64,000 nucleotides of DNA from an uncultured bacterium (GTDB lineage Bacteria; Patescibacteriota; Minisyncoccia; Phycocordibacterales; GWA1-40-21): positions 7,152 to 71,151 of the forward strand of contig CAIKXY010000004.1 in assembly GCA_903831595.1 (NCBI GenBank). Reading direction: 5' to 3'. Below, piece after piece: positions 1 to 64,000 of this stretch (position 1 is the stretch's first letter; each line of letters begins with the position of its first letter). The position numbers and the translations under genes were made by a program. The notes under the pieces are model-generated. The model searched no databases. It was not told the origin of the DNA and saw only the letters and a list, made by a program, of their open reading frames with translations.

Positions 1-112
1 CCCAAAGTTTCTTTACAACTTCTGATCTTGGCATTGGTCCCTTACCAACTATTTTCTCAAGGTCAGCACTAACTTTTAAAGGCTTCATAAATGCAGAATT
101 TTCTTTTGCCAT
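1..112 (-). CDS. SWIB/MDM2 domain protein, N-terminal fragment (gene continues beyond window start)
   Basis: Minus-strand ATG at 112..110 reads MAKENSAFMKPLKVSADLEKIVGKGPMPRSEVVKKLW, typical of bacterial SWIB-domain proteins. The ORF runs off the window edge. Confidence 0.45.
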   Translation of the reverse strand, partial: MAKENSAFMKPLKVSADLEKIVGKGPMPRSEVVKKLW

Positions 113-236
113 ATTTTTGTTTGCCGTCCACCTGTCGGAGGATGAGGCTTAAATTATTAAAACTATTAATAAAAGAATTATACTCCTTTATGCTAAGTCT
201 AGCAATACCTTGAAAAAGACGCATAAATAGGTCTAA

Positions 237-656
237 TTATAAGTCTAAAAGATTCAAACCTACTTCATCACTAAATTTTCTATCAACTTCACCCTCAATT
301 GAGTCAATTATAACTTCAAAAGTGGCGCTGACTAGTGCTGAAGTGAGATGCCCACCAAATGAATTGTGTTTTGTGTCAGCGATATTAGCGTGTAAATGCA
401 AATATATTTCTCCATTCATGGTTGAAATATTTCCGACAAGTGGAACAATTTCAAAATCACCACTAAACTCTTTCGAATGATATTTTTTTGTCCCTGTTTC
501 AAATAGACCAATGATAATTTTATTTGCTGCACCAATACCAGAAACTGAGCCAAGCTTAATTTGATTTTCTTTACAAATATTTTTTAGCGTTTCAACAATT
601 TCTTCACCTTTATCAATTCTGACAATGTATTTTGTTGCGATTTTTTTATATTGCAT
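237..656 (-). CDS. PPC/DUF296 domain (AT-hook-like DNA-binding) protein
   Basis: 139-aa ORF. The sequence pattern (IVRIDKGEEIVETL...GSVSGIGA...ISTMNGEIYLHLH) matches the PCC/DUF296 fold. Confidence 0.5.
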   Translation of the reverse strand: MQYKKIATKYIVRIDKGEEIVETLKNICKENQIKLGSVSGIGAANKIIIGLFETGTKKYHSKEFSGDFEIVPLVGNISTMNGEIYLHLHANIADTKHNSFGGHLTSALVSATFEVIIDSIEGEVDRKFSDEVGLNLLDL

Positions 657-663
657 TTATATA

Positions 664-1266
664 TTATTTAAAAGGAACTTTATTGTCTTTAAATTTATCC
701 TCTGTAATTTGAATACCAATTTTTCTTGAAAGGACTGAGCGAATTTCTTCAGCAATAAATTTATCAACTTTATCAATAACGACCTCATCCATAACATGAC
801 CAGATTCTTGTTCGGTGCTTAGCATTTTTATATCAACAGTGCTCAAACCGAGTACCTGATATATTAGTGAACGTTTAATATGGACATCTTGTATTTGACG
901 ATATGGAATTAGGGTTTCATATTTATTTATAATACCTGTCTTTATTAAAAAATTAAATTCATCAAATCTGTATGTATAATTTTTGTGTTCAAGCCATGCA
1001 ACTAAAAGCCCAATCGCTGTAGTAAAAACGCCGAACAAAAAAAGTATTATATCTAGAAACATCACAATTGAGGTAACGTTTATATTTGCTGTACTTAAAA
1101 AATTTAAATTTTCAACAACACTGGAAATACCTATAACAATGAACTGTCTCAATAGGCCAACGATCAACGCAAGTAAAAGTATGATTACTCCAACCGTAAC
1201 TCTTCTTAGAGCAAAAAGAAAAAGCGCTTTGTATTCAAGATGCTGTTCTTTGCCCATTGGAATCAT
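664..1266 (-). CDS. membrane protein with bacterial PH (bPH_2/YdbT-like, DUF304) domain
   Basis: 200 aa with two N-terminal TM helices followed by a PH-like region (YRQIQDVHIKRSLIYQVLGLSTVDI). Confidence 0.45.
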   Translation of the reverse strand: MIPMGKEQHLEYKALFLFALRRVTVGVIILLLALIVGLLRQFIVIGISSVVENLNFLSTANINVTSIVMFLDIILFLFGVFTTAIGLLVAWLEHKNYTYRFDEFNFLIKTGIINKYETLIPYRQIQDVHIKRSLIYQVLGLSTVDIKMLSTEQESGHVMDEVVIDKVDKFIAEEIRSVLSRKIGIQITEDKFKDNKVPFK

Positions 1267-1575
1267 ACTGGTATTATATAATATGTTTGCTAATTATGTA
1301 AATACCTTTGCTAATGTTAATGGTAATGGCGCAACCTTTTATTGGTTGCGCCGTTTTATTTCTTTTTTTTCTTCAATATTTTCCCGGTTTTAAGGAAATG
1401 TTCTGCACCCCTTTTTCCTCCCAATTTCTGAATTACTTCTACTATAAAATCAATGCTTATATTTCTTAAAACTGATTTTTTCATATCAATCTCCTTGATT
1501 GAATTTTGTACTAACCCCTACAATGATATCAAGAAAGAAATAATTATCAATAATAATTTGTTATAATTAAACTAT

Positions 1576-2814
1576 ATGCAAGTGAAAAAAGAAAAAACGA
1601 TTTTACACATTGATGGGGATGCATTTTTTGTGGGTGTTGAAATGGCAAAAAATCCAAAACTTAAAGGAAAGCCGGTTGTTACTGGTGAAGAAAGAGGTAT
1701 TGTTTCTGCACTTTCATATGAGGCAAAGGCACTTGGTATAAAAAGAGGCATGCCGATATTTAGGGTAAAGCGTGATTTTCCAAAAGTCACAATTCTTCCT
1801 GGAGATTATAAAGCTTATGTTCAATATTCAGGGAAAATGTTTGATATTGTCCGTAGATATGCTGATGATGTTGAGGAATATAGTATTGATGAATGTTTTG
1901 CTGACCTTACTGGAATTGAGCGTTTACATAAAATGAATTATAGGCAAATAGCTGAGCAAATTAAAAAAGAAATAAATGATGAGCTAAATATTTCCGTCTC
2001 GATTGGCCTTGCGCCGACAAAAGTACTATCAAAAGTAGCATCAAAATATGTTAAACCAAATGGCCTTACAATAATTACAAAAGATACCACTTTGGATTAT
2101 CTTTCAAAAACACCAATAGAAAAAATATGGGGTATTGGCCCAAAAACGTCTGACTACTTAAAAAGAAAAGGAATTATAACTGCAAAAGATTTTATCCAAA
2201 AAAATGTTACGTGGATTAGAGAAAATTTATCAAAGCCATACGAAATACTTTGGAATGAATTAAACGGTGAATATCTGATGAAAATTGATCCAATTACAAA
2301 GACTATTTATTCTTCAATACAAAAAACGAGGTCTTTTTATCCGGCAACTAATGAAAAAATATTTTTGCTTTCTCAGCTTTCTAAACACGTGGAAGAAGGT
2401 TGTGCAAAAGCAAGATATTATAAACTTGTTCCAAAAAAAGTTTCATTTTTTCTTAAAACAAAAGATTTTGTAATTAATGAACATCAAATTACACTTAATT
2501 CAACGACAAATGTTCCTGAAATATTAATACCATTGATTGAAGAGAATTTTAATAAAGTTTATAAGAAAAATATTTTGTATAGAACTGCAGGTGTAACTTT
2601 TAATGAACTTATTTCAGATGATATTAATCAGGGTGATTTATTTGGTAATAATAATTTGTCAAAGAAATTTGAAGTGATTCACAAACAAATTGATTCACTT
2701 GAAAATAAATTTGGCAAACATATTGTCTATCTTGCTTCCACGCAAAAAGCAATTAAAAGAAAAGTGAAGGGAACTGACTCAGATGATTTTGATAGAGATT
2801 TGTTGTTTTTGTAA
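1576..2814 (+). CDS. dinB: DNA polymerase IV (Y-family translesion polymerase)
   Basis: Starts ILHIDGDAFFVGVEM and carries conserved Y-family palm and little-finger motifs. Length 412 aa. Confidence 0.85.
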   Translation: MQVKKEKTILHIDGDAFFVGVEMAKNPKLKGKPVVTGEERGIVSALSYEAKALGIKRGMPIFRVKRDFPKVTILPGDYKAYVQYSGKMFDIVRRYADDVEEYSIDECFADLTGIERLHKMNYRQIAEQIKKEINDELNISVSIGLAPTKVLSKVASKYVKPNGLTIITKDTTLDYLSKTPIEKIWGIGPKTSDYLKRKGIITAKDFIQKNVTWIRENLSKPYEILWNELNGEYLMKIDPITKTIYSSIQKTRSFYPATNEKIFLLSQLSKHVEEGCAKARYYKLVPKKVSFFLKTKDFVINEHQITLNSTTNVPEILIPLIEENFNKVYKKNILYRTAGVTFNELISDDINQGDLFGNNNLSKKFEVIHKQIDSLENKFGKHIVYLASTQKAIKRKVKGTDSDDFDRDLLFL

Positions 2815-2841
2815 ATAATACTTATTTGATACAATACCAAT

Positions 2842-5800
2842 ATGGAAGGTGGACCAAAAAATACAAATGAATTAGAAAAACAGGCCTTGATTGATGAGGT
2901 GGTATTAAATCTTAAAGGTGGTTTTATTGATAAAGCTTATAAAATTATAAAAGATAAGCCATTTGCTGATGAAATTATTAAATTACCCATAATACAGAAA
3001 CTCGCAACTGAAGAAATGGTAAGTAAAATTGATTATTTAAAATTTAATGACGCTATTAGAGTTAAAAAAATTTATGATATTCCGGATAAAGTAATAGAGT
3101 CCAAAGATATACAACTCAGTATTAAAAAAAGTGTTTTTTCTTTATTAAGTTACTCATTGATTTTTAATGATAATTCAATTAGGGAAAATAATAAATATTT
3201 ACCTCTAATAACAAATGATGAAATTAAAAAAGAGATAATACTAAAAATTACGGATGCTATGGGTCATACTGACCTAATCAAGCAATTAGAAAATATAGCA
3301 GAAACATTTTCTATACCTGATAAAATAATTAATTCTCCGGAAGTACAAAAATCGGCAATAAAATCCATGATTTCAAATATTGATATTGGTAACTTTGATA
3401 TATTCATAAAAATAAAAAATAAATTTAATATTTCTGATGAAATTTTAAATTTAAATAAAATATACAAATCAGTAATTAGCGGAGTGAAACGTTGTATAGA
3501 ATCAAATTATAAAGATAAAGAATTAGCAGGTATTATTAAATATTTTAATGTCCCCCAAAATGAAATACAGAAAATTGCTATAAAAGCAATGATAGATACA
3601 TTTGTTAGTGACAGTAAAAATAATGAGTATAGTGAATATAAAAAAATTATAAAAAAATATTCTATATCTGATGAAATATTAAAAAAAATTAAAACACAAC
3701 ATGAAGTTTTAGATAAATTACTAAATGATGATTTTTTTCAACCAAAATTGATTCAAAAAGTTAAAGAGGCATTTTTTATTACTGATGAAACCTTAAAATC
3801 GCAAGGTGTCAAAAATATTGTTATCAATAGTATTGTGAATTCGCTTGCAGATGACAATGTTAATAGATTTATAAAAATTAAAAAAGCCTTTAAAATATCA
3901 GACAATGAACTAATATCTCCTGATATACAGCAAACTGGTTTGAAAAAAATATACGCAAATTTTTCTGATAATTATAAAGGTAGTTTTTCAGGAATTATAA
4001 ATCTAATTGAAAAATTATCTATTCCTGACGAAATATTAAATTCTAAAGAAATGCAGAGAAATGCTATTGATGGTATAGCACACAAACTTAATGATTTTAA
4101 AGAAGAAGGTAGCTCTTACATACTGAAGATAATTGATAAATTTCAAATAAATGATGACGTACTAAAATTACCAAGGATACAAAAAGCAGCAAAAAATGCT
4201 GTAATTAATTGCATATATTACTGGGATTCAAATGGGGCTTTGGAAATAATAAAAAGATTTGGATTATCAAATGAATTATTAAAATCTTCTAAAGCTCAAA
4301 AAACTATTATGACTAGTATTGGGCTTTCTCTTAGTCAAGGTTTCATTGATACTGCATTAGAAATACAAAAAAAGTTTTCAATAAGCGATGATATATTTAA
4401 ATTACCCGATATGCAAAAATATATTATTGATGGAGTCACTTATTTATTAAGTATTAATCATGGCAGAGAAATTGACCAAGTAGTAAAAATGCTAGAAAAA
4501 TTTCAAATCAATAAAGATATTTTATCTAAAATGTTAACAGAAGATATAATCAGTTTTTTAGTAAATTACGGCCGTGCTCCTGAATATGTAAAGAGAATCC
4601 AATCATTATCATTGTCTGATAAATTATTTCAGTCCACTGAAATACAAGAGGTAGCAATTCAAACTATAATTAATAAATTTAAAGATAATAAATATGTTGA
4701 TGCATTGGAAATAATAGAAAGACTAAATGTTGAGATTCCAATAGAAAAGCTATTTGCTTTGCTTCCAAAATTTAAAAAATTAATAATTGAAGTTGAAAAA
4801 ATATATCCGAAATTGAAAGAAAAAATATACAAATCAAAATCATCTGAATTAAAGTATGAACTAATAAAAATATCAATTAAAAATTCTGATACAAAAGAAT
4901 TTATTAGTGCAATTAAAGATAATCCGTTTTTAATGGATGCCGTTGATAGAAATGAACAGTATGGCCCACACCTTCTAGCTAAATACATTGAATTTGATGG
5001 ATATTCAAAAGAAAATATTTCAATGCTTTTTGATACAAAAAAGAAAATTATGTCTGAGAATCCTGATATTGACCCTGAATCAGTTGAATTTAGAATATTA
5101 ATGCAAGAATCGTTGATGGATTTCAAAGATAATAAAAAGATTATTGCTGAAATAGAGAAGTCAGGAATAAAATCACAAGAGTGGTTAAACTACGAAGAAA
5201 CAACGAATTTCACACTAAATTCAGCAGAAGGAACACTTTCTTTTGCAGAAACAGTACAAACTCCATTAAATAGAATAAAAGAAACTATTGGTAGTTATTC
5301 AAATAAGATAAAAGAAGTTCTCAAACAATACATTGAAGAACTCAAAAAAGCACAGATTCCGATTGAAGATGCATCACAAATACAGTCACAGATACAAAAG
5401 ATGGAGAGTGAGTTAGAAAAAGCCAAGGTAGAAGGTAATGAGAGAAAAGTGCAGGGGATTGAAAAAGGATTATTGGGAATGAGAAAGAAACTTGAAACAA
5501 TCAAAACTGTTTCAGTTTGGGAAAAAATACTTAGTGACATTAGTGGATTTGATATGTTGAAGAATGATATCTCTTCTGCACAAGAAAAACTTACTGATGC
5601 TGAAAACCAGATTTATTCAGCAATGTCCGAAAAAGAACCGTCTGGCAAAAAGATTACCGAACTCAAAAAGATTTTGGGCGATTCAAAACGTGATTTCCAG
5701 GATAAATTTATGATGCTTGGAAAAAGAATTGCTAATTTCAAAGAAAGTTTGCTTGATAGACTATCATCTCTTGGCAAAGAACGTGCAGAATCATTAATCC

Positions 5801-6996
5801 AAGAAATAGAACAAGGACTAGCTGAGCAATTTGCTCACTATGATACCGATAAAGATACATTGCAGAACTTATTTGGTGAAAAGATGGAAAAAGATAAAGA
5901 AGTACTTGAATCAAGACCTATGAGTATTTTTGTTTGGGCAAGAAACCCAGATGTAGACCTATATCAAGGTAATTATTCACCTTGTTGTATTTGTATAGAT
6001 AGCGCACATATGGGAGCAGAATCAACAATAGCAGACTACGCTACTGATCTTGGAGTACAGATTGTAAATATCTGGGATGAAACTACAAATAAACCGGTAA
6101 CGGCTGCTTGGTGTTGGATAGGTGAAGATGATGCAGGTAAGCCAGCACTTGTAGTGGACAATGTCGAGTCAAATACTTTGTATAGTTCAAATTATTCTGA
6201 ACAACTCTCAAAAGAGTTACTAGATTATATAAAAGGATACGGAAAAGCTATTGGCATAAATAAAGTAGTACTTGGTAAAGCAAACAACGATTTGCCTAGT
6301 GCAAGTATAATGTCAAAATTGAAAGATAACGAAAAAACATTTACTAAACTTGGTGGTGCAAACCGTGCAGATAGTTATTTCCTTGAAGCTGAAGATGAAA
6401 ATGTAAAAGTAATATGGGATAAAGCAGAAAAAATTGAAAAGAAATCAAAAACTGAAGAAAAAGAAAGAATAAAATTTAATGATATTAGTATAAAATCTAT
6501 TGAAAATACTGATTTTGATTCTATAAAAAAACTAGAGAAAATTATTTACAGTGATGATTTAGCAATAGGTCAAGAAATGATAGAGGAATTGAAACACAGT
6601 AATGGTATGGAATATTCATTTATTGTGGAGGGTGTTCCGGAAGGTAAAACTGAAGTAGAACCTATAGGATATTTGGTTGCCACAGAAGATGAAACAGATG
6701 AGGGTGAACCATGTGTATATTTGGATGACATAGCTGTATTACCAGAAGCACAAAAACAAGGAATCGGTTGGAAAATGTTCAAAAATATAATTGATATATT
6801 AAAAACGAAAGCACAAGCCAAAAACCAACCTATACTCTTTGATATGCACTTGAGAAATTCATCAAGGGAGATGCTGGACAAACACATTAATGACCTAAAA
6901 GCTCTTGGAGTTGAAATGACTGAAGAAGCATTCGTACCTGACCACTATGATGAAGGAGATGATGCGGTGTATAGGGTATATAAGGTTAGTATATAA
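2842..6996 (+). CDS. large multidomain protein: about 15 tandem ~38-40-aa helical repeats, a coiled-coil segment, a Cys-containing domain, and a C-terminal GNAT N-acetyltransferase domain
   Basis: 1,384-aa uninterrupted ORF. Recurrent units resemble F.ISDEIL..P.IQK.AI. The coiled-coil region spans aa 780-960. The C-terminal region contains a GNAT motif A (LPEAQKQGIGWKMFKNII). No signal peptide or TM helix. Confidence 0.6.
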   Translation: MEGGPKNTNELEKQALIDEVVLNLKGGFIDKAYKIIKDKPFADEIIKLPIIQKLATEEMVSKIDYLKFNDAIRVKKIYDIPDKVIESKDIQLSIKKSVFSLLSYSLIFNDNSIRENNKYLPLITNDEIKKEIILKITDAMGHTDLIKQLENIAETFSIPDKIINSPEVQKSAIKSMISNIDIGNFDIFIKIKNKFNISDEILNLNKIYKSVISGVKRCIESNYKDKELAGIIKYFNVPQNEIQKIAIKAMIDTFVSDSKNNEYSEYKKIIKKYSISDEILKKIKTQHEVLDKLLNDDFFQPKLIQKVKEAFFITDETLKSQGVKNIVINSIVNSLADDNVNRFIKIKKAFKISDNELISPDIQQTGLKKIYANFSDNYKGSFSGIINLIEKLSIPDEILNSKEMQRNAIDGIAHKLNDFKEEGSSYILKIIDKFQINDDVLKLPRIQKAAKNAVINCIYYWDSNGALEIIKRFGLSNELLKSSKAQKTIMTSIGLSLSQGFIDTALEIQKKFSISDDIFKLPDMQKYIIDGVTYLLSINHGREIDQVVKMLEKFQINKDILSKMLTEDIISFLVNYGRAPEYVKRIQSLSLSDKLFQSTEIQEVAIQTIINKFKDNKYVDALEIIERLNVEIPIEKLFALLPKFKKLIIEVEKIYPKLKEKIYKSKSSELKYELIKISIKNSDTKEFISAIKDNPFLMDAVDRNEQYGPHLLAKYIEFDGYSKENISMLFDTKKKIMSENPDIDPESVEFRILMQESLMDFKDNKKIIAEIEKSGIKSQEWLNYEETTNFTLNSAEGTLSFAETVQTPLNRIKETIGSYSNKIKEVLKQYIEELKKAQIPIEDASQIQSQIQKMESELEKAKVEGNERKVQGIEKGLLGMRKKLETIKTVSVWEKILSDISGFDMLKNDISSAQEKLTDAENQIYSAMSEKEPSGKKITELKKILGDSKRDFQDKFMMLGKRIANFKESLLDRLSSLGKERAESLIQEIEQGLAEQFAHYDTDKDTLQNLFGEKMEKDKEVLESRPMSIFVWARNPDVDLYQGNYSPCCICIDSAHMGAESTIADYATDLGVQIVNIWDETTNKPVTAAWCWIGEDDAGKPALVVDNVESNTLYSSNYSEQLSKELLDYIKGYGKAIGINKVVLGKANNDLPSASIMSKLKDNEKTFTKLGGANRADSYFLEAEDENVKVIWDKAEKIEKKSKTEEKERIKFNDISIKSIENTDFDSIKKLEKIIYSDDLAIGQEMIEELKHSNGMEYSFIVEGVPEGKTEVEPIGYLVATEDETDEGEPCVYLDDIAVLPEAQKQGIGWKMFKNIIDILKTKAQAKNQPILFDMHLRNSSREMLDKHINDLKALGVEMTEEAFVPDHYDEGDDAVYRVYKVSI

Positions 6997-7055
6997 ATTT
7001 ATAACTTTTAATTCCAATAAATCATTTTTTTACGCATCTCGAGCGTCGCTCGACT

Positions 7056-7129
7056 TGGCTGGGGAACAGGGACTCGAACCCCGATACCATGCGCCAAAGG
7101 CATGTGTCCTACCATTAGACGATTCCCCA
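7056..7129 (-). tRNA. tRNA-Gln (anticodon TTG)
   Basis: Reverse complement TGGGGAATCGTCTAATGGTAGGAC...CTTTGGC...GGTTCGAGTCCCTGTTCCCCAGCCA folds as a cloverleaf. Anticodon loop is CTTTGGC and the 3' CCA is encoded. Confidence 0.85.
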
Positions 7130-7227
7130 ATATTTGAAACGAATTAAGAATACAAGAAAAATCAATATTATTCAAGTTTAATTATAAATATTTGCGATAT
7201 AAAATATTAACTGTATAATCAATTACT

Positions 7228-8022
7228 GTGAATATAATTGAAGTAAAAAATCTTGTAAAAAAATTTGGAGACTTTATCGCTGTTGATAATATTTCTTTTG
7301 ATGTTAAACGCGGAGAAATATTTGCATTTCTTGGACCAAACGGAGCAGGGAAGTCAACAACGATTAAAATGCTTACAACTCTTTTAAATCCAACATCTGG
7401 AAGCTTACTTTTAGATGGAAATAATCCGGTGCTTGATTCCAATAAAGTTAGAAAGTCATTTGGTATAGTTTTTCAAGACCCAAGCCTTGATGATGAGCTT
7501 ACAGCTTGGGAAAATATGGAATTTCATGGTGTTTTATATGACGTTCCAAAGAAATTAAGAAGAGAAAGAATTGAATATCTATTAAAATTTGTGGAACTTT
7601 GGGATAGAAAAAATAGCTTAGTAAAAGAATTTTCTGGTGGAATGAAAAGAAGACTTGAGATTGCTCGTGGGCTTTTGCACCATCCTAAGATTATTTTTCT
7701 TGATGAACCCACTCTTGGTCTTGACCCACAAACAAGAAATCATATGTGGAATTATTTGAAAGAATTAAATAAAAATGAAGGAACAACAATTTTCTTTACA
7801 ACCCACTATATGGAGGAGGCAGAGAAAATTGCCCAAAGGATTTCAATTATTGATAATGGTAAAATTATCGCATCTGGAACCGCAGAAGAATTAAAAACAA
7901 AAGCTAACGCAAAATCACTTGAAGAAGCATTTTTGAGTTTAACTGGTAAAACAATTAGAAATGAAGATACTGGATCAAAAGACAGTATGAGAATGCATCG
8001 TAGAATGTGGACTAAAAGATAA
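7228..8022 (+). CDS. ABC transporter ATP-binding protein
   Basis: Walker A GPNGAGKST, ABC signature LSGGMKRRL, Walker B IIFLDEPT. GTG start. Confidence 0.85.
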   Translation: MNIIEVKNLVKKFGDFIAVDNISFDVKRGEIFAFLGPNGAGKSTTIKMLTTLLNPTSGSLLLDGNNPVLDSNKVRKSFGIVFQDPSLDDELTAWENMEFHGVLYDVPKKLRRERIEYLLKFVELWDRKNSLVKEFSGGMKRRLEIARGLLHHPKIIFLDEPTLGLDPQTRNHMWNYLKELNKNEGTTIFFTTHYMEEAEKIAQRISIIDNGKIIASGTAEELKTKANAKSLEEAFLSLTGKTIRNEDTGSKDSMRMHRRMWTKR

Positions 8023-8027
8023 ATATT

Positions 8028-8774
8028 ATGAAAACAATATATATACTTTGGTTAAGACAATTAAAAAGATATGTGAGATCAAAATCAAGAATGATTGGTT
8101 CTCTTGCTCAACCTTTGCTTTTTCTGGTTTCTTTGAGTTTTGGTTTTGGACCAATTTTCCAAAAAGCTGGTGATGGAAACTATCTAAATTTTCTTGTTCC
8201 GGGAATTATTGGAATGAGTATAATTTTTTCTGCAGTTTTTTCTGGTATGGAAATTATTTGGGATAGGCAATTTGGTTTTTTGAAAGAAACTTTAGTGGCT
8301 CCTGTGTCACGATTTAATATTATGTTTGGAAGAACACTTGGTGGAGCGACAATGTCAGTTGCCCAGGGTCTAATCGTATTTTTTATTTCATTATTTTTAG
8401 GTTTTAGACCTACAAGCTGGATAATATTTCCATTTGTACTTTTAGTAATGTTTTTAGTTGCTATTTTATTTACCGCACTTGGAACGATGATTGCATCGCT
8501 TCTTGAAGATATGCAAGGTTTTCAACTCATCATAAACTTTCTTGTTATGCCATTATTTTTCTTATCAGGAGCAATCTTTCCACTTCAAGGTTTACCAAAA
8601 GCTCTAAGTATAATCTCTTCGCTTGATCCACTTGCATATGGTATTGATGCTTTTAGAAGCCTGCTGATTAACGTCACACACTTTGGACTTGGGACTGACA
8701 TTTTAGTGTTATCTATTACATCACTCATTTTTTTGGGCTTAGGAAGTTATTTTTTCTCAAAAATTCAAATATAA
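8028..8774 (+). CDS. ABC-2 type transporter permease
   Basis: 248 aa with six predicted TM helices, immediately downstream of the ATPase gene. Confidence 0.75.
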   Translation: MKTIYILWLRQLKRYVRSKSRMIGSLAQPLLFLVSLSFGFGPIFQKAGDGNYLNFLVPGIIGMSIIFSAVFSGMEIIWDRQFGFLKETLVAPVSRFNIMFGRTLGGATMSVAQGLIVFFISLFLGFRPTSWIIFPFVLLVMFLVAILFTALGTMIASLLEDMQGFQLIINFLVMPLFFLSGAIFPLQGLPKALSIISSLDPLAYGIDAFRSLLINVTHFGLGTDILVLSITSLIFLGLGSYFFSKIQI

Positions 8775-8805
8775 ATACTAGACACTTTTTGTGATAGAAT
8801 AATTC

Positions 8806-9390
8806 TTGATGAATAAATCTGACATAGAAATTATTATTAAATATCTAAATGGCGACAAAAATAGTTTTACTGAAATTGTAAATCGCTATTTAAAGGTAAT
8901 ATATAATTTTATATATAGGTTTGTTGGTAATGAAAAAATTGCAGAGGATATTACCCAAGAAACTTTTTTAAAAGCATGGAAAAATCTGAAGAAATTTGAT
9001 GCAACAAAAAGTTTTAAAACTTGGGTTTTTTCTATTGCAAAAAACACAGCTATTGATTATTTACGAAAAAAGAAAGATATTCCAATTTCAATGTTTGATA
9101 ATGATAATGGTGAAAATATTATAGAAGACACACTTACTGATGAAGAATTAAAAGCTGATGAAGTATACATAATGGCAGAAAATAAAAAACAGGTTGAGAA
9201 TGTTTTAACTAAATTAACACCAATTCAAAAAGAAGTTGTGATATTAAAATATGTAAGTGAACTGTCTTTGTCAGAAGTCTCAGAAATAATGAATATACCA
9301 AGAGAAACAGTAAAAAGTCACCACAGAAGGGCTTTAATAAAAATGAAGAAATTACTTGAAGAAAAACATGCACCCAAATTATCAAAATGA
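8806..9390 (+). CDS. RNA polymerase sigma factor, ECF (sigma-70 family group 4)
   Basis: Region 2 (ITQETFLKAWKNLKKF) and region 4 HTH (LSLSEVSEIMNIPRETVKSHHRRALIKMKK). Confidence 0.85.
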   Translation: MMNKSDIEIIIKYLNGDKNSFTEIVNRYLKVIYNFIYRFVGNEKIAEDITQETFLKAWKNLKKFDATKSFKTWVFSIAKNTAIDYLRKKKDIPISMFDNDNGENIIEDTLTDEELKADEVYIMAENKKQVENVLTKLTPIQKEVVILKYVSELSLSEVSEIMNIPRETVKSHHRRALIKMKKLLEEKHAPKLSK

Positions 9391-9406
9391 GCGTATAAAC
9401 AAATGT

Positions 9407-9808
9407 ATGGATAGCAAAAATCAATTATTTAATATTATAGAGCCTAAAAATCAGCTAAAAAAATCAGTTATTGGCAAGATTAAGGCGTTAGAAATGAAAA
9501 AAACTATTAATAATGTGGTTTTTAGCTCATTAATTTCGCTTGCTTCGATAGCTTCGATTGTTTTTTTTATAATAAATATTATTAATGACGCAAGCAAATC
9601 TGGGCTATCACAATATTTATCACTCATATTTTCTGACGGAAAGTTAATTGCTTCTTATTGGCAAACATATGTTTTGTCTGTTGTAGAGTCACTACCAATA
9701 ATTCCAATCGCAATAGTTGTTGCTTCATTTTCAATTTTTGTATGGTCACTAAATAAGTTCTTAGAAAATATTAGAAATACAAAGTCGGTATTTTATAAAA
9801 TTAATTAA
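9407..9808 (+). CDS. putative membrane anti-sigma factor (hypothetical, 2 TM helices)
   Basis: ORF directly after the ECF sigma gene. The start was moved to the first ATG after the sigma stop (MDSKNQLF...). No recognisable domain; the anti-sigma role is inferred only from position. Confidence 0.3.
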   Translation: MDSKNQLFNIIEPKNQLKKSVIGKIKALEMKKTINNVVFSSLISLASIASIVFFIINIINDASKSGLSQYLSLIFSDGKLIASYWQTYVLSVVESLPIIPIAIVVASFSIFVWSLNKFLENIRNTKSVFYKIN

Positions 9809-9821
9809 TTATAAATATTAT

Positions 9822-10310
9822 ATGCAAGAAATAAAAACGGTCTTAAAAAATTCAAAAGTAAGATTAGCAATATGCATTTTTGTTAGTGTTTTTTTCGCTC
9901 TTATAATCTTTCAAGCTGGAGTTTTTGTTGGTTTTAAAAAAGCAAGTTTTTCTTTTAGGACAGGTGAACAATGCTTTCGCCAAGTGAACGGCAGGTTAAA
10001 CGGAGCATTTGTGGGAATTGGAAAGGATGATTTTCCAAATTCACATGGTGCAATTGGTAAAATACTTTCAATTAAACTTCCTATAATTGTAGTTTCTGAT
10101 AGAGATAATGTTGAAAAAACAATAATTGTTGGTACAAGTACTGATATAAGACAGATGAGAAATCAATTGGGTGCAAAAGATTTAAGAGTTAATGATTTTA
10201 TTACTGTAATTGGTGAACCAAATACAAATGCTGAAATAGAAGCTAAACTTATAAGATTGATGCCTACACCAGAAATTTTACTAAATAATAGTACAAGTAC
10301 AATTAAATAA
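9822..10310 (+). CDS. hypothetical membrane-anchored protein
   Basis: 162 aa with an N-terminal TM helix and no recognised motif. Confidence 0.35.
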   Translation: MQEIKTVLKNSKVRLAICIFVSVFFALIIFQAGVFVGFKKASFSFRTGEQCFRQVNGRLNGAFVGIGKDDFPNSHGAIGKILSIKLPIIVVSDRDNVEKTIIVGTSTDIRQMRNQLGAKDLRVNDFITVIGEPNTNAEIEAKLIRLMPTPEILLNNSTSTIK

Positions 10311-10312
10311 AT

Positions 10313-12232
10313 ATGAAAAACTTTACTAAAAAAATAATAATATTTACAAAATTACACAAGTTTTGGTCAGCTATAATTAGTATTGCAATAATTTTTGTAT
10401 TATATTTTTTATACACAATAATTTTCCCTGCAAGCACAACTGTTCAATATACTTTTAGTCGAGTAAAAAAGGGGGACTTAGTTATAAGCGTTGCTGGTTC
10501 TGGACAAGTTTCAACTCTTAGTAAAGTTTCTATCAAACCAAACACGACTGGCCAAACTCAAACGCTAGGTCAAATTATTTCTGTAAAAGTTCAAAATGGA
10601 GATTCTGTAAAAGCCGGACAAATTGTGGCTATTCTTGATGGGAAAAACGCTTTACAAACATTAAATCAGGCAAAAGCGAGCGTTACAAGCGCGCAGGCTA
10701 GTTACGATAAACTTGTTAATGGTCTCACCGATTTTCAATTATTATCACTAAATAATGCCTTAACATCTGCTCAAATATCATTAGATAATACTAAACAAAA
10801 TATTTTAATTAAACTAAAAAATGCATATACATTAGCAGCAAACAGTGTATATTTAAATACTGATCAATTTATTATTGATTCTTCGAGTAACAATCCGAAT
10901 ATTTTTGTCGAAGGAGTAAATTTTACAGATCAACAATTACAAAATAATGTTAACCAAGGTAGATATAATATTGGCTCTATTTTAGATAATTGGAAAAAAA
11001 TTATTGATTCTCAGTCAACTTCAGATAATTTGGTTTTAAATTTAAATACTGCAATATCAAATTTAAATGTTATTAGAAGTTACTTTGATGATATGACAAT
11101 GTTGTTTGGGGTGAATAGTGTTGGTTTAGATTTAGCTTCCCAATCAGCTATTGATTCTGATAAAAATTTATCAGCAAGTGCAAGAAGCGCGATGGATTCA
11201 TCAATTAGTGACTTAACTTCAGTACTTCAATCATATAATAGTGCTATATTTTCTCTACAACAAGCAAAAGATAATTTAGCAATCCAACAAAAACCACCTT
11301 TAGCAGATGATTTGGCCGTATCACAAGCCAACCTTGATAATGCAAAAGCAAATTTGTCTAACGCACAAACAGCTTATGATAGCAGAATTATTACTGCACC
11401 ATTTGATGGGCAAATTGGTGGGCTCACTGCAAGTATAGGACAACAAGTTTCATCATCAGACTCATTAGCCACACTTATTACTGCTGAAAAAGTTGTTAAT
11501 GTTACGCTTAATGAAGTTGATGCAGCAAAAGTATCTGCTGGAAATCCTGTAAATATAACTTTTGATTCACTACCAAACGTCTCACTTACTGGAAGCGTAA
11601 GTTACATTGACCCACTTGGCACAGTAACACAGGGAGTTGTTAGTTATTCTGTACAAATAAAAATGGATTCACAAAATGATCAAATTAAAACAGGAATGAC
11701 TGCAACTGTAAGTATAGTCACTACCACACACGCTAATACACTAATCATTCCAAATTCTGCAATAACTACTACTGGTGGCAAAAAATATGTTCTTGTGGCT
11801 GATACTTCTTCATCAACAATGCCAAACTTTAGTGGAAACTTTAACAATGGTTCATCAACAGACGCATTTAGTACTTCATCAAGAAGATATTTTGCTTCAT
11901 CTACTTTTGCATCTTCAGTGGGAACAAGCACAGGAAGACAGTTTAGAAATAGTGCAAGTAGTTCAAGATCATCCCAAGGAATTACAATGCAATTCCCAGT
12001 TACACAGGTTGAGATAACTACAGGTCTTTCAAACAATACAACCACTGAAGTACTTTCAGGACTAAATGAAGGACAATTGGTTGTTACAAAAAAGACAACG
12101 GTTAGTGGAACTACAACAAAAACAACAGCTTCGACTGCAACAACAAATACCAGGGGTGGATTTGGCGGAGGGTTTGGTGGCGGTGCAGCAGGTGCAGTGG
12201 GTGGACTCGGTAGAACTCTCGGCGGAAACTAA
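10313..12232 (+). CDS. HlyD/MacA-family periplasmic adaptor subunit with a long S/T/G-rich C-terminal tail
   Basis: N-terminal TM helix, coiled-coil hairpin region, and a lipoyl/beta-barrel motif (RIITAPFDGQIGGL). The C-terminal ~140 aa are low-complexity Ser/Thr/Gly and end in GGFGGGFGGG. Confidence 0.7.
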   Translation: MKNFTKKIIIFTKLHKFWSAIISIAIIFVLYFLYTIIFPASTTVQYTFSRVKKGDLVISVAGSGQVSTLSKVSIKPNTTGQTQTLGQIISVKVQNGDSVKAGQIVAILDGKNALQTLNQAKASVTSAQASYDKLVNGLTDFQLLSLNNALTSAQISLDNTKQNILIKLKNAYTLAANSVYLNTDQFIIDSSSNNPNIFVEGVNFTDQQLQNNVNQGRYNIGSILDNWKKIIDSQSTSDNLVLNLNTAISNLNVIRSYFDDMTMLFGVNSVGLDLASQSAIDSDKNLSASARSAMDSSISDLTSVLQSYNSAIFSLQQAKDNLAIQQKPPLADDLAVSQANLDNAKANLSNAQTAYDSRIITAPFDGQIGGLTASIGQQVSSSDSLATLITAEKVVNVTLNEVDAAKVSAGNPVNITFDSLPNVSLTGSVSYIDPLGTVTQGVVSYSVQIKMDSQNDQIKTGMTATVSIVTTTHANTLIIPNSAITTTGGKKYVLVADTSSSTMPNFSGNFNNGSSTDAFSTSSRRYFASSTFASSVGTSTGRQFRNSASSSRSSQGITMQFPVTQVEITTGLSNNTTTEVLSGLNEGQLVVTKKTTVSGTTTKTTASTATTNTRGGFGGGFGGGAAGAVGGLGRTLGGN

Positions 12233-12244
12233 AACACATTAAAG

Positions 12245-12946
12245 ATGATTGAATGCAAAAATATTAAAAAAACTTATATAAATGGGGAAGCAGAAACTCA
12301 AGCTCTTAAAGGTGTCACTTTCACAATTAAAGATGGGGAATTTGTCGCCATTATGGGTCCATCTGGTTCAGGTAAGTCAACGCTGATGCATATTCTTGGT
12401 GCTCTTGATACACCAACTGGTGGACAATATTTTCTTGATGGTGAAGATGTTTCAAAACTTACAGATGATGAACTTGCTGATATCCGAGGGAATAAAATAG
12501 GTTTTGTTTTTCAATCATTTAATCTTTTACCTAGGTCAGAAGTCATACGAAATGTAATTTTACCTTTAGTATATTTAAAAGTTCCACCAGAGGAAAGAGA
12601 AAAAAGAGCAAAAGAGGCATTAGCATCTGCTGGCCTTGAAGAAAATAGATGGCATCATCTTTCAAATCAGCTTTCCGGAGGGCAAATTCAACGTGTTGCC
12701 ATAGCGCGTGCGCTTGTAAATGACCCTTCACTTATTATGGCGGACGAACCAACTGGAAATCTTGATACGAGAACTGGTGAAATTGTTTTGAAAACATTTC
12801 AAGATTTAAATAAAAAAGAAGGACACACAATTATTCTTATTACGCATGAACTCGACGTTGCAGAACACGCCGACAGAATTATTCATATCAGAGATGGATT
12901 AATTGTAAGTGATGAGATAAATAAAAATAAAAGAATTGTAAATTAA
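12245..12946 (+). CDS. MacB/LolD-type ABC transporter ATP-binding protein
   Basis: Walker A GPSGSGKST, signature LSGGQIQRVAIARAL, Walker B IMADEPT. Confidence 0.85.
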   Translation: MIECKNIKKTYINGEAETQALKGVTFTIKDGEFVAIMGPSGSGKSTLMHILGALDTPTGGQYFLDGEDVSKLTDDELADIRGNKIGFVFQSFNLLPRSEVIRNVILPLVYLKVPPEEREKRAKEALASAGLEENRWHHLSNQLSGGQIQRVAIARALVNDPSLIMADEPTGNLDTRTGEIVLKTFQDLNKKEGHTIILITHELDVAEHADRIIHIRDGLIVSDEINKNKRIVN

Positions 12947-12950
12947 ACGT

Positions 12951-14174
12951 ATGACAATAAATGATATTTTAAAAGAAACTTCATCAGGATTATTATCGAA
13001 CAAAGTTCGTACAGGCCTTACTATGCTTGGTATTGTCATTGGTATTGCTTCTGTAATTGCTATGCTTGGTATTGGTAATGGCGCAACAAATTCTATTCAA
13101 GCAAGAATTGAATCTATTGGTGCAAACCTTGTTGTCATTTCTCCTGGAGCTCCGAGCACACCTGGAAGCCAGGTTAGAGCAAGTAGAGGTTCAGCAAACA
13201 CATTAACTATGGCTGATGTTGCAGCGCTAGAAAGTGGAATCACAAGTGCAAAAGCAGTTGCGCCGTCTGTCACATCAAGGTTACAAGTTGTGGCTGGGGG
13301 CATGAATACTAACACTTCTATTATTGGAACTACGCCAGCTTATACAGACATAAGAGATGTTAAGATTGACTCAGGAACTTTTTTTTCTGAAGACCAAGTT
13401 ACACAACTTGCAAGAGTTGCAGTATTAGGACCAACTACGAGAGATGATTTGTTTGGTACAGGTGTTGATACCATCGGCCAAAGTATAAGAATAAATGGAA
13501 ATATTTTTACAGTGATAGGGATAACTGTGGCAAAAGGCGGCTCAGGTGGAAATAGCACAGATGATGTTGTTTATATTCCAATTACAGTCGCTCAACAATT
13601 TTTCACCGGTAATCAATATGTTTCTTCTATAAATATTTCCGCACAAACTTCTGACCTTGTTACTGATGTTCAAAATCAGGCAACAGATATTTTACTTGCA
13701 AGACATAATATTACAGACCCAACAAAAGCAGATTTTAGCACAATGAATCAGTCAGATATGCTTGCAACTGCCTCTTCTATCACAGGGACTATGACAGCAC
13801 TTTTAGCTGCCATAGCTGGCATATCTTTACTCGTCGGAGGAATTGGTATTATGAATATGATGCTCACAACCGTGACAGAAAGGACACGGGAAATTGGTTT
13901 GAGAAAAGCTGTTGGTGCAAAAAAAAGAGATATCAGAGTACAATTTTTAACAGAATCAGTAATGCTGACAGCTATCGGTGGAATAATTGGGATTATTTTT
14001 GGTATTGGTATTGCCTGGGTAATAACTCTGACAGGGCTTCTTACTGCACAAGTCTCAGTAATGTCTGTGATATTATCTTTCGGGGTTTCAGCAATAATTG
14101 GGATTATTTTTGGATATTATCCAGCGGCACGAGCTTCAGATTTAAATCCTATTGATGCATTAAGGTATGAATAA
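12951..14174 (+). CDS. ABC transporter permease, FtsX-like/MacB transmembrane domain
   Basis: N-terminal TM helix, a large periplasmic domain, and a C-terminal FtsX-type 3-TM bundle (TRTREIGLRKAVGAKKRDI). Confidence 0.8.
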   Translation: MTINDILKETSSGLLSNKVRTGLTMLGIVIGIASVIAMLGIGNGATNSIQARIESIGANLVVISPGAPSTPGSQVRASRGSANTLTMADVAALESGITSAKAVAPSVTSRLQVVAGGMNTNTSIIGTTPAYTDIRDVKIDSGTFFSEDQVTQLARVAVLGPTTRDDLFGTGVDTIGQSIRINGNIFTVIGITVAKGGSGGNSTDDVVYIPITVAQQFFTGNQYVSSINISAQTSDLVTDVQNQATDILLARHNITDPTKADFSTMNQSDMLATASSITGTMTALLAAIAGISLLVGGIGIMNMMLTTVTERTREIGLRKAVGAKKRDIRVQFLTESVMLTAIGGIIGIIFGIGIAWVITLTGLLTAQVSVMSVILSFGVSAIIGIIFGYYPAARASDLNPIDALRYE

Positions 14175-14213
14175 CGCTAGCAAAATATTTGTAATATCTA
14201 TATAATTACAAAT

Positions 14214-14597
14214 ATGAATGATAATAAAATTACAAAAAAATTTTCAATAATTCAGAGAGCAAAAAGTTTTGTTCATGCGGGGAGGGGGTTATATGTTTTT
14301 TTTAAATCAACACATAACGCTTGGGTGCATGTTTGTATTTTTCTACTCATAATAATTGCTTCAATATTTTTTAAAATTACAAAAACTGAATGGATTTTAG
14401 TGTTGATTGTTTCTTCGATTGTTTTTATTTCAGAGGCATTTAACACTGCAATAGAAATTGACATGGATTTAACGTCTCCAACCTATCATCCATACGCAAA
14501 AGACACAAAAGATGTGGCTGCGGGTGCTGTACTATTAGCTTCGGTATTGGCTGTTGTTGTGGGTTTAATAATTTTTGTTCCATACGTATTTAACTAG
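14214..14597 (+). CDS. dgkA: diacylglycerol kinase/undecaprenol kinase family protein
   Basis: 127 aa with three TM helices. Conserved EAFNTAIE and AKD..AGAVLLA motifs. Confidence 0.7.
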   Translation: MNDNKITKKFSIIQRAKSFVHAGRGLYVFFKSTHNAWVHVCIFLLIIIASIFFKITKTEWILVLIVSSIVFISEAFNTAIEIDMDLTSPTYHPYAKDTKDVAAGAVLLASVLAVVVGLIIFVPYVFN

Positions 14598-14621
14598 TTA
14601 TCATTGAAAATATATAATAAC

Positions 14622-14650
14622 TTGACAGTCTTTCATATATAGACTATAAT
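14622..14650 (+). promoter_or_regulatory. near-consensus sigma70 promoter (TTGACA-17-TATAAT) upstream of the RRM protein gene, with a ~95-nt leader
   Basis: TTGACA at 14622-14627, a 17-nt spacer, and TATAAT at 14645-14650. Confidence 0.5.
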
Positions 14651-14748
14651 TGTTGCAATTAAGAAGTAAGTTGATTTTTGTAAGGATTAGTCGTCTTTCG
14701 TTTCAAGTGATATCTTAAGGTTTATTAAGTGCGAGTAATATATAAAGA

Positions 14749-15015
14749 ATGAAGAAATTATATGTAGGTGGTGTTTCTTATAGCACTACAGAGCAAGGTT
14801 TATCAGACGCTTTTTCTAAAGCAGGAGAAGTTGCATCAGTTGCTATCATCATGGACAAAATGACAGGTAGATCAAAAGGATTCGGATTTGTTGAAATGAC
14901 AACCGAGGAAGGTGCAAAAGCAGCTATAGAAATGTGGAATGGTAAAGAACTTGATGGTAGAAAATTGACCGTCAACGAAGCAAGACCAAGAGAAGAAAGA
15001 CCAGCAAGATACTAA
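14749..15015 (+). CDS. RNA-binding protein with RRM domain
   Basis: RNP-2 (LYVGGV) and RNP-1 (KGFGFVEM) motifs. 88 aa. Confidence 0.85.
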   Translation: MKKLYVGGVSYSTTEQGLSDAFSKAGEVASVAIIMDKMTGRSKGFGFVEMTTEEGAKAAIEMWNGKELDGRKLTVNEARPREERPARY

Positions 15016-15034
15016 TCTCAAAAACTTCAAAAAA

Positions 15035-15063
15035 AGACCCGCTAACTGTGGGTCTTTTTGTTT
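15035..15063 (+). terminator. rho-independent terminator
   Basis: AGACCC-gctaactgt-GGGTCT hairpin followed by a T-run. Confidence 0.7.
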
Positions 15064-15081
15064 GCATAAAAATTTTGTATA

Positions 15082-15546
15082 ATGAGTTTAATGAAAAATA
15101 AAGTAAGTATAATTTTAATTTGCATTTTAGTTGTAATGGGAATTTGTTTTTTATATTTGTATCAAAAAAACTGCAATAATAATTTGCCAAATTCTATAAA
15201 TGGAAATGGTGTAATAGTCGGTGGTGACAGAGATGTTCATGGATGTATTGGAAGTGCTGGATATTCTTGGTGCCAAATTAAAAATAAATGTCTAAGAATT
15301 TGGGAGGAGAAATGCGACTCGATTGTAGTAAGTCCAGCAACAACCACTAAAAATATAGAGAGCTTATGCCAACAGAAAAATGGTTTATATTTTCCTACTG
15401 AGAAGATATGTGAGGTAAATCAGCTATCAAAAACACAATGTTTATCTCAAAATGGCCAATTTAATGAGTGTGCGTCTGCTTGTAGACATGATCCGAAGGC
15501 TGAAATATGCACTATGCAGTGTGTCTTAACCTGTACATTTAAATAA
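15082..15546 (+). CDS. small secreted/membrane-anchored cysteine-rich protein
   Basis: N-terminal TM or signal peptide, then a domain with about 14 Cys residues. No recognised family. Confidence 0.4.
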   Translation: MSLMKNKVSIILICILVVMGICFLYLYQKNCNNNLPNSINGNGVIVGGDRDVHGCIGSAGYSWCQIKNKCLRIWEEKCDSIVVSPATTTKNIESLCQQKNGLYFPTEKICEVNQLSKTQCLSQNGQFNECASACRHDPKAEICTMQCVLTCTFK

Positions 15547-15547
15547 T

Positions 15548-16762
15548 ATGTATAAACCATCAAAAAAGATTTTAGAAAATTATGCAAATGTATTGGTAAA
15601 TTTTGCACTCGGTAGAGGAAAGGGAATTAAGAAAGGCGATGTCGTCCATCTTGTTGTGGATGAAATTGCAAAACCATTATATATCGAATTAAGAAAAGCA
15701 ATATGGAAAGCTGGTGGCCATGTTATTTCAGATTATCGTCCATCAAATGATACTGAATACAACATAGATCAAGATTTTTATCTTCACACAGAGGGCCATC
15801 AGATTGAATTTTTTCCTTCGAAATATTTAAAAGGAATTGTTGATGAGGTAGATCATTCTCTGCATATTCTTAGTGATACAGATTTAAAATCATTACAAAA
15901 TATTGATTCAAAAAAAATTATTACAAGAACTAAAATATTCAAACCTTACAAAGAATGGCGAAATCAAAAAGAGAATGCAGGAAAATTTACTTGGACAATC
16001 GCTTTGTATGGTACGGAGGCTTTAGCTAAAGAAGCTAGAATGTCTGAAAAGGAATACTGGAAGCAAATTATTAATGCGTGTTTTTTGAATGAAAAGAATC
16101 CAATTAAAAAATGGAGGTATATAGCAAATAATATAAAAAAATATATAAAAAAACTGAATAATCTACAAATTGAAAAAGTGCATATCAAAGGGGATGATGT
16201 TGATTTATATATTACAATTGGAGAAAAAAGACAGTGGCTTGGAGGACGTGGGGCAAATATTCCAAGTTTTGAGATTTTCACTTCTCCCGATTGGAGAGGC
16301 ACAAATGGTTTTATAAAATTTAATCAACCACTTTATACAAATGGAAATCTTATAGAAGGAATTGAACTTGAATTTAAAGACGGAATAGTTGTAAGAAGTA
16401 AAGCAAAGAAAAACGAAAAACTATTAAAAGAAATTATTTCCACTGAAGGTGCAAATATGATTGGAGAATTTTCTATGACAGACAAAAGATTCTCTAAAAT
16501 AACAAAGTTTATGGCAGAAACGCTTTACGATGAAAATGTTGGTGGTAAATATGGAAATTGTCACATTGCCATTGGTAGCTCATACCATGAATGTTTTAAA
16601 GGTAATTTAAGTAAAATTTCTAAAAATGCATTGAAAAACCTAGGTTTTAACGAGTCAATTATACATTCTGACATAATAACGACGACTGACAGAACCATAA
16701 CTGCATACCTAAAACATGGAAAAAAGACTGTTATTTTTAAAAATGGCCAGTTTTGCATATAA
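15548..16762 (+). CDS. aminopeptidase, M29 (AmpS/PepS) family
   Basis: 404 aa. N-terminal region and overall length match the thermophilic metalloprotease M29 family. Confidence 0.65.
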   Translation: MYKPSKKILENYANVLVNFALGRGKGIKKGDVVHLVVDEIAKPLYIELRKAIWKAGGHVISDYRPSNDTEYNIDQDFYLHTEGHQIEFFPSKYLKGIVDEVDHSLHILSDTDLKSLQNIDSKKIITRTKIFKPYKEWRNQKENAGKFTWTIALYGTEALAKEARMSEKEYWKQIINACFLNEKNPIKKWRYIANNIKKYIKKLNNLQIEKVHIKGDDVDLYITIGEKRQWLGGRGANIPSFEIFTSPDWRGTNGFIKFNQPLYTNGNLIEGIELEFKDGIVVRSKAKKNEKLLKEIISTEGANMIGEFSMTDKRFSKITKFMAETLYDENVGGKYGNCHIAIGSSYHECFKGNLSKISKNALKNLGFNESIIHSDIITTTDRTITAYLKHGKKTVIFKNGQFCI

Positions 16763-16768
16763 ATAGGC

Positions 16769-16797
16769 TTGACTCTCAAACGATAATAGATTATATT
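16769..16797 (+). promoter_or_regulatory. candidate sigma70 promoter (TTGACT-17-TATATT) starting a ~260-nt leader ahead of rpoB
   Basis: TTGACT at 16769-16774 and TATATT at 16792-16797. Confidence 0.4.
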
Positions 16798-17056
16798 ATG
16801 AGTAACTTTAAATAGAATGTGTTGCGGGCGTAAAGTGCCATATTAGGCTAGGTTAAGTTGCTAAAAATCTTGCTTAGAAAAATAAGATAAAATTTAAGAG
16901 GAATAAAGAAACCTTTGTGGATAGGGTTGTCTTTTTTTTATTAAATTTTTGGTCAGGTTATAAACATTTAAACTTGACAATCGCAATTATTTTTTTGTGC
17001 GAGAAACAACTTCTTCAGTTTAATTTTATTAATTATTATTAATTTTAAATAACAGA

Positions 17057-20000
17057 ATGAAAAAACCCGCAAATATTTTGGCAGATGGAGTACTCGGAGG
17101 TGAACTGAAAAAAAAATATTTCAGTAAATACAAAAAGCCTCTTATAGATATGCCAAATTTGGTAGACCACCAAATGAAGTCATACAAATGGCTTTTGAAA
17201 GAAGGTATTGGTGAAATTTTTAAAGAATTTTCTCCAATTAAAGATTACGCTGACAAAAAGTTTGAATTGTCTTTTACAGGATTTGAAGTAAGTCCTGCAA
17301 AGTATGACGAGTTTCAATCAAAAGAAAAGAAAATTTCTTACGAAGGTCAACTCAAAGCAAAAGTTAAACTAAAGAATAAAACCGTTGCTTCTGAAAATGA
17401 ACAAGAAATATTCTTGTCAGAAATTCCACTTATGACAGACCACGGCACCTTTATTATAAACGGTGTTGAAAGAGTTGTTATTCCACAACTCGCAAGATCT
17501 TATGGTATCTTTTTTACATTAAATGATTCCAAAGGTAAGAACTTGTTTGGTGCCAAAATACTACCATCAAGAGGAGCTTGGATTGAAATTGAATCAGAAT
17601 CAGACGGTGCTATATATGTAAAAATCGATAAGAAGAGAAAATTTGCGATTTCCTCACTTCTTAGAGTTTTTGGTGCAAAAACAGATAAAGAAATTTGTGC
17701 ACTATTTAAAGACAATGAAGAATATCTAAAAGTTATTGAAACAACCATTCTAAAAGATCATGCCAAAACACAAGATGATTCTTATATAGAAATTTATAAA
17801 AGATTGAGAGACGGAGACCTAGCTGCACTTGAAAACGCAAAAGAATATGTTAACTCAATTTTTAATGCAGACAGATACGATATTTCAAAAGTTGGTAGAG
17901 CAAAATTCAACAAGAGATTTAATTTACCTATGGATGAAAAAACTCTTGAGAAAAAACATATTACTTTGGAAGATTTAGTTATTGTTGCAAAGAAAATTGT
18001 TGATTTGAACAACGACCCAGAAGCTCATGAAGATGATATCGACCACTTAGGTTCAAGAAGAGTTCGTTTCGTAGGAGAACTTCTTCAACAAAAAGTCCGT
18101 GTTGGTATGGCACAAATGAAAAGAAACATTCAAGACAGAATGTCTACTGTAGACCCTGACATAAAAATGCCAGTGCAGTTTATTTCTGCAAGACCACTTC
18201 AAGCAAGAATTAAAGAGTTTTTTGCTACCGGCCAAATGTCTCAGTTTATGCAACAGACAAACATTCTTGAAGAGCTTGAACACTTGAGAACTTTATCAGC
18301 TCTAGGTCCTGGAGGTTTAACAAGAGAAAGAGCAGGATTTGAAGTCCGCGACGTACACCCATCACACTATGGAAGAGTTTGTCCTATTCACACGCCAGAA
18401 GGTCAGAACATCGGTCTTATTTTGAGACTTTCAACATATGCAAAAATAAATGATTTTGGAATGATTGAAACTCCATATGCAAAAGTAAAAAATGGAGTTA
18501 TAACAAATGAAATAAAATATTTTAACGCAGTTGAAGAAGAAAACCATAAAATTGCTCACGGTGCTACCGCATATGATGACAACGGGAAAATTACTGAGAA
18601 AGAAGTTGAGGTACGTGTAAACGGTGAACCAAAACTTGTTAAAAGAGAAGAGGTGGACCTTATAGACGTTTCCGCAAATCAAGCATTTTCTGTTGCAACA
18701 TCTATGATGCCATTCTTAAACCACGACGATGCATCAAGAGCTTTGATGGGAACAAACATGCAAAAACAAGCTGTCCCTTGTATTATTCCAGAAGCACCAC
18801 TTGTCGCTACTGGTATTGAAGCAACAGCTGCTAGATATACAGGTAGAGTTGTTTATTCTGAAGAAGAAGGAACAGTTACTGCAGTTGACGCACAAAAAAT
18901 AATTGTTAAATCTTCTAAGACAGGAAAAGAAAAAGAATATAGATTAATTTCATTTTCAAGAACAAACGGATTTACTCCATTCCACCAGAGACCAAGTGTT
19001 ACTTTAGGACAAAAAGTTAAGAAAAATGAATTGCTAGCTGACACCTCATCTACAGTAAATGGGGAAATGGCTATCGGTCAAAACGCACTTGTCGCATTTA
19101 TGACTTGGAGCGGTTCAAACTATGAAGACGCAATTATTCTTTCTGAAAGATTGGTAAAAAATAGCAAATTCTCATCAGTTCACATTGAACCATTCGTAGT
19201 AAATGTTCGCGATACAAAACTTGGACCAGAAATTACTACTCATGATATTCCAAATGTTGGAGAAACGAAATTAAAAAATCTTGATGAAGATGGAATCATT
19301 AGAATTGGAGCAGAAGTTGGTCCAGGAGATATTCTTGTAGGTAAAATTACACCAAAAGGAGAAACACAACTTACACCAGAAGAAAGACTTCTAAGATCAA
19401 TCTTCGGTGAAAAAGCTCGTGATGTAAAAGATACTTCAAAGAGGCTTGAGTCTGGAAAGAGAGGAAGAGTCATTTCAGTAAAAATATTCTCAAGAGAAAA
19501 TGGAGACAAGCTTGAATCAAGTATCATAAAGAGTATCCACATTGAAATTGCACAATTAAGAAATATTTCTGTTGGAGACAAACTTGCAGGAAGACACGGA
19601 AACAAAGGTGTCATCTCAAGAATATTACCAGTTGAAGATATGCCATACATGGCAGACGGTACACCTGTTGACGTAATTCTTACACCACTTGGAGTTCCAA
19701 GCCGTATGAACCTTGGACAGATTCTTGAACTTCACCTGGGACTTGCCGCAAATACATTAAATTATCAGGCAATTGTTCCTCCATTTATGGGAGCATCCGA
19801 TAAAGAAATTAAGGAAGAATTAGTCAAAGCCGGATACAACGAAAACGGAAAGATGAAACTCTTTGATGGAAGAAATGGCTTGGCATTCGAACAAGACATT
19901 GCTGTCGGTTATATGTATATCTTGAAACTTCACCACGAAGTTGAAGATAAGATTCACATGAGATCTATTGGACCTTACTCAATGATTACTCAGCAACCTT

Positions 20001-20272
20001 TAGGAGGAAGAGCACAAGGAGGAGGACAGAGATTTGGAGAAATGGAGGTGTGGGCACTTCTTGGTTACGGCGCTGCATACACACTTCGTGAAATGCTTAC
20101 AATAAAATCTGACGATATTATAGGAAGATCATCAGCATTCGATTCTATTGTTAAAGGAGAGAGAATTAAATCACCAAACTTGCCAGCATCATTCAACGTA
20201 TTATTAAACAGCTTGAGAGGTCTTGCACTTAACGTCGAACTCAAGAATGAGAAATTAGAAGATGAAAGATAA
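17057..20272 (+). CDS. rpoB: DNA-directed RNA polymerase subunit beta
   Basis: 1,071 aa with highly conserved beta-subunit motifs. Confidence 0.95.
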   Translation: MKKPANILADGVLGGELKKKYFSKYKKPLIDMPNLVDHQMKSYKWLLKEGIGEIFKEFSPIKDYADKKFELSFTGFEVSPAKYDEFQSKEKKISYEGQLKAKVKLKNKTVASENEQEIFLSEIPLMTDHGTFIINGVERVVIPQLARSYGIFFTLNDSKGKNLFGAKILPSRGAWIEIESESDGAIYVKIDKKRKFAISSLLRVFGAKTDKEICALFKDNEEYLKVIETTILKDHAKTQDDSYIEIYKRLRDGDLAALENAKEYVNSIFNADRYDISKVGRAKFNKRFNLPMDEKTLEKKHITLEDLVIVAKKIVDLNNDPEAHEDDIDHLGSRRVRFVGELLQQKVRVGMAQMKRNIQDRMSTVDPDIKMPVQFISARPLQARIKEFFATGQMSQFMQQTNILEELEHLRTLSALGPGGLTRERAGFEVRDVHPSHYGRVCPIHTPEGQNIGLILRLSTYAKINDFGMIETPYAKVKNGVITNEIKYFNAVEEENHKIAHGATAYDDNGKITEKEVEVRVNGEPKLVKREEVDLIDVSANQAFSVATSMMPFLNHDDASRALMGTNMQKQAVPCIIPEAPLVATGIEATAARYTGRVVYSEEEGTVTAVDAQKIIVKSSKTGKEKEYRLISFSRTNGFTPFHQRPSVTLGQKVKKNELLADTSSTVNGEMAIGQNALVAFMTWSGSNYEDAIILSERLVKNSKFSSVHIEPFVVNVRDTKLGPEITTHDIPNVGETKLKNLDEDGIIRIGAEVGPGDILVGKITPKGETQLTPEERLLRSIFGEKARDVKDTSKRLESGKRGRVISVKIFSRENGDKLESSIIKSIHIEIAQLRNISVGDKLAGRHGNKGVISRILPVEDMPYMADGTPVDVILTPLGVPSRMNLGQILELHLGLAANTLNYQAIVPPFMGASDKEIKEELVKAGYNENGKMKLFDGRNGLAFEQDIAVGYMYILKLHHEVEDKIHMRSIGPYSMITQQPLGGRAQGGGQRFGEMEVWALLGYGAAYTLREMLTIKSDDIIGRSSAFDSIVKGERIKSPNLPASFNVLLNSLRGLALNVELKNEKLEDER

Positions 20273-20302
20273 TCTGATAAAAATAACTAACAAAACAAAC
20301 AT

Positions 20303-23300
20303 ATGATAAAAACTAAACAATCATCAGATCAAAATTTCAACACCATTTCCATTCGAGTTGCTTCACCAGAAGTTATTGCAAAATGGTCTTTTGGAGAAAT
20401 TACAAAACCAGAAACTATAAACTATAGAACTCAAAGATCAGAAAGAGGTGGTCTTTTTGATGAAAAAATATTTGGACCAGATAAAGATTACGAATGTTAT
20501 TGCGGAAAATACAAAGGGATCAGATACAAAGGAATCATTTGTGAAAAATGCGGAGTTGAAATCACAAGATCAATTGTTAGAAGAGAGAGAATGGGACACA
20601 TAGAATTGTCTACACCTGTTTCTCATATTTGGTTTTTAAGAGGTATTCCATCAAGACTTGGAGCAGTTATGGGAATGTCAGTCGCTGACCTTGAAAAAGT
20701 TATTTACTTCGCTGGATACATTATTACAAAAATTTCTCAACCAGAAAAAGATAGGATTATCAAAGAAATTGAAAATGAATTCAAAAACAAAGTAAAAAAT
20801 GTCACCGATGACAAGACAAAAGAGGCTTTGAAAGAAATGGCACAAAATGCCAAGAAAGAAGTTGAAAGTATTGTCGAAGGAAAAGTTTTAGATGAAGCAA
20901 ACTATCATAAATTCTCAATAAAATATGGTGCAGCATTCGAAGCGGGCATCGGGGGAGAAACAATTTTTGAAATCCTAAAGAAAATTAATCTTGAAGATTT
21001 AGAAAAGAAAATTGTTGCCGGACTAGAAAAATCAAATACTGCTGATACAGAAAAATTAAACAAGAGATTGAGCTTAATTAGAATGATGATTGCATCAAAA
21101 TCAAGACCAGAATGGATGTTTCTTACAAAAATTCCAGTTATTCCACCAGCACTTCGCCCTATGGTTCCGCTTGATGGAGGAAGATTTGCTACATCAGACG
21201 TAAACGATCTTTATAGAAGAGTTATAAATAGAAATAACAGACTTTTGAAATTGAAAGAAATCAGCGCACCAGATGTTATTTTGAGAAACGAAAAAAGAAT
21301 TCTTCAAGAAGCAGTTGATGCTTTGATCGACAATTCTATTAGACACGGAAACGCATTATTCTCAGCAATGGGTTCTGCTTCAAGCAAGAGACCATTAAAA
21401 TCACTTGCAGACAATTTGAAAGGAAAGAGAGGTTTGTTTAGACAAAACCTTTTGGGTAAACGTGTAGATTATTCTGGTAGATCAGTTATCGTCGTTGGTC
21501 CAGAATTAAATCTTGACCAGTGTGGACTTCCAAAACACATGGCTCTTGAATTATTTAGACCATTTATTATTTCTGAACTTTTGAAAAAAGAACTTGCTTA
21601 CAATATAAGAGGTGCTGGCAGACTTATCGACGATGGCGCACCTGAAGTTTGGGCAATTCTTGAAGAAGTAATCAAAGACAAATACGTTCTCTTAAACAGA
21701 GCTCCAACCCTTCATAGACTTGGTATTCAAGCATTTAGACCTATTCTTATTGAAGGACACGCTATTCAGGTTCACCCACTTGTATGTTCTGCTTTCAACG
21801 CAGACTTCGACGGAGATCAAATGGCAGTTCACGTTCCACTTGGAGAAGAAGCACAAAAAGAAGCAAAAGAAATTATGGCTTCCGACAAAAACGTTCTCAA
21901 ACCAGGAGACGGAGATCCAACAATTTCATTTAAACTTTTGGATATCGCGCTTGGTTGTTATTGGATGACAAAAATTATTCCTGGAGAAAAAGGTGAAGGA
22001 AAATATTTTCAATCAACAAACTCAGCTATTACGGCAAGAGACTTTGGAATAATTACATACAGAACAAAAATTCACGTTTTGCCTTCGACGAAAGCAAAAT
22101 ATGCACAATTTGAAGGAAAGCTTTTTGAAACAACTGTTGGAAGATTATTGTTCAACAGTGTACTTCCATCAGATTATCCATTCGTAAATAAAGAAGTTGA
22201 TATAAAACTTTTGAGAAAAATTATTGATGACCTTATCATTCAACACGGACCAGACAATATTGCTCCTATCATGGACAAGATTAAAAACTTTGGATTCAAG
22301 TTTGCAAGCGTCTCAGGTATCACATGGGGTATTGATGATGTTCAAGTTCCAAAAGAAAAAGACAGTGTTATAAATTCTGCAAAAACAAAATCAATAGAAG
22401 TTTCTGACCAATTCACAGAAGGTTTACTTACTGATGAGGAAAGAGTTAGAAAAAATGTTGAAATTTGGCAAGGTGCAAAAAATGAATTGGAAAAACTTAT
22501 TCCAGACACTCTAGACCACAACAGCTCTGTATACGACATGTGGAAGTCAGGAGCAAGAGGATCTTTGGGATCTCTTGTACAGATGGTTGGTATGAAAGGT
22601 ATGATTCAAAATACAATGGGAGAAACTATTGAGTTCCCAGTTATCAATTCATCAAAAGAAGGTTTTACTCCGATTGAATACTTCATTACCACTCACGGCT
22701 CAAGAAAAGGTCTTACAGATACAGCGCTAAACACTGCAAAAGCCGGTTATCTTACAAGAAGATTGTTTGATATCGCACAAGATATCATTATCAAAGAAGA
22801 GGACTGCGGTACAAAAGATTCTATTATTGTCAGCAGAAATACTGGAAAAGATACTGGTTCATCTGTTGCAAAAAATATTAGAGGAAGAATTTTGGCCGAA
22901 GATGCTATCGGTAATGATGGAAAAGTATTATTCAAGAAAGGTACTCTTCTTACAAAGAATGATGCACAAGCAATAGAAAAAGCAGAAGTCGAAAATATTT
23001 CTGTTAGATCACCACTTGTTTGTAAAACACTTCACGGTATTTGTGCAAAATGTTACGGTATGGATCTTGGAAAAGGAATTCTTATCGATGTTGGAGAAGC
23101 TGTCGGTACTATCGCAGCTCAAGCTATCGGTGAACCAGGAACTCAGCTTACAATGAGAACATTCCACGCCGGAGGAGCAGCATCAGCAGGTGGAGATATT
23201 ACACAAGGTTTGCCTAGAGTTGAAGAAATCTTTGAAAAGAGAAGACCAAAAAATCCAGCTATCATTGCAACAGTCAACGGTGTTGTTACATCAGTAAAGG

Positions 23301-23977
23301 ATTTTGGAAAAGAAAAAATAATTACAGTCATTCCAGATCTTGAAGACAAAGGTAAATCAAAAAAATCAGGAGAAATTGAATACGTATTCAATCCAAAGAG
23401 AGTTGTACACGTAAAACAAGGAGACAAGATTACAAAAGGACAATTACTTACAGACGGTTCTGCAGATGTTGATGAAATATTTGAATTTGCTGGAAGAAAT
23501 AAAGCAATTGAATATATTATCACTGAGGTCAGCAAACCTTACGAATTGCAAGGTGCTGCTGTTGCAAGAAAACACATTGAGATTATTGTTAAACAAATGT
23601 TCTCAAAAAAAGTTGTATCAAATCCTGGTTCTTCAAATCTTTGCGTTGGCGACATTATAGACGAGCTAGATTTGAAACTTGAAAATGAAGAAATAAAAGA
23701 AAATAAAGGTGAGTTACTAGAAGCAAAGCCTGTAGTCATGGGTATCACCGAATCATCACTTTCAAGAAGAAGCTGGTTGTCAGCCGCATCATTCCAACAC
23801 ACAGTAAGAATCCTTATTAACGCTGCAATCAAAGGTACAAACGATAGCCTTATCGGTCTAAAAGAAAATGTTATAATTGGTAGAATAATTCCAGCAGGAA
23901 CAGGTTTCGTCGGAAGCAAGAAACACGAAATGATTCAAGAAGTTCAAAAGCAGTTTGAAGACGAAGCTGAGTACTAA
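20303..23977 (+). CDS. rpoC: DNA-directed RNA polymerase subunit beta'
   Basis: Zn-finger CYCGKYKGIRYKGIICEKCG, catalytic NADFDGDQMAVH, and the bridge and trigger regions. Confidence 0.95.
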   Translation: MIKTKQSSDQNFNTISIRVASPEVIAKWSFGEITKPETINYRTQRSERGGLFDEKIFGPDKDYECYCGKYKGIRYKGIICEKCGVEITRSIVRRERMGHIELSTPVSHIWFLRGIPSRLGAVMGMSVADLEKVIYFAGYIITKISQPEKDRIIKEIENEFKNKVKNVTDDKTKEALKEMAQNAKKEVESIVEGKVLDEANYHKFSIKYGAAFEAGIGGETIFEILKKINLEDLEKKIVAGLEKSNTADTEKLNKRLSLIRMMIASKSRPEWMFLTKIPVIPPALRPMVPLDGGRFATSDVNDLYRRVINRNNRLLKLKEISAPDVILRNEKRILQEAVDALIDNSIRHGNALFSAMGSASSKRPLKSLADNLKGKRGLFRQNLLGKRVDYSGRSVIVVGPELNLDQCGLPKHMALELFRPFIISELLKKELAYNIRGAGRLIDDGAPEVWAILEEVIKDKYVLLNRAPTLHRLGIQAFRPILIEGHAIQVHPLVCSAFNADFDGDQMAVHVPLGEEAQKEAKEIMASDKNVLKPGDGDPTISFKLLDIALGCYWMTKIIPGEKGEGKYFQSTNSAITARDFGIITYRTKIHVLPSTKAKYAQFEGKLFETTVGRLLFNSVLPSDYPFVNKEVDIKLLRKIIDDLIIQHGPDNIAPIMDKIKNFGFKFASVSGITWGIDDVQVPKEKDSVINSAKTKSIEVSDQFTEGLLTDEERVRKNVEIWQGAKNELEKLIPDTLDHNSSVYDMWKSGARGSLGSLVQMVGMKGMIQNTMGETIEFPVINSSKEGFTPIEYFITTHGSRKGLTDTALNTAKAGYLTRRLFDIAQDIIIKEEDCGTKDSIIVSRNTGKDTGSSVAKNIRGRILAEDAIGNDGKVLFKKGTLLTKNDAQAIEKAEVENISVRSPLVCKTLHGICAKCYGMDLGKGILIDVGEAVGTIAAQAIGEPGTQLTMRTFHAGGAASAGGDITQGLPRVEEIFEKRRPKNPAIIATVNGVVTSVKDFGKEKIITVIPDLEDKGKSKKSGEIEYVFNPKRVVHVKQGDKITKGQLLTDGSADVDEIFEFAGRNKAIEYIITEVSKPYELQGAAVARKHIEIIVKQMFSKKVVSNPGSSNLCVGDIIDELDLKLENEEIKENKGELLEAKPVVMGITESSLSRRSWLSAASFQHTVRILINAAIKGTNDSLIGLKENVIIGRIIPAGTGFVGSKKHEMIQEVQKQFEDEAEY

Positions 23978-24025
23978 TTGTTAGTGTTTAGAATTGGAAT
24001 TTGATTTTTTAAGTTAATTTAAAAC

Positions 24026-25759
24026 ATGTCATCTTCCGTAGAACAAATAAAAGAAAGATTAAGCATACAAGATGTTGTTGGCTCATATCTAAAATTAGAG
24101 AAAGCCGGCAATAGCTTGAAAGCAAGGTGTCCTTTTCACAATGAAAAGACGCCATCTTTCTTCGTGTCACCAGACAGATCAAGCTATTACTGTTTTGGAT
24201 GCGGAAAAAATGGAGATATTTTTACATTTGTTCAAGAATTCGAAGGAATTGACTTTATTGGCGCATTAAAAATACTTGCAGACAAAGCTGGCGTCACACT
24301 AGAAAAATTCACATCAAAAACGGGCGATAAAAAAGAAAGATTGTATCAGCTCATGGAAGCTGTAACATTATTTTTGCAAAGAAATTTGCAGTCAGAGGAG
24401 ATACCATTAAGCTACTTGAAAAAAAGAGGGCTTAAAGACGAAACAATTAAAAATTGGAGAATCGGCTATGTCCGCGATGAATGGCGTACAATTTCCGACC
24501 ACTTAAAATCAAAGGGCTTCTTAGATGACGAGATTGAAAGGGCAGGAATATCAAAAACTGAAGGAAAAAATACCTATGACAGATTCCGTGGAAGAATTAT
24601 GTTTCCAATTTTTGACAGCGCCAGCAGAGTTATCGCATTTTCTGGAAGAATACTTCACGACGATGGACAGTCCGCAAAATATTTAAATTCACCCCAAACT
24701 GAGCTTTTTGACAAATCAAAAGTTCTTTACGGATACGACAAAGCAAAACAATCAATCAGAAAATTTGATTTCTCAATTTTAGTTGAAGGACAAATGGATA
24801 TTTTGATGGCTCATCAAGCTGGATTTACAAACACAGTCGCATCATCCGGCACCGCGCTCACAAGCGAACACCTATCGCTTCTAAAAAGAATTTCAAATAA
24901 AATAATCATGTCTTTTGATTCCGACAATGCCGGAGCAAAAGCTGCAGAAAGGGGATGGGCACTGGCACTTTCTTGCGGAATGGATGTCAAAATCGCCGAA
25001 ATTCCAAAAGGTTTTGATCCAGCCGATTTAATTTTGAAAGACAAAGAAGAATTCAAAAACACCATTAAATACTCAATTTTCCTTATAGACTTCTTACTAA
25101 ATAGAGTAAAAGCGGAAATATCAGACAAAAAGAAGCTTTGGCAAACAATAAAAACAAAAGTTTTGCCTTACATTTATTTACTAGATGGAAATACCGAAAG
25201 AAGCAGATATGTCAAAAAAATATCTGAAATGATTGATACGAAAGAAGATTTTATTTGGGACGACCTAAAGAAAGTGAAGCTCGACGAAGAATTCCAGCCA
25301 AAAACACAGACGGAAAATAAAACGATTGAGAAACAAATGGGAGAAGAAATATTAAAAAATGGTTCAGTTGAGAAAAATCTTGCCGTAATACTCGCAAAAC
25401 AAGAAAGTTTAAAAATAAACACTTCAAAAGTACAAGAACAAATCAAAAATATTACTGGTGAAGAAAAATTTAATAATTTTCTAAAAGAATACAAAGAAAA
25501 AATAGACGAGTTAACTTTTGAAGCAGAAAATTATTATGGCGATGTAAAAGAAGAAAAATTAATCAAAGAAACAGAATATCTGATCTTAAATCTTCGCGAA
25601 GAATATTTCAAAAAAGAACTTGAAAAACTTCTTATAAATCTAAAAGTCGCAGAGAAAGAAAAAACGATAGAAAAAATAAACGCAATATCAATCCGCTTAA
25701 AAGAAATTATGCAAAAATTGAGTGATATAAAAAAAGAGAAGCATGAATTTTATAAATAG
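24026..25759 (+). CDS. dnaG: DNA primase
   Basis: CHC2 zinc finger (CPFHNEKTPSFFVSP...YYCFGCG) and a TOPRIM domain (EGQMDILMAHQAG...SFDSDNAG). Confidence 0.9.
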   Translation: MSSSVEQIKERLSIQDVVGSYLKLEKAGNSLKARCPFHNEKTPSFFVSPDRSSYYCFGCGKNGDIFTFVQEFEGIDFIGALKILADKAGVTLEKFTSKTGDKKERLYQLMEAVTLFLQRNLQSEEIPLSYLKKRGLKDETIKNWRIGYVRDEWRTISDHLKSKGFLDDEIERAGISKTEGKNTYDRFRGRIMFPIFDSASRVIAFSGRILHDDGQSAKYLNSPQTELFDKSKVLYGYDKAKQSIRKFDFSILVEGQMDILMAHQAGFTNTVASSGTALTSEHLSLLKRISNKIIMSFDSDNAGAKAAERGWALALSCGMDVKIAEIPKGFDPADLILKDKEEFKNTIKYSIFLIDFLLNRVKAEISDKKKLWQTIKTKVLPYIYLLDGNTERSRYVKKISEMIDTKEDFIWDDLKKVKLDEEFQPKTQTENKTIEKQMGEEILKNGSVEKNLAVILAKQESLKINTSKVQEQIKNITGEEKFNNFLKEYKEKIDELTFEAENYYGDVKEEKLIKETEYLILNLREEYFKKELEKLLINLKVAEKEKTIEKINAISIRLKEIMQKLSDIKKEKHEFYK

Positions 25760-25879
25760 TTTGTAAAGGTCAATATTTATTAGCAGTGTGTCATTCCCGC
25801 GTAGGCGGGAATCCAGTGTAAATTAAATTAATACTGGATCCCCGCATCCGCGAGGATGACAAAAATATAATAACAATTT

Positions 25880-27082
25880 ATGAAGAAACACAAAAAAACA
25901 AAGAAAATTTCAAAGGGTAAGCCTAAGGTCAAAAAGACCAAGAAAACCCCTAAAAAGGCCGTTTCTAAGGCCAAAAAGGCACAAAAAACGCCTAAGGTTA
26001 CCTTAAAACAGCGAGATTTGGACCTCAAAGCCGACAAGCTCATCTCAAAAGGACGAGAGCGTGGCTTTATTACCTATGACGAAATTTTGAAAGAATTTCC
26101 AAAAGTTGAAGACGATGTAATGTTTCTTGATGACCTTTACAACAAATTAGTTGTCGCCGGCATAGACGTGCTTGAAGGAGGTGGAATGCTCGAAGTTGAT
26201 GAAGAGCAAATAAAAAAATATTCTACATATGGCACAAGAAGTGCGGACGCTGGCTACGATTCTATCCAAATATATTTGAAAGAAATAGGGCAATATCCGC
26301 TCATCAACGCTTCAATGGAAAAAGATCTTGCAAGAAAAATCCAGCAAGGTGATATGGAAGCAAAAAATCTTCTCGCAAAAGCCAACTTGCGTCTCGTCGT
26401 TTCTATCGCAAAAAAATATGTTGGAAGAAGTGCAGACCTTACACTTTTGGACCTCATTCAAGAAGGAAATCTTGGTTTGTTTAAAGCTGTAGATAAATTT
26501 GACTGGACAAAAGGTTTCAAATTCTCCACATATGCAACTTGGTGGATTCGCCAAGCCATCACAAGAGCACTCGCAGACCAATCAAGAACAATCCGTGTCC
26601 CGGTGCACATGGTGGAAACAATCGCAAAATACAAACAAGTTTTCAGAAGATTGTCACAAGATTTGGGTAGAGAACCTCTTTCAGAAGAAATAGCAACAGA
26701 AATGGGACTTGAAATAGAAAAAGTTTATATGATTGAAAAAATCGACCAAGACACAGTTTCTTTGGAAGCTCCTGTTGGTGAAGATGATGACGGCAAATCA
26801 ACTCTCGGAGATTTTGTCGCGGATGATAAAATACTTTCTCCCGACCAAGAATCTTCAAGAAGAATTCTTTCCGACCAAGTCAAAGAAATTTTGAATGACC
26901 TTTCACTTAAAGAAAAGAAAATTCTTGAAATGAGACACGGTTTGAATGATGGTATCACTCACACCCTTGAAGAAGTAGGCCTTGAATTCGGCGTCACAAG
27001 AGAGCGTATTCGACAAATTGAAGCTAAGGCTCACGAAAAAATAAGACAGCATGAGAAGATAAATCGGCTACAAAGTTATTAA
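25880..27082 (+). CDS. rpoD: RNA polymerase sigma factor RpoD with an N-terminal lysine-rich (histone H1-like) extension
   Basis: Regions 1.2-4 are conserved ([20 protein letters not shown], and the region 4.2 HTH). The first ~55 aa are K/P/A-rich ([25 protein letters not shown]...). Confidence 0.9.
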
Positions 27083-27091
27083 AACAAAAAA

Positions 27092-27117
27092 ACAGCTCAA
27101 AATGAGCTGTTTTTTTA
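27092..27117 (+). terminator. rho-independent terminator after rpoD
   Basis: ACAGCTCA-aaat-GAGCTGT hairpin followed by TTTTTTT. Confidence 0.7.
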
Positions 27118-27150
27118 AATGAATAATAATACAATTATGTTAAAATATAA

Positions 27151-28740
27151 GTGATGAAACAGCTAACCAAAACAGACTTTATACTATATAGAGAATGTGC
27201 CAAAAATGTTTGGATTAAATGGCATATGCCGGAAGAATATAAAAAATTCCCAATTTCAAAATTTGAACAATCTTTGGGTGTGATGGGAAATGAAGTTGAA
27301 AAGCTAGCACGGGGAATGTTTCCAGATGGCTATTTGGTTGAAAAAAGAAGTGAAGGGGCGCAGGAGCTTACGAAGAAGCTGATGCTCGTGCATACGCCCA
27401 TCATATTTCAAGCGGTTTTCAGTACCGACAAGTATTTGGCCGCAACAGACGTCCTAAAATGGAACAAAGAAGCAAAAGCCTACGATTTGTACGAAATTAA
27501 AATGTCTTCCACAGAAGGCGAGAACGACGATGTATTGGAGGATGGTAAAGAGCCTAAGGTCAACAAAAAGAAAGAACTTCAATACGAATACGACTTGGCC
27601 TTTCAAACAAATGTTGCCAAACTTTGCGGTGTAAATTTTAATAAAAAATACCTTGTTCGTTTAAATAAAAAATACAAAAGAGTAGGGGATTTAGATTATT
27701 CAAAATTATTTGAAATTACAGACAAAACAGAAGTCTTAAACGAAACTTTTTTATCAATCGCTCTCACAGAAATGAATTCTGCTTATGAATATTTATCTGC
27801 GAAAAATACACCAATCGGCAGATGTTCTTGTTATTACAAAGGCCGTTCATCACACTGCACATCTTTCAGTATAAGCAATCCTGATGTGCCAACATACAGC
27901 GTTCACGATTTAAATAGAATTGGAAATAGTAAAAAATTGCTTGGCGAATTACTAAATGAAGGAATATTAAAAGTTGATGACGTTCCAGAAGAAATGGTAA
28001 AGCCCAAGAAGGCGAAAAAAGGTGAGGAAGATAAAAAACCAATCAAGCTCAACCAAGTCCGAGTTTATAAAACAAAACAGCCAATAATTGATATTGAAGC
28101 CATTAAAATGGAGCTAAATTCGCTCAAATTCCCCCTATATTTCCTTGATTATGAGACATACCCGACAGCTATTCCGCCATTTAGCGGTTATCATCCATAC
28201 CAGCACATTGTCTTTCAATATTCTTTACATATTTTAAAAAGTAAAGATGCAGAACTTGAACACAAAGAATGTTTGATACTAGAAGGAGATCCTGCAGAGA
28301 AAATCGTTGCAAGCTTGAGAGAAAATATTGGAGATACCGGAAGCGTAATTTCTTGGTATAAAAGTTTTGAAAATTCTAGAAACAAAGAACTCGCGGGGCT
28401 TGTGCCAGAGCAAGCAGAATTTTTGCATTCTGTAATTGAGCGCACTTATGATTTGATGGATATTGTTGATAAGCAGTATTATGTCCATCATGGATTCAAA
28501 GGAAGCTCATCAATCAAAAAAGTTCAGCCAGTAATAGCTCCCAATTTTTCATACAAAGACCTTGATGTTCAAAATGGAACTATGGCGATAGAAGCATACA
28601 GACAAATATCAGTAGGGGAACTCAAAGGCAAGGAAGTGGAAGAAAAAAGAAAACAAATGCTCAAATACTGCGAGTATGATACTTTGATTATGTATAAAAT
28701 TTGGAAATTCTTTATTGATTTGGTGGCTAAGAAAGAGTAA
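27151..28740 (+). CDS. DUF2779-family protein (predicted Cas4/RecB-like PD-(D/E)XK nuclease N-domain plus DUF2779 C-domain)
   Basis: N-terminus reads LTKTDFILYRECAKNVWIKWH with an N-terminal Cys. A Cys cluster follows (CSCYYKGRSSHC). The C-terminal half carries YFLDYETYPTAIPPF...YQHIVFQYSLH, characteristic of DUF2779. Confidence 0.55.
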   Translation: MMKQLTKTDFILYRECAKNVWIKWHMPEEYKKFPISKFEQSLGVMGNEVEKLARGMFPDGYLVEKRSEGAQELTKKLMLVHTPIIFQAVFSTDKYLAATDVLKWNKEAKAYDLYEIKMSSTEGENDDVLEDGKEPKVNKKKELQYEYDLAFQTNVAKLCGVNFNKKYLVRLNKKYKRVGDLDYSKLFEITDKTEVLNETFLSIALTEMNSAYEYLSAKNTPIGRCSCYYKGRSSHCTSFSISNPDVPTYSVHDLNRIGNSKKLLGELLNEGILKVDDVPEEMVKPKKAKKGEEDKKPIKLNQVRVYKTKQPIIDIEAIKMELNSLKFPLYFLDYETYPTAIPPFSGYHPYQHIVFQYSLHILKSKDAELEHKECLILEGDPAEKIVASLRENIGDTGSVISWYKSFENSRNKELAGLVPEQAEFLHSVIERTYDLMDIVDKQYYVHHGFKGSSSIKKVQPVIAPNFSYKDLDVQNGTMAIEAYRQISVGELKGKEVEEKRKQMLKYCEYDTLIMYKIWKFFIDLVAKKE

Positions 28741-28865
28741 TTTTAGTAATTGAAAATATTTATCGGTATGCTAATATTTAATTACCACCCAGTTGTTTGG
28801 GAGTTAGGAAGTGTGTTTACCGGAAAAAACATACTTCAAACCTCCAAAATTGTTGGTTGTATTTA

Positions 28866-28902
28866 AAGAGTCGTTCAGCCGGGTGAACGACTCCTTTTTT
28901 TA
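28866..28902 (+). terminator. rho-independent terminator
   Basis: 10-bp stem GAGTCGTTCA / TGAACGACTC with loop GCCGGG, followed by a run of 8 T. Confidence 0.65.
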
Positions 28903-28953
28903 TGTTAAATATTATTACAATTGCCGAGGCTCTACCTCGGCGAATTATATAAT

Positions 28954-28984
28954 ATTTTTCCCCGAGGTGGAGCCTCGGGGAAGT
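28954..28984. repeat. 31-bp perfect direct repeat, copy 1 (ATTTTTCCCCGAGGTGGAGCCTCGGGGAAGT), containing an 8-bp-stem palindrome
   Basis: Identical to 29371-29401. A related inverted variant, GCCGAGGCTCTACCTCGGC, lies at 28923-28941. Confidence 0.7.
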
Positions 28985-29000
28985 GTGATCAATTGTGTGC

Positions 29001-29028
29001 TTGACAAATATTTTACTTGTCCTATAAT
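29001..29028 (+). promoter_or_regulatory. near-consensus sigma70 promoter (TTGACA-16-TATAAT) with no protein gene downstream on this strand
   Basis: TTGACA at 29001-29006 and TATAAT at 29023-29028. Confidence 0.55.
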
Positions 29029-29034
29029 ATGTTC

Positions 29035-29365
29035 ACGGCAATCGGAGGCGGGTCCGAGCAGTGCACCCATGTTGCACTTGCGAAAAGCCAGTAGTTCTTT
29101 TATTTTTCACGAAGTCAGTCTGGTATTTAATGCCCGCTACATATCCAGACTGATATTTGGGAAAGGGGGAAATGAGTATAACCGGTCATATCTATACTTG
29201 TTTCTCAAACTTATGAAGTATCGGGAGTAGTTTCAAACGGTTGGAACTACTCCTAAGCATTAATATAACGGGCAAACAGGCGACTGTCACCGAGGATAAT
29301 ACCTGTTTGTATGACCAAGTGCTTCAATTAAGCTAGTCACATCGGTGTAGACTAGCTTATTTTAT
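29035..29365 (+). ncRNA. candidate structured non-coding RNA (about 330 nt; identity unknown)
   Basis: Runs from the promoter-predicted TSS to a hairpin plus T-rich tract (GCTAGTC...GACTAGC TTATTTTATT). Contains at least five stable hairpins of 6-9 bp. The termini can pair (GGCAAU with AUUGCC). The longest ORFs inside are trivial. A strong terminator follows at 29407-29437. Confidence 0.35.
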
Positions 29366-29370
29366 TGCCA

Positions 29371-29401
29371 ATTTTTCCCCGAGGTGGAGCCTCGGGGAAG
29401 T
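29371..29401. repeat. 31-bp perfect direct repeat, copy 2
   Basis: Identical to 28954-28984. The two copies bracket the promoter and the ncRNA candidate. Confidence 0.7.
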
Positions 29402-29406
29402 AAAAT

Positions 29407-29437
29407 GGCGGGCGCTTCGCGCCCGCCTAATTTTTTT
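29407..29437 (+). terminator. strong rho-independent terminator (GGCGGGCGC-ttcg-GCGCCCGCC plus T-run), possibly also acting on convergent dsbA
   Basis: 9-bp GC-only stem followed by TAATTTTTTT. Confidence 0.75.
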
Positions 29438-29438
29438 A

Positions 29439-30224
29439 TTACTTATTCAATATCGTATCAAGTATTGTCTTTACCATCTCAAATGGCAACGCGCCACTCA
29501 ACACAACGTCTTTTTTATCAGAAGAAATTATTACATTCTGTCCCAAACCATTTTTTACAATATAATCAGTCAAAGTACTTTCTGCACTTCCCGACAAAGC
29601 GGCTTTCAAAACCAAAACACTGTAAGGTGTTCCTTGTGCTCCTGCTTTTATGCCATCTTGAAAATCAGCTTCAACAGCAGCTGCATATTTTCCACTAGAT
29701 AAACAAGTATTAAATTTCGTGACATCAACACCAACAGATTTTGCAAATTCAGGGAGTTTTGCTGGATCAAGCTGATTGTTTGAAGGTGTATTTGTATAAA
29801 TTGTATCAAGCATTTTCCAGAAAGCTGTTTGCCCGCCAAGTTCATTTACACATTCTGTTGCTTCAGCTTCTTTTCTTGTTTTTGGATGGATAGAATCAAG
29901 AGGGAAATGTCTGTAAACCCAAGCCACTGTGCCAGCCTTAATATATGATTCTTTTACTGAATTCATTGTAGTTTGAAATACTTTACAATATGGGCATTCG
30001 GTATCGGAAAATTCTATAAGTGTAACCGGCGCATTTGGATTTCCAAGAAGATGATCGGTTGATGTTGCTGGACTTATAACAATGTCAGATGAATTATTTT
30101 GATTTGTATCAGCAACTGGTGCTGGAGAATTGCCTTTGTTTGATAAATATATACCTGCGGCCACGACAAACCCTGCCAAAATTATCGCTGCTGGAATTAC
30201 TAAATTATTTTTCTGCTCGTTCAT
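29439..30224 (-). CDS. DsbA-family thiol:disulfide oxidoreductase, membrane-anchored
   Basis: N-terminal TM helix. Thioredoxin fold with a CPYC active site (DTECPYCKVF). Confidence 0.8.
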   Translation of the reverse strand: MNEQKNNLVIPAAIILAGFVVAAGIYLSNKGNSPAPVADTNQNNSSDIVISPATSTDHLLGNPNAPVTLIEFSDTECPYCKVFQTTMNSVKESYIKAGTVAWVYRHFPLDSIHPKTRKEAEATECVNELGGQTAFWKMLDTIYTNTPSNNQLDPAKLPEFAKSVGVDVTKFNTCLSSGKYAAAVEADFQDGIKAGAQGTPYSVLVLKAALSGSAESTLTDYIVKNGLGQNVIISSDKKDVVLSGALPFEMVKTILDTILNK

Positions 30225-30292
30225 TTTATTTTATTTTGTTAATTATTAAAATTGTGCGATAATTATATCATATAAATTAATAAATAATAAAG

Positions 30293-31096
30293 ATGTCAAT
30301 TTTTAGTTCAATAATATTGGGGATTATACAAGGTGGAGCAGAATTTTTACCAATTTCTTCCTCAGGACATTTGATAATTGCTCGTGATATTTTTGGGTGG
30401 CATGGAAGTACAGACTTAGCTTTTGATGCAGTTTTGCAACTCGCAACAGTCATCGCTCTTATAGTTTATTTTCATAAAGATATTTGGAATATATTGAAAG
30501 CTTTTTTTGCAATGATACAAGGAAAGTTTGTTGAACAGAAAGAGAAAGTAATGATTTGGGCTATTATTATAGGCACAGTACCAGCAGTCATAGCCGGATT
30601 GGTTTTACAAAAATATATGGAAACAACTTTCCGCAGTGCAGTGCTTGTCTGTATAATTTTACTTATTGGAAGTGGGGTAATGTTTTTTGCAGAAAAGTTC
30701 GCTAGCAAAAATAAAGAACTAACAATCAAAAAGGGATTCTGGGTTGGAGTATTTCAATGTCTTGCGCTTGTTCCTGGATTTTCTCGTTCGGGTGCAACAA
30801 TTTCTGGAGGACTTATATTTGGACTTACTCGGGAAGAGGCAACAAGATTTAGTTTTTTACTTTCTGTCCCAATTCTATTAGGTTCAAGTCTTAAAGAATT
30901 GGTAAGTATTATTCGTTCTGGTGCCTTTGCGACAAACTCAATCAATTTATTATTTGGAACAATAGTAGCTTTTATTGTCGGACTTTTAGCAATCAAGTTT
31001 ATGATAAAATTTTTAAAAAATAATTCTTTAAATATTTTTATTTACTATCGTGTAATATTGGCAGTTGTAGTTTTGGGGATAATATTTTTTAAATAA
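30293..31096 (+). CDS. uppP: undecaprenyl-diphosphatase
   Basis: AEFLPISSSGHLII and SRSGATISGGL motifs. 267 aa. Confidence 0.9.
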   Translation: MSIFSSIILGIIQGGAEFLPISSSGHLIIARDIFGWHGSTDLAFDAVLQLATVIALIVYFHKDIWNILKAFFAMIQGKFVEQKEKVMIWAIIIGTVPAVIAGLVLQKYMETTFRSAVLVCIILLIGSGVMFFAEKFASKNKELTIKKGFWVGVFQCLALVPGFSRSGATISGGLIFGLTREEATRFSFLLSVPILLGSSLKELVSIIRSGAFATNSINLLFGTIVAFIVGLLAIKFMIKFLKNNSLNIFIYYRVILAVVVLGIIFFK

Positions 31097-31112
31097 AAAT
31101 TAAATACACGGA

Positions 31113-31143
31113 GAGAGACCGCGAAGCGGTCGGTCTTTTGTAT
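31113..31143 (+). terminator. rho-independent terminator after uppP
   Basis: GACCGC-gaa-GCGGTC hairpin followed by GGTCTTTTGTATT. Confidence 0.55.
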
Positions 31144-31232
31144 TACTTTATGACTTTTAACTTTTAAACTTTTGACTAAAAACAAAGGCTGCTACTTGCA
31201 AAATCTTTGTTTTTTGTGTAGTATATTGTCCT

Positions 31233-31550
31233 ATGGAATTTGCAGTAATAAAAACAGGAGGAAAGCAATATAAAGTAGCAAAAGGTGATTCTATCAAGAT
31301 AGAAAAGCTTTCAAATACAGCCAAAATTGGTGATAAAATAGCCTTTGAAGAGGTCCTTTTGGTAGATAATGGCAAAGACACAACTATTGGAACACCTTTT
31401 ATAAAAGGGGCAAAAGTTGAAGCTACTATTGAAGAAATAGGTAAGCTTCCAACCGTTACTGTCATCCACTACAAACAGAAAAGCAGATACTTCAAGAAAA
31501 ACGGACACAGACAACCATTCTTTAAAGTAAAAATAAATTCAATCAAGTAA
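31233..31550 (+). CDS. rplU: 50S ribosomal protein L21
   Basis: Starts MEFAVIKTGGKQYKV, typical of bL21. 105 aa. Confidence 0.9.
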   Translation: MEFAVIKTGGKQYKVAKGDSIKIEKLSNTAKIGDKIAFEEVLLVDNGKDTTIGTPFIKGAKVEATIEEIGKLPTVTVIHYKQKSRYFKKNGHRQPFFKVKINSIK

Positions 31551-31554
31551 TTTT

Positions 31555-31588
31555 AGAGTCGCGCCCTTCGGGCGCGACTCTTTATTTT
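31555..31588 (+). terminator. rho-independent terminator after rplU
   Basis: AGAGTCGCGCCC-ttcg-GGCGCGACTCT hairpin followed by TTTATTTT. Confidence 0.75.
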
Positions 31589-31633
31589 AATTTAGCATTT
31601 CATTTATTAAATTTTTTTGTTAGAATAAGAGCC

Positions 31634-33304
31634 GTGGAAAATAAATCTAAAAAATCTCATAAATATATTTTCGTTATCGGAGGTGTGATGTCTGGTGTGG
31701 GGAAAGGTATCGCAACTTCTTCTATTGGTGCGATTTTGCAATCAAAAGGCTTCGCCGTAAATCTTCTAAAAGTTGATCCTTATTTAAACGTCGATGCTGG
31801 AACTATGAATCCGGTTGAACACGGAGAAGTGTTTGTTTTAGATTCAGGACTTGAGACCGACCAAGATATGGGCAACTATGAAAGGTTCCTAAATAGAAGC
31901 CTTACAGGAGATGATTATATTACCTCAGGTATGGTCTATAAACACGTTATAGAGGCCGAAAGGGCCCTAAAATACGGGGGAAAATGCGTAGAGGCAATTC
32001 CACACATAAGAGACGAGATCATCCATAGATTCCAAAAATCAGGCAGAGTAAATGAGTCTGATATTACAGTTGTTGAGATAGGGGGAACTGTTGGTGACTA
32101 TCAAAATATTATGTTTATTGAAGCTGCACGTGTTATGAAAGTTATGCATCCAAATGATGTTGCATTTGTGATGGTCAGCTATATGCCTGTCCCATCAAAG
32201 CTCGGAGAAATGAAATCTAAACCAACGCAAAATGCTATTCGCCAACTTTATTCTTATGGAGTAAACCCTGATGTAATTATTGCAAGAAGCGAGGTTCCAA
32301 TGGATCAAAAAAGAAGAGAAAAAATTGCTGTATCTTGTAGCTTGCCAGTAGAACAAGTTATTTCTGCACCAGATATTGAAAGTGTTTTTGATGTCCCATT
32401 AAATTTTGAAAAAGATAATATGGGCAAAATGTTGATGAAGCTTTTGCATTTGAGAAAAAAACAAAATGAAACTGGAATCCACGCTTGGGTAAATTTTGCA
32501 AATAAAGTTAAAAATACAAAAGACACAGTTGATATAGCTATTGTAGGAAAATATTTTAATACTGGAGATTTTGTGCTTACCGACGCTTATGTTTCAGTGC
32601 TTGAAGCAATTAAATATTCTTCATATGCTCAAGGCAAAAAAGCTGTGATCCACACTATAAATTCAAGAGATTATGAAGGCAAACACAAGAGCCATGCTGA
32701 TTTTAAGGCACTAGAAAAATTTGATGGAATAATTGTTCCCGGTGGCTTTGGAGAAAGTGGAATAGAAGGGAAGCTTTCTGTTATTGAATATGTTAGAGAA
32801 AATAAAATTCCATATTTTGGACTTTGTTATGGTATGCAACTTATGGTGATTGAATATGCGAGAAATGTTTTGGGTCTTAAAGATGCAAATACTGCTGAAA
32901 TAAATCCAAACTCAAAAAATCTTGTCATAGATATTATGCCTGACCAAAAGAAGAAGCTTGAAATGTGTGATTACGGTGGAAGCATGCGACTTGGTGCATA
33001 CGACGCAAATCTAGTAAAGGGAACTGTTGCACATTCTGCATACAGTAAAGATATTATTCAAGAAAGACATAGACATAGATATGAAGTAAATACAGAATAC
33101 ATAGAACAACTTACAGACGCAGGACTTGTCTTTTCTGGCAAATCTCCAAGCGGAGTTCTTATGGAAATTGCAGAACTTCCAAAGAAAGTTCACCCATTCT
33201 TTTTAGGAACACAATTTCACCCTGAATTTTTAGCAAGACCACTTGCTCCACATCCTTTGTTTACTGAATTTATCAAAGAGGCTATTAAGAGAAAAGAAAA
33301 ATAA
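31634..33304 (+). CDS. pyrG: CTP synthase
   Basis: GTG start. N-terminal synthase domain (YIFVIGGVMSGVGKGI) and a C-terminal glutamine amidotransferase domain (GLCYGMQ). Confidence 0.95.
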   Translation: MENKSKKSHKYIFVIGGVMSGVGKGIATSSIGAILQSKGFAVNLLKVDPYLNVDAGTMNPVEHGEVFVLDSGLETDQDMGNYERFLNRSLTGDDYITSGMVYKHVIEAERALKYGGKCVEAIPHIRDEIIHRFQKSGRVNESDITVVEIGGTVGDYQNIMFIEAARVMKVMHPNDVAFVMVSYMPVPSKLGEMKSKPTQNAIRQLYSYGVNPDVIIARSEVPMDQKRREKIAVSCSLPVEQVISAPDIESVFDVPLNFEKDNMGKMLMKLLHLRKKQNETGIHAWVNFANKVKNTKDTVDIAIVGKYFNTGDFVLTDAYVSVLEAIKYSSYAQGKKAVIHTINSRDYEGKHKSHADFKALEKFDGIIVPGGFGESGIEGKLSVIEYVRENKIPYFGLCYGMQLMVIEYARNVLGLKDANTAEINPNSKNLVIDIMPDQKKKLEMCDYGGSMRLGAYDANLVKGTVAHSAYSKDIIQERHRHRYEVNTEYIEQLTDAGLVFSGKSPSGVLMEIAELPKKVHPFFLGTQFHPEFLARPLAPHPLFTEFIKEAIKRKEK

Positions 33305-33402
33305 TAAATCGTTTGACTTATTTTTTATTGCTGGTAAAGTATTCTACCAGGTGTACAAAAAACTAACTTTATTGTTAGTTATTTCTGTTTAAGGGGGCTA
33401 AA

Positions 33403-33588
33403 ATGGCAAAGACAAAGAAAAGAAGAGCGAAAAGGCAGTTTTTCAAGTACAGAAGAAAGCCAAAACTGATATTGATAGAAAAGCAGGAAAAGGAAAAAAT
33501 CGCGATAGAAGAGAAAGAAGGGAGAGAGCTACTTGAGAGGTTTACGGCCCAATGTCAAAAAGCGTGGCCTCCATATGCAAAGATCTAA
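33403..33588 (+). CDS. small highly basic protein (hypothetical)
   Basis: 61 aa reading MAKTKKRRAKRQFFKYRRKPK.... Preceded by a strong SD (AAGGGGG) 7 nt upstream, and the following hairpin could serve as a terminator. Confidence 0.45.
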   Translation: MAKTKKRRAKRQFFKYRRKPKLILIEKQEKEKIAIEEKEGRELLERFTAQCQKAWPPYAKI

Positions 33589-33596
33589 AGATTCAA

Positions 33597-33644
33597 TAAA
33601 AAAACCTCGAGGTAGCAATACCTCGAGGTTCTTTTTTTTATTTT
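33597..33644. terminator. bidirectional rho-independent terminator
   Basis: AACCTCGAGG-tagcaat-ACCTCGAGGTT hairpin with an A-run upstream and a T-run downstream. It lies between convergent genes. Confidence 0.7.
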
Positions 33645-33877
33645 AGTACCATCTTTAATATAGCAATCAGGCCAACAATAGCCCAAAGAATATTTACGAC
33701 TGCTACTTGATATGCTTTTTTATGAATAGATAAGGTTGCAAGTCCAATCCCTCCTGTAACATTTAATATTTGATACCAAATATTGGTTGGAGACAAGACA
33801 GAAAAAATTGCGAGCGAATACGTAAGTAAAATTGCAATTGTTCCATACCAACCAAAAAATTCAATAAATTTTTTCAT
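33638..33877 (-). CDS. small membrane protein (hypothetical)
   Basis: Start trimmed to an internal ATG (MKKFIEFFGW...) to avoid overlap with recR. Two to three TM helices. Confidence 0.4.
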   Translation of the reverse strand: MKKFIEFFGWYGTIAILLTYSLAIFSVLSPTNIWYQILNVTGGIGLATLSIHKKAYQVAVVNILWAIVGLIAILKMVLK

Positions 33878-33881
33878 AATT

Positions 33882-34499
33882 TTATTTTCTATTTTGAAAT
33901 GCGTTTTTAATAGTTTCTGGGTCTGAATATTCAAGCTCTGTACCCGTAGAAAGACCTCGACCGAGCTCTGAGATTTTTATTGAATATTTGCTCATTAAAG
34001 AAGATAGGGAAGTTTTTAAAATATTTGCTGTATATTCTCCCTCAGAATTGGCATCGAGACCAAGAATAATTTCTTTTAGGCCTTTTTCTGACATTCTGCT
34101 AACCAAAGCGAGAAGCTCTTTTAAACGAATTTTTTGCTCTGGGTTTTTATCAAGAATCGGCACAAGGCCACCAAGTACAAAGTATTTTCCAAAAAATGGA
34201 TGACTTCGCTCAACATTTTCCAAATCAACATCTCGGCTAACAATCATGAGAATGCTTTCATCTCTTTTTTTATCAGAACATATATCACATAAATTTTGAT
34301 TTTCGTGTTTAGAAAAATAATACCTTTTGCAATCAAAGCATGAGGAAACATTTTTTCTTAGTTCAACAATTTCATTTTTTAATTCATCAATATAGCCAAT
34401 ATTTTTGTTAATCAAAAAATATACAAACCTTCTGGCTTGTTTTGGCCCAATTCCTGGAAATTCAGAAAATATTTTAATTAGTTTATCAATACTATCCAT
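33882..34499 (-). CDS. recR: recombination protein RecR
   Basis: HhH domain (FPGIGPKQARRFVYFL), C4 zinc finger (CFDCKRYYF...CDICSD), and a Toprim domain. Start set at MDSIDKL, 4 nt after the dnaB stop. Confidence 0.88.
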   Translation of the reverse strand: MDSIDKLIKIFSEFPGIGPKQARRFVYFLINKNIGYIDELKNEIVELRKNVSSCFDCKRYYFSKHENQNLCDICSDKKRDESILMIVSRDVDLENVERSHPFFGKYFVLGGLVPILDKNPEQKIRLKELLALVSRMSEKGLKEIILGLDANSEGEYTANILKTSLSSLMSKYSIKISELGRGLSTGTELEYSDPETIKNAFQNRK

Positions 34500-34503
34500 T
34501 TTT

Positions 34504-35886
34504 TTAGAAGACCCCTTCAGGATTATTAAATTCTCCAAATTGTGCAGAATTGTCTATTGAAAGGAATGATGATTTGTCTTTATCAAAGAATAGTTTAACG
34601 ACACCTGTTGGACCGTTTCTGTGCTTTTCAATCAATATTTCAGCCTCTTGTTTTTTACCGCCACCTTCTTCATTTGCATCGCGGTGGATAAACAAAACAA
34701 CATCGGCATCTTGTTCAATTGAACCAGAATCTCTCAAGTCTGAAAGTCTTGGTTTTCCACCTCTTTGCTCAACCGCACGAGAAAGCTGTGAAAGAGCAAG
34801 GACAGGGACATCAAACTCTTTTGCAAGTTGTTTTAAAGAATGAGAAATTTCCGTAATCTGTTGGACCATATTATCTCCACCCCTTGTATGAATTGGCGTC
34901 ATGAGTTGTAAATAGTCTACAATTATAAGACCGAGTTTCTTTTCGTGTTTTAATCTGCGAACAATTGCACGAATTTTTAAAATATTATTTCCAGCTTGAT
35001 CATCAATAAATAGTGGTGCTTTTGAAAGGGGATCGAGCGCTGCAGAAATCCTTCCAAACTCTTCTTCAAGCTTTAGATTTCCAGTTCTTAATTCCCAAGC
35101 ACTAACTTTTGATTCAGCAGAAAGCATTCTATCTACAAGCTGATGTGCACTCATTTCAAGAGAAAATATTACGGTTGGGATACCATGTCTAATAGCTGCA
35201 TTTCTTGCAATGTCTAAGGCTAGAGAAGTTTTTCCGATAGATGGTCTTGCGGCAAGAATAATCAGGTCAGAGTTTTGAAGCCCAGAAAGTTTTGTGTCTA
35301 AATCTCTAAAGCCCGTTGGTACACCACGAAGAACACCTTTTGATTTGTGAATCCTATCAAGTCTTTCCATCGCTTCACCAAGGACATCTTTCATTTCAAA
35401 ATATTTACCTGAAATATTTTTTGTTGTAACCTCATATATTCTCTTTTCAGCTTTATCTAAAAGCTCGGCAATTTCAGTTTCTTCATCATAACCAATTTTT
35501 GCAATATGCTCAGCAGCTTCAATAAGCTTTCTCATTGTATGTTTTTTGGAAACAATTTCTGCGTAGTGTTCAACATTTGATGCGGAAGGAACTGAATTTA
35601 CAATTTCTGTAAGATAGCTCATCCCACCAATCCTATCTAAATCTACTGATTCTTTTAATTTTGAGGATAATGTAAGAATATCTATTGGTTCTCTTTTTTC
35701 ATAAAGTCTGAGCATCGCATCAAAAATCGTTCTATGTTTGTCTGCATAAAAAGCATCTGGTCGAAGGATATCCATCACTTCTACTATAACTTCAGGACGC
35801 AATAATATTGAGCCCAAAAGTGCCTGCTCTGATTCAACATTTTGTGGAGGGATTCTTATATTAATTTTTCTGTGTTCTGTTGTCAT
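34504..35886 (-). CDS. dnaB: replicative DNA helicase
   Basis: Walker A GARPSIGKTSLAL, plus DnaB N-terminal and RecA-like C-terminal domains. Confidence 0.92.
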   Translation of the reverse strand: MTTEHRKINIRIPPQNVESEQALLGSILLRPEVIVEVMDILRPDAFYADKHRTIFDAMLRLYEKREPIDILTLSSKLKESVDLDRIGGMSYLTEIVNSVPSASNVEHYAEIVSKKHTMRKLIEAAEHIAKIGYDEETEIAELLDKAEKRIYEVTTKNISGKYFEMKDVLGEAMERLDRIHKSKGVLRGVPTGFRDLDTKLSGLQNSDLIILAARPSIGKTSLALDIARNAAIRHGIPTVIFSLEMSAHQLVDRMLSAESKVSAWELRTGNLKLEEEFGRISAALDPLSKAPLFIDDQAGNNILKIRAIVRRLKHEKKLGLIIVDYLQLMTPIHTRGGDNMVQQITEISHSLKQLAKEFDVPVLALSQLSRAVEQRGGKPRLSDLRDSGSIEQDADVVLFIHRDANEEGGGKKQEAEILIEKHRNGPTGVVKLFFDKDKSSFLSIDNSAQFGEFNNPEGVF

Positions 35887-35971
35887 TGATTTATTTTATA
35901 TACTCATATTATCACGTGCAGTAAAATAACTGCAATAGAAAAACACTGAATAATATGTTGTTAATTTGTGG

Positions 35972-36008
35972 AGAAAAAAGAAGGGTTTCTGCAAAGCAGA
36001 AACCCTTC
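35972..36008 (-). terminator. rho-independent terminator downstream of the corA-like gene
   Basis: 13-bp stem GAAGGGTTTCTGC / GCAGAAACCCTTC. On the minus strand it is followed by TTTTTTCTCC. Confidence 0.65.
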
Positions 36009-36055
36009 AATTCACATTTGTACATCTTGACTTGTAGCCAACTTTTTAATCTAAA

Positions 36056-36970
36056 TTAAATCCACTTTTTTAATTTTGCAAATATAAATAATGATAATGA
36101 AACAACTATTTCAATGCCTATGACAACAAACCACGTGTAATGAAATTGTGAAAATGGTATATGTTCAATATTCATCTGAAAATAACCGGTAATAATTGAG
36201 AATGGTATTGTGATAAACGCAAAAACAGTAAGAACCTTCATTGTTTCGTTTTGTTTTGCAGAAAGAAGAGAATCATTTGTACTTCTAAGCTCGCGCAAAA
36301 AATCAATGCTATTTTTCAAAACCTTTATGATTCGATGGTATTCATTTAATATTTTTGCAAAATTTTCTGTAAAATTTTTATCAAATAATTTACCTCCGGA
36401 AGAAATAAGTGAACTTATTACCTCATGCGTAAGAATTATATTATTAAAATTAATTAAATCTTTATTAACATGAGAGATCTCCGTTACCATTTCTTTCTCC
36501 ATTCCTTTAAAAATATTCCTCTCTATCTCTTTCAAAATATCGTTTATACTATCAACCTCATCAGACATTGCCTTGTAAAGTTCTTTTACAAGGTAATATA
36601 GGACGTATCCAGCATCATCTTTCATTAACCCATTTTGAAGTATATTGTTCATTTCGAAAGTCTTAGCAAATCTTTCAAGTGCATCAATGTGTTCATACCT
36701 TGTAGTAATAATAAAATCCCTTCCAACAATAAAATCAATTTCCTGCTCAGAAGAATTATGTGAGTGTGTATGGCGTATACTTGGGAAGTGTAAGACCATA
36801 TAAAGATAATCTTTCGACAAAAGGACTTTTTCTTTATAAGTTGGAAGTTGAAGTTCGCGAGCTACATCTGGATTGATATCATATTGCTCCATCAAATCGT
36901 GTATTTCTTCTGGCGTTGGGTTTTCAGCGTCAATCCATGTTATTGAATTATTTGTATATTTTTTGAGCAT
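36056..36970 (-). CDS. CorA-family divalent cation transporter (variant FQMN in place of GMN)
   Basis: 304 aa. Cytoplasmic N-domain plus two C-terminal TM helices with YFQMN at the first TM. Confidence 0.6.
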   Translation of the reverse strand: MLKKYTNNSITWIDAENPTPEEIHDLMEQYDINPDVARELQLPTYKEKVLLSKDYLYMVLHFPSIRHTHSHNSSEQEIDFIVGRDFIITTRYEHIDALERFAKTFEMNNILQNGLMKDDAGYVLYYLVKELYKAMSDEVDSINDILKEIERNIFKGMEKEMVTEISHVNKDLINFNNIILTHEVISSLISSGGKLFDKNFTENFAKILNEYHRIIKVLKNSIDFLRELRSTNDSLLSAKQNETMKVLTVFAFITIPFSIITGYFQMNIEHIPFSQFHYTWFVVIGIEIVVSLSLFIFAKLKKWI

Positions 36971-37080
36971 TTTATTATAATAATTATTAAACTTACATAT
37001 ATATTATATATCGTATGGCAAAGTATAACAATAGCTATTATGTTGGACATAAACAATATTTTTTGAGATAATACGTTGAC

Positions 37081-38319
37081 ATGAATAATAATATTTATAG
37101 ATATAAATTAGTATTAATTATTTTAATTCTAATAGCAGTTTCATTCGAAATTGGCATATATTTTGGTAAATCAACGAAATATAATGGTAATTTAAATAAT
37201 ATTATTTTAAATGGCACAACCTCAACACAGTATATCTCAACTTCTACAGCAAATATGGATGCTTTTTGGGAAACTTGGAATATTTTAAGTAATAAATTTG
37301 TCTATACGCATAAGGATGCTAAAAAAATAACAGACCAAGACAAAATTTGGGGAGCAATTCAAGGATTGACGGCGGTTTATGGAGATCCATACACAGTATT
37401 TATGCCTCCAGAAGAAAGTAAAGCGTTTGCTGGAGACATAAGTGGAAATTTTGAGGGCGTAGGAATGGAATTAGCCATAAAGGAAAAAAACATTGTTGTT
37501 GTTGCGCCGTTAAAAGGAACGCCGGCTTATAATGCTGGTGTACAAAAAGGTGATGTTATTCTTTCAATTGACGGGAAAAAAACAGATGGGATGAACGTAG
37601 ATGAGGCGGTAAAACTTATTCGTGGAAAAGCCGGTACAATTGTTACTATTAAATTTGCTAGAGTAGGAAAGACTGAACCAATTGAAATAAAAATTACTCG
37701 AGGTATCATTGACGTTCCAACAGCAGACACAGAAATAAAAGGGGATATATTTGTAATTAAACTATACAATTTTTATGCACCGTCAGCTGACAAGTTTAGA
37801 TTGGCACTTCGTGATTTTATTGCATCAGGAAAAACAAAATTAATTCTTGACCTTCGAGGAAACCCTGGTGGTTACTTAGAATCAGCCGTAGATATGGCAA
37901 GCTGGTTTCTCCCTTTGGGCAAAACAGTTGTAAAAGAAAATTTTGGTCCAAACATTGAAGAACAAATATATAGAAGCAAAGGTTATGATGTTTTTAATAG
38001 CAATTTACAAATGATCATTCTTGCTGATAGTGGTTCAGCATCAGCGTCTGAAATTTTAGCTGGAGCACTTCAAGAACACAAAATTGCAAAACTCGTTGGT
38101 ACAAAAACTTTTGGAAAAGGTTCTGTACAAGAATTGATCAACATAACACCAGATACTTCATTAAAAGTAACAGTTGCAAGATGGCTTACGCCAAATGGAA
38201 TATCTATATCAGATGGAGGTTTAACTCCTGACTATGAAGTAAATATGACAGCAGATGATCTAAAAGCAAATAAAGATCCTCAGATGGACAAAGCGATAAA
38301 TTTATTAGATAACAAATAA
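37081..38319 (+). CDS. ctpA: carboxyl-terminal processing protease (S41, PDZ domain)
   Basis: N-terminal TM helix, a PDZ domain, and an S41 catalytic region (GNPGGYL, ...[15 protein letters not shown]...). Confidence 0.85.
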
Positions 38320-38323
38320 TATA

Positions 38324-38770
38324 ATGAAGATTATACTTATCAAAGATGTCAAAAAAATTGGGAAAAAATATGAAATAAAGGAAGTCGCAGATGGCTACGC
38401 GCTGAACGCCCTTATCCCTTATGGACTTGCAGTACCTGCAACACAAAATTATTTAAAAGGAATCGAGGAAAGAAAGAAAAGAGATGCAATTTTAAAAGAA
38501 GATTTCAAAAAAGCTTTTGAATATGCAGTTAGTAAACTTCCAGACGGCAAGCTTCACATAAGTGGAAAAGTAAATGAAAAAGGACACCTTTTTGCTGGTA
38601 TTCATGAAGGGCAAGTAATTGATGAATTTAAGAAAGAAACTGGAGTTATTCTTTCTCCAGAACATTTTGATCTAGAAAAACCAATCAAAGAGGTTGGAGA
38701 ACATCCAATTGAGTTAAAAGTTGAAGGTCAAGTCTACAAACTAAATATTGTAATAAAAGCAGGGAAGTAA
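38324..38770 (+). CDS. rplI: 50S ribosomal protein L9
   Basis: Starts [32 protein letters not shown], typical of bL9. Confidence 0.9.
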
Positions 38771-38782
38771 GTTAATAAAATA

Positions 38783-38820
38783 CAAAAAGGCGGCGCCGTT
38801 GGCGCCGCCTTTTTGTATTT
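38783..38820. terminator. bidirectional rho-independent terminator between rplI and rpmA
   Basis: AGGCGGCGCC-gtt-GGCGCCGCCT hairpin flanked by an A-run and a T-run. Confidence 0.75.
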
Positions 38821-38822
38821 TA

Positions 38823-39095
38823 TTATAAAACGTGAACTATATTTCTTCTTGTAACCGTTGAGTCAAAATTATTTTTTCTTTTTGTTCCGTATTCAACAAC
38901 TCCATCTTTTAGTGCAAAAAGTGTATGGTCTTTACCAACACCAACATTCTTACCAGCGAGAGTGTCTCTGCCTTTTTGTCTTAAAATTATTTGTCCAACT
39001 TTTGTTTTTTCTCCAGAGTTAATTTTAACACCAAGGTATCTTGGATTGGAGTCTCTTCCGTTTTTGGACGAACCTGCTGCTTTTTTATGTGCCAT
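38823..39095 (-). CDS. rpmA: 50S ribosomal protein L27
   Basis: Starts [24 protein letters not shown]. Confidence 0.92.
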
Positions 39096-39152
39096 GATTA
39101 ATTATTTACTTAACAAACTATCCCTTTTCGCAGGGATTTCTGATACAATAAC

Positions 39153-39596
39153 GTGCATATGAGTATAAAAGATTTTACAGAAAAAATCAAGCTCTTTTTG
39201 GGTGATATTAAAAATAGAGTATATAGCAGAGAAAAAGGCCTTAAAATTAAAGACGACATATATATCATAATTACTATAATACTTGTCGGAACGGCCTCTT
39301 TTGGGCTTGGTAAGCTATCAAGTTTTGAGAAAAACAAAGTCCCAATTTCAATATTTAAGACTCAAGATGCGATGTACGCAACTGTTATGAAAGACACTTT
39401 AAATAATCCGCAACCAAACTCAATAGCTCAAACAAGCGGGGGAGTCGTTGCTTCCAAATCTGGAACAAAATATTACTATCCTTGGTGTTCTGGAGTATCA
39501 AAAATCAAAGAAGGAAACAAAGTTTGGTATAAAAGTATTGAAGAGGCTAGGTCGGCAGGGCTTACTCCAGCCTCAAATTGTGTTGGGTTGAAATAA
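39153..39596 (+). CDS. membrane-anchored protein with a C-terminal Ada-like/sunset-type putative metal-binding motif
   Basis: N-terminal TM helix. C-terminal KYYYPWCSG...EEARSAGLTPASNC resembles the sunset/Ada-like Zn-ribbon pattern. Weak assignment. Confidence 0.35.
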   Translation: MHMSIKDFTEKIKLFLGDIKNRVYSREKGLKIKDDIYIIITIILVGTASFGLGKLSSFEKNKVPISIFKTQDAMYATVMKDTLNNPQPNSIAQTSGGVVASKSGTKYYYPWCSGVSKIKEGNKVWYKSIEEARSAGLTPASNCVGLK

Positions 39597-39720
39597 TATG
39601 TAGCTTTAACAATTATTTGCTATAAACTATACCACAAATATCTGGTATAATCAACTAATATATGGCTTAGCTAAGCCATATTTTCTTGTTTGACTAATAC
39701 AAAAATAAGTGCCGTAACCA

Positions 39721-39749
39721 TTGACTTTTAAAGATGGGCATGATAATAT
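39721..39749 (+). promoter_or_regulatory. candidate sigma70 promoter (TTGACT-17-TAATAT) overlapping the annotated ORF start at 39734
   Basis: TTGACT at 39721-39726 and TAATAT at 39744-39749. An upstream extended -10 (TGGTATAAT, about 39642) is immediately followed by a perfect palindrome ATATGGCTTAG/CTAAGCCATAT. Confidence 0.4.
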
Positions 39750-39781
39750 ATGTAGGAATCAGAGACATCTCTGATTTTTAT

Positions 39782-40258
39782 ATGATAGAACTTTTAACTA
39801 CTTCAGTTTTTGTACTTTCTTCAATCTATGGAGGACCTACAACTACTGCAGATGCGGGCATTGTAGCAACAACTACAGCACCAGGAGCAACAACAAGATT
39901 AGAAGAAAAGGCAACTAGCACGATAACAACAAGCAAGGAATTAGAAAAAAAAGTTAAAGCTTATTTTAAAGATGATCCAATACTTGTAGATATAGCTAGA
40001 TGCGAATCGAGATTTAGACAATTAGATTCAAACGGAAACATTTTAAGGGGATTAATCAATAAAGGCGACTTAGGTATAATGCAGATAAATGAATATTATC
40101 ATGCAGATAAGGCAGCCAAACTAGGTTATAATCTTAAAACAGTTGATGGTAACCTAGCTTATGCAAAGTACTTGTATAACAAAGAAGGTGTTCAGCCATG
40201 GATTTCGTCATCAAAGTGTTGGAATCAAACAGGAGATGAAGTTGCTCTAAATAGATAA
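39782..40258 (+). CDS. lytic transglycosylase-like (lysozyme-fold) secreted protein
   Basis: Start moved to an internal ATG (MIELLTTS...) because the track start lies inside the promoter. Motifs ARCESRFRQ and GIMQINEYYH resemble the SLT catalytic region. Confidence 0.5.
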   Translation: MIELLTTSVFVLSSIYGGPTTTADAGIVATTTAPGATTRLEEKATSTITTSKELEKKVKAYFKDDPILVDIARCESRFRQLDSNGNILRGLINKGDLGIMQINEYYHADKAAKLGYNLKTVDGNLAYAKYLYNKEGVQPWISSSKCWNQTGDEVALNR

Positions 40259-40447
40259 TTTAATAATAAAAATAAAAGACTTCCAGTAAAAATGCTGGGA
40301 GTTTTTTATTTGAATAGATTAATATTAATTATGATTTAGATAGTTATATTGATGGGGAGTGGCAGATTTGTATATTATGTATGTGTCGCACAATATATCT
40401 TTGCGACACTATATAGGTACACCCTCTAGAGTACAATATAACAAAAC

Positions 40448-40472
40448 AAAAGACCGCTGATGTGGTCTTTTG
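40448..40472. terminator. bidirectional terminator hairpin
   Basis: AAAGACC-gctgatgt-GGTCTTT with flanking A-rich and T-rich tracts. Confidence 0.45.
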
Positions 40473-40495
40473 TAATAAATATACTATGAGCTTCT

Positions 40496-40753
40496 CTATT
40501 GAACTCCAAGTGCAGATAAACCCCCCTGTAAAGTTTTCCAGAGTATTCCTAAGACAATTTTATCCCAGAAAAAAGTAAACGGCACTGAAAGATAGTGCGT
40601 CCAAATATTTGATATAAAGTTCCACGCTGTGTGTAAATTTGACTGAACTGTTTGCCCATTAATAATGTCACCAACATTAAAACCAAAATAACCTAAAATG
40701 ATTAGTGCTATAACGATAACTATAATAGTTTTTATTAATCCTTGTTTAGTCAT
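40496..40753 (-). CDS. small membrane protein (hypothetical)
   Basis: 85 aa with one N-terminal TM helix. Confidence 0.35.
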   Translation of the reverse strand: MTKQGLIKTIIVIVIALIILGYFGFNVGDIINGQTVQSNLHTAWNFISNIWTHYLSVPFTFFWDKIVLGILWKTLQGGLSALGVQ

Positions 40754-40806
40754 AATTTTTATTTAAATAATTATTAATCTAACTTACCTATTATTTTACA
40801 ACTTTA

Positions 40807-42102
40807 TTAAAGATACTGCAACGGATCAAGATACGCTCTTAAATCGGCGACTGGCATAGTATACGTTCCATTACAAACATTACTTTTTCTACTCATTATT
40901 TTAACTCCTTGAGTAGCATAAAGACCAAAATGTAAATGCGGGCCAGTACTAAAGCCTGTATTGCCAGAATAGCCTATGACATCGCCAGTAGTCACTATAT
41001 CCCCTGCTGAAACCTTGATAAGTGAAAGGTGCCCATATAAAGTTGAAAGCCCATTATTGTGTTCAATAAAAACCCACTGCCCAAAAGATGCTCCAGGGCA
41101 AACTGAATCTGTGTTACCAGTGCCTTTTATAACACCACTTAAAGCAGCCTTAACTGAGGTACCAATTGATGCAGAAAAATCAACACCATTATGTCCTTGT
41201 CCATTATATGCATTCGTAGTTTTAGAAAAATCTGTAATTCCAAATTTCTGAGTAATTTTTATTGAATCCAGTGGCCATGATAAAATTCCTTTTCCAATAT
41301 GAGGTATAGCATTCAAATCCATTGTAAACTTAAGCTGTGACTCAAACATCAACAATTCATTATCAAAAGCATCAGCGAGAGTCTTTTTATCTGAAAGTAA
41401 TTTTTTGTATGCAGTTTCTGAATTCTTAGTATCAGCAAGTAATTTATTTTTTTCTTTCTTGGTGATGGCAAGAACACTTTTTTTATCAAGCAATGTAGCT
41501 TTCAATTTTAGCAAATCAGCTTTTTTCTTTTCAGCAAGCTTTTTGTTATTTTCTAAAATAGTTTTTGTATCCCTTGTCTCATTAATCTTTTCTCTAATCT
41601 GATTTTGGACAAGAAAAATATTTTGCTGTTCATTCCAAAATTCAGAAAGATTTTTATATGTTAATAAGTTTTCAATAGTAGAAGAATTGTCATAATTATT
41701 AATTTGTTTAACAAGTATTGAGATTGCTTCAGTGTCTTTGTTAATTAAATCAATATTTTTTTCAATGTTTAGTGATAAAGAATCTATTTCAAGAGAAGTT
41801 GAATTAATATTGTTTTGAGTAAGCTTTATGTCTAGTGCGTTTTTATTTATTGTAGCATCGAGAGATTTAATAGTATTTTTTAATGATACAGCTTGTTGAC
41901 CGATATCTTTCAATTGCTGCTCGTATTGAGCAATTTCTTGTTCTATCTGAATTTTATTTGAAGTAATTTGCTGAATCTGTAATTTTATTTCATCAGATGA
42001 TATTGAATTAACTATTTTATAATTTATAAGTAAAAACGTCAGGAAAATAATTCCAAAAAATAATTTTATTGATAAATATTTTGACTTTTTATTAAAAAAC
42101 AT
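40807..42102 (-). CDS. M23 family metallopeptidase (LytM domain) with N-terminal coiled coil, EnvC/NlpD-like
   Basis: HNGVDFSA...YGHLS...GNTGFSTGPHLHFGLY metal-binding motifs. A long coiled-coil N-region with a TM anchor. Confidence 0.85.
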   Translation of the reverse strand: MFFNKKSKYLSIKLFFGIIFLTFLLINYKIVNSISSDEIKLQIQQITSNKIQIEQEIAQYEQQLKDIGQQAVSLKNTIKSLDATINKNALDIKLTQNNINSTSLEIDSLSLNIEKNIDLINKDTEAISILVKQINNYDNSSTIENLLTYKNLSEFWNEQQNIFLVQNQIREKINETRDTKTILENNKKLAEKKKADLLKLKATLLDKKSVLAITKKEKNKLLADTKNSETAYKKLLSDKKTLADAFDNELLMFESQLKFTMDLNAIPHIGKGILSWPLDSIKITQKFGITDFSKTTNAYNGQGHNGVDFSASIGTSVKAALSGVIKGTGNTDSVCPGASFGQWVFIEHNNGLSTLYGHLSLIKVSAGDIVTTGDVIGYSGNTGFSTGPHLHFGLYATQGVKIMSRKSNVCNGTYTMPVADLRAYLDPLQYL

Positions 42103-42113
42103 TTTGGTAAAAA

Positions 42114-43526
42114 CTATATGGATTCAACTGCCTTTTTTATCCTATTTATAGATTCATTTTTACCTAAAACAAATAAAAGAGTAAATGGATCGGGTGATTT
42201 TTCCTTGCCTGACAAAGCAACTCTTAAAGGCCAGAGCACGTTCCCCTTCCCTTTCTCGTCCGCAAATTTCATGAGTTTTTCTTTTAATTTTTCTAAATCA
42301 AAATCTTTATCAGAAATTTTATTTAAAATATCAGAAATTAAAGATAAATTTTCTTTTGCCTGTTCTATTGTTCCCCCTTTTTTCCAAACAATCATTTCTT
42401 TTGAAATAACCGGCATTTCAAAATAATATTGTATATCTCCATCCACCACCATTTTATCTATATCTGAAAAAATATTTATTCTTTCAACTACTAAATCAGA
42501 AATCTTATTAATAATTTTTTCATCCTGAAATTCCTTTGGAAATCTATTTTTAATTTCAGTAATAATCCTCTCTTTTGGAAATTTCTTTATATATTCTTTG
42601 TTAAACCAAAGCAACTTTTCCATGTTAAAAATTGCGCCTGCTTTTTGCACTTTTGAAATATTAAATAACTTAATTAATTCATCAATGCTAAAAATTTCTT
42701 GCTCTGTTCCTGAATTCCACCCAACCAAAGATAAAAAATTTGAAAAAGCTTCTGGAATATATCCCATTCTTTCATAATATTTTACAGATGTCATTTCACC
42801 ATGTTTTCTTTTTGAAAGTTTAGCCCTATCTTCAGCAAGTATTAATGGTAGATGTGCATAAATAGGTATTGGAGCCCCAATAGCTTCTTGGATAAGAATG
42901 TGCCTGGGTGTATTTGATATATGGTCTTCGCCACGAATTATATGAGTCACACCCATTTCAAAATCATCAATAACAACTACTAAATGGAAAATTGGTTCAT
43001 CAAAACTTTTTGCTATCACAAAATCTCCAAGATCTGTTGTGTCAAATTCTATTTCCCCTCTTATAAGATCTTTAAATTTGACTTTTTTATTTGGATTTTT
43101 AAATCTTATTACTTCATTTCGCAAATTTATTACTTGATCCATACCGCCTTTTCTTTCTTTATTTAGATCAATAATTTCTTTTGAAATATATGCCTTTCCT
43201 TCTGCAATAAGTTTTTCTATATATTTTTTATATATACTTCCTCTTTCAGACTGGTGATAAAGTTCATCATACGAAAACCCTAACCATTTCATTCCACTTA
43301 AAATATCATCTTCGTATTCCTTTTTTGATCTTTCTTTATCAGTATCCTCTATTCTTAATATTAATTTACCTTTATGTTGCTTAGCAAAAATATAATTATA
43401 AAGCGCAACCCTTGCACTTCCAACGTGAAAAAGACCAGTAGGACTTGGTGCAAATCTAACAACAATATTTTCTCCTATTAAATTATTTTTCATGTTGTAA
43501 ACCAATTTTAATAATTTCTCGTGCAA
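42114..43526 (-). CDS. gltX: glutamate--tRNA ligase
   Basis: HIGH motif (PSPTGLFHVG) and KMSKS motif (KLSKRK). The start may be an internal ATG near 43493 (MKNNLIGENIVVRF...), which would reduce the overlap with murG. Confidence 0.88.
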   Translation of the reverse strand: MHEKLLKLVYNMKNNLIGENIVVRFAPSPTGLFHVGSARVALYNYIFAKQHKGKLILRIEDTDKERSKKEYEDDILSGMKWLGFSYDELYHQSERGSIYKKYIEKLIAEGKAYISKEIIDLNKERKGGMDQVINLRNEVIRFKNPNKKVKFKDLIRGEIEFDTTDLGDFVIAKSFDEPIFHLVVVIDDFEMGVTHIIRGEDHISNTPRHILIQEAIGAPIPIYAHLPLILAEDRAKLSKRKHGEMTSVKYYERMGYIPEAFSNFLSLVGWNSGTEQEIFSIDELIKLFNISKVQKAGAIFNMEKLLWFNKEYIKKFPKERIITEIKNRFPKEFQDEKIINKISDLVVERINIFSDIDKMVVDGDIQYYFEMPVISKEMIVWKKGGTIEQAKENLSLISDILNKISDKDFDLEKLKEKLMKFADEKGKGNVLWPLRVALSGKEKSPDPFTLLFVLGKNESINRIKKAVESI

Positions 43527-44613
43527 TCAAATCTGAAGCATCAGTTTTAATAAAATTTTTAGCTGCTTCGCTCATTTTTTGTGATATTTTTTTGTCATCA
43601 ATTATTCTTATAATTTCTGATAACAAGATATTAGGAGAAAGATTAGACTCCTCAATGACAACTGCGCCACCGGATCGGGCGTAATTGTAAGCATTTTGAC
43701 GCTGGTGATCACCATTTGTTTCTGTAATTGGAATGATAATACTTGGAACACCCCAAGTAGCTATTTCAAAAATCGCGGAGCCAGCACGTGAAATGATAAG
43801 GTTTGATGCACCCGCTGTCATACTCATATTTAAATTATCTAAATAATCAAAAGTCCTGTATCTATTTTTATATTGGTTGTTTGTCAAAATCACATCTGCG
43901 GTAGCATTTACTTCCAGAATATTATCCTTACCAGTCTGGTGCAACACATAATATTTTTCTACAAGACTATTTAAAATACTTAGTATCTTTTCATTAATAA
44001 TTTTTGCTCCAAGAGACCCGCCTAAAATTAGCACTGCTGGAATATTTTCATCCAGCTTTAAATATTGTCTAGCGTCATCTTTTGTAGGAATCATCTTTAT
44101 ATTATTTCTAACAGGGTTTCCAGTAACTGCTACCTTCATTTTGTCAAAAAACTGGCTTGCTTCAGAATAAGAAACGGCAATCCTCTTTGCAAATTTCCCA
44201 GCCCAAAGATTGGTTCTACCTGGTACACTATCAGACTCATGAATTATCACAGGTATTCTCAATAATTTAGCGGCTACTAATACTGGGAAACTTGAATAAG
44301 CACCTTTACTAAAAATTACGTCAGGGTAAATGTTAAAAACCTTGAAGGTCGCACCAATTATCCCAAAAAATGTTTTAAATAAATCAAAAAAATTTTGTAA
44401 AGAAAAATATGTCCTCATTTTACCTGCAGAAATATTTATATATTCAATATTATTTTCAAGCAACATGTCTACATCATGGGGCGAATCTGACATATAATAA
44501 AGCTTAATAGGAAGAAGCTTTTCTTCTTTTACTATTTGATTAATTTTTTCTGCAACTGCAATAAGTGGATAAAAATGCCCACCTGTTCCACCACCTGTCA
44601 ATAATATTTTCAT
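43483..44613 (-). CDS. murG: undecaprenyldiphospho-muramoylpentapeptide beta-N-acetylglucosaminyltransferase
   Basis: Starts MKILLTGGGTGGHFYPLIAV. GT28 N- and C-domains. Confidence 0.9.
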   Translation of the reverse strand: MKILLTGGGTGGHFYPLIAVAEKINQIVKEEKLLPIKLYYMSDSPHDVDMLLENNIEYINISAGKMRTYFSLQNFFDLFKTFFGIIGATFKVFNIYPDVIFSKGAYSSFPVLVAAKLLRIPVIIHESDSVPGRTNLWAGKFAKRIAVSYSEASQFFDKMKVAVTGNPVRNNIKMIPTKDDARQYLKLDENIPAVLILGGSLGAKIINEKILSILNSLVEKYYVLHQTGKDNILEVNATADVILTNNQYKNRYRTFDYLDNLNMSMTAGASNLIISRAGSAIFEIATWGVPSIIIPITETNGDHQRQNAYNYARSGGAVVIEESNLSPNILLSEIIRIIDDKKISQKMSEAAKNFIKTDASDLIAREIIKIGLQHEK

Positions 44614-44622
44614 AATAAAATT

Positions 44623-45738
44623 TTAAGCTTTAAATACTTTACTAAACTTAGACACGTTCAATACTATTCCCATTTCAAGTAAAACCAAAAGCATTGCTGT
44701 ACCACCTTGACTAAAAAATGCTAGAGGTAAACCCGAAAAAGGTATAATACCAAGAACTGAAGCCATATTTGTAAAAGACTGCAGTACTGTAAGTATAACA
44801 ATTCCAACCACCAAAAGTCCACCAAAAATATCGGGTGATCTGATTGCAATTCTAAAACCCCGAAAGCAAAAAAATAAGAATATAATAATAATGGCGACAC
44901 ATGCAACGAAGCCACCCTCTTCAGCAAGAACTGCAAAAATAGTGTCACTTATAGATTCTGGTAAGAATTTATACTTTTGTACACTTTGGCCAAGTCCTTT
45001 TCCAAAAAACTGGCCAGAACCGACAGCAATTAATGATTGTTGAACTTGATAACCAGATGTTTGAGAATTTGCCCCAGGATTTATAAAAGTTTCAATTCTT
45101 GACATAACATATGGTCGTGTAAATGCAAGAAAAGCAATAACTGCGACTCCAAGTGCACCGAGTATCAAAACATGTTTTACTTTCCCCCCTGCCACAAGAA
45201 ACATAGTGGTACAAGTAGCAGCAATAATTAAGAATGAATCAGTATCGGGCTGGCTTAATAAAATTAAACCGGAAATTGCGATAAAAACCAATAATGGAAT
45301 AAAACCAAACTTTAATGTAGAAACTTTTTCTTTTACTGAAGAGAGCCACGCTGACCAATAAATAATAAAACCAAGATTTAAAATCGTAACTGGCTGAAAA
45401 GAAAAACCAAAAACAGAAATCCATCGTTTTGCAAATGAGTTAAGATTTGTACCAATATGTGGCACAAAGACAAGTGCTGTTAAAATAATAGACCCAATAA
45501 AAATTACTAGTGCGTATTTTTTGTAAATTCTATAATCAATTTTTGAAAAAACAAAACACGCAAGTAAACCGAAAACTATCCCAAAAAATAACTGTTTTAA
45601 TGCAACAGATGTAAATTGCACACTATCTTTCGCTAAAATTCCCATTGAGGCTGATATAAAAATTACAAAACCAAAAATCAAAAGGGCTATCACGATACCC
45701 AAAAATACTTTATCAATATTTTTTTTAGTTCCTGTCAT
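44623..45738 (-). CDS. ftsW: FtsW/RodA/SpoVE (SEDS) family peptidoglycan glycosyltransferase
   Basis: About 10 TM helices and conserved SEDS motifs (GSGQFFGKGLG). Confidence 0.85.
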   Translation of the reverse strand: MTGTKKNIDKVFLGIVIALLIFGFVIFISASMGILAKDSVQFTSVALKQLFFGIVFGLLACFVFSKIDYRIYKKYALVIFIGSIILTALVFVPHIGTNLNSFAKRWISVFGFSFQPVTILNLGFIIYWSAWLSSVKEKVSTLKFGFIPLLVFIAISGLILLSQPDTDSFLIIAATCTTMFLVAGGKVKHVLILGALGVAVIAFLAFTRPYVMSRIETFINPGANSQTSGYQVQQSLIAVGSGQFFGKGLGQSVQKYKFLPESISDTIFAVLAEEGGFVACVAIIIIFLFFCFRGFRIAIRSPDIFGGLLVVGIVILTVLQSFTNMASVLGIIPFSGLPLAFFSQGGTAMLLVLLEMGIVLNVSKFSKVFKA

Positions 45739-45739
45739 C

Positions 45740-46813
45740 TTAAATTTTAATCAAAGCCAAAATTACTCCAAAAATTGCGCAAACAATACTCACAATCCAA
45801 TACCTCATTGTAACTTTATATGCTGGCCAACCAACTGCTTCAAAATGATGGTGAACGGGTGCTACAAGAAAAACTTTTTTACCATGCCTAAATTTCTTGG
45901 AAATAACCTGAACAATTACAGACAACGACGTAATAACTAATGGTAAGGCTATTACAGGCAATACCGCAATTCCCTTTCCTTCACCCATAGAATCGGTCAT
46001 AAAAGCAACAATAGAAAGTGTTATTGCAAGTGCCATACTTCCAGTTTCAGACATGTAAAATCTAGCTGGTGAAATATTAAACCACAAGAAGGCCAAAATT
46101 GACCCGACAACGACCGCACAGAAAGCCGCAAGGTTAATTTGATTTTGAAAGAAAGCGATTCCTGCATATGCAGCAAAAATTGCAGCAAAAACACCGCCAG
46201 CAAGTCCATCTATTCCATCAATAACTCCCCCAGAATAAATAAATAAAGTCACTAAAACAAAAATAGGAATAAATAATATCCCAAAATTAATTCCTCCCAA
46301 AAATGGAATACTAATTGTGTTAACGTCCAATTTAAAATAAAACCAGAGTGCAATTAAAAAAGAAATTATGCTTACAAAAAACAATCTTTTTTTAAGTGAA
46401 AGACCACCAGCATAATTTCCACCTGCCCCCTTTATTTCTAAAATATCATCTATCAAACCGACTAATGCGCCTAAAATAAGAACACATAGAGGAATCCATG
46501 TTTGATCTCTGCTTAAAAAATCTAGTTTTATAAATGTTCCATCAAAAATTTTTGCAAGTAGCCAAAATGCTGCTGTGGTTATAAAAGCTGAAGCCCAAAT
46601 GACAATACCTCCCATTCTCGGTGTACTGACTTCCCTATCGGCATGCAAACTATTAAAAATAGGTGTTCCTCCTCCATCAATAGAGACAGTTTTAACCTTC
46701 TTCTTCCACATTTTATATTTATAAAGATATTTTGTAAGTAATGGAGTACCAAGCATCCCAATAATGAAAGCTATAACTGAAGGTAATATCACTTTGATTA
46801 AATTTATTGTCAT
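45740..46813 (-). CDS. mraY: phospho-N-acetylmuramoyl-pentapeptide-transferase
   Basis: Motifs DDILEIKG...GLIDD and VIDGIDGLAGG, plus HHHFE. Confidence 0.92.
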   Translation of the reverse strand: MTINLIKVILPSVIAFIIGMLGTPLLTKYLYKYKMWKKKVKTVSIDGGGTPIFNSLHADREVSTPRMGGIVIWASAFITTAAFWLLAKIFDGTFIKLDFLSRDQTWIPLCVLILGALVGLIDDILEIKGAGGNYAGGLSLKKRLFFVSIISFLIALWFYFKLDVNTISIPFLGGINFGILFIPIFVLVTLFIYSGGVIDGIDGLAGGVFAAIFAAYAGIAFFQNQINLAAFCAVVVGSILAFLWFNISPARFYMSETGSMALAITLSIVAFMTDSMGEGKGIAVLPVIALPLVITSLSVIVQVISKKFRHGKKVFLVAPVHHHFEAVGWPAYKVTMRYWIVSIVCAIFGVILALIKI

Positions 46814-46902
46814 TGTTTTATATTATTTATATTTTTATTATAACTCCAAATCTGAGTGCTGCTTTTCATAACACATCACTTTGAATCGAAACTTCCAATT
46901 GA

Positions 46903-47262
46903 TTATGGGGTTATCTTTTTCAATAGCAATTGGAACAAAGCGTAAAAATCTTTTTGGACTTCGGCTGAATCTTTTGCTTTTGTAAAAATCTGCCAAGATT
47001 CTAGAATTTGTTTATCATTTAAACTTCTCACAGCATTCTCTAGCTGTAATCTATCATCAAATGAAACTTCCTTTGAACCACCCAAAACTTTATCCATAAA
47101 AAGCTGAGTAAAATTTAATATGTCAGCATTTACCTTTTGATTAGAAGCCTTTGTTTTCAAATCTCTTACTGACATTTTGGCAGAAATAAACATCCAAGCA
47201 AAAAACACATTGCTTATCAATAAAACTATTACTATTATCCATAAAACTTTTGTTTTTTGCAT
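46903..47262 (-). CDS. small bitopic membrane protein (possible FtsL/DivIC-like division protein; hypothetical)
   Basis: 119 aa with a single N-terminal TM helix. Located between the giant surface gene and mraY. Confidence 0.3.
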   Translation of the reverse strand: MQKTKVLWIIVIVLLISNVFFAWMFISAKMSVRDLKTKASNQKVNADILNFTQLFMDKVLGGSKEVSFDDRLQLENAVRSLNDKQILESWQIFTKAKDSAEVQKDFYALFQLLLKKITP

Positions 47263-47271
47263 TTTGATGTG

Positions 47272-50200
47272 CTAATTATATAATAAATTTTTTCTTTTAT
47301 CACCCTTACCACGACGAATAGTAAAAATGGTGCCAATATAAACCAACGCTACAAAAATACCTAATAATAAAATGTTTTGTAAGTTAAGTATTTTTGCTAC
47401 AGAAAATATCGCCTTTAATTCAAGATTCATAAATACCCCTTTGCTCTCATCCACCTGGAATGGATCTCCTTTGTAATCTACGTACCCGTCAAGATGTGCT
47501 GTCATATAATATATACCAGCAGGGACAAGGAATGAGTATCTGCCTGTTACATCCGTCGTCTGTGGATTGGTTTGTCTATAATCTTTTGCTGGCCATAATT
47601 CATAATTTTTTGTCTTTGGATTTTGCCAATAAATAGATACTTCAACGTTATTCAAACGAGTTTCTTTTCCATCTGATTGTTTTTCATAAACATACCCCTC
47701 TGGGTCCACCAAAACGACCATGCTTATTTTTTCTGGAGCTTTTGACGCTGCTTTGAAATTGACGACTGTCCTCAATTCATATTGACCAATTGCAAGTGGT
47801 GATGCAACATCTGCTGTCCAAATACCATCGACATTTTCTTTATAATTAAATTTGGTCAAAACAAGATCTGTTTCACTTGTAATTCCTGAGTCATTTGTTT
47901 GAGTACCCTGACTTTCACCAATTATTGTACTTGCGACTGTTGCGACTTGTGAAAGAGTAGATTTCTTTGAAACAGCATTTGATTTGAATATAATATAACC
48001 TTGAATATTTTTTGCTGGTGCTGTTGGTTTTACAATAAGCTTCATTGTCTGGCCTTGGATTGTATTTAGGGTTTGTAATGCCAAACCATCATTTCCGATT
48101 GAAAGTTTTACATTCAAGTCTATCTTTTCATCTTGCGTTCTTGCAAAAACTATACCTGTAGGTATTTTAGCTTTTTGTGTATCAGATAAGCTAGCTATTG
48201 GTAAAGTATTTGAAGATAGTGTAGCTGCTTCCGTAATACCTGGTAATGATATAGGATTTGCATTCAACTTTAATATGGAATTCATATTATTTACTCCAAT
48301 TTTACTCAAAGCCGAACTTACTTCAGGAAACTTAGAAACAATATCCGTGTAATCACTTGGGAGTTTGGTATTAATTAAATCTGTCAAAGAAGAAGGAGTT
48401 ATAATTTTCCACGAATTTAATATTGCAAATGGCGCGACGGAAGGGAGTGTTGTCTTAACTTCAGTAAGTGCAAGTGGTTCTATTTTCTTTGGTGGAAGAA
48501 TTACCGTAAGAATATCAGCAGTTGTACTTGCTATGTTTCCGACAATACTTTGCGTTGTATTTGATATACTATTTATTATAGAAACAGTAGAAAGAGTAAT
48601 TGATTGGGACACTGCTGGTGAAGAAATTCCTTGTGCATCTAGAAATTTAGCATAAACATAATATTTTCCGTCTGGACATGTTGTACTATTTTGACATAAA
48701 TCATAAGTGGTTGTTGTTATATTATTTGCGGAATATGGAATGGTAACAGTATTTGTGAAATCTGGATTATTGGAAAAGATTATTGCAGTTGCACTACCAA
48801 GCTGATCTGTAGAAAATTGCAAAGTTACTTTTCTGTCATCTGTTGTCCATGCTCCACCGTTTATAGATACGGAATATCTTGGAGAGGATGAACCACCTCC
48901 AGATATAGAACTGAGTGATGAGCTTGCAGTTGTATAATTTTTTCTTCCTGATGGTACTGCATATGTCATATGTGTAGCAGAGGATGACGTGTCTTTATTA
49001 CCAAGATAATCCTGACATGCTATATAGACATTCTTAGGTCCTGGAGTCCCAAGAGTAGGTAGTATACAAGACATTTGTATTCCATTATTTACAGAACAAG
49101 ATACTCCAGAGGACATTTGATCATACGATTGCGCTGTATCGGAAACTACAAGACGACAATCTCCTACTTTACTCAAAGTAAATGTGACTAGATTTCCAGT
49201 ATAAATATTTGAATTATCAACAGGACTAATGTTTGAAATTGTAGCTAGTGTTTTGTCTATATTAATTATTCTAGAAACTATTGTTTGAATATTTCCAGCA
49301 TTATCAATAGAAGAATATCTGAAATAATTTGTACCTCCATTTGAAACAACTACTGATGCAACATAGCTAATGCTTGGTGTACAGGTATTAGCGTTATCAA
49401 TACAATAACTGGTAGTTGCAATTCCGGATGTTGTATCAGCTGGATTTAAGGTAATTGTAATATTACTATTTGTCCATGCGCTGTATGTATAAGGTTGGGT
49501 TTGACTTGTCACAGCTGTATCTGTTGTCATTGGTGCAACAGTATCTATCTTTACAATCCTACTGACCGTGGTTTGTATATTGTTAGCATTATCTTCTGAT
49601 GCATAACGGAAATATGAAATACCTTCAAATGGTATAACTACTGGAGCAGAATAATCTGTACCATCAGCTGGAGAGCATGTGTTATTTGTATCAACACAAT
49701 ATCTAGTCCATAAAATTCCAGAACTTGGTGCAGGATCATTTGGTGTCAAAGTAATTGTCTGATTGCCATTTACCCAAATATTATTGTTTGTAAAATTATC
49801 AGATGTATTTGGTGCTGTTTTGTCTACATGTCTATGTCCTGTTATTATTTGTCCTGAATTACCAGCGATATCAACTGGGAAATATTTCAAAACATAATCT
49901 CCTTCTGATGTAATAGTAAACTGCCAGCTTGATGATGCCTCTACATATTGTGATGCAAGACTTGGATTTGTATTATCAGTTGTATAGTAAATTCTGTAAC
50001 AACCAGAACCAACTACTCCATCATCACAGGTGAAAGTAACTGTGCTTGCATTTGCAAAAGTAGATGTTGCAACAGTTACTGTTGGTAATTGATTATCAAA
50101 CTTCAAGTCATTTGAATCTGTATATATACTGGTAGTGTTTCCTGCAAAATCATTTGCTTTATATCTCAGTACAGAATCACCTTCTGTAGAGTACGTAAAT

Positions 50201-53200
50201 GCAAATGATGTACCAGATGTTGCATAATTTGTATCTGGAGTACATGGAGTAGTTGAAGCTAAATATGTACAATAATAAACTTGATTACAACCGGATGTAC
50301 TATCAGTACAACTCAAAGTGACAACAATTGGACTTGTATGCCAATTGTTATCAGCATTAGATGATACTGATGATGGTGCTACTGTATCCCATGTCAAACT
50401 AAATGTAGATGAAGCTAAATTACCTGCATTGTCTGTTGCAAGAAGTTTAATTACATATGTACCATCTGTATTAGCAGAAATTGTTGTGTTTGCTGATGTT
50501 GATGAACCAAAAGTAATTGTCCCTGGTCCAGAAACTTTTGACCATAGATACGATGCTATTCCTGAAGTGAGGTCACTAGAGCTAGCACTTGTTGTAAATG
50601 TAGAGCTTGAAGTCATGTTTGAACCAGCACTTACAACTGGAGATGTCGTGTCCCAAATTAGGTTGAATGTTGATGAAGAAGAGTTACCTACATTATCAGT
50701 CACAAGAAGTTTAATTACATATGTACCATCTGTGTTTGCAGAAATTGTTGTGTTTGCTGATGTTGATGAACCAAAAGTAATTGTCCCTGGTCCAGAAACT
50801 TTTGACCATAGATACGATGCTATTCCTGAAGTTACATCACTTGCAGTGGCCGTTGTTGTAAATGTAGAATTTGCAGTTTTGTTTGCACCGGCATTTACTG
50901 TTGGTGGTACAGTATCAACAGTAAATGTACTAGTGGCTGCATTTGCATTAGATGTTGTATTACTATAAGCATCAGTTGCTCTTACATATATCGTATGACT
51001 TCCATCCGCAAGCGTAGAAGCAGTGCAACTAAATCCTTCCGTAGAAGAATTAAAAGCTCCATCAGCTGCAGTACAGTTTATCCAGCTGCCACTCGTTCCA
51101 TCGATTTGATATTGAACATTCGAAACTATTCCTGGATTTGAAAGTGTCCCTGCATCAGTAGATGTTCCGTAAATAGTTGGCGTAGTATTACTCGTGAAAG
51201 CAGCGACACTACCTAAATTAATTGTTGGTGGAGTAATATCAAAAGTCCAGTTTGTATTTCCGCCACCATCAACACAACCAGTGGTACAAAGAAATGCGGT
51301 AGAACTTAAATTTGTTGAGCTTGCGACGTTTAGATATGATAGATTGGTTGTACCAGCTCCGGTTTGGACAAGATTAAAAGTATTTGCAAGAAAATATGAA
51401 CTAGTTGGTGGCGTAAAGTTTGAAGTCCAACGAGCAACACCTTTTGATATTCTAAATTCATCTAAATGTCCATCTAAATAATAAGGACTTCCTGTATAAT
51501 AACCTTCCCACCCAATACGAAGTGGAGTAGATGGTGTATATATAGTGGCTGTGAAAGTGGTACCTCCAACATTTTGTAACACCCCATTAACAAAGAAATA
51601 TATCTTTCCACCTGTTCTTGAAATAGCAATATGGTACCAAGTATTGGTAGAAAAAGCATAAGATACACCTAGTGTGGTAGCAGAGCTTCCTGTTGTAGTG
51701 TACGCAAATTGAAGATGTGTTCCATCTTGCATATTTACATTAAAAGAAAAATCATTAGCACTCACCTCTTGCCCATAAAATGTTACAAAATGGTAAGAAC
51801 CGCCAGTAGAATTTAATCTAACTCTAAAATCTATAGTAAAATCACCCGACCCTAAATTAAAATCGGAACTTGCTGGAGTACTTATATATTTATTTACTGG
51901 AAAATTTCCCGACGCTCCTCCGAATACACTTGTAGAAGTATCAATAGTGCTACTATAAGATGTAAAAGTGTGAAGACCAGATGAACTATCTGTAAAGGTA
52001 GAGGAATTGTTTGCTCCATCCATATGCAACATTAATTTTGTATAACTATCTATTCCACCTGGAATTGGACTAATACTTAAAAGATTATTGAGAGCACCAT
52101 TTAGTGTAAGGTTATTTGTTATTGTAGTTGTATTTAAAGAATCAAGAAGTAAAGATGTTGCTGCTGATGTTGTTTTGGTCAAATTATTAAAAGAATTTGC
52201 ACCAATAATTGATTGTGCTGTTCCATTCAAATTTACACTTCCACTATTACTTGAAAAGGTACCTCCGGAATTTGTCCAGTTGCCACCAACATTAAGCGTA
52301 CCAGATGGAGCTGTAAATGTTCCAGCAGAAAGTGTTAAATTTCCTGGGATTGTTAAATTACTAGTTCCTACAGTGAATGTCCCTCCGGAACCATTAATAG
52401 TCAAATTATTATAAGACCAGTCTTTGATTGCTCTTGTACTTGTAGTCGCCGTATAAGTCACAGTTGAACTAGTAAGGGTTGGCGTGGCAAGTGCACTACC
52501 ACCAACAGCAGTTTCATCCCCAGTAAGTTTAAGATTTGCACTAACATTAAATACGGTCGGAGAAAATTGATACCCAGCTAAATTCAAAGTTCCACTTCCA
52601 GATACTGTAGTAGTTGCAGAATATTGATTTCCTACAAGTGTAACAGTGTTTGAATCAATAGTTGCAATATCATATGGACCAGGATACGCGACGCCTTCTA
52701 TTGTTCCTGATGTTCCCCATGTGGTACTCGCCTGCCAATTACCATTTGCGACGTCATTAAATGTTGTTGGTGCAACAGAACCTCCGTCATTAATGGTCCA
52801 TCCTTTTGCAACAATTGCTGCACGAGCAGTTGCTGGTGTGCCAGTATAATATTGCGATGAACCACCAGTAAAGGTTACGGGGCTTTTTAATGTTTGTGTA
52901 GACCAACCTTGTAAAATTTTACTATAATTTATCGTTGATAATGTATCCCCAGTAAACATGTTTGACATATTTGTAGAACTTGAAACAACCCAATTACCCA
53001 AATTTTGGTTAAAAGCAGAGTCAAATCCAAACATATAATTCATGGTAGTAACTTTGGCTGTATTCCATCCAGAAATATTTTGATTAAATGCACTGTAGTA
53101 AAACATCTGTGACATGTCAGTAACATTCGAAGTATTCCAATTACCTATTGAAGAACTAGCGGCATTGTTAAAAACACCACCAGCACCAGAAAACATGCCA

Positions 53201-55992
53201 CCCATATTTGTAACATTTGAAACATCCCATGAACCCACATTTTGATTAAATTTGGCATCACCGTTAAACATAGAGTACATGTCAGTAACTTTTGAAGTGT
53301 TCCATTTTGAAACATCATAATTAAATTTAGTACTCATAAACATGTAACGCATACTCGTAACATTACCTGTGTTCCAATTTGAAAGATCTTGATTAAAATT
53401 GCTATCATTTCCAAACATACTGGCCATGCTTGTAGAACTTGCTGTATTCCATCCAGAAATATCCTGATTGAATTTTGACTGGTAAAACATCTGTGACATG
53501 TCAGTAACTTTTGATGTATTCCAATTACCTATTGGTTGATTAAATACAACAGTTTGACCGTTGTTATAAAAAACACCTTGCATATTGGTGACATTGCCTG
53601 TATTCCAAGTGTTAATGTTTTGATTAAAGCTATTAGCTGAATCAAACATGTAGGCTATATTTGTAACATTACTTGTATTCCAACTACCGATTGGTTGGTT
53701 AAATAATTTTGTATATTCAAACATATAACTCATATCTGTGGTACTTGCGGTTACCCAATTATTTATTGTTGATGAGCTAGCGTTATTAAATGCAAGAGCA
53801 CTATCAAACATATGTGCCATATTTATCACTTTACTTGTATTCCATGCGCCTAGGTTTGCATCAAACAAATTAGTGTTTTGAAACATATAACTCATATTTG
53901 TAACATTTCCAGTATTCCATCCGCTTATGTCTTGATTGAATGACCCAGCACTATCAAACATATGTGCCATATTTGTTACATTAGACATATCCCAGCTGTT
54001 GATTGACGGTATTGATGTAATTGAACCAGCCCCATCAAAAGCATAGGACATGTTTGTTGTCCCCGTCATGTCTAATGTGTCAGTAGCTGTAATTGTTAAA
54101 TTTGGAGCACCGTAAAAGTATGCCCCACTATTACCAAGTTTTAATATCCCCCATTGACTGATATTTTTTATTTTTCGGTAATCACCAGTATAATTGAAAC
54201 AAATACTTGTTGGTGTTCCTGTAATACTAATAGTGACTGAAGTTGTGCCTGTATTTCCACCAGTGTATGTGTGCGTAGCAGTACTACTTGTACTATTGTC
54301 TCCCCAATCTACAACATATGTTCCAGTTATAGGTAAAACAATAACGCTTGAAGCACTCCCCGCTTTTGTAGTATCCCACGTAGAAATAAAAGGATTGGAT
54401 GGATCCACAACATAATCCACATCTATATTCCCAATAACCTTGAGGTCAAACATGTCTGTGGGAGTTTGTAGGTTTTGTAGAAGTATTCTGTATTTACCAT
54501 TATGATTAATATTATCAAAATTTGGATTTACATTATCATCAACTAAAGCAAGTTGTGGTCCTTCTGTTTGATCACCATTTGCATCTGTGTAAACTGGGTA
54601 AACTTCTATACTTGCTGATGTAGTTGTACCAGATGGTCTTGCATAAATAGTAATGTCATTTTTGTTGGATAAAATAGAATTGAAAGTTGTACGTATATAT
54701 TGTCCATCATTGATGGTAGCGTAGTTTCCATCTTTAGTTGCTACTGTGTCATAGATATCTGCAAGAATACTTTGGTCTGTATCAAGCTGGAAAGCTTTTG
54801 ATATGAAAATAATTTCAAATGTTTGTGTTGAAAGGTGTGGAACTGTCCATTCTACATAGTCGAGCCATCCATCTTTGTTTAGGTCATATGCCTTAAAAAC
54901 AACATTTTGGTCGCCGTTGTTCACCCATTTTATTTTTATCTTATCTTCTTGGCCTACTTTATATATTTTGGGAATGTTTGTAAATGCTAGAACATCTGTT
55001 ATTTGTGTTTCTGGGGTATCTGTAGCAGAGATTGTAACAATCTTTCCTGTATCTGTATTTGCTTCTGTAATAGTTGGTGCTGGAGTCTCAAATGTGACGT
55101 CTACTGTTGTTGATGCAGTAGATGTTCCTGTAGAAGTAGCAGTTGATTGATCAGAGCTTGTGGATGTTGTTGATGAAGATTGTGAATTGTCAGTTGAGGT
55201 GGATGTAGTTGTAGTTGATTGATCTATGGTTGTTGATGCAGAGGTGGTTGATTGATCTTCGGTCGTTGACGCAGTTGTAGTTGATTCATCTTCTGTTGTT
55301 GAAGCGGTAGATGAAGATTGTGAATTGTCAGTTGAGGTGGATTGTACTGATGCAGAATTATCTGGAGTTAGAGTAGAAGAATTATCTGTAGGTGTTGGTG
55401 TTGGTGTTTGATCTGGTGTTGGTGAAACTACTGGTGCAACATCGACAACAGTTGTCTCTGGTTCTGGTGCTGGAGCTACAGCATCTTCAACTGTGGCAAA
55501 CATATTTGATATTGTGTTTGCAATATTATGGAATATTTTTCCCAAAAAACTTAATTTTTTATTTGCTGCAGCATTTTGTTGTTTTATTTTTTCTGCAAAT
55601 TCAAGTGTAGAAGTAGAGTGTATTCTTTTTGCAGCTAATGCTGAAAGTTTCTTTCTGTCTGCATTTGTGAGTTTGGAAATTTTTATTTTAGAAATATTTT
55701 TTAGGGTTGAAGTAGAGACTGTGACTTTTGTTGCAACTTTTGGTATCTCTACTAGGTGTGAGTCTTTATTAATTTGATTTACTGCAATTTTCTTTATCCA
55801 TTTGATTGGCTGGCCTGGGGCTGATGGAATTTGAGTGATAGAAAAGCCTTTCACTATACTGCTAGTAACTTGTGAATTGTTTTGTAAGCCAGAAATTTTA
55901 TAGACACCAAAGACAACAAGAAAAATAGCAATAAAAAAACCAAGAATAGTGCCTGATTTCTTGATTATTTTTAATAAACTGTCTTTAGTCAT
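47272..55992 (-). CDS. giant cell-surface protein (2,906 aa): N-terminal TM/signal, S/T-rich linker, DUF285/BspA-type repeats, beta-helix-like region, LamG/concanavalin-like domain, repeated Ig/CHB_HEX-C-like domains, C-terminal CarboxypepD_reg-like domain and TM anchor
   Basis: Continuous ORF. An FISTW...VDWGDNS...QWG leader is followed by about 14 repeats of the type WNTSNVTNMSYMF (aa 540-1075). LamG-like region KLMLHMDGANNSS...LDEFRISKGVARW. Duplicated Ig-like units. C-terminal hydrophobic helix followed by RRGKGDKRK. Confidence 0.8.
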   Translation of the reverse strand: MTKDSLLKIIKKSGTILGFFIAIFLVVFGVYKISGLQNNSQVTSSIVKGFSITQIPSAPGQPIKWIKKIAVNQINKDSHLVEIPKVATKVTVSTSTLKNISKIKISKLTNADRKKLSALAAKRIHSTSTLEFAEKIKQQNAAANKKLSFLGKIFHNIANTISNMFATVEDAVAPAPEPETTVVDVAPVVSPTPDQTPTPTPTDNSSTLTPDNSASVQSTSTDNSQSSSTASTTEDESTTTASTTEDQSTTSASTTIDQSTTTTSTSTDNSQSSSTTSTSSDQSTATSTGTSTASTTVDVTFETPAPTITEANTDTGKIVTISATDTPETQITDVLAFTNIPKIYKVGQEDKIKIKWVNNGDQNVVFKAYDLNKDGWLDYVEWTVPHLSTQTFEIIFISKAFQLDTDQSILADIYDTVATKDGNYATINDGQYIRTTFNSILSNKNDITIYARPSGTTTSASIEVYPVYTDANGDQTEGPQLALVDDNVNPNFDNINHNGKYRILLQNLQTPTDMFDLKVIGNIDVDYVVDPSNPFISTWDTTKAGSASSVIVLPITGTYVVDWGDNSTSSTATHTYTGGNTGTTSVTISITGTPTSICFNYTGDYRKIKNISQWGILKLGNSGAYFYGAPNLTITATDTLDMTGTTNMSYAFDGAGSITSIPSINSWDMSNVTNMAHMFDSAGSFNQDISGWNTGNVTNMSYMFQNTNLFDANLGAWNTSKVINMAHMFDSALAFNNASSSTINNWVTASTTDMSYMFEYTKLFNQPIGSWNTSNVTNIAYMFDSANSFNQNINTWNTGNVTNMQGVFYNNGQTVVFNQPIGNWNTSKVTDMSQMFYQSKFNQDISGWNTASSTSMASMFGNDSNFNQDLSNWNTGNVTSMRYMFMSTKFNYDVSKWNTSKVTDMYSMFNGDAKFNQNVGSWDVSNVTNMGGMFSGAGGVFNNAASSSIGNWNTSNVTDMSQMFYYSAFNQNISGWNTAKVTTMNYMFGFDSAFNQNLGNWVVSSSTNMSNMFTGDTLSTINYSKILQGWSTQTLKSPVTFTGGSSQYYTGTPATARAAIVAKGWTINDGGSVAPTTFNDVANGNWQASTTWGTSGTIEGVAYPGPYDIATIDSNTVTLVGNQYSATTTVSGSGTLNLAGYQFSPTVFNVSANLKLTGDETAVGGSALATPTLTSSTVTYTATTSTRAIKDWSYNNLTINGSGGTFTVGTSNLTIPGNLTLSAGTFTAPSGTLNVGGNWTNSGGTFSSNSGSVNLNGTAQSIIGANSFNNLTKTTSAATSLLLDSLNTTTITNNLTLNGALNNLLSISPIPGGIDSYTKLMLHMDGANNSSTFTDSSSGLHTFTSYSSTIDTSTSVFGGASGNFPVNKYISTPASSDFNLGSGDFTIDFRVRLNSTGGSYHFVTFYGQEVSANDFSFNVNMQDGTHLQFAYTTTGSSATTLGVSYAFSTNTWYHIAISRTGGKIYFFVNGVLQNVGGTTFTATIYTPSTPLRIGWEGYYTGSPYYLDGHLDEFRISKGVARWTSNFTPPTSSYFLANTFNLVQTGAGTTNLSYLNVASSTNLSSTAFLCTTGCVDGGGNTNWTFDITPPTINLGSVAAFTSNTTPTIYGTSTDAGTLSNPGIVSNVQYQIDGTSGSWINCTAADGAFNSSTEGFSCTASTLADGSHTIYVRATDAYSNTTSNANAATSTFTVDTVPPTVNAGANKTANSTFTTTATASDVTSGIASYLWSKVSGPGTITFGSSTSANTTISANTDGTYVIKLLVTDNVGNSSSSTFNLIWDTTSPVVSAGSNMTSSSTFTTSASSSDLTSGIASYLWSKVSGPGTITFGSSTSANTTISANTDGTYVIKLLATDNAGNLASSTFSLTWDTVAPSSVSSNADNNWHTSPIVVTLSCTDSTSGCNQVYYCTYLASTTPCTPDTNYATSGTSFAFTYSTEGDSVLRYKANDFAGNTTSIYTDSNDLKFDNQLPTVTVATSTFANASTVTFTCDDGVVGSGCYRIYYTTDNTNPSLASQYVEASSSWQFTITSEGDYVLKYFPVDIAGNSGQIITGHRHVDKTAPNTSDNFTNNNIWVNGNQTITLTPNDPAPSSGILWTRYCVDTNNTCSPADGTDYSAPVVIPFEGISYFRYASEDNANNIQTTVSRIVKIDTVAPMTTDTAVTSQTQPYTYSAWTNSNITITLNPADTTSGIATTSYCIDNANTCTPSISYVASVVVSNGGTNYFRYSSIDNAGNIQTIVSRIINIDKTLATISNISPVDNSNIYTGNLVTFTLSKVGDCRLVVSDTAQSYDQMSSGVSCSVNNGIQMSCILPTLGTPGPKNVYIACQDYLGNKDTSSSATHMTYAVPSGRKNYTTASSSLSSISGGGSSSPRYSVSINGGAWTTDDRKVTLQFSTDQLGSATAIIFSNNPDFTNTVTIPYSANNITTTTYDLCQNSTTCPDGKYYVYAKFLDAQGISSPAVSQSITLSTVSIINSISNTTQSIVGNIASTTADILTVILPPKKIEPLALTEVKTTLPSVAPFAILNSWKIITPSSLTDLINTKLPSDYTDIVSKFPEVSSALSKIGVNNMNSILKLNANPISLPGITEAATLSSNTLPIASLSDTQKAKIPTGIVFARTQDEKIDLNVKLSIGNDGLALQTLNTIQGQTMKLIVKPTAPAKNIQGYIIFKSNAVSKKSTLSQVATVASTIIGESQGTQTNDSGITSETDLVLTKFNYKENVDGIWTADVASPLAIGQYELRTVVNFKAASKAPEKISMVVLVDPEGYVYEKQSDGKETRLNNVEVSIYWQNPKTKNYELWPAKDYRQTNPQTTDVTGRYSFLVPAGIYYMTAHLDGYVDYKGDPFQVDESKGVFMNLELKAIFSVAKILNLQNILLLGIFVALVYIGTIFTIRRGKGDKRKNLLYN
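50420..50947. repeat. tandem duplication (two ~264-bp units, about 85-90 percent identical with a near-identical ~140-bp core) inside the giant surface gene
   Basis: DNA units begin TTACCTGCATTGTCTGTTGCAAGAAG and TTACCTACATTATCAGTCACAAGAAG. They encode the duplicated Ig-like segment SYLWSKVSGPGTITFGSSTSANTTISANTDGTYVIKLL. Confidence 0.8.
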
Positions 55993-56118
55993 TTATTTTT
56001 TGTGAAAAACTAGATTAAAAATACCTGTGTCATATTTAGGCTTTAATTTTATCATTATAATAAGGAAAATCCAAGGGTTTTTATCAACAAAACCCCGCTT
56101 GAAAGCCAGACTTCCAAG

Positions 56119-57048
56119 TTACTCAGAAAATTTTTGTAGAGTTATCTGCTCCAACTTGACGATATCACTGAATCTACCTTCCGTAGTTGAACCCAAAACA
56201 ACTATAATAACTGGGTGCATAAAACCAGCATCAAAAATTACTGCAAGATTGCCTCCAGCAAGGTTTGTAAAACCAGTTTTTGAAGCAATCAAACCAGATA
56301 TTTTACTCAACGCCTCGTTGGTATTTACGGCACTATGCTTAATATTACTTTCTGAAATAAATGTTTCCTCTTTTTTATTTGTGCTTGAAATTAAAGTAGG
56401 ATCTTTTTTAAGAATAGACTGGAAAAGCGTGGAAACATCATAAGCTGAGCTATACGCACCACTCATATTTGTATCAATATCTAGTCCGGTTTCGTTTATG
56501 AAAATTGTATCATTCATTCCCAAGTTTGCTGCTTTTTCGTTCATTATTTTTACAGTATCTTTATTGTTTACTGCCTCATAATAATTTAGAACCGAAGCTA
56601 CGGCGTGCATTCCATCATTTGACGAAGTAATTAATGAAAAATCTAACAAATCTTTCAATTTCCATTTTTCCCCAACAACAAGTCCTGTGTCACCTTCCAT
56701 TGCTACGTCATCTCTTGTTATTGTAACAATTGTTGTCTCCGGCATAATATCAAAAACGACAAGTCCAGACATGAGTTTTGTAATTGAAGCTAGTGGTAAT
56801 TTAACATGCTCATCCTTAGCAAAAATTGGCTTTTGAGCAACAATGTCATAAACATAATATGATTTTGCTTCAATACTATTTAAAACTGAATCATAATCAA
56901 ACTTTTTTTGTTCAATTGTTTGACCTGATATTATTTTGGTATTTTCACTTTCTTTTTTTGAAGAAAAAACAATACACAAAATAATTACAGCAACTATTGC
57001 TGAAATTATCAGTAATTTATTTTCTTTTATAAAATTTTTGAAATACAT
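56119..57048 (-). CDS. dacA: D-alanyl-D-alanine carboxypeptidase (S11, low-molecular-weight PBP)
   Basis: SxxK (SITK), SxN (SSN) and KTG (ASKTG) motifs. N-terminal TM helix. Confidence 0.8.
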   Translation of the reverse strand: MYFKNFIKENKLLIISAIVAVIILCIVFSSKKESENTKIISGQTIEQKKFDYDSVLNSIEAKSYYVYDIVAQKPIFAKDEHVKLPLASITKLMSGLVVFDIMPETTIVTITRDDVAMEGDTGLVVGEKWKLKDLLDFSLITSSNDGMHAVASVLNYYEAVNNKDTVKIMNEKAANLGMNDTIFINETGLDIDTNMSGAYSSAYDVSTLFQSILKKDPTLISSTNKKEETFISESNIKHSAVNTNEALSKISGLIASKTGFTNLAGGNLAVIFDAGFMHPVIIVVLGSTTEGRFSDIVKLEQITLQKFSE

Positions 57049-57671
57049 TATTCTTTTATAGTATCAGTCGGAGTTTCCATCTGACTTTCTAAATCTGCGT
57101 TTGTCTCATCTTGATTTTCTTTTTGTTCTTCAGCTTGTTGTGAATTTTTATAACTTTCAATCTCATTTCTTGCTTCAGTATAATTTGGCATATCTTCTAT
57201 TTTTGTAATACCCATAAAACTCAACATTTCAAATGTAGGTTTGTATAGGAAAACTCTTTGGTCTTTTGGATTTGGAACTTTTTCAATAAGACCGCGAATC
57301 ATCAAATTCCTAATAATAAAACTTGATTGAACTCCACGAATATAATCAATTTCTGAGCGTGATATTGGTCCTTGATAAATAATAATTGAAAGAGTCTCAA
57401 GCCCAGCCCTGCCCAAATCTCGAACAAGCTCTTCTTTTGTAAGTTTTTCAATGAGTTCTGATGTATCTTTTGATGTTCCGAGTGTGACTTCATCATCTTT
57501 AAAAATTAAAACGATCCCTCTATTTGAAAGTGTTGTTTCAAGATTTTTTAATGAAGCTAGAATTTCTTCTTCTTTTTTTTCAAAAATTTGCCCAAGTTTT
57601 TTTATTGAAACTGGCTCACCTTTCCAAAAAAGAACTGATTCTATTTGTTTTTCTAAATTATTTTCTTGCAT
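57048..57671 (-). CDS. scpB: segregation and condensation protein B
   Basis: Tandem winged-helix domains: IESVLFWKGEPVSIKKL and GLETLSIIIYQGPISRSEIDYIRGV. Confidence 0.85.
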   Translation of the reverse strand: MQENNLEKQIESVLFWKGEPVSIKKLGQIFEKKEEEILASLKNLETTLSNRGIVLIFKDDEVTLGTSKDTSELIEKLTKEELVRDLGRAGLETLSIIIYQGPISRSEIDYIRGVQSSFIIRNLMIRGLIEKVPNPKDQRVFLYKPTFEMLSFMGITKIEDMPNYTEARNEIESYKNSQQAEEQKENQDETNADLESQMETPTDTIKE

Positions 57672-57683
57672 AATATTTTTTAA

Positions 57684-58166
57684 TTATAAAATATTTCTTT
57701 CCATCCTCTTACTAACTTCTTTGAAACCAAAACTTGTCCAAACACTTACGCCTAATTTATTCTTTGTATCTACCAGGAGTTCAATTTTTTTAATTCTCTT
57801 TTTCTTAAGAATATCTACTATGTAATTAAAAATCATTTTCCCTAATCCCAATCCTCTATATTTCTTTTGAAGATACATCGTGTCCAAAAAAGCAATCTTA
57901 TCTAAAATAAATATTGACGTTGATTTGTGAATTTTAAAAGAAAAAAATCCAATTGATTTTTCATTTTTCTCAACAACATAATAATATGTATTTGATTTTT
58001 TAATGTCTCTAGATATAAACTTTTTATATATTGGTGCAAGTGCTCCACCTTTTTTATATCGCTTATCAAAATTACGATGGTAATCTAAAATTTCCTGATC
58101 ACTTTCAACAAGAAATGGTATATCTTTTTTTGTCGCTCTATAAATATTAATTTTATCTTTCTGCAT
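57684..58166 (-). CDS. GNAT family N-acetyltransferase
   Basis: Motif A (QKKYRGLGLGKMIF). Start trimmed to an internal ATG (MQKDKINIYRA...) to avoid overlap with scpA. Positions in this stretch may be off by 1 nt. Confidence 0.6.
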   Translation of the reverse strand: MQKDKINIYRATKKDIPFLVESDQEILDYHRNFDKRYKKGGALAPIYKKFISRDIKKSNTYYYVVEKNEKSIGFFSFKIHKSTSIFILDKIAFLDTMYLQKKYRGLGLGKMIFNYIVDILKKKRIKKIELLVDTKNKLGVSVWTSFGFKEVSKRMERNIL

Positions 58167-58176
58167 TTTTTTATAA

Positions 58177-58905
58177 TTAATACGACGGCACACCAACGTG
58201 CTTTGTTTCCATATGTATATCTTCAAATTTATCTCTCTGATTGACTTCTATTATACCTTGTTTTACAAGCTCTAGCATGGCTAAAAAACTAACAATTACA
58301 TTGATTTTTTCTGCTTTTCCCATACCTGAAAAATCTTTAAAACTCATTTTTAATGACGACTTGACTCTTTCTGTAAGACTAACAATCATTTCTTCCAAAC
58401 TCACCACCTTTGTTACTTTTAATTTTGGTTTTACTTCAAATTTTGGCAAATTTTTAATAACATCAAAAATTGCGCTTGAGATATTTTCTTTAGTCATTTT
58501 ATTGTCTGGAGAAAACACTGGCTCCATTTTTCTAGCGTTTGGAAAGAAAATTATTTGTTTACCAAAATTCTTTTTTATGAAAACACTAAGCTCTTTTATT
58601 TTTTTGTAAATTTTTAATTTCAACTCCAAATCTCGCATATCAGTTTGCTCTTCTTCAGAAAGATTTAGACTTGGAATCAAAGATCTTGATTTAATAAGTA
58701 AAAGTGTAGATGCAACAACTAAAAATTCTGAGGTATCTTTTATCGAATATGCTTCCCTATTTTGTAAATGAGCAATAAAATCATCTGTTACCTTTGCCAA
58801 AGAAACATCATTGATAAGCAGTTTTCTTTTTTCTATAAGAGAAAGCAGCAAGTCTAGTGGACCCTCAAAAACTTCTGTCTTAATTTTAAATTGATTATCG
58901 TTCAT
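58177..58905 (-). CDS. scpA: segregation and condensation protein A (kleisin)
   Basis: N-terminus FEGPLDLLLSLIEKRKLLINDVSLAKVTDDF and a C-terminal winged helix. Confidence 0.85.
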   Translation of the reverse strand: MNDNQFKIKTEVFEGPLDLLLSLIEKRKLLINDVSLAKVTDDFIAHLQNREAYSIKDTSEFLVVASTLLLIKSRSLIPSLNLSEEEQTDMRDLELKLKIYKKIKELSVFIKKNFGKQIIFFPNARKMEPVFSPDNKMTKENISSAIFDVIKNLPKFEVKPKLKVTKVVSLEEMIVSLTERVKSSLKMSFKDFSGMGKAEKINVIVSFLAMLELVKQGIIEVNQRDKFEDIHMETKHVGVPSY

Positions 58906-59294
58906 TATTTTTTAAGTATTTTATCAGCAATTTTCTTTAATTCTTCAATTTCCACAGATTTTTTATTTTTTGAGTCCATCTCATTCATTTTATTGATTGG
59001 TATTAAATGAATATGGATATGCGAGACCCCAAAACCTTCGACAACCATACCAATACGTTTTGATTGTAATTTTAATTTTAATATTTTTGCGAGGTTTTTT
59101 GCTTTTAATAATAACTCGCAGTATTTATTGTCTTCTATATCAAAAATATACTCATCATGTTGTTTTGGTATTAGTAATGTGTGTCCAGTGTTTATTGGGT
59201 TTACATCTAAAAATGCAAGATAATTCTCGTCTTCCCAAATCTTCACGCAAGGAATTTCTCCCTTAATTATTTTACAAAAAATACAATCTTCCAT
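58905..59294 (-). CDS. HIT (histidine triad) family protein
   Basis: HIHIHL histidine triad, plus NTGHTLLIP. Confidence 0.85.
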   Translation of the reverse strand: MEDCIFCKIIKGEIPCVKIWEDENYLAFLDVNPINTGHTLLIPKQHDEYIFDIEDNKYCELLLKAKNLAKILKLKLQSKRIGMVVEGFGVSHIHIHLIPINKMNEMDSKNKKSVEIEELKKIADKILKK

Positions 59295-59295
59295 A

Positions 59296-60693
59296 TTATT
59301 TTTTCTTTTTTATTTCAATTCCCAACTCTCTTAGTTGCTCTGTTGAAACTTCTGTGGGTGCATCCATCATAAGATCTCTGCCCTCCCCAGTTTTTGCAAA
59401 AGCAATTACCTCACGGATATTTGGTTCGTTTTCTAAAATCATAATCATTCTATCGAGTCCCCAGGCAATTCCACCATGCGGAGGTGTCCCGGTTTCAAAC
59501 GCTTTAAGCATATGACCATATTCTCTTTCAATTTTTACATCATCAAAATCCATAATTTCAAGAACTTTTCTTAAAGCTTCTGGTCTATGATTTCTAATGC
59601 TTCCACCACCCATTTCATTGCCGTTTAAAGCAAGGTCATATTGTGCTGCCATTATTTTTTCAATATTTTTTTTGGCCATTAAATCATCAAACGACTCTGT
59701 TTTTGTTGCTGAAAATGGATTGTGCGTAAATGTCCATTTTCCATTATCTGCTTTTTCAAACATAGGAAAATCTACAATCCAAGCAAAAGCTAGCAAATCT
59801 TTATCATTTTTGTCTTTTCTTATATCTGGTTTATCTGTTCCATATTTTTCCATAGCTTCTTTATAAGAAATTTTTGGGAAAGGAATTTCCTGGATTTTTT
59901 TATGAGGATAAAGTTTATTTATTATTTCAATTATAATTTTTTCATTAACATTCATTACATCTTCTTCTGTTGCAAAACTCATTTCCAAGTCCATCTGAGT
60001 AAACTCTGGCTGTCTGTCGCCTCTTGAATCCTCATCTCGAAAACATCTTGCAAATTGAAAATACTTTTCAAACCCAGAAGCCATCAAAAGTTGTTTATAT
60101 TGTTGTGGAGATTGTGGAAGAACATAAAATTTTCCTTGTTCAAGTCTTGAAGGAATTATAAAATCTCTTGAACCTTCAGCGGTTGCTTTTGTAAGATTTG
60201 GGGTTTCAATTTCACAAAAACCTTCTTTTTCTAACAAAATTCTTGTGAGTGTCATGACCTTGCTTCTATTTCGAATATTTTTCTGCATTCTTGGTCTTCG
60301 TAAATCCAAATATCTGTATTTCAAACGAGCGTCCTCACCAATTTCAATTCCGTCAGAACGCACATCAATAGCTGGAGTAATTGCTTCATTCAAAACATTT
60401 ATAGATAAAACTTCAATTTCGACACCACCATTTAATTCATCTTTATTTACCATTTTTTCAGGGCGGGCATTTACTTTTCCAGAAACTTCAAGAACCCATT
60501 CTGAACGAACGGTGTTTGCTAAAGTGTGAGCTTCTTTATGGTTTGGTAATGCAACCATCTGAACTTTTCCAGACATGTCGCGAAGGTCAATAAAAATAAG
60601 TTTGCCGTGGTCACGTCGAACATCCACCCAGCCACAGATTTTTACTTCCTCTCCAACCTTCTTATTTAATTCTCCAATGTATGTTCGTTGCAT
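59296..60693 (-). CDS. aspS: aspartate--tRNA ligase (short form, apparently lacking the GAD insertion)
   Basis: N-terminal OB fold (CGWVDVRRDHGKLIFIDLRD). Class II motif 2 (FRDEDSRGDRQPEFTQMDLE) and motif 3 (GGGSIRNH...GTPPHGGIAWGLDR). Start set at an internal ATG (MQRTYIG...). The upstream ORF extension overlaps the T-box leader. Confidence 0.85.
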   Translation of the reverse strand: MQRTYIGELNKKVGEEVKICGWVDVRRDHGKLIFIDLRDMSGKVQMVALPNHKEAHTLANTVRSEWVLEVSGKVNARPEKMVNKDELNGGVEIEVLSINVLNEAITPAIDVRSDGIEIGEDARLKYRYLDLRRPRMQKNIRNRSKVMTLTRILLEKEGFCEIETPNLTKATAEGSRDFIIPSRLEQGKFYVLPQSPQQYKQLLMASGFEKYFQFARCFRDEDSRGDRQPEFTQMDLEMSFATEEDVMNVNEKIIIEIINKLYPHKKIQEIPFPKISYKEAMEKYGTDKPDIRKDKNDKDLLAFAWIVDFPMFEKADNGKWTFTHNPFSATKTESFDDLMAKKNIEKIMAAQYDLALNGNEMGGGSIRNHRPEALRKVLEIMDFDDVKIEREYGHMLKAFETGTPPHGGIAWGLDRMIMILENEPNIREVIAFAKTGEGRDLMMDAPTEVSTEQLRELGIEIKKKK

Positions 60694-60699
60694 AAAAAT

Positions 60700-60890
60700 T
60701 TTAATTAATCTATTAAAAACAAATCGCCCTCGCAAGAACCGAAAATATTTTCGATTTTTGCGAGGGCGAACGAGTCGCGGTGCCACCTCACTTACTTCTC
60801 ATTTATGGGTTCTACTTGCCAAAAGGCTTTCTTCCCAAGCTCCGCTGTTGTTTTCAGCATCAACGCTTATATCTATATAATACAACTATT
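60700..60890 (-). promoter_or_regulatory. T-box riboswitch leader upstream of aspS (T-box sequence plus intrinsic terminator/antiterminator)
   Basis: The minus-strand RNA contains AGGUGGCACCGCGACUCG (T-box consensus GGUGGNACCGCG). An 11-bp terminator stem CGCCCUCGCAA / UUGCGAGGGCG with a 22-nt loop follows immediately, then AUUUGUUUUU, 20-30 nt before the aspS start. Confidence 0.6.
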
Positions 60891-60891
60891 A

Positions 60892-61887
60892 TTAATAAAT
60901 TTCCACTCCCACTTTCTCTCTTACATCCTTCATTTTCTTTTCTGCATTTGCTGATGCTTTTTTGGCACCATTTTTAAGAATTTCAAAAACTGCATCCAAA
61001 TCTTTAGCTAATTTTTCTCTTTTTTCTCGCATTGGTTTTATAAAGGCAGACAAATCTTTTATGAGTAACTCTTTTGCTTCTTTATAACCCATTCCTCCTT
61101 TTTGGTATTTTTCTCTCAAAGTTTTTTGTTTATCTGTGTCCAAAAGTAATTTATGAATTGCAAAAATAATTGACTCATCTGGATTTTTTGATTCAGCCAC
61201 ACCTTTTGAATCTGTTGGAATTTTCATCACCAGTTTTTTTATTTCTTCATCAGTAGCAAAAAGTGGAATTTCATTGTCATAACTTTTACTCATTTTTCTT
61301 CCATCTATTCCAGGAACAGTTTCTACATTAGAAAGAATCAGTGGTTCTGGTAATCTAAAAGTCTCTCCAAAAATTCTATTAAACTTTTGCGCTGTGTCTC
61401 TTGCATATTCCACGTGCTGTTTTTGATCTTGCCCCACAGGAACGATATCTGCATCCTGCATCAAAATATCTGAAGCCATAAGCATTGGATAATCAAAAAG
61501 CCCAACATTTATTTCTTTATTTTTTGCTTCAGCATCTTTGAAAGCATGTGCACGCATCAGATAAGGCATCGTTGTAAGACAATTAAAAATCCAAGTGAGT
61601 TCTGTCACTTGTGGAATATCGGATTGTTTAAAAAGTGTAATTTTCTTTGGATCAAGTCCTATCGCTAAATAATTTAATGCGACATCAATAATCCCTTGCT
61701 TAAGCTCTTCTTTATTTTGGACTGTTGTCATTGCATGATAATCGGCAATAAAAATATAGCTTTCATATTTATCTTGGAGGTCTACCATTTGTTTCATCGC
61801 TCCAAAGTAATTTCCAATATGAACTCTACCTGTTGGTTTAACTCCTGATAAAAGGATTTTTTTATTATTTATTTGATTTATTTTCAT
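60892..61887 (-). CDS. trpS: tryptophan--tRNA ligase
   Basis: HIGH-class motif (SGVKPTGRVHIGNYFGA) and KMSKS. Confidence 0.9.
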   Translation of the reverse strand: MKINQINNKKILLSGVKPTGRVHIGNYFGAMKQMVDLQDKYESYIFIADYHAMTTVQNKEELKQGIIDVALNYLAIGLDPKKITLFKQSDIPQVTELTWIFNCLTTMPYLMRAHAFKDAEAKNKEINVGLFDYPMLMASDILMQDADIVPVGQDQKQHVEYARDTAQKFNRIFGETFRLPEPLILSNVETVPGIDGRKMSKSYDNEIPLFATDEEIKKLVMKIPTDSKGVAESKNPDESIIFAIHKLLLDTDKQKTLREKYQKGGMGYKEAKELLIKDLSAFIKPMREKREKLAKDLDAVFEILKNGAKKASANAEKKMKDVREKVGVEIY

Positions 61888-62110
61888 TAATGTATAATAG
61901 CAAACTTAATTTTTTTTTCAAAGCACAACAATAAACCACTTGTAAAATGAGGAAAGTGTGTTAACATACTACCAGATGGTCCTCTAAATATTTTAAGTGG
62001 AAGACTTATGTTTCTGATTTATTTTTAATTGGAAATATAATCCTTCCACTTAATAAGGATAATAATAATGGTAAATCCCATAAACGTAATCTACTAACAA
62101 GGAGGCTTTT

Positions 62111-63109
62111 ATGTCACAGGTTATTTTGTCAGGTATACGAGCAACCGGAAGACTACATTTTGGTAATTTTCTCGGCGCAGTTCAAAACTTTGTAAAGTTT
62201 CAAGAGCAAATCGATGCTACCTGCATGTATTTTGTGGCTGATTGGCACACATTAACGACCCTTAAGGATCCGGAGGTATTGCGTTCAAACTTGATTGAGA
62301 TGATTAAGGATTATATTGCAGCTGGGCTCGATCCAAATAAGTCAATAATTTATACCCAATCAAGCATTCCAGAGATTGCTGAGCTAGCTTTATATTTGAG
62401 TATGTTTCAGCCAATTAATGAGCTGAACCTTATTCCTACTTATAAAGAATTGGTTCGCAAAAATCCAGATCAGGTGAGTCTTGGACTCCTGTCATATCCA
62501 ATCCTTATGGCAGCAGATATCCTTGGTCCACGGGCAACAATGATCCCCGTTGGAGAGGATCAAATACCAAATGTGGAATTGGCCCGATCACTTGCTCAAC
62601 GTTTTAATCGTCGTTTTGGAGAAATATTTGTAATACCAGAGATGATGGAGCAAATGATAAAAGTTCCTGGTCTTGATGGTAACAAAATGGGTAAATCAGA
62701 TAATAATTCCATTGAGATTGGTGCACCAATGAATATTATTGGTAAGCTGTACATGAAAAAAGGTATTACCGATCCAGAAAGAAAACACTTGATGGATTTG
62801 GGTGATCCTTATAACCGTTGTAAATCAGTTTACGGAATTCATGAGCTCATTACTCAAGATGAAAAAGATCTCCGCGTCATTGCAAACAAATGCATGAAAG
62901 CTGAAATTAGCTGCGTTGAATGCAAAAAGATATTAGTCGAAAGTATCGCAAAGATACTTATACCTTTTCAAGAAAAAAGGAAAGAATTAACTGATAAGGA
63001 TGACTATGTGAGTGAAATACTTTACGAAGGTGGAAAACGAGCTCGTTCAATAATTGCAAAAACTGTAGCGGTTGTTCGAGATAAAATGGGGATCGTTCTC
63101 TACAGTTAG
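62111..63109 (+). CDS. tryptophan--tRNA ligase paralog (TrpRS-II) with a C-x23-C-x6-C-x2-C putative Fe-S motif
   Basis: SGIRATGRLHFGNFLGA and KMGKS motifs. C-terminal Cys motif NRC...(23 aa)...CMKAEISCVECKK. RBS GGAGG. Third-position GC is visibly higher than in neighbouring genes. Confidence 0.85.
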   Translation: MSQVILSGIRATGRLHFGNFLGAVQNFVKFQEQIDATCMYFVADWHTLTTLKDPEVLRSNLIEMIKDYIAAGLDPNKSIIYTQSSIPEIAELALYLSMFQPINELNLIPTYKELVRKNPDQVSLGLLSYPILMAADILGPRATMIPVGEDQIPNVELARSLAQRFNRRFGEIFVIPEMMEQMIKVPGLDGNKMGKSDNNSIEIGAPMNIIGKLYMKKGITDPERKHLMDLGDPYNRCKSVYGIHELITQDEKDLRVIANKCMKAEISCVECKKILVESIAKILIPFQEKRKELTDKDDYVSEILYEGGKRARSIIAKTVAVVRDKMGIVLYS

Positions 63110-63119
63110 AACAAATTAT

Positions 63120-63199
63120 GGCTCCGTCTCAAAGGCGGAGCCATTTTATAAAATGTTTTATTAAAAACCCCCTCATTAAATTGAGGGGGTTTATTTTTA
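63120..63199. terminator. two terminator hairpins (GGCTCCG-tctcaaag-CGGAGCC and AACCCCCTCA-ttaaat-TGAGGGGGTT, the second flanked by A and T runs)
   Basis: Located between the trpS paralog (+) and tRNA-Trp (-). Confidence 0.6.
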
Positions 63200-63203
63200 T
63201 AAT

Positions 63204-63277
63204 TGGCGGACGCGGTGGGACTCGAACCCACGGTACTGGTTTTGGAGACCAGAAGTTTACCACTAACCAACGCGTCC
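63204..63277 (-). tRNA. tRNA-Trp (anticodon CCA)
   Basis: Reverse complement GGACGCGTTGGTTAGTGGTAAACTTCTGGTCTCCAAAACCAGTACCGTGGGTTCGAGTCCCACCGCGTCCGCCA. Anticodon loop CTCCAAA, a 7-bp acceptor stem, and an encoded 3' CCA. Confidence 0.85.
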
Positions 63278-63469
63278 ACACAACAAATGTAATGAAATCT
63301 ATAAATAGATTACACTTTAAATACTTTTTTGTCAAACATAATAAAATGTTATGTATATATTAAAGGGTAAAATTATTTACTACATTGCTTATTTTATAAA
63401 CATATGATAGCATTTTTTTAGATTTACAAAGTACTTTAATATAATAATCTTATAAAAAGGAGACGAAAA

Positions 63470-63985
63470 ATGACAAAGTCTAATTTTCTTTTTGAAGCAG
63501 TCGTTAAAAAGCTTGAATCAAACAAAGTATTTTTTAACATTATTGAACATAAGCCATTATTTATCATGGAAGATGTGTACAATACACTAAATGTTAAGCC
63601 TGAAAAAACAGCCAAGACCATTCTGTTGTCTGTCGATGATTATGGATTAATTGCAGTGGTAGTTCCAGGACTTTCTAAGGTAGATTTAGCTAAGATAGCT
63701 AAATCAATTATTAAACCACGCAATAAAATTAAATTTGCGGAAAAAAAGGAGGTTGAAAAAATAGGGATTTCAATTGGCTCTGTTTCTCCGTTTTTTGATT
63801 GTTTTGCAAAAATGATAGTTGACAAAAGTCTTCTATCACAAGATATAGTTTTCTGTGGGTCAGGTGACCTCAGTAAAACTATTTCTGTCCAAATTCATAA
63901 TTTATTAAAAATCACATCTGCTGAAATAGCAGACGTGATCAAAGACAAACAACCTACAGGAGGAATTGAAAATGAAAACATATAG
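63470..63985 (+). CDS. YbaK/ProX-like aminoacyl-tRNA deacylase domain protein
   Basis: 171 aa. The ...KTILLSVDD..LIAVVVPG...KVDLAKIAK...VSPFF... pattern fits the YbaK/ProX editing-domain fold. Confidence 0.55.
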   Translation: MTKSNFLFEAVVKKLESNKVFFNIIEHKPLFIMEDVYNTLNVKPEKTAKTILLSVDDYGLIAVVVPGLSKVDLAKIAKSIIKPRNKIKFAEKKEVEKIGISIGSVSPFFDCFAKMIVDKSLLSQDIVFCGSGDLSKTISVQIHNLLKITSAEIADVIKDKQPTGGIENENI

Positions 63986-64000
63986 GGATGATGATTGGTG

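Follow-up and report, generated by a model that had tools for sequence, protein, structure and literature searches.

A tRNA-Trp-linked, predicted [4Fe-4S]-type tryptophanyl-tRNA synthetase beside a cluster-free copy in a Paceibacteria genome

Why should a bacterium of the CPR keep two genes for tryptophanyl-tRNA synthetase (TrpRS)? CPR genomes are among the smallest known, which makes two enzymes for one amino acid notable. The locus that raises this question lies in a 64,000-nucleotide stretch of DNA (hereafter, the window), whose host is a groundwater bacterium with a tiny genome, belonging to the Paceibacteria (CPR/Patescibacteria). A preliminary description of the window, made from its letters alone, reported two divergently transcribed TrpRS paralogs, and their open reading frames are found exactly at 60892-61887 (minus strand; T1) and 62111-63109 (plus strand; T2). 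Both genes are intact and bacterial-type, and they diverge from a 223-bp spacer (61888-62110). We propose, with moderate confidence, that they encode two isoenzymes with a backup division of labour, T1 being the housekeeping enzyme and T2 an Fe-S-type enzyme in a probably acquired island. The features of the locus are as follows.

60892..61887, minus strand: T1, cluster-free TrpRS, 331 aa (HIGH-type motif TGRVHIGN; KMSKS)
61888..62110, no strand: divergent intergenic spacer, 223 bp (ORF bounds and sequence)
61894..61921, minus strand: T1 promoter-like site TTGAAA-16-TATTAT with TG (10/12 matches)
61993..62053, plus strand: imperfect hairpin, 27-nt arms and 7-nt loop (RNA folding)
62100..62105, plus strand: T2 Shine-Dalgarno (SD) sequence AGGAGG (sequence)
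62111..63109, plus strand: T2, [4Fe-4S]-type TrpRS, 332 aa (TGRLHFGN, KMGKS; best PDB match 2g36)
62819..62923, plus strand: predicted [4Fe-4S] ligands Cys237-x23-Cys261-x6-Cys268-x2-Cys271, anticodon-binding domain (aligned to 2g36)
63120..63142, plus strand: GC-rich hairpin then ATTTTAT, probable T2 terminator (read from the sequence; absent from the consensus scan listing)
63165..63192, no strand: terminator hairpin, 11 bp of which 6 GC (plus-strand scan listing; T-runs on both sides)
63204..63277, minus strand: tRNA-Trp(CCA), G73 discriminator, encoded CCA (ARAGORN; Rfam 61.7 bits)
63470..63985, plus strand: YbaK/ProX-like free-standing aminoacyl-tRNA editing protein, 171 aa, with its own SD (PF04073, E 3e-19)
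63972..64000, plus strand: first codons of p321 (321 aa), cut by the window end (SD AGGAGG at 63958-63963; full gene at L008:3866-4831)

The two enzymes and their subfamilies

T1 and T2 share 35% protein identity. Both match Pfam PF00579 (E 1e-62 for T1, E 4e-53 for T2) and exceed the cutoff of 176.75 for NCBIfam TIGR00233 trpS (312.8 and 267.9 bits); with a HIGH-type motif and a KMSKS-type loop in each, both have the characters of a bacterial class Ic TrpRS. We checked individual residues in an alignment that included the verified 1i6k sequence, using B. stearothermophilus numbering. The residues for tryptophan recognition and catalysis (Asp132, Met129, His43, GxDQ 144-147, and Lys192/Lys195) are kept in both copies, and in T1 the conserved set H43, D132 and GxDQ is joined by an unaltered KMSKS. 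On sequence grounds, we predict that both proteins are functional in aminoacylation, as two isoenzymes from different TrpRS subfamilies.

T2 falls within the Thermotoga-type [4Fe-4S] TrpRS subfamily, with predicted cluster binding. Its best PDB match is the T. maritima TrpRS TM0492 (2g36; phmmer, E 1.6e-72), and a Foldseek search with a moderately confident T2 model (pLDDT 72.5) also placed 2g36 first, at 39% identity and TM 0.80/0.83. The C-x23-C-x6-C-x2-C motif described earlier is present as C237-x23-C261-x6-C268-x2-C271, and an alignment with the T. maritima enzyme, proposed at that time as a check, bore out its assignment: the four cysteines coincide with the ligand cysteines of 2g36 (Cys236/259/266/269 of TM0492), at the same positions of the anticodon-binding domain. 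They are invariant in 22 CPR homologs of T2, and almost every T2-type sequence has the 4-Cys motif, which all T1-type sequences lack. Of 135 positions that are highly conserved in the family, T2 differs at only 3; the gene is thus under purifying selection, and on the same count we rejected the possibility that it is a decaying pseudogene. T2 nevertheless differs from TM0492 in several respects. Its host is a mesophilic tiny-genome CPR bacterium, not a thermophile; the cysteine spacing is x23, and KMGKS takes the place of KMSKS in the loop; tRNA-Trp and a deacylase/p321 pair are linked to the gene; and the cluster of T2 is predicted here from sequence.

T1, which is without the cluster motif, is the lineage's syntenic housekeeping TrpRS. 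Its homologs at 76-91% identity are common in Paceibacteria, its third-position GC content (GC3, 0.208) is host-like, and the backbone trpS-aspS-scpA/B-S11 is syntenic in three related loci (L004, L091, and L092), where a T-box leader sits before aspS. The enzyme most resembles the TrpRS type of Campylobacter jejuni (3m5w, its best PDB match, E 1e-86) and Thermus thermophilus (2el7, E 3e-76), which is likewise cluster-free and has the canonical KMSKS. An NJ tree separated the two copies into different clades, T1 with C. jejuni and T. thermophilus and T2 with T. maritima. T1 departs from its structural relatives in belonging to a CPR-specific clade and in its mRNA, which is probably leaderless, as only 6 nt lie between the promoter-like site and the ATG. 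T1 orthologs in L004, L091, L001, and L006 have the same box, TGTTAT(T/C)AT, immediately upstream.

The spacer and the adjacent tRNA-Trp gene

The spacer hairpin noted in the preliminary description is real but was drawn too small: instead of a 9-bp stem and a 39-nt loop, it has 27-nt arms (61993-62019 and 62027-62053) around a 7-nt loop. Folding of the spacer as plus-strand RNA gave z = -3.5, and none of 200 shuffled sequences was as stable; the minus strand gave z = -0.9. The hairpin probably lies in the 5' leader of T2; it is followed by no U-tract and occurs once in the window. Comparing the spacer by blastn with all fetched related loci yielded matches only to contigs of the same organism, no comparable hairpin was found upstream of 22 other T2 genes, and a search of 61888-62110 against Rfam returned no credible family, only a junk miRNA match. 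The same interval contained no T-box (RF00230) at E up to 1, which rules out a T-box-regulated trpS; the only T-box match in this region of the window precedes aspS. That the hairpin might regulate one of the TrpRS copies, as was suggested, is conjectural.

The tRNA-Trp(CCA) gene is indeed adjacent to T2, 94 nt past its end, but it lies on the minus strand and is thus convergent with T2, not a downstream gene in the same orientation. Because of this arrangement and the two intervening hairpins (63120-63142 and 63165-63192), the genes are adjacent but not co-transcribed. We read the second hairpin as a putative bidirectional terminator because T-runs flank it on both sides. The tRNA itself looks canonical, with G73 and a CCA anticodon. 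Linkage of this kind recurs: of 56 species-level CPR loci with a T2-type gene, 17 have tRNA-Trp in its flanks, and 645 kb of T2 flanks hold 18 tRNA-Trp genes against 14 other tRNA genes. The tRNA gene is within 300 nt downstream of T2 in six of the 50 loci with enough downstream flank. Two metagenome scans for the tRNA-Trp of T2-less relatives, using patterns from the window's tRNA, gave no matches.

An extra TrpRS linked to a tRNA-Trp gene is also found in the CPR in the TrpRS-A/tRNA-Trp(A73) operons of Microgenomates. TrpRS-A is archaeal-type, is paired with an A73 tRNA-Trp and always occurs with ORF1; it is sometimes followed by a bacterial TrpRS, and in some members, the TrpRS-A2, the 4-Cys motif is present (Mukai et al. 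2017, PMC5370408). Here, by contrast, both enzymes are bacterial-type, the tRNA has G73 and is convergent instead of sharing an operon, and the annotation shows no ORF1-like gene in the vicinity, the neighbours being the tRNA_edit gene and p321. Archaeal-type NCBIfam TrpRS models score far below cutoff for both copies. With bacterial families scoring best and G73 in the tRNA, we ruled out a TrpRS-A/tRNA-Trp(A73) system.

Origin of T2 and its island

T2, tRNA-Trp, the YbaK-like deacylase gene and the 321-aa gene (p321) form a small island. The editing protein has weak similarity to YbaK, and its gene is syntenic with T2 in L001, L006, L069, L097-L099, and L093. In relatives, the neighbours of T2 include amino-acid metabolism genes. 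The preliminary description had suggested that T2 was acquired horizontally, pointing to its ribosome-binding site and its GC3. The canonical site is there (AGGAGG at 62100-62105), and such motifs are rare in this host. SD-like motifs in the window precede only T2 and the tRNA_edit gene among 45 genes; counting p321, SD sites are found at 3/3 island genes versus 0/43 others in the window, and in relatives at 1/15, 2/19, and 0/22 genes. T2 does have a higher GC3 (0.315 against a window mean of 0.23, sd 0.05), but the value is not extreme (z about 1.6, rank 4 of 48). The GC3 of T2 and of the 321-aa family exceeds that of neighbouring genes in the window, L001, L097, L099, and L093, while T1 tracks the host, and the editing gene's GC3 is also raised in related loci.

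The distribution of T2 is patchy. In the three closest relatives examined (L004, L091, and L092), no T2 stands beside T1, and dnaJ or variable genes lie upstream of T1; T1 lies within 8 kb of T2 in eight other species-level loci. Among 5.8 billion proteins, the closest homologs do not exceed 70% identity for T2 or 73% for p321, while T1 relatives reach 80-91%, some of them on contigs of 550-730 kb. Every close T2 homolog comes from the CPR, in which both TrpRS types are widespread; any transfer was therefore within the CPR and not from Thermotogae. As to the donor, the proposed phylogeny set T2 apart from T1 on the T. maritima side but left its placement unstable: T2 sits on a long branch whose best sister group has only 50% bootstrap (NJ), so a donor is not identifiable. 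The acquisition claim thus draws on the SD sites, the GC3 excess and the absence from the three closest relatives, with no donor and an unstable placement on the other side. Two other candidates were rejected. For phage carriage of T2, a scan of viral contigs confirmed no relative. Nor does L008 fit an undisturbed insertion of the island between dnaJ and trpS1: there, the gene beyond p321 is neither dnaJ nor the aminotransferase of L097-type blocks, so this region has been rearranged, not simply inserted. Overall, we find it plausible that the T2 island was acquired or re-acquired from another CPR lineage.

These same signals have another reading, which we hold to be possible though doubtful: T1 and T2 both descended vertically from an old Paceibacteria ancestor, the patchiness arose as streamlined genomes repeatedly lost the T2 island, and the GC3 and SD signals are gene-specific rather than foreign. 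The wide occurrence of both types in the CPR suits this history, and in the eight loci with close pairs T1 spans identities of 48-77%. T1 and T2 distance matrices correlate (Mantel r 0.39, p 0.025), and identity to L069-type genomes is coherent across genes (T1 77%, T2 70%, p321 69-73%, and the editing gene 62-66%). T2 groups loosely with the T2 genes of L069, L006, and L013, whose loci also carry T1 at 76-77% identity, a pattern consistent with vertical descent followed by loss. The raised GC3 of T2 persists in many hosts despite 30% divergence of the protein, and could reflect a gene-specific constraint rather than foreign origin; the SD sites could simply mark the few leadered genes of a mostly leaderless genome. 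The host group does use SD at a few genes, such as clpP in L004. Such a history, however, would require that loss happened independently many times in the roughly 80 clusters of closer T1 relatives, some of which lie on near-complete 550-730 kb contigs without p321. It also sits poorly with the L042/L050/L055 group, in which T1 forms a tight clade while the T2 genes are as distant from one another as from any other T2, with a window T2 that is about 2.7 times more divergent from the L069 T2 than the usual T2/T1 distance ratio predicts, and with the confinement of SD sites to the island genes.

Functional readings and significance

What might the second enzyme do? The preliminary description had pointed to specialised TrpRS copies in other bacteria. 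Second TrpRS copies with a role in antibiotic resistance are present in Streptomyces. His43 and Asp132 of BsTrpRS are the indolmycin-binding residues, with H43N as the known resistance change. Like those auxiliary enzymes and D. radiodurans TrpRS II, T2 is a divergent second TrpRS beside a housekeeping copy, but it has no N-terminal extension and no context of stress genes or an antibiotic cluster. A Deinococcus TrpRS-II identity finds no backing, as 2a4m and 1yi8 are not among the top PDB matches of T2, and 2a4m (D. radiodurans TrpRS II; E 1.6e-46) falls well below 2g36. We regard it as highly improbable that T2 (or T1) is an antibiotic-resistance or self-protection TrpRS comparable to the indolmycin- or chuangxinmycin-resistant auxiliary TrpRS of actinomycetes: T2 is accessory in the lineage and resistance has been raised as a possibility (PMC5370408), but neither copy has lost His43 or Asp132, the vicinity holds a tRNA gene and a deacylase gene but no biosynthetic cluster, and, as seen within 8-kb flanks, the T2 type may well be the sole TrpRS in some CPR and non-CPR genomes.

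The neighbouring genes invite a different specialisation, in which T2, tRNA-Trp, the deacylase and p321 would form a dedicated module instead of T2 being a plain backup, for example one that charges a tRNA-Trp bearing a special modification and does its own proofreading. In 16 of 56 loci p321 and T2 are no more than 8 kb apart, one protein (P0265) fuses the editing domain to p321, and the fold of p321 is class I SAM-methyltransferase-like. These observations, the recurrent T2/tRNA-Trp linkage and the proposal of Han et al. (2010, PMC2954223) that a modified anticodon is what the cluster recognises speak for it. Against them, the fold matches are weak (TM about 0.4), two loci chosen by starting from p321 lack a TrpRS within 10 kb, the tRNA-Trp is canonical, and there is no sign of a second one; we judge a dedicated module to be decidedly unlikely. 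A mobile version, also unlikely in our view, would make the same four genes a laterally mobile tryptophan-decoding module that moves among CPR and brings its own translation signals into SD-poor hosts, its Fe-S enzyme being specialised and not a simple spare. If this were true, T2 would serve, for instance, redox-gated charging, or the reading of a p321-modified tRNA-Trp with dedicated proofreading.

Under the backup division of labour that we favour, T1 and T2 would both charge the same tRNA-Trp. T2, as an Fe-S enzyme, would be active under anoxic, iron-replete conditions, and T1 would keep charging going once the cluster has been oxidised or when iron runs short. This redox/iron backup model is drawn by analogy with pairs of Fe-S and cluster-free isozymes, of which class I and class II fumarases are an example (PMC6831887).

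How much of this is new? Our literature search found no description of a double bacterial-type TrpRS in CPR or of T-boxes in Patescibacteria. Two TrpRS genes, one with the Fe-S motif, are already known, and in this respect the gain is incremental: C-x(21-24)-C-x6-C-x2-C has been described both from genomes with a single TrpRS gene and from genomes with more, and in the latter just one copy has it (Han et al. 2010, PMC2954223). What this locus adds is a second copy that seems to belong to a small gene island brought in from elsewhere. The recurrent linkage of an Fe-S TrpRS with tRNA-Trp, together with the foreign-looking translation signals of the island, is relevant to the way in which genes of the core translation machinery pass from one CPR lineage to another. 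Since 2010 it has been an open question what the cluster does in TrpRS, and natural pairs of Fe-S and cluster-free enzymes that share one tRNA within a cell offer a clean comparison. For CPR bacteria, keeping two TrpRS suggests that tryptophan charging is a weak point, perhaps through the oxygen or iron sensitivity of the Fe-S enzyme.

Two types of tryptophanyl-tRNA synthetase

[quoted passage not shown] Both tryptophanyl-tRNA synthetase (TrpRS) genes of the preliminary description, the cluster-free T1 and the Fe-S-type T2, were recovered full-length at exactly the positions claimed, as was the 223-bp spacer between them.

Features of the TrpRS region
60892-61887, minus strand: T1, cluster-free TrpRS
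61921-61894, minus strand: T1 promoter-like site from a promoter scan, TTGAAA-16-TATTAT with TG
62111-63109, plus strand: T2, Fe-S-type TrpRS
63120-63142, between T2 and tRNA-Trp: GC hairpin directly after the T2 stop codon
63165-63192, between T2 and tRNA-Trp: terminator hairpin, T-runs on both sides
63204-63277, minus strand: tRNA-Trp(CCA), convergent with T2
63470-63985, plus strand: YbaK-like editing gene (PF04073)
63972-64000, plus strand: start of p321, a 321-aa gene cut off by the end of the window (full gene L008:3866-4831)

Both proteins match PF00579, and both score above the curated trpS cutoff of TIGR00233; they share only 35% identity. The closest solved relative of T2 is the Thermotoga maritima TrpRS (PDB 2g36, E 1.6e-72), and, as originally proposed, the four cysteines of its motif (C237-x23-C261-x6-C268-x2-C271) all aligned with the 2g36 cluster ligands in HMMER. 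The same structure ranked first in a fold search with the T2 AlphaFold model (pLDDT 72.5; TM 0.80/0.83); by sequence, fold and four-Cys motif, T2 is of the T. maritima type. The four cysteines and the KMGKS loop were invariant in 22 CPR homologs of T2. Nearly all fetched T2-type genes carried the motif, including those of Melainabacteria, Acidobacteriota and Tumebacillus, and none of the fetched T1-type genes did. T1 is nearest to the C. jejuni and T. thermophilus enzymes, and the two types formed separate deep clades in a neighbor-joining (NJ) tree.

Alignment to the B. stearothermophilus TrpRS (sequence identical to 1i6k) revealed that His43, Met129, Asp132, GxDQ and the KMxKS lysines are retained in T1 and T2, so that both appear to be competent enzymes specific for Trp. 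Decay of T2 was ruled out, since just 3 of the 135 highly conserved positions differ from the consensus of its family. The specialized roles suggested earlier for T2 did not hold up. His43, a change of which (B. stearothermophilus numbering) is associated with indolmycin resistance, is unchanged in both proteins, and the comparisons that could be made supported neither an antibiotic-resistance role nor one like that of Deinococcus TrpRS-II. Tests run for the archaeal-type TrpRS-A system of Microgenomates (Mukai et al. 2017, PMC5370408) were likewise negative. The original observation is thus sound and the annotation correct, and the interpretation is right in part.

Distribution and linkage to tRNA-Trp

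Each type has thousands of homologs, the closest being all from CPR; T1 relatives were found at 91%, 86% and 85% identity, down to 76% among the best 120 matches. Scanning one genome per GTDB species yielded 56 CPR loci with T2-type genes at 54-70% identity, followed by non-CPR genes at 38-45%. In eight of these 56 loci, T2 had a T1-type gene no more than 8 kb away (in tandem in L069, divergent in L050 and L055), and the pairing recurred on further metagenomic contigs. The basic pairing of Fe-S and cluster-free enzymes is not new, since Han et al. 2010 (PMC2954223) already reported that organisms carrying the C-x(21-24)-C-x6-C-x2-C motif may have a single TrpRS gene or more, and that only one copy bears the motif when there are more. 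Other arrangements were also observed: a third TrpRS type without the Cys motif beside T2 (L029:6825-7817), ~35% identical to T1 and T2 and grouping with the Chlamydia enzyme 6ncr; a second, divergent Cys-motif TrpRS beside T2 (L022:6042-7025, 49% identity); and two adjacent tRNA-Trp(CCA) genes in L034.

The reported adjacency of tRNA-Trp to T2 was borne out, the tRNA gene lying on the minus strand, convergent with T2. Its discriminator base is G73, as in bacteria, and the CCA end is encoded in the gene. The flanks of the 56 CPR T2 genes (645 kb) contained 18 tRNA-Trp genes, distributed over 17 loci, versus only 14 genes for all remaining tRNAs together. Sufficient downstream flank was available at 50 loci, and in 6 of these tRNA-Trp was located within 300 nt downstream of T2, usually convergent as in the window. 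The excess is on the order of 20-fold, assuming that a genome of roughly 1 Mb has about one tRNA-Trp gene, which is an estimate rather than a count. At three T1-only loci of close relatives, no tRNA was found nearby. Adjacency to tRNA-Trp is a conserved trait of this type of TrpRS.

The T2 island and its origin

The nearest relatives by T1 (L004, 91%; L092, 86%; L091, 85%) share with the window the backbone downstream of T1: aspS, HIT, scpA, scpB, S11 peptidase, mraY, ftsW and murG. Upstream, they carry dnaK, dnaJ and variable genes, with neither T2 nor a tRNA within 6-10 kb of T1; the window instead has T2, tRNA-Trp, the editing gene and p321. In the window and in L004, L091 and L092, this lineage is almost entirely devoid of Shine-Dalgarno (SD) motifs; SD-like sites occur at 1/15, 2/19 and 0/22 genes in relatives. 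An SD-like motif precedes just two of the 45 genes in the window, T2 and the editing gene, and 0/43 of the remainder; p321 also has AGGAGG. A -10-like (TATAAT-like) box sits 5-10 nt ahead of the start codon in many genes, a sign that leaderless mRNAs may be widespread; in T1, a conserved TGTTAT(T/C)AT box lies 6 nt before the ATG.

Third-position GC (GC3) is 0.315 in T2 and 0.301 in p321, compared with a host mean of 0.23, 0.208 in T1 and a near-host 0.244 in the editing gene. In L001, L097, L099 and L093, all three island genes are GC3-rich, and the T-box-regulated genes between them are host-like. The raised GC3 first noted for T2 is thus real relative to the host mean, but T2 is not the most GC3-rich gene of the window, since a run at 24026-29230, including dnaG and a 139-aa ORF without a Pfam match (0.46), reaches 0.29-0.46. 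The island of T2, editing gene and p321 is set apart by its SD sites, GC3 and absence in close relatives.

The p321 family is small and CPR-only (87 proteins), with no Pfam or PDB sequence match; its AlphaFold model (pLDDT 91.6) weakly matches class I SAM methyltransferases (EgtD, PRMT, CmoA; TM ~0.4). The gene always follows the editing gene in the loci seen, is fused to the editing domain in one protein (P0265), and is found no more than 8 kb from T2 in 16 of the 56 CPR loci; at two loci examined from the p321 side, no TrpRS was nearby. Several T1 relatives at 80-85% reside on 550-730 kb contigs, to which none of the 87 members was traced. Apart from the tRNA, the only non-coding stretch of this region conserved in other genomes is 63385-63469, about 90 nt in length, upstream of the editing gene (73-74% identical to L006:1809-1898 and L069:3803-3892); the promoter and leader of the editing-gene/p321 operon are probably located in it.

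We lean towards a lateral origin of T2 within CPR. The horizontal acquisition proposed earlier survives in this form only, since all closest homologs are from CPR and transfer from Thermotogae or any other non-CPR donor finds no support. The alternative, vertical descent with repeated loss, we consider possible but rather doubtful. In its favor, T2 groups loosely in the NJ tree with T2 of L069, L006 and L013, whose genomes also carry T1 at 76-77%, and T1 and T2 distances correlate, albeit weakly (Mantel r 0.39, p 0.025). Simple transfer is further complicated by the unstable placement of T2 when more taxa are included (50% bootstrap for the best sister, and a terminal branch twice as long as the median), and the GC3 excess, persisting in lineages with 30% diverged T2, could reflect gene-specific constraint rather than a foreign mark. 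Descent is opposed by the SD sites confined to the island, by the high GC3 of T2 and p321 next to a host-like T1, by the lack of T2 beside T1 in L004, L092 and L091, and by a search of 5.8 billion proteins that returned no T2 homolog above 70% and no p321 homolog above 73% identity.

Candidate regulatory elements and a proposed division of labor

Within the spacer, 6 nt separate the T1 promoter-like site from the T1 ATG. A weaker T2 promoter candidate, read by eye and below the scan threshold, lies beside it in the opposite orientation (TTGTAA at 61940-61945, 16-nt spacer, TGT-TAACAT ending at 61967). The inverted repeat reported there is present, differing in extent: it belongs to an imperfect hairpin of greater length (61993-62053), which folds stably in plus-strand RNA (z -3.5) and less stably in minus-strand RNA (z -0.9). 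Lacking a U-tract, it is not an intrinsic terminator; it matched no Rfam family and had no counterpart upstream of the other T2 genes compared. The hairpin may affect stability or translation of the T2 mRNA.

A reduced T-box leader (60712-60872, minus strand; 30 bits, E 4.6e-4) lies between the T1 stop and aspS, whose real start is about 60693. It comprises an ultrashort Stem I, the terminal loop of which (AAAACAA) includes the Asn codon AAC, and a GGUGGCACCGCG box, after which comes an intrinsic terminator (CGCCCUCGCAA...UUGCGAGGGCG and a U-tract); the same element precedes aspS in L004 (7670-7783). Our literature search found no paper on T-box riboswitches together with Patescibacteria. In related CPR, T-box leaders adjoin T2 itself: L093:4556-4754 (plus strand, 59 bits), L006:5613-5836 and L069:7607-7830 (minus strand, 42 and 40 bits). 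One of them precedes a TrpB-like PALP, TrpD-like, BtpA operon, and the other two lie ahead of an operon of ELFV-dehydrogenase and aminotransferase genes, divergent from T2. In all three, the 3' internal loop of Stem I contains UUGGG, which offers a candidate specifier, UGG (Trp). In these relatives, T2 and tRNA-Trp thus appear to occupy a tryptophan-supply neighborhood.

In the best-supported reading, a single tRNA is served by two isoenzymes: T1 is the constitutive enzyme and has no cluster, and T2 is an accessory Fe-S enzyme whose gene has a leader of its own. By analogy with other Fe-S/cluster-free isozyme pairs, from which we infer this division of labor, T2 would act under anoxic, iron-replete conditions, and T1 would charge the tRNA when the T2 cluster is damaged or iron is scarce. 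The new context for this pair is a CPR-wide link between T2 and tRNA-Trp, together with an island bearing foreign-looking translation signals.
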